A DNA stretch of 8,237 bases, taken from positions 1-8,237 of the forward strand of contig JADGIF010000454.1 of assembly GCA_018985225.1 (NCBI GenBank), read 5' to 3'. The notes under the pieces are model-generated. The model was not told the DNA's origin. It saw only the letters and a program-made list of their open reading frames with translations, and made no database searches. The stretch comes from Amoeboradix gromovi X-113. Taxonomy: Eukaryota; Fungi; Sanchytriomycota. Positions 1-8,237 of the stretch are shown in pieces. Numbering within the stretch: position 1 is the stretch's first letter; each line of letters opens with the position of its first letter. Both the position numbers and the translations under genes were made by a program.

Positions 1-1
1 A

Positions 2-2623
2 CCAATATTAAAGGAGCGAGAGGTCTCAATGGACACCTTGAGCAATGACTTTTATAAGGAGATAGATCTGTACATGGGAAAAGATATAGAAAATGAAAGC
101 TTTCACTTCGAATCGAGGCACTCTAATGATTTTTGTGATTATCATAGAATTGCTATCTACCCACCGAGCGAGGAAGTACTATCAAAGGAACCTCCAAATT
201 TACCCACTTCAGTGTCTGCATTTGATCAAAAATCAATAAGGTCTTATTTAGATTGGTTATTTCGTCTACTAAGGGAAGACGCAGTAGGGTTAATACGTGA
301 GGAAGTAAGCATTCTGGTTAGTGAAAAAACTGACAACAATGCAAAAAGAGTGCGCAATTATCTTAAGAGACAAACTTTAAATGTTACAGGATTCAGCGGC
401 TGTGGATTCGGTCAGAATGAAGCTGGCTTCAAAATGGAATTTGAAAGACCTAAAGATCTTGAAAATAAATTGAAAGGAATTGAGAAAGCAAGGCCTAAAG
501 TGACTAAGGATGTCGAGAAACAAAAAAGCGACATAACTAAAAAATACTACAAAGATAACAAGAAGTTTTTTCAAAGAGATAGTGTTGTAGCGATTATGAA
601 GGGCAAATTATTAATTAGGCTTGGGGTTGTAGTAGATAGAAAACCGATTGATGATAGTGATGAACCACATCTGGTGGTTGCATTTCTCAATAACGAAGAG
701 TTTCTAGACACATTATATGATCTAAATGAACAAGCAACATACAGCGCGGTTCAGCTCTCTGTTTCTTTCTTCTCATTCGTCTTCGTGCTAGAAAAGCTCA
801 AGTCAATATCCAAAATCCCCTTTCAAGATGAGATATTAGGAATTTCAAAGAAAATAACTGCACCTGAATATCTTGATAGCTCATTCATACGAATGCTTAG
901 CCGTTTTATACAATCAAATCCATTGAGCGACACTCGGGACTTTTTTAATCTCAGTAATTCATTGATTTTGGACAACACTCAAAAGGAAGCAATTCACAAA
1001 GCATTTGAGAATAGAGTTTCTTTAATTCAAGGACCGCCAGGTACAGGAAAATCATATTGTGGTGCATTAATTTGTAAAATGATACACGATAATTCTTTTG
1101 AACGGATTCTTTGTATTTGTTACACAAATCATGCATTGGATCAGTTTTTAGAGGATTTGATAAAATTTGGCATGCCAAAATCCCAGCTTGTTAGAATTGG
1201 TGGTGGAAAAGTTAAAGATGCATTAAAACCGTTTCAATTATGGGAGCTTGCAAAATCGAATGGCATTTCATATCGCAGATATGCAAACAGTCTTAAAAGT
1301 AAAATTAAAAGAAAGGAAAAAGAGATATCTGATTTTGAGAATATCATATTAGCGGAAAAAGATCAGAGTACTTTATTAAAAATTAGAGACAAATTGGATG
1401 TTAGTGAAGCACGAAAAGTAGAAGATGCGTTTGTTTTGCCATCTAAGTATTTAAACGTAATTGGAAGCAAGGGAAAGCCTATAAAGGGAAATTACTTGTG
1501 GTCCAGATGGTTAAATAACAAGGATCCAGGAATTGTAGGGCTGTCAGATATTAATGATAATTATGGCTTTTGGGAATTGAGTGAGGAAAAACGATTAAAA
1601 CAAAAAGATGACTGGTTAAAATCTATTTTACGCGAGAATTCCTTACATCTATCTATTTTATTTAGCGAGCTAAAACGTTTAAAGGATCAATTAAGAGAAC
1701 TAAGTTTTGAAGATGAACTTAGAGTCTTACTATCTAAAAGAGTTGTTGGGTGTACGACTAGTGGTGCAGCTAAGTATGTACAGCATATAAATGCATATAA
1801 TGCCGGTGTAGTTGTAGTTGAGGAGGCGGGTGAAATTCTGGAGTCTCACATAATCACAAGCTTAACGGAACAAAGCAAACATCTTATAATGATAGGGGAT
1901 CATAAGCAGTTAAGACCAAAAGTGAATTCATACTTTTTGAGTGTTGAATGCAGTTCTACTTACCAATTGAACAAATCTATGTTTGAACGCCTAGCTACAA
2001 GTGGATTTCCTTGTGTAACATTGGGACTTCAGCATCGAATGAGACCAGAAATATCACAGTTTGCAAAACTGACTTATCCTGATTTACAAGATGCGGTTAG
2101 CACAAGTGAGAGACCAAATTTAATAGGATGTTGCGGAAATGTTATCTTTATCCATCATGAGAATCCGGAGAACTCTGAAAAATCAGCGGAAACCATGTCT
2201 AAAACAAATACACATGAAGTTGATATGATTTCTGGCATTGTGAAATATTTATTACAGCAAGGATACAAAGCTAATCAAATGGTTGTAATAACACCATATT
2301 TAGCCCAGTTACAACTGATAAATAAAACACTATCTCATATGGTCCAAGTTTATATGAATGAAATTGATCAGGCCGACTTGCTTCGATTTGGGGTTGATCC
2401 TAATCTATTAAGCAGTAGAAAACCAAAAGAAAACCTACTGAGAGTTGCTACCATTGATAACTACCAAGGAGAAGAGTCTGATATTGTAATCGCATCCTTG
2501 ACAAGAAGTAATCCTAGCGGGGATATTGGGTTTTGTAAACAACCTGAAAGGATTAATGTTCTAACAGATACACATTTGAAAAATCCAAGTCTTGGAAGGC
2601 CATTTTCGAAATTTTGGATTTGA
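2..2623 (+). CDS. N-terminal half of a ZNFX1-like (NFX1-type zinc finger-containing) protein: Upf1/ZNFX1-family SF1 RNA helicase; probably 5'-partial and ends in a frameshift
   Basis: Frame +2 is open from the window edge (PILKEREVS precedes the ATG at 29), so the true start may lie upstream. ZNFX1-family N-terminal signatures are present: RHSNDFCDYHRIAIYP and YLDWLFRLLRED. SF1 motifs occur in order: Q motif LDNTQKEAI, Walker A GPPGTGKS (1031-1054), Ia CYTNHALDQFLE, Walker B variant VVEEAGE (EEAGE 1820-1834; EEA is typical of ZNFX1/Aquarius-type helicases), III GDHKQLRP (1895-1918), SMFERL, IV QHRMRPEI, V ATIDNYQGEE (2447-2476), and a truncated VI ERINVL. The last ~19 residues (after 2563) are out-of-frame read-through. 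Confidence 0.9.
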   Translation, partial: PILKEREVSMDTLSNDFYKEIDLYMGKDIENESFHFESRHSNDFCDYHRIAIYPPSEEVLSKEPPNLPTSVSAFDQKSIRSYLDWLFRLLREDAVGLIREEVSILVSEKTDNNAKRVRNYLKRQTLNVTGFSGCGFGQNEAGFKMEFERPKDLENKLKGIEKARPKVTKDVEKQKSDITKKYYKDNKKFFQRDSVVAIMKGKLLIRLGVVVDRKPIDDSDEPHLVVAFLNNEEFLDTLYDLNEQATYSAVQLSVSFFSFVFVLEKLKSISKIPFQDEILGISKKITAPEYLDSSFIRMLSRFIQSNPLSDTRDFFNLSNSLILDNTQKEAIHKAFENRVSLIQGPPGTGKSYCGALICKMIHDNSFERILCICYTNHALDQFLEDLIKFGMPKSQLVRIGGGKVKDALKPFQLWELAKSNGISYRRYANSLKSKIKRKEKEISDFENIILAEKDQSTLLKIRDKLDVSEARKVEDAFVLPSKYLNVIGSKGKPIKGNYLWSRWLNNKDPGIVGLSDINDNYGFWELSEEKRLKQKDDWLKSILRENSLHLSILFSELKRLKDQLRELSFEDELRVLLSKRVVGCTTSGAAKYVQHINAYNAGVVVVEEAGEILESHIITSLTEQSKHLIMIGDHKQLRPKVNSYFLSVECSSTYQLNKSMFERLATSGFPCVTLGLQHRMRPEISQFAKLTYPDLQDAVSTSERPNLIGCCGNVIFIHHENPENSEKSAETMSKTNTHEVDMISGIVKYLLQQGYKANQMVVITPYLAQLQLINKTLSHMVQVYMNEIDQADLLRFGVDPNLLSSRKPKENLLRVATIDNYQGEESDIVIASLTRSNPSGDIGFCKQPERINVLTDTHLKNPSLGRPFSKFWI

Positions 2624-5600
2624 AGCAGTTGGTGTTTCCAGGATTTCCTATAAAATGCGATAAGCATAATATAGAGCAGTTGGTAGTCTGTCCAAGTGGA
2701 TTTGAAACACAAACTCCGGGTGGTGGTTGCAGCAGCCTTTGTAATTTTAAATTACGTTGTAATCATTTATGCAAATCCACATGCCATAATCCTATTCCTA
2801 ATGATCATTCAAATGTAAAATGTATAGAAATTCGAGAATATATTTGTGATAGGCTTCATTCAGTTCCGTTACCTTGTCATAATACTGAAGACCCAAACAC
2901 ACTCTGTCTTAAATGCAAACAGTTGGAGAGGGAACAAAAGCTTGTCCTAGAAAAACTTAAGCAGGATTATGAAAATGATCTTAAGGTAGAGAAGAAGAAA
3001 GAAGAAGTAGAAAAGCTAAAATTGGAGCTACAGATGCTAAACTCTAAGGAGCAATTAGATAGAAAATTGACTCAATTAGAAAGGCAAAAGGAAGATTTGA
3101 TTAAAAAGTCCAAAAGTAAGAAAAAAGGAAAAGACAAAATGGCTAATTCACCTCCATCAAAAAGGCCTACTACGAAACTCAGATCCGTTGAAACTGAAGT
3201 CAAGAGTAAAGGTGTTGATCCTTTTTTTAAGTTATCATTGGACGATATGCTTCTTGAGGTGGAAAAAAACCCTACGTCATTAGGGGAGTGCAATGTAGTC
3301 ATGATACAATCTATAGAACCAATCCCAACCCACTTGATGAAAGGGATTAATTTAAGTCAAGATTCGTGGATGGATGCACTCAAAATATTTTCTAAATTAG
3401 AAGAGACAGACGAAAACAAGAAACTCTTGTGTAAAATATGCACTGTACTTTTAGGAGCACAAGCAGAGAATTTAGATGCTATAAATGGACACGCAGTATT
3501 GCTTTGTTTCTTGAAATGTATGGCTGAATCGGACCCTAAACAAAGTATTGGACATGGTTTATTATATTTGCTCTGTAGCAAATCTCTAAAACTACCAATT
3601 AAATGGAAGCACGTAATACAAGAGAAAATCGAGAATCACTTGATATCTTTTAGCAAGTCTGATGAGCCAGAAGCCCTTGATAAGGTAATATTCGCAAAAT
3701 GGGAAATGGAGAAGGAAATTAAGGGTGTCTATAATGAAGGCATGGATAATTTGTTTGAGTTGAGTGGCCTGGGTTCCATAAAAGAACAGTTTTTCCACAT
3801 TTATCAACTTTTTACGAGTTTCAAAGAACGTGGCATGGATATTCAGGGAAAGCGCTTAAATATATTATTAATGGGTAATCCTGGAACTGGAAAAACTACA
3901 GTTGCTAAATTTTACGCCCAGTTTCTTGCGGATTTGGGTATTTTGAGTGGAACAGCGTTTGTGGATATCACTGGTGCAAAGCTGGTTCAGAATGGGGTTA
4001 AAGAGTTGCAAAAGCACTTGGATAGCATTGAAGAACAAAATGGCGGAATGCTTTTTATTGATGAGGCATACCAACTAGATCCCTCAAAAGAATCAAATGG
4101 AAGACACTGTGTGGATTTGCTATTAACTGAAATCGAGAGTAAAACAGGTAGATTAGTAGTAGCGTTTGCAGGCTATGAAAAAAATATTCAAGAGTTAATG
4201 ACTTACAATGATGGCTTGCATAGCCGATTTCCCTATCAATTCGTTTTAGAAGATTACTCGGATGAGATGCTACATGATATCTTAATTTCTCTTATTCGGA
4301 AACTCAATTTCACTGTGGAAGACGGTTTTTATGGTATTCCTATCAAGGCATTTGTGAAAAGGATTGCTTCAATGCGCGGGAAAAAAGGGTTTGGAAATGC
4401 TCGTCAAGTGCAGAACAGCTTGGACAAAGTGATGGAGAGGCAAGCTATGAGATTGAAGGAGGAAAACAATGAGAACAAATTTGAGCTGTTGTTATCAGAT
4501 CTTCTCGGTCCAAATCCAATTGATGTCATCAAGTCTTGTAAACCATGGCTTGATCTAAAAAAAATGATTGGTTTATCCAAAGTTAAAGAATCAGTAGAAG
4601 CATTGTTAACGTTATCAAAAAGGAATTATGAGTTGGAAATTCAGTTAAAGCCTATCAATTACCCAATTTTGAATAAAATATTTATTGGAAATCCAGGTAC
4701 CGGGAAAACAACTGTCGCAAAACTATACGGGCATATTCTTAAAGAGTTGGGATTTCTGAGTGATGGTGAGGTCGTTATCAAGAATCCTAGTGATTTTGTT
4801 GGTTCAGTTCTAGGTGAGTCTGAAAAGAATACGCTTCAAATTTTGAAGTCTACTGTTGGCAAAGTTCTAATTATTGACGAAGCTTATGGCCTATACTCAA
4901 CCGCAAATATTTATGGCAAGGCAGTGATTGATACAATAGTTGCTGAAGTGCAGAACACACCTGGTGATGACAGGTGTGTACTTTTGTTGGGTTACAGTGA
5001 TAAAATGAGGGAGCTATTAGATAAAAGTAACGAAGGGTTGTCTCGTAGATTCGATGCAAATCAACCATTCGAGTTTACGGATTATTCAAAGGACGAGCTA
5101 ATGAAAATCTTTAATTTAAAAATGTCTCGTTTGGAACAAACCTGCTCGCAGGAGTCACTATTTGCCGCAATAGATGTGCTAGAGAGGGAGAAAATGAAGC
5201 AGAACTTTGGAAATGGAGGCTCAGTTGATAATATAATCAGAAATGCTATAAGCAGAATGAACGGAAGAAAAGGTAGCGAGTTGCTTCCAGAGGACTTTGA
5301 CCCCAACTACAATACTCCGCCGATAAATGTAGATGATTTGTTTGCAGATATGCTAGACTGCAGTGATTTGAAATCAAGAATGAAGGCTTGGCAGAATAAA
5401 TTAGAAAAAACTGGATTAATGGGAACAGATCCCGAACTGCCAATGTGCATTAAATTTTTAGGGCCCCCTGGGACTGGAAAAACTACATCGGCAAGAATTA
5501 TGGGGAAATACTATCGTTCTTTAGGGATTTTGGCTGATGATACTGTTGTGGAAGCTTCGGCTTCAGATCTAATCGGTCAATTTGTTGGTCAAACTTCTTT

Positions 5601-6780
5601 AAAAACAAAGGCAAAGTTCGAAGAGGCACTTGGAAAAGTGCTATTCATTGATGAGGCGTACAGGTTGTCCCCAGGTAATAATACTGGCGGGTATGCGAAA
5701 GAAGCACTAGATGAAATAGTAGACTTAATAACTAAGCCAAAATTCCACCGCAAGATTATTATAATTTTAGCAGGCTATGAGAGAGACATAAAGCATTTGA
5801 TGAATGCGAACCCTGGATTAGCTAGTCGATTCTCGGAATCTGTAAGCTTCCATAACTTCTCAAGTGCGCAGTGTTTGGATTTATTGTGCGGTTTGCTGGC
5901 TGCGAAAAATTTTAAATTGAGCAGAGACGAAGAATTGCTAACCTTGTTTGACAAACTGATATCAAAGCCAAATTGGGGTAACGGTAGGGATATAGGCGCT
6001 ATCAAGGAACAGCTAATTAGTGAGGGCCTTAAACTAATTACCGCAGAATCAATAAATTCAAATAGCACATTTACGTTGCCATTGGACCTTGTAAGGAGAT
6101 GTTTAACTGAGCTCATTGAACTTAGGGAAACTTCATCAGCGGTAGACGAGAAGCCTGTCCTGCCAATGGAAAATTTATCGTTACAGCTACGCGAAGCACA
6201 AGACACACACCCCAAAGTGAAAGTTGACCATTCTAATAAAGCCATTGATCCACATGAAGTACTTGATAATGAAACAAAAGACCAAAGAGATGCAGGTGTT
6301 ACTGATGCAGTTTGGCAACAGTTGCAATTAGACATTAATGAACGTGAAAAGGAGGATAAATACTGCGAAAAACTGATTAACCAAGCAAATGAGGAAAAGA
6401 ATCGGCTTCAAAAAACAAAGGAAGAGCTAGAAAGATTGAAATTGTTGATCCTAGAGCAATCAATACTGATTGAAGATAACAAAGAGAGTGACGAGGACGA
6501 AAAGAGACGTAAAAGACAGAAAATTGAAGAGCAAAGGCAACTGCAAGAGCAAGAAAGATTAATGAAATTACTAGTAGATGAAAATGAAAGGAGGGAACAG
6601 GCTGCTGCTTTGAAAGCTAGGCGAGCTGAAGAAAGACGAGAAATAGAGGTTCGAGCTCAAGAAAAGATCCGGGAATTAGGTGTTTGCCCTGCTAATTTCG
6701 TATGGATTAAACAGAGTGGTGGATATAGATGTGCCGGTGGTAGTCATTTCATTCACAATGCACAGCTTGGCGTTCAATAA
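2557..6780 (+). CDS. C-terminal half of the same gene: end of helicase, NF-X1-type zinc fingers, coiled coil, three tandem CbbX/SpoVK-type AAA+ ATPase domains, C-terminal Cys/His motif
   Basis: Frame +1 is open from 2557 (after TAA 2554-2556). It reads NRYTFEKSKSWKAIFEILDLKQLVFPGFPIKCDKH, the typical post-motif-VI helicase tail, so the TTG 'start' at 2614 is not a real start. There are three Walker A/B pairs: GNPGTGKT 3874-3897 with FIDEAY 4054-4071; GNPGTGKT 4687-4710 with IIDEAY 4870-4887; GPPGTGKT 5461-5484 with FIDEAY 5644-5661. Each is followed by CbbX-type (A/L)GY, GLxxRF and (F/W)GN motifs. The frame ends with TAA at 6778-6780. Confidence 0.92.
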   Translation, partial: CSNRYTFEKSKSWKAIFEILDLKQLVFPGFPIKCDKHNIEQLVVCPSGFETQTPGGGCSSLCNFKLRCNHLCKSTCHNPIPNDHSNVKCIEIREYICDRLHSVPLPCHNTEDPNTLCLKCKQLEREQKLVLEKLKQDYENDLKVEKKKEEVEKLKLELQMLNSKEQLDRKLTQLERQKEDLIKKSKSKKKGKDKMANSPPSKRPTTKLRSVETEVKSKGVDPFFKLSLDDMLLEVEKNPTSLGECNVVMIQSIEPIPTHLMKGINLSQDSWMDALKIFSKLEETDENKKLLCKICTVLLGAQAENLDAINGHAVLLCFLKCMAESDPKQSIGHGLLYLLCSKSLKLPIKWKHVIQEKIENHLISFSKSDEPEALDKVIFAKWEMEKEIKGVYNEGMDNLFELSGLGSIKEQFFHIYQLFTSFKERGMDIQGKRLNILLMGNPGTGKTTVAKFYAQFLADLGILSGTAFVDITGAKLVQNGVKELQKHLDSIEEQNGGMLFIDEAYQLDPSKESNGRHCVDLLLTEIESKTGRLVVAFAGYEKNIQELMTYNDGLHSRFPYQFVLEDYSDEMLHDILISLIRKLNFTVEDGFYGIPIKAFVKRIASMRGKKGFGNARQVQNSLDKVMERQAMRLKEENNENKFELLLSDLLGPNPIDVIKSCKPWLDLKKMIGLSKVKESVEALLTLSKRNYELEIQLKPINYPILNKIFIGNPGTGKTTVAKLYGHILKELGFLSDGEVVIKNPSDFVGSVLGESEKNTLQILKSTVGKVLIIDEAYGLYSTANIYGKAVIDTIVAEVQNTPGDDRCVLLLGYSDKMRELLDKSNEGLSRRFDANQPFEFTDYSKDELMKIFNLKMSRLEQTCSQESLFAAIDVLEREKMKQNFGNGGSVDNIIRNAISRMNGRKGSELLPEDFDPNYNTPPINVDDLFADMLDCSDLKSRMKAWQNKLEKTGLMGTDPELPMCIKFLGPPGTGKTTSARIMGKYYRSLGILADDTVVEASASDLIGQFVGQTSLKTKAKFEEALGKVLFIDEAYRLSPGNNTGGYAKEALDEIVDLITKPKFHRKIIIILAGYERDIKHLMNANPGLASRFSESVSFHNFSSAQCLDLLCGLLAAKNFKLSRDEELLTLFDKLISKPNWGNGRDIGAIKEQLISEGLKLITAESINSNSTFTLPLDLVRRCLTELIELRETSSAVDEKPVLPMENLSLQLREAQDTHPKVKVDHSNKAIDPHEVLDNETKDQRDAGVTDAVWQQLQLDINEREKEDKYCEKLINQANEEKNRLQKTKEELERLKLLILEQSILIEDNKESDEDEKRRKRQKIEEQRQLQEQERLMKLLVDENERREQAAALKARRAEERREIEVRAQEKIRELGVCPANFVWIKQSGGYRCAGGSHFIHNAQLGVQ
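2656..2916 (+). other. NF-X1-type Cys/His-rich zinc-finger region
   Basis: CDKH...GGCSSLCNFKLRCNHLCKSTCH...DHSNVKC...CDRLH...LPCH...CLKC. The L-x-C-x-H-x-C-xxx-CH pattern is the NF-X1-type repeat that follows the helicase in ZNFX1-family proteins. Confidence 0.8.
3730..6130 (+). repeat. Three tandem protein-level repeats of a CbbX-like AAA+ module (~3730-4500, ~4540-5310, ~5330-6130)
   Basis: Walker A motifs are spaced 813 and 774 nt apart, with the same motif order in each unit. Similarity is clear at the protein level but not as a near-identical DNA repeat, indicating an old triplication. Boundaries are approximate. Confidence 0.85.
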
Positions 6781-6796
6781 AACTTGATAAATTAAA
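6776..6796 (+). terminator. Putative polyadenylation signals: AATAAA overlapping the stop codon (6776-6781) and ATTAAA (6791-6796)
   Basis: The sequence caaTAAaacttgataaattaaa lies at the gene end, at the start of a 142-nt AT-rich intergenic spacer. The AT-rich context makes chance matches likely. Confidence 0.35.
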
Positions 6797-6922
6797 TAAT
6801 TAAATATTTCAAAGTCGCAAAAAGTTGTGGTAGATGTTCAGCTTTTTTAAATACCATAGTAGAATTGTTAGATAACTATTTTTATTAATTTTTGATGGAC
6901 GTTACAATTCTAAAACCTTAAA

Positions 6923-7530
6923 ATGCTTCCCTATTTCCTTCTTTATTTTGCTCTAACAATCGAAGAGTCATTCCCAGAGATAAAAGGAGAATGGTGTATT
7001 ACAACTAACAAAGGATAATTTTGATATATTGGCCGAATTCAAATCACCTGTTATAGTGAAATTTTATACGCAGTGGTGTCGCTCTTGTAAAAAGCACAAA
7101 AGTGCATATGAATCTGCTGCTAAACTTCTATGGAAGAATGCTAACTTGCCATTATTTCAAGCTGATTGTGGTGAACTAAGTGATATCTGTGAAAAGGTTA
7201 GTCAATGAAATGCCATCTTTCAAAGTATATCATAACGGCGCTCTTAAATCAGAATACAAAGGATCGAGAAGAACTGAGGACATTGTAGATTTTATTGCAC
7301 GACATAAAATCCCATCAATTCAATCCATCGGGCCGTCAACACCCGAAACCAGGTATTATTTCACCTTGGCTACAAACTATAACAAATTGCTAGAAAAAAC
7401 AGAATATAAGCCGTTGCTGAAATATTTAAAAGGTATAGAAGTAGTATTTTTAACAGTAACTGAAGAAAAAGAATTTGTAGAAAACATTTCATTTGAATTT
7501 CGATTGTTGGCAAAGCAGTTCTATTACTAT
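6923..7530 (+). pseudogene. Protein disulfide isomerase/thioredoxin-domain family gene, frameshifted and 3'-truncated (pseudogene or sequence errors)
   Basis: Frame +2 from ATG 6923 gives a signal-peptide-like MLPYFLLYFALTIEESFPEIK (stop at 7016-7018). Frame +3 (6984-7208, missed by the ORF track) gives ENGVLQLTKDNFDILAEFKSPVIVKFYTQWCRSCKKHKSAYESAAKLL...FQADCGELSDICEK, with WCRSC at 7074-7088. Frame +1 continues VNEMPSFKVYHNGALKSEYKGSRRTEDIVDFIARHKIPSI, containing the cis-Pro loop and the Y-x-G-x-R motif of PDI a-domains. A b-domain-like stretch follows (LLKYLKGIEVVFLTV...FRLLAKQF). Confidence 0.85.
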
Positions 7531-8114
7531 TTATTTAACCTATCTCTATCCAACTTGCATTTCAATGATGAAATGGAAAAGAGATAAGTATATCTTACAA
7601 GATTAGTTGGCCAGGGTCTCTATTTAACATCGTTTGCAAATCTTGGAAATTATTTACGGGAAAATGGCTTGTTAGATTCAGCTACGACTCTTAATTTATC
7701 TGATAATTATGTTTAAGTAGAAACTCTGAGTCCTATTTTGGAAGCTGTTGAAAAATGTTCGCAGCTAAAGTATTGGATTTAACTTCAAGTGTGAATAATA
7801 CTAACAAAATCTCTTTTTCGTTTGACCCTAACTGCAGAAATGATTTAGGCATACTTACTCTCTTTAAGATTCTTGAAAATATAAAATATCTTGATATTCG
7901 TGGTAATCGCATTCATTCGAGCTTTTTAAAGGCGTTATTTGAGAAAAAGCATAAATGTTTAACAACGGAAATCAATGAAGACATTTGATACTTGGAAAGA
8001 GTTATTTGGATCCCGCAGAAATATATTGGAAAAGCCAATCAATTGCAGTACTCCAATCATGGTAATGTGTTAACAGTGATTGCTCACGCTTTCACTACCC
8101 TGAGGCGGGATTGA
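7531..8114 (+). pseudogene. Degenerate leucine-rich repeat (RNI-like LRR) protein coding sequence
   Basis: Frame +1 reads ...EKR*VYLTRLVGQGLYLTSFANLGNYLRENGLLDSATTLNLSDNYV*VETLSPILEAVEKCSQL. After a 1-nt loss in ctaaagta (7765-7772), frame +3 reads KVLDLTSSVNNTNKI...ILENIKYLDIRGNRIHSSFLKALF...EDI*YLERVIWIPQKYI... LxLxxN-type repeats are TTLNLSDNYV, LKVLDLT and IKYLDIRGNRI. In-frame stops lie at 7585-7587, 7714-7716 and 7986-7988. Both boundaries are approximate. Confidence 0.7.
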
Positions 8115-8237
8115 ATATGGATGCAGATACTTGATGTATATGTTCCTTGGTGCCATATGGTCTCTATTGTTGTAAATGTAGTGCGAACAATCACATACGA
8201 ATTATCAAAGTAAATGATTTACAGGTTTATTTATCGT

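Follow-up and report, generated by a model that had tools for sequence, protein, structure and literature searches.

The window analysed here, a stretch of 8,237 nucleotides from the fungus Amoeboradix gromovi, is best explained as a whole as carrying the A. gromovi member of a conserved fungal family of proteins of about 2300 aa, which are predicted to act as RNA-directed AAA+ remodellers. We put the probability of this reading at roughly 0.6. The gene is made up of two ORFs on the + strand, ORF1 (2-2623) and ORF2 (2614-6780), which as assembled give 854 aa up to the junction and 1405 aa beyond it, 2259 aa together. The encoded protein begins with a ZNFX1-like N-terminal region, which an SF1 helicase and a Cys-rich region follow; after a charged helical segment come three AAA+ modules, and the C-terminal part consists of a long helix and a small Cys/His domain. 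A preliminary description had reconstructed from the letters one protein of more than 2200 aa with a helicase, fingers, three AAA+ modules, helices and a Cys/His tail, and every element that it listed is present on the + strand. Searches were run on the ORF1 and ORF2 pieces separately. The features are as follows.

2..967, + strand: N-terminal region with the ZNFX1-type pre-helicase motif RH-ND...IYP...FRLLRED (ZNFX1 alignment)
968..2560, + strand: SF1 (Upf1-like) helicase core, to ...ERINVL (Pfam AAA_11/AAA_12, PDB ZNFX1 match, motifs)
2561..2623, + strand: junction and lesion (alignment with 12 homologues, Logan contigs)
2635..2922, + strand: ZNFX1/NF-X1-type Cys/His-rich finger region (ZNFX1 alignment, Cys/His pattern in 12 homologues)
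2923..3183, + strand: first K/E/Q-rich helical segment, presumed coiled coil (composition, alignment)
3184..3738, + strand: middle region without known family (no Pfam match)
3739..4533, + strand: AAA+ module 1 (NCBIfam SpoVK 7.6e-44, CbbX 3.8e-31, EccA 8.9e-31)
4549..5328, + strand: AAA+ module 2 (NCBIfam SpoVK 3.7e-42, CbbX 2e-38; PDB CbbX 3zuh/3syl about 5e-29)
5329..6108, + strand: AAA+ module 3 (NCBIfam SpoVK 3e-44, EccA 2.1e-38; PDB EccA1 9lur 2.5e-28)
6286..6678, + strand: C-terminal stalk, the RDxGV[ST]DxxWxQL motif (6286-6324) and then a helix of about 125 residues (conservation, AlphaFold2)
6679..6780, + strand: C-terminal mini-domain GVCPANFVWIKQSGGYRCAGGSHFIHNAQLGVQ, then the stop codon (conservation, AlphaFold2)

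The family is known from many fungi. Among the 119 non-self matches listed, all 119 carry the helicase (AAA_12) and AAA families together in one polypeptide, so that the proposed fusion of the helicase with a triple AAA+ array in one chain stands. These matches come from Ascomycota, Basidiomycota, the chytrid Blyttiomyces and the sister sanchytrid Sanchytrium, and most are 2200-2400 aa long. In a test of the family assignment, ORF1 and ORF2 aligned colinearly with full-length homologues; against 12 aligned homologues, the window protein keeps the full domain order from the helicase to the C-W-C-H tail and is broken only at 2563. Sanchytrid and Dikarya proteins are about 40% identical over more than 1000 aa. 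Of 115 long homologues, 98 have all four ATPase sites intact, and most species occur once among the 120 best matches. Some species have two to three members on the same contig: Armillaria fumosa, A. nabsnona, A. novae-zelandiae, Lanmaoa asiatica and Tetrapyrgos nigripes. The Aspergillus nidulans protein AN7246 (P0095, 2310 aa) shares with the window protein the domain order from RH-ND to the last residue, the RDxGVSDxxW motif and the C-terminal domain. The window protein differs from it in being only about 40% identical and in its extra middle region, its missing N-terminus and its break in helicase motif VI. Since ORF1 is open from base 2, at the contig end, the gene is 5'-truncated and its N-terminus is lost there: the RH-ND motif lies at aa 39 here versus aa 198 in A. 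nidulans. The true start is either absent from the contig or the ATG at 29.

The homologues bear generic names only, as the preliminary description had supposed, and a literature search (ZNFX1 with fungi, AN7246, CbbX, mycovirus, Hrr1/SAD-3) found no functional study of the family. The architecture itself is not undescribed. A 2024 paper, listing the N-terminal domains that eukaryotic members of the SpoVK/CbbX/EccA clade carry, includes in passing an SF-1 RNA helicase, and it alone in this search mentions the fusion (PMC11513918). Independently, its authors predict that the eukaryotic proteins of this AAA+ clade act in RNA processing (PMC11513918).

The N-terminal half points to ZNFX1, which in humans has recently been shown to serve antiviral immunity as a helicase and E3 ligase activated by RNA. 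The region before the helicase, in which Pfam detects no family even at E<=10, matches human ZNFX1 at 419-486 and 568-815 and aligns with the ZNFX1 orthologue of the same genome from aa 351. In ORF1, Pfam finds AAA_11 at aa 323-643 (E 3.9e-31) and AAA_12 at aa 656-853 (E 3.2e-34), the latter match covering profile positions 1-179 of 195 and stopping at 179. The helicase Walker A, GPPGTGKS, begins at 1031, and motif II reads VVVVEEAG. Its closest PDB match is ZNFX1 (9q9z, E 8.3e-71), versus about 1e-25 for Upf1/Nam7. The helicase had been called ZNFX1-like before, and this is borne out, the match extending to the pre-helicase region and the fingers. The Cys-rich stretch behind the helicase is colinear with human ZNFX1 1326-1428 (E 1.3e-7), and its pattern, P-GGC...C...L-C-x-H-x-C-x3-CH...H...C...C...H...C...C-x2-C, is kept in 12 homologues. 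The earlier assignment of NF-X1 fingers thus holds as far as this colinearity with ZNFX1 goes, but not as a Pfam zf-NF-X1 match, which is undetected here even at E<=10. The charged helical segment that follows has an aligned equivalent in 12 of 12 homologues and is presumed, from its sequence, to form a coiled coil.

The genome of A. gromovi has, on another contig (C674), an intact ZNFX1 orthologue of 1886 aa with zf-CCCH, a full AAA_12 and a ZnF_RZ finger (2.1e-20). Because this separate, RZ-bearing orthologue exists, the window gene is taken as a paralogue, and on sequence comparison its N-terminal half is a paralogue of ZNFX1. Hrr1 and SAD-3 are fungal relatives of ZNFX1. What the window protein has in common with ZNFX1 runs from the pre-helicase region through the Upf1-like SF1 helicase to the Cys-rich region behind it, colinear with human residues of about 419-1428. 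Behind this part the window protein has no detectable RZ finger, whose place is taken by three AAA+ modules and another C-terminal domain. The Z-RING, which binds E2 and belongs with the RZ finger to the E3 ligase parts of ZNFX1, occupies 1462-1652 in the human protein; the window match ends at 1428, behind which the charged helical segment follows, and the PDB chain compared has 1451 residues and may not include the Z-RING.

Between the two halves lies the middle region, for which Pfam found no family even at E<=10. Compared by eye, it is similar only in sanchytrid, chytrid and metagenomic relatives (P0002, P0094, P0004). Behind it, Pfam finds three PF00004 AAA stretches and two AAA_lid_6 stretches in ORF2, which carries three Walker A (G[NP]PGTGKT) and three Walker B (hhIDEAY) motifs. 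NCBIfam models of SpoVK, CbbX and EccA match all three modules at 1e-31 to 1e-44, end to end, and the closest PDB matches are CbbX and EccA1. This clade is recognised by GY at sensor 1, by an Asn that precedes the Arg finger and by another Arg finger, at sensor 2 (PMC11513918). In the window, AGY/LGY/AGY and N-x-GL-x-x-R-F occur in all three modules, and the sensor-2 Arg in modules 1 and 3 only. Module 1 has Walker A from 3874, LFIDEAY as its Walker B, the GY signature, NDGLHSRF and sensor-2 GNAR; module 2 has Walker A from 4687, LIIDEAY, GY and NEGLSRRF, and GNGG where the sensor-2 Arg is absent; module 3 has Walker A from 5461, LFIDEAY, GY, NPGLASRF and sensor-2 GNGR. As module 2 is without the sensor-2 Arg, the three modules may not be equivalent. 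The claim of CbbX-type AAA+ modules is therefore upheld by NCBIfam, PDB matches and signatures alike, all three belonging to the SpoVK/CbbX/EccA clade. Their scores of 107-151 bits are far below the NCBIfam equivalog cut-offs of 423-467 bits, so that they are orthologous to none of SpoVK, CbbX and EccA. Unlike these proteins, the window protein has three tandem modules per chain rather than one, and it carries an RNA helicase where the others have TPR, beta-helix or short N-domains.

RNF213 combines six modules of the dynein-like type with a RING, an E3 shell and an RZ finger. The window protein resembles it in general design only, both being giant proteins in which several AAA+ modules are joined to a Cys/His element at the C-terminus, but the modules here are three of the SpoVK/CbbX type and not six dynein-like ones. 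The earlier proposal of an RNF213-like motor is not sustained: the modules are classical SpoVK/CbbX-type, Pfam found no RING or RZ family in the window protein, no E3 module is seen, and the tail is without detectable RZ similarity.

The C-terminal part was modelled with AlphaFold2 as a monomer, in a 176-aa C-terminal model and a 37-aa tail model. The stalk opens with the RDxGV[ST]DxxWxQL motif, in which R, D, D and W are invariant; 111 of 120 homologues have it, at a distance of roughly 130-160 aa from their C-terminus. The larger model shows a single helix at 19-143 (mean pLDDT 93.4) plus a small beta tip. Of the two coiled coils described earlier, the second is thus recovered as a long helix (AlphaFold2, pLDDT 93), and the first rests on composition and alignment. 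A Foldseek search of the PDB with the 176-aa model had no match better than E 2.8.

The tail is the best-conserved part of the protein: C, W, G, C, G and H are invariant in 31 sequences, and identity to the window's copy is 46-69% across the fungi sampled. AlphaFold2 gives it a fold of three short strands and a helix (pLDDT 90), for which VIA-align of the 37-aa model finds weak best matches in zinc ribbons and Rieske knuckles (Z 2.0-2.5). From this model it is probably a small zinc-ribbon-like domain; because it has just three invariant potential metal ligands, zinc binding is only putative. No Pfam (E<=10) or PDB match was found for the tail, and an ESM Atlas feature search with 60 aa gave no usable match. 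A relationship of the tail to the RZ finger is rejected at the level of sequence: Pfam ZnF_RZ matches neither the window tail (E<=10) nor 31 homologous tails, a tail profile against the PDB found no RNF213 or ZNFX1 chain, and the same profile, with filters off, found nothing in the genome's own RZ-bearing ZNFX1.

The tail domain is carried by 1404 cluster representatives. Elsewhere it is repeated in tandem downstream of other domains, and several of the proteins concerned are fungal. The preceding domain is a NACHT-type NTPase in P0275 (NPHP3_N 1e-21) and NLR-type TPRs in P0271; in further cases it is a kinase fragment or a ubiquitin-like domain. The NLR-like proteins with the tail domain are few and mostly metagenomic fragments. 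A class of about 410-450 aa that bears the tail was considered as a second architecture and rejected. The scanned members begin within an AAA module and 82 of 151 listed have upstream family matches, so that the class is read as C-terminal fragments of the family.

The two ORFs meet at a break. Frame 2 ends in ...NVL (cta, 2561-2563) and frame 1 takes over with NRYTF at 2563; compared with 12 homologues, exactly 12 residues, LSRARxxxIxIG of helicase motif VI, are missing, equal to 37 nt. Past the junction, frame 2 reads 19 unrelated codons to the stop at 2621-2623. An intron at this place is ruled out, since sequence is missing rather than extra. We infer the linkage of ORF1 and ORF2 across the frame change at 2563 only from sequence. 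That the helicase and the AAA+ array are two separate genes in A. gromovi, as gene callers have it, is very improbable: two ORFs are present as assembled and a predicted protein of 1248 aa (P0001) starts inside ORF2 and consists of ORF2 only, but ORF1 loses motif VI and then runs into the 19 unrelated codons, ORF2 opens partway through the conserved GN-x-TF...W segment, which in every homologue comes straight after motif VI, and the homologues listed are all single polypeptides.

A weightier question is whether the break is real. The source contig belongs to an assembly made from multiple-displacement-amplified (MDA) DNA (REPLI-g MDA, SPAdes in single-cell mode), and the public sequencing that holds it is a single run, of DNA. 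Independent Logan contigs of this only public run end at 2566 and resume at 2585, none bridging the gap, so that the join of the ORFs is unconfirmed and may be an artefact. No second copy or allele of the junction was found in the A. gromovi genome. We rate an artefact of the MDA-based, locally thin assembly as the likelier explanation. The competing one, somewhat less probable but a serious contender, is that the A. gromovi copy is a true recent pseudogene, in which a real 37-nt deletion cut motif VI and shifted the frame in the course of sanchytrid reductive evolution. The loss is precise and out of frame, and the left Logan contig extends to 2566, 3 nt beyond the junction, so that at least two reads carry it. 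The neighbourhood speaks for decay as well: the 1.3 kb downstream holds three frameshifts, which break thioredoxin/PDI-like and LRR-like sequences and are seen in an independent contig too, and such decayed neighbours on the contig raise the odds of real decay. Introns at these frameshifts are ruled out, as conserved residues flank each shift immediately. The Sanchytrium orthologue as predicted (P0002) is likewise without both ends. Against a deletion stands the coverage: the 18 bases 2567-2584 are in no contig of the public run while the flanks have a depth of 5-8, and a real deletion would be expected at flank depth. MDA template is also prone to chimeric junctions and coverage gaps. Finally, the 6.7 kb of AT-rich coding sequence has no further stop or frameshift, so that any inactivation must be very recent. 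If the 37-nt loss is real, the A. gromovi copy as read cannot yield a working helicase or the fused protein. The break of the A. gromovi gene should not be taken as biology unless raw reads confirm it.

For the family, the architecture suggests a mechanism. The helicase would bind single-stranded RNA and translocate on it, placing the protein on RNA or RNP. The helical segments might pair two chains, whose 2 x 3 AAA+ modules could then form a six-membered ring. This ring would be a narrow-substrate protein remodeller as in CbbX, SpoVK and EccA, its target being a protein on the RNA, and the mini-domain that ends the stalk may be where a conserved partner docks. The 2 x 3 ring, the dimerisation by helices and the docking at the tip are inferences from the architecture. 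Such RNA-coupled protein remodelling is better supported than an immune role as the mechanism of the family.

An immune role is nevertheless possible. The family might be a fungal machine of innate immunity or RNA surveillance, in which the helicase would detect aberrant RNA or that of viruses and transposons, with the AAA+ array as motor and the C-terminal tip as effector or signalling element; we consider this unlikely. Paralogy with ZNFX1, itself an antiviral RNA helicase and E3 ligase, argues for it, and so, weakly, do the tandem copies that share a contig in Armillaria, Lanmaoa and Tetrapyrgos and the tail domain shared with NACHT/TPR NLR-like proteins. NACHT, NLR-type TPR, kinase and ubiquitin-like contexts are typical of fungal non-self recognition proteins. 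However, conservation is high and even, both along the chain between sanchytrid and Dikarya and in the tail, the ATPase sites are nearly always intact, and most species are represented once among the best matches. No RZ or E3 module was detected, the literature search found no link of the family to viruses or RNAi, and the scarcity and mostly metagenomic, fragmentary nature of the tail-bearing NLR-like proteins counts against it too. Less probable still is a kingdom-wide RNA-triggered defence, in which a ZNFX1-type sensor would load a dimeric 2 x 3 ring on foreign or aberrant RNPs and a metal-binding C-W-C-H tail, as a docking or signalling element shared with NACHT/TPR NLR-like proteins, would link it to fungal non-self recognition.

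Under the preferred reading, that of a conserved family of predicted RNA-directed AAA+ remodellers, fungi have beside the ZNFX1 orthologue a second, equally large paralogue, with a triple AAA+ motor apparently in place of the ligase part. The tail mini-domain, which Pfam lacks, is a candidate for annotation as a new domain and offers a handle on the partner of the family. As the family is widespread and unstudied and its ATPase sites are conserved, it offers a clearly defined object of study in fungi that are easy to work with, such as A. nidulans (AN7246) and Botrytis.

The analysed gene comprises two overlapping open reading frames (ORFs), which were searched as separate pieces in every search:

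29-2623, + strand, ORF1 in frame 2, the helicase half; reading frame open from base 2 onward
2614-6780, + strand, ORF2 in frame 1, the AAA+ half

The window is the entire contig C718 of the A. gromovi assembly (10.5 Mb, 1319 contigs), and this assembly originates from amplified DNA. According to the genome paper (PMC8371127), a sporangium was amplified by REPLI-g multiple displacement amplification (MDA), sequenced as HiSeq 2x100 reads and assembled with SPAdes run in single-cell mode, giving 10.5 Mb. In ORF1, Pfam places AAA_11 at aa 323-643 and AAA_12 at aa 656-853, the latter match stopping at profile position 179 of 195. The N-terminus of the gene is incomplete; a conserved RH-ND..D..I.IYP motif lies at aa 39 in the window protein versus aa 198 in A. 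nidulans.

The top solved relative of the helicase half is human ZNFX1 (9q9z, E 8.3e-71), with Upf1/Nam7 far behind at about 1e-25. The match spans the pre-helicase region (ZNFX1 419-486 and 568-815) as well as the helicase core, so that the SF1 helicase of ZNFX1 type proposed in the preliminary description is confirmed. The NF-X1 fingers proposed there hold in part: the Cys-rich segment that follows the helicase can be aligned to ZNFX1 1326-1428 (E 1.3e-7), but the short Pfam zf-NF-X1 model gives no match to it. The same genome encodes a ZNFX1 orthologue on another contig, C674 (9017 bp):

182-5842, + strand, locus L018, intact ZNFX1 orthologue of 1886 aa

Its domains run from zf-CCCH at the N-terminus through AAA_11 and a complete AAA_12 to ZnF_RZ at the C-terminus (2e-20; FYECPNGHLYTIGECG...CPTCGATIGGAHH), and the protein is 28% identical to the helicase half of the window gene. 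Since a separate intact orthologue exists in the same genome, the window gene is paralogous rather than orthologous to ZNFX1, a distinction newly drawn here.

ORF2 contains three PF00004 AAA stretches and two AAA_lid_6 stretches (Pfam). Its only PDB matches are CbbX (3zuh/3syl, about 5e-29) and EccA1, and the full-length NCBIfam SpoVK, CbbX and EccA models each match every module at 1e-31 to 1e-44, with scores that reach roughly a third of the equivalog cut-offs. Each of the three modules has both Walker motifs (A and B), a GY signature and N-x-GL-x-x-R-F, and in modules 1 and 3 the sensor-2 arginine is present as well. GY, N-x-GL-x-x-R-F-type and sensor-2 arginine signatures mark the SpoVK-EccA-like clade (PMC11513918). 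These matches and signatures bear out the three CbbX-type modules.

ORF2 as query in a word-indexed search yielded 734 matches, and AAA_12 and AAA occur together in every one of the 119 non-self matches listed; the predicted union of helicase and AAA+ in one polypeptide is thus real. Most of the matches listed measure 2200-2400 aa. Represented among them are numerous Ascomycota and Basidiomycota, besides the chytrid Blyttiomyces and Sanchytrium tribonematis, the nearest (44% identity), and a few Agaricomycetes (three Armillaria species, Lanmaoa and Tetrapyrgos) have two to three copies on one contig. In the Sanchytrium protein (P0002, 1726 aa predicted) motif VI is intact; the model begins after the Walker A region, and directly after ERDPGIS, where RDxGVSDxxW should go on, it finishes with unrelated residues. 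This gene model, too, seems broken at either end, whether through introns, frameshifts or the assembly. As expected, homologues are annotated under generic names. The system is not undescribed, which had been raised as a possibility: the fusion is mentioned in one paper (PMC11513918), and the kind is known but unstudied.

Judged by alignment with 12 homologues, the two ORFs are one gene, broken at 2563. Frame 2 tracks the homologues as far as ...GFCKQPERINVL, and frame 1 picks up at NRYTFEKSKSWKAIF..., the counterpart of their GN-x-TF...W. Exactly 12 residues, LSRA[RK]xxxIxIG, are missing between them; they constitute helicase motif VI, the site of the arginine finger. The loss amounts to 37 nt, because base 2563 both ends a Leu codon and begins an Asn codon. 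No further stops or frameshifts were found in the 6.7-kb gene, nor any second copy of the junction in the A. gromovi assembly.

The sole public run with the window sequence is represented by Logan contigs. They sum to 50.7 Mb, not far from the 48.7 Mb of the raw assembly (PMC8371127), and the run is therefore probably the source library. These contigs cover 1639-2566 and 2585-7400 without differences. Immediately beyond the junction, 18 bases (2567-2584), which encode RYTFEK, residues homologous to other family members, are in no Logan contig; both flanking contigs end cleanly, and depth near the junction is just 5-8. Contigs assembled independently from the reads thus contain no 31-mer that touches 2567-2584. 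A true deletion should have the same coverage as its flanks, and the gap seen here is better explained by a bridge in the MDA data that is thin or chimeric. We consider the break an artefact of assembly or MDA with a probability of roughly 0.6.

The 1.3 kb downstream of the gene bears on the alternative:

6914-7584, + strand, thioredoxin/PDI-like relic
7588-7985, + strand, LRR-like sequence (LNLSDNY..., ...KVLDLTSS...ILENIKYLDIRGNRI...; weak Pfam LRR_1 match, E 0.12)

The relic has a signal-peptide-like start, MLPYFLLYFALT, in frame 1, and its thioredoxin fold matches the profile in frame 2 (positions 2-68, E 8e-11, active site WCRSC) and frame 0 (69-102). Its two frameshifts lie at A-runs near 6985-7000 and 7190-7200, and the Logan contig shows the same. 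The LRR-like sequence, split by one frameshift at an A-run in cagctaaagtattgg, looks like another decayed gene. Since the independent contig reproduces all three frameshifts, decay on this contig is real. Together with the left Logan contig, which extends 3 nt beyond the junction, this speaks for a real, recent inactivation at 2563, a reading held tentatively but seriously. Across the 6.7 kb of the helicase-AAA+ gene no such A-run frameshifts occur, which argues that it is, or until very recently was, under selection. The warning about the break at 2563 is new here.

The C-terminal module opens with an invariant R-D...D..W motif, followed in an AlphaFold2 prediction by a single helix, some 125 residues long, and a tip of three strands. 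Conservation in the family is highest in the final 35 or so residues (consensus MGVCPxGFxWIKQxGGYRCAGGSHFVSNxQLG; C, W, G, C, G and H invariant). The second coiled coil and Cys/His tail of the preliminary description correspond to a long predicted helix and a conserved C/H tail, the latter without detectable similarity to RZ fingers, A. gromovi's own included. Neither Pfam nor the PDB sequences gave a match to the tail. Modelled alone it reached pLDDT 90, and its top structural matches were weak (Z 2.0-2.5): the zinc ribbons of Rpb9, TFIIB and NADH pyrophosphatase, and Rieske knuckles. These matches make a metal-binding ribbon plausible, though with just three invariant candidate ligands it stays unproven. 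Its profile found 1404 proteins at E<=0.001 among 1.84 billion cluster representatives, and 82 of the 151 tail-bearing proteins examined were family members or their fragments. This tail domain of the family, with the pattern C-x2-G-[FY]-x-W-x5-7-G-[YWF]-x-C-x-GG-x-H, is not in Pfam; proteins outside the family carry 2 to 16 tandem copies of it.

Proteins carrying the tail domain outside the family: copies; context
P0122: 16; none identified
P0123: 8; none identified
P0275: 2; NACHT-type NTPase (NPHP3_N, 1e-21)
P0271: 4; NLR-type TPRs
P0135: 3; kinase fragment
P0129 (Pleurotus): 3-4; ubiquitin-like domain
P0128 (Cudoniella): 3; none identified
P0131 (lichen fungus): 3; none identified

Tandem copies in such differing contexts indicate an independent, mobile domain; its definition and its other architectures are new.

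An immune role, as first proposed, seems unlikely for the family. ZNFX1 paralogy, local duplications and a tail domain shared with NLR-like proteins point towards it, whereas conservation is strong and even and species are mostly represented once; neither side is decisive. In recent work ZNFX1 is shown to act as an antiviral helicase, with its E3 activity located in a Z-RING and the RZ finger (bioRxiv 2025.09.05.674436). The family of the window gene differs from it in lacking the RZ finger, and no Z-RING was found in the family.

For this family it is established which domains are present, in what order, and how conserved they are. The helicase would put the protein on RNA, and the helical segments may bring two chains together, whose six AAA+ modules could then build the ring required by AAA+ ATPases of this class. 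By analogy with CbbX, SpoVK and EccA, such a ring might remodel a single specific protein, or a few, on the RNA, with the tip domain docking a conserved partner. An RNA-processing role has been independently predicted for the eukaryotic members of the clade, among whose N-terminal domains is an SF-1 RNA helicase (PMC11513918).
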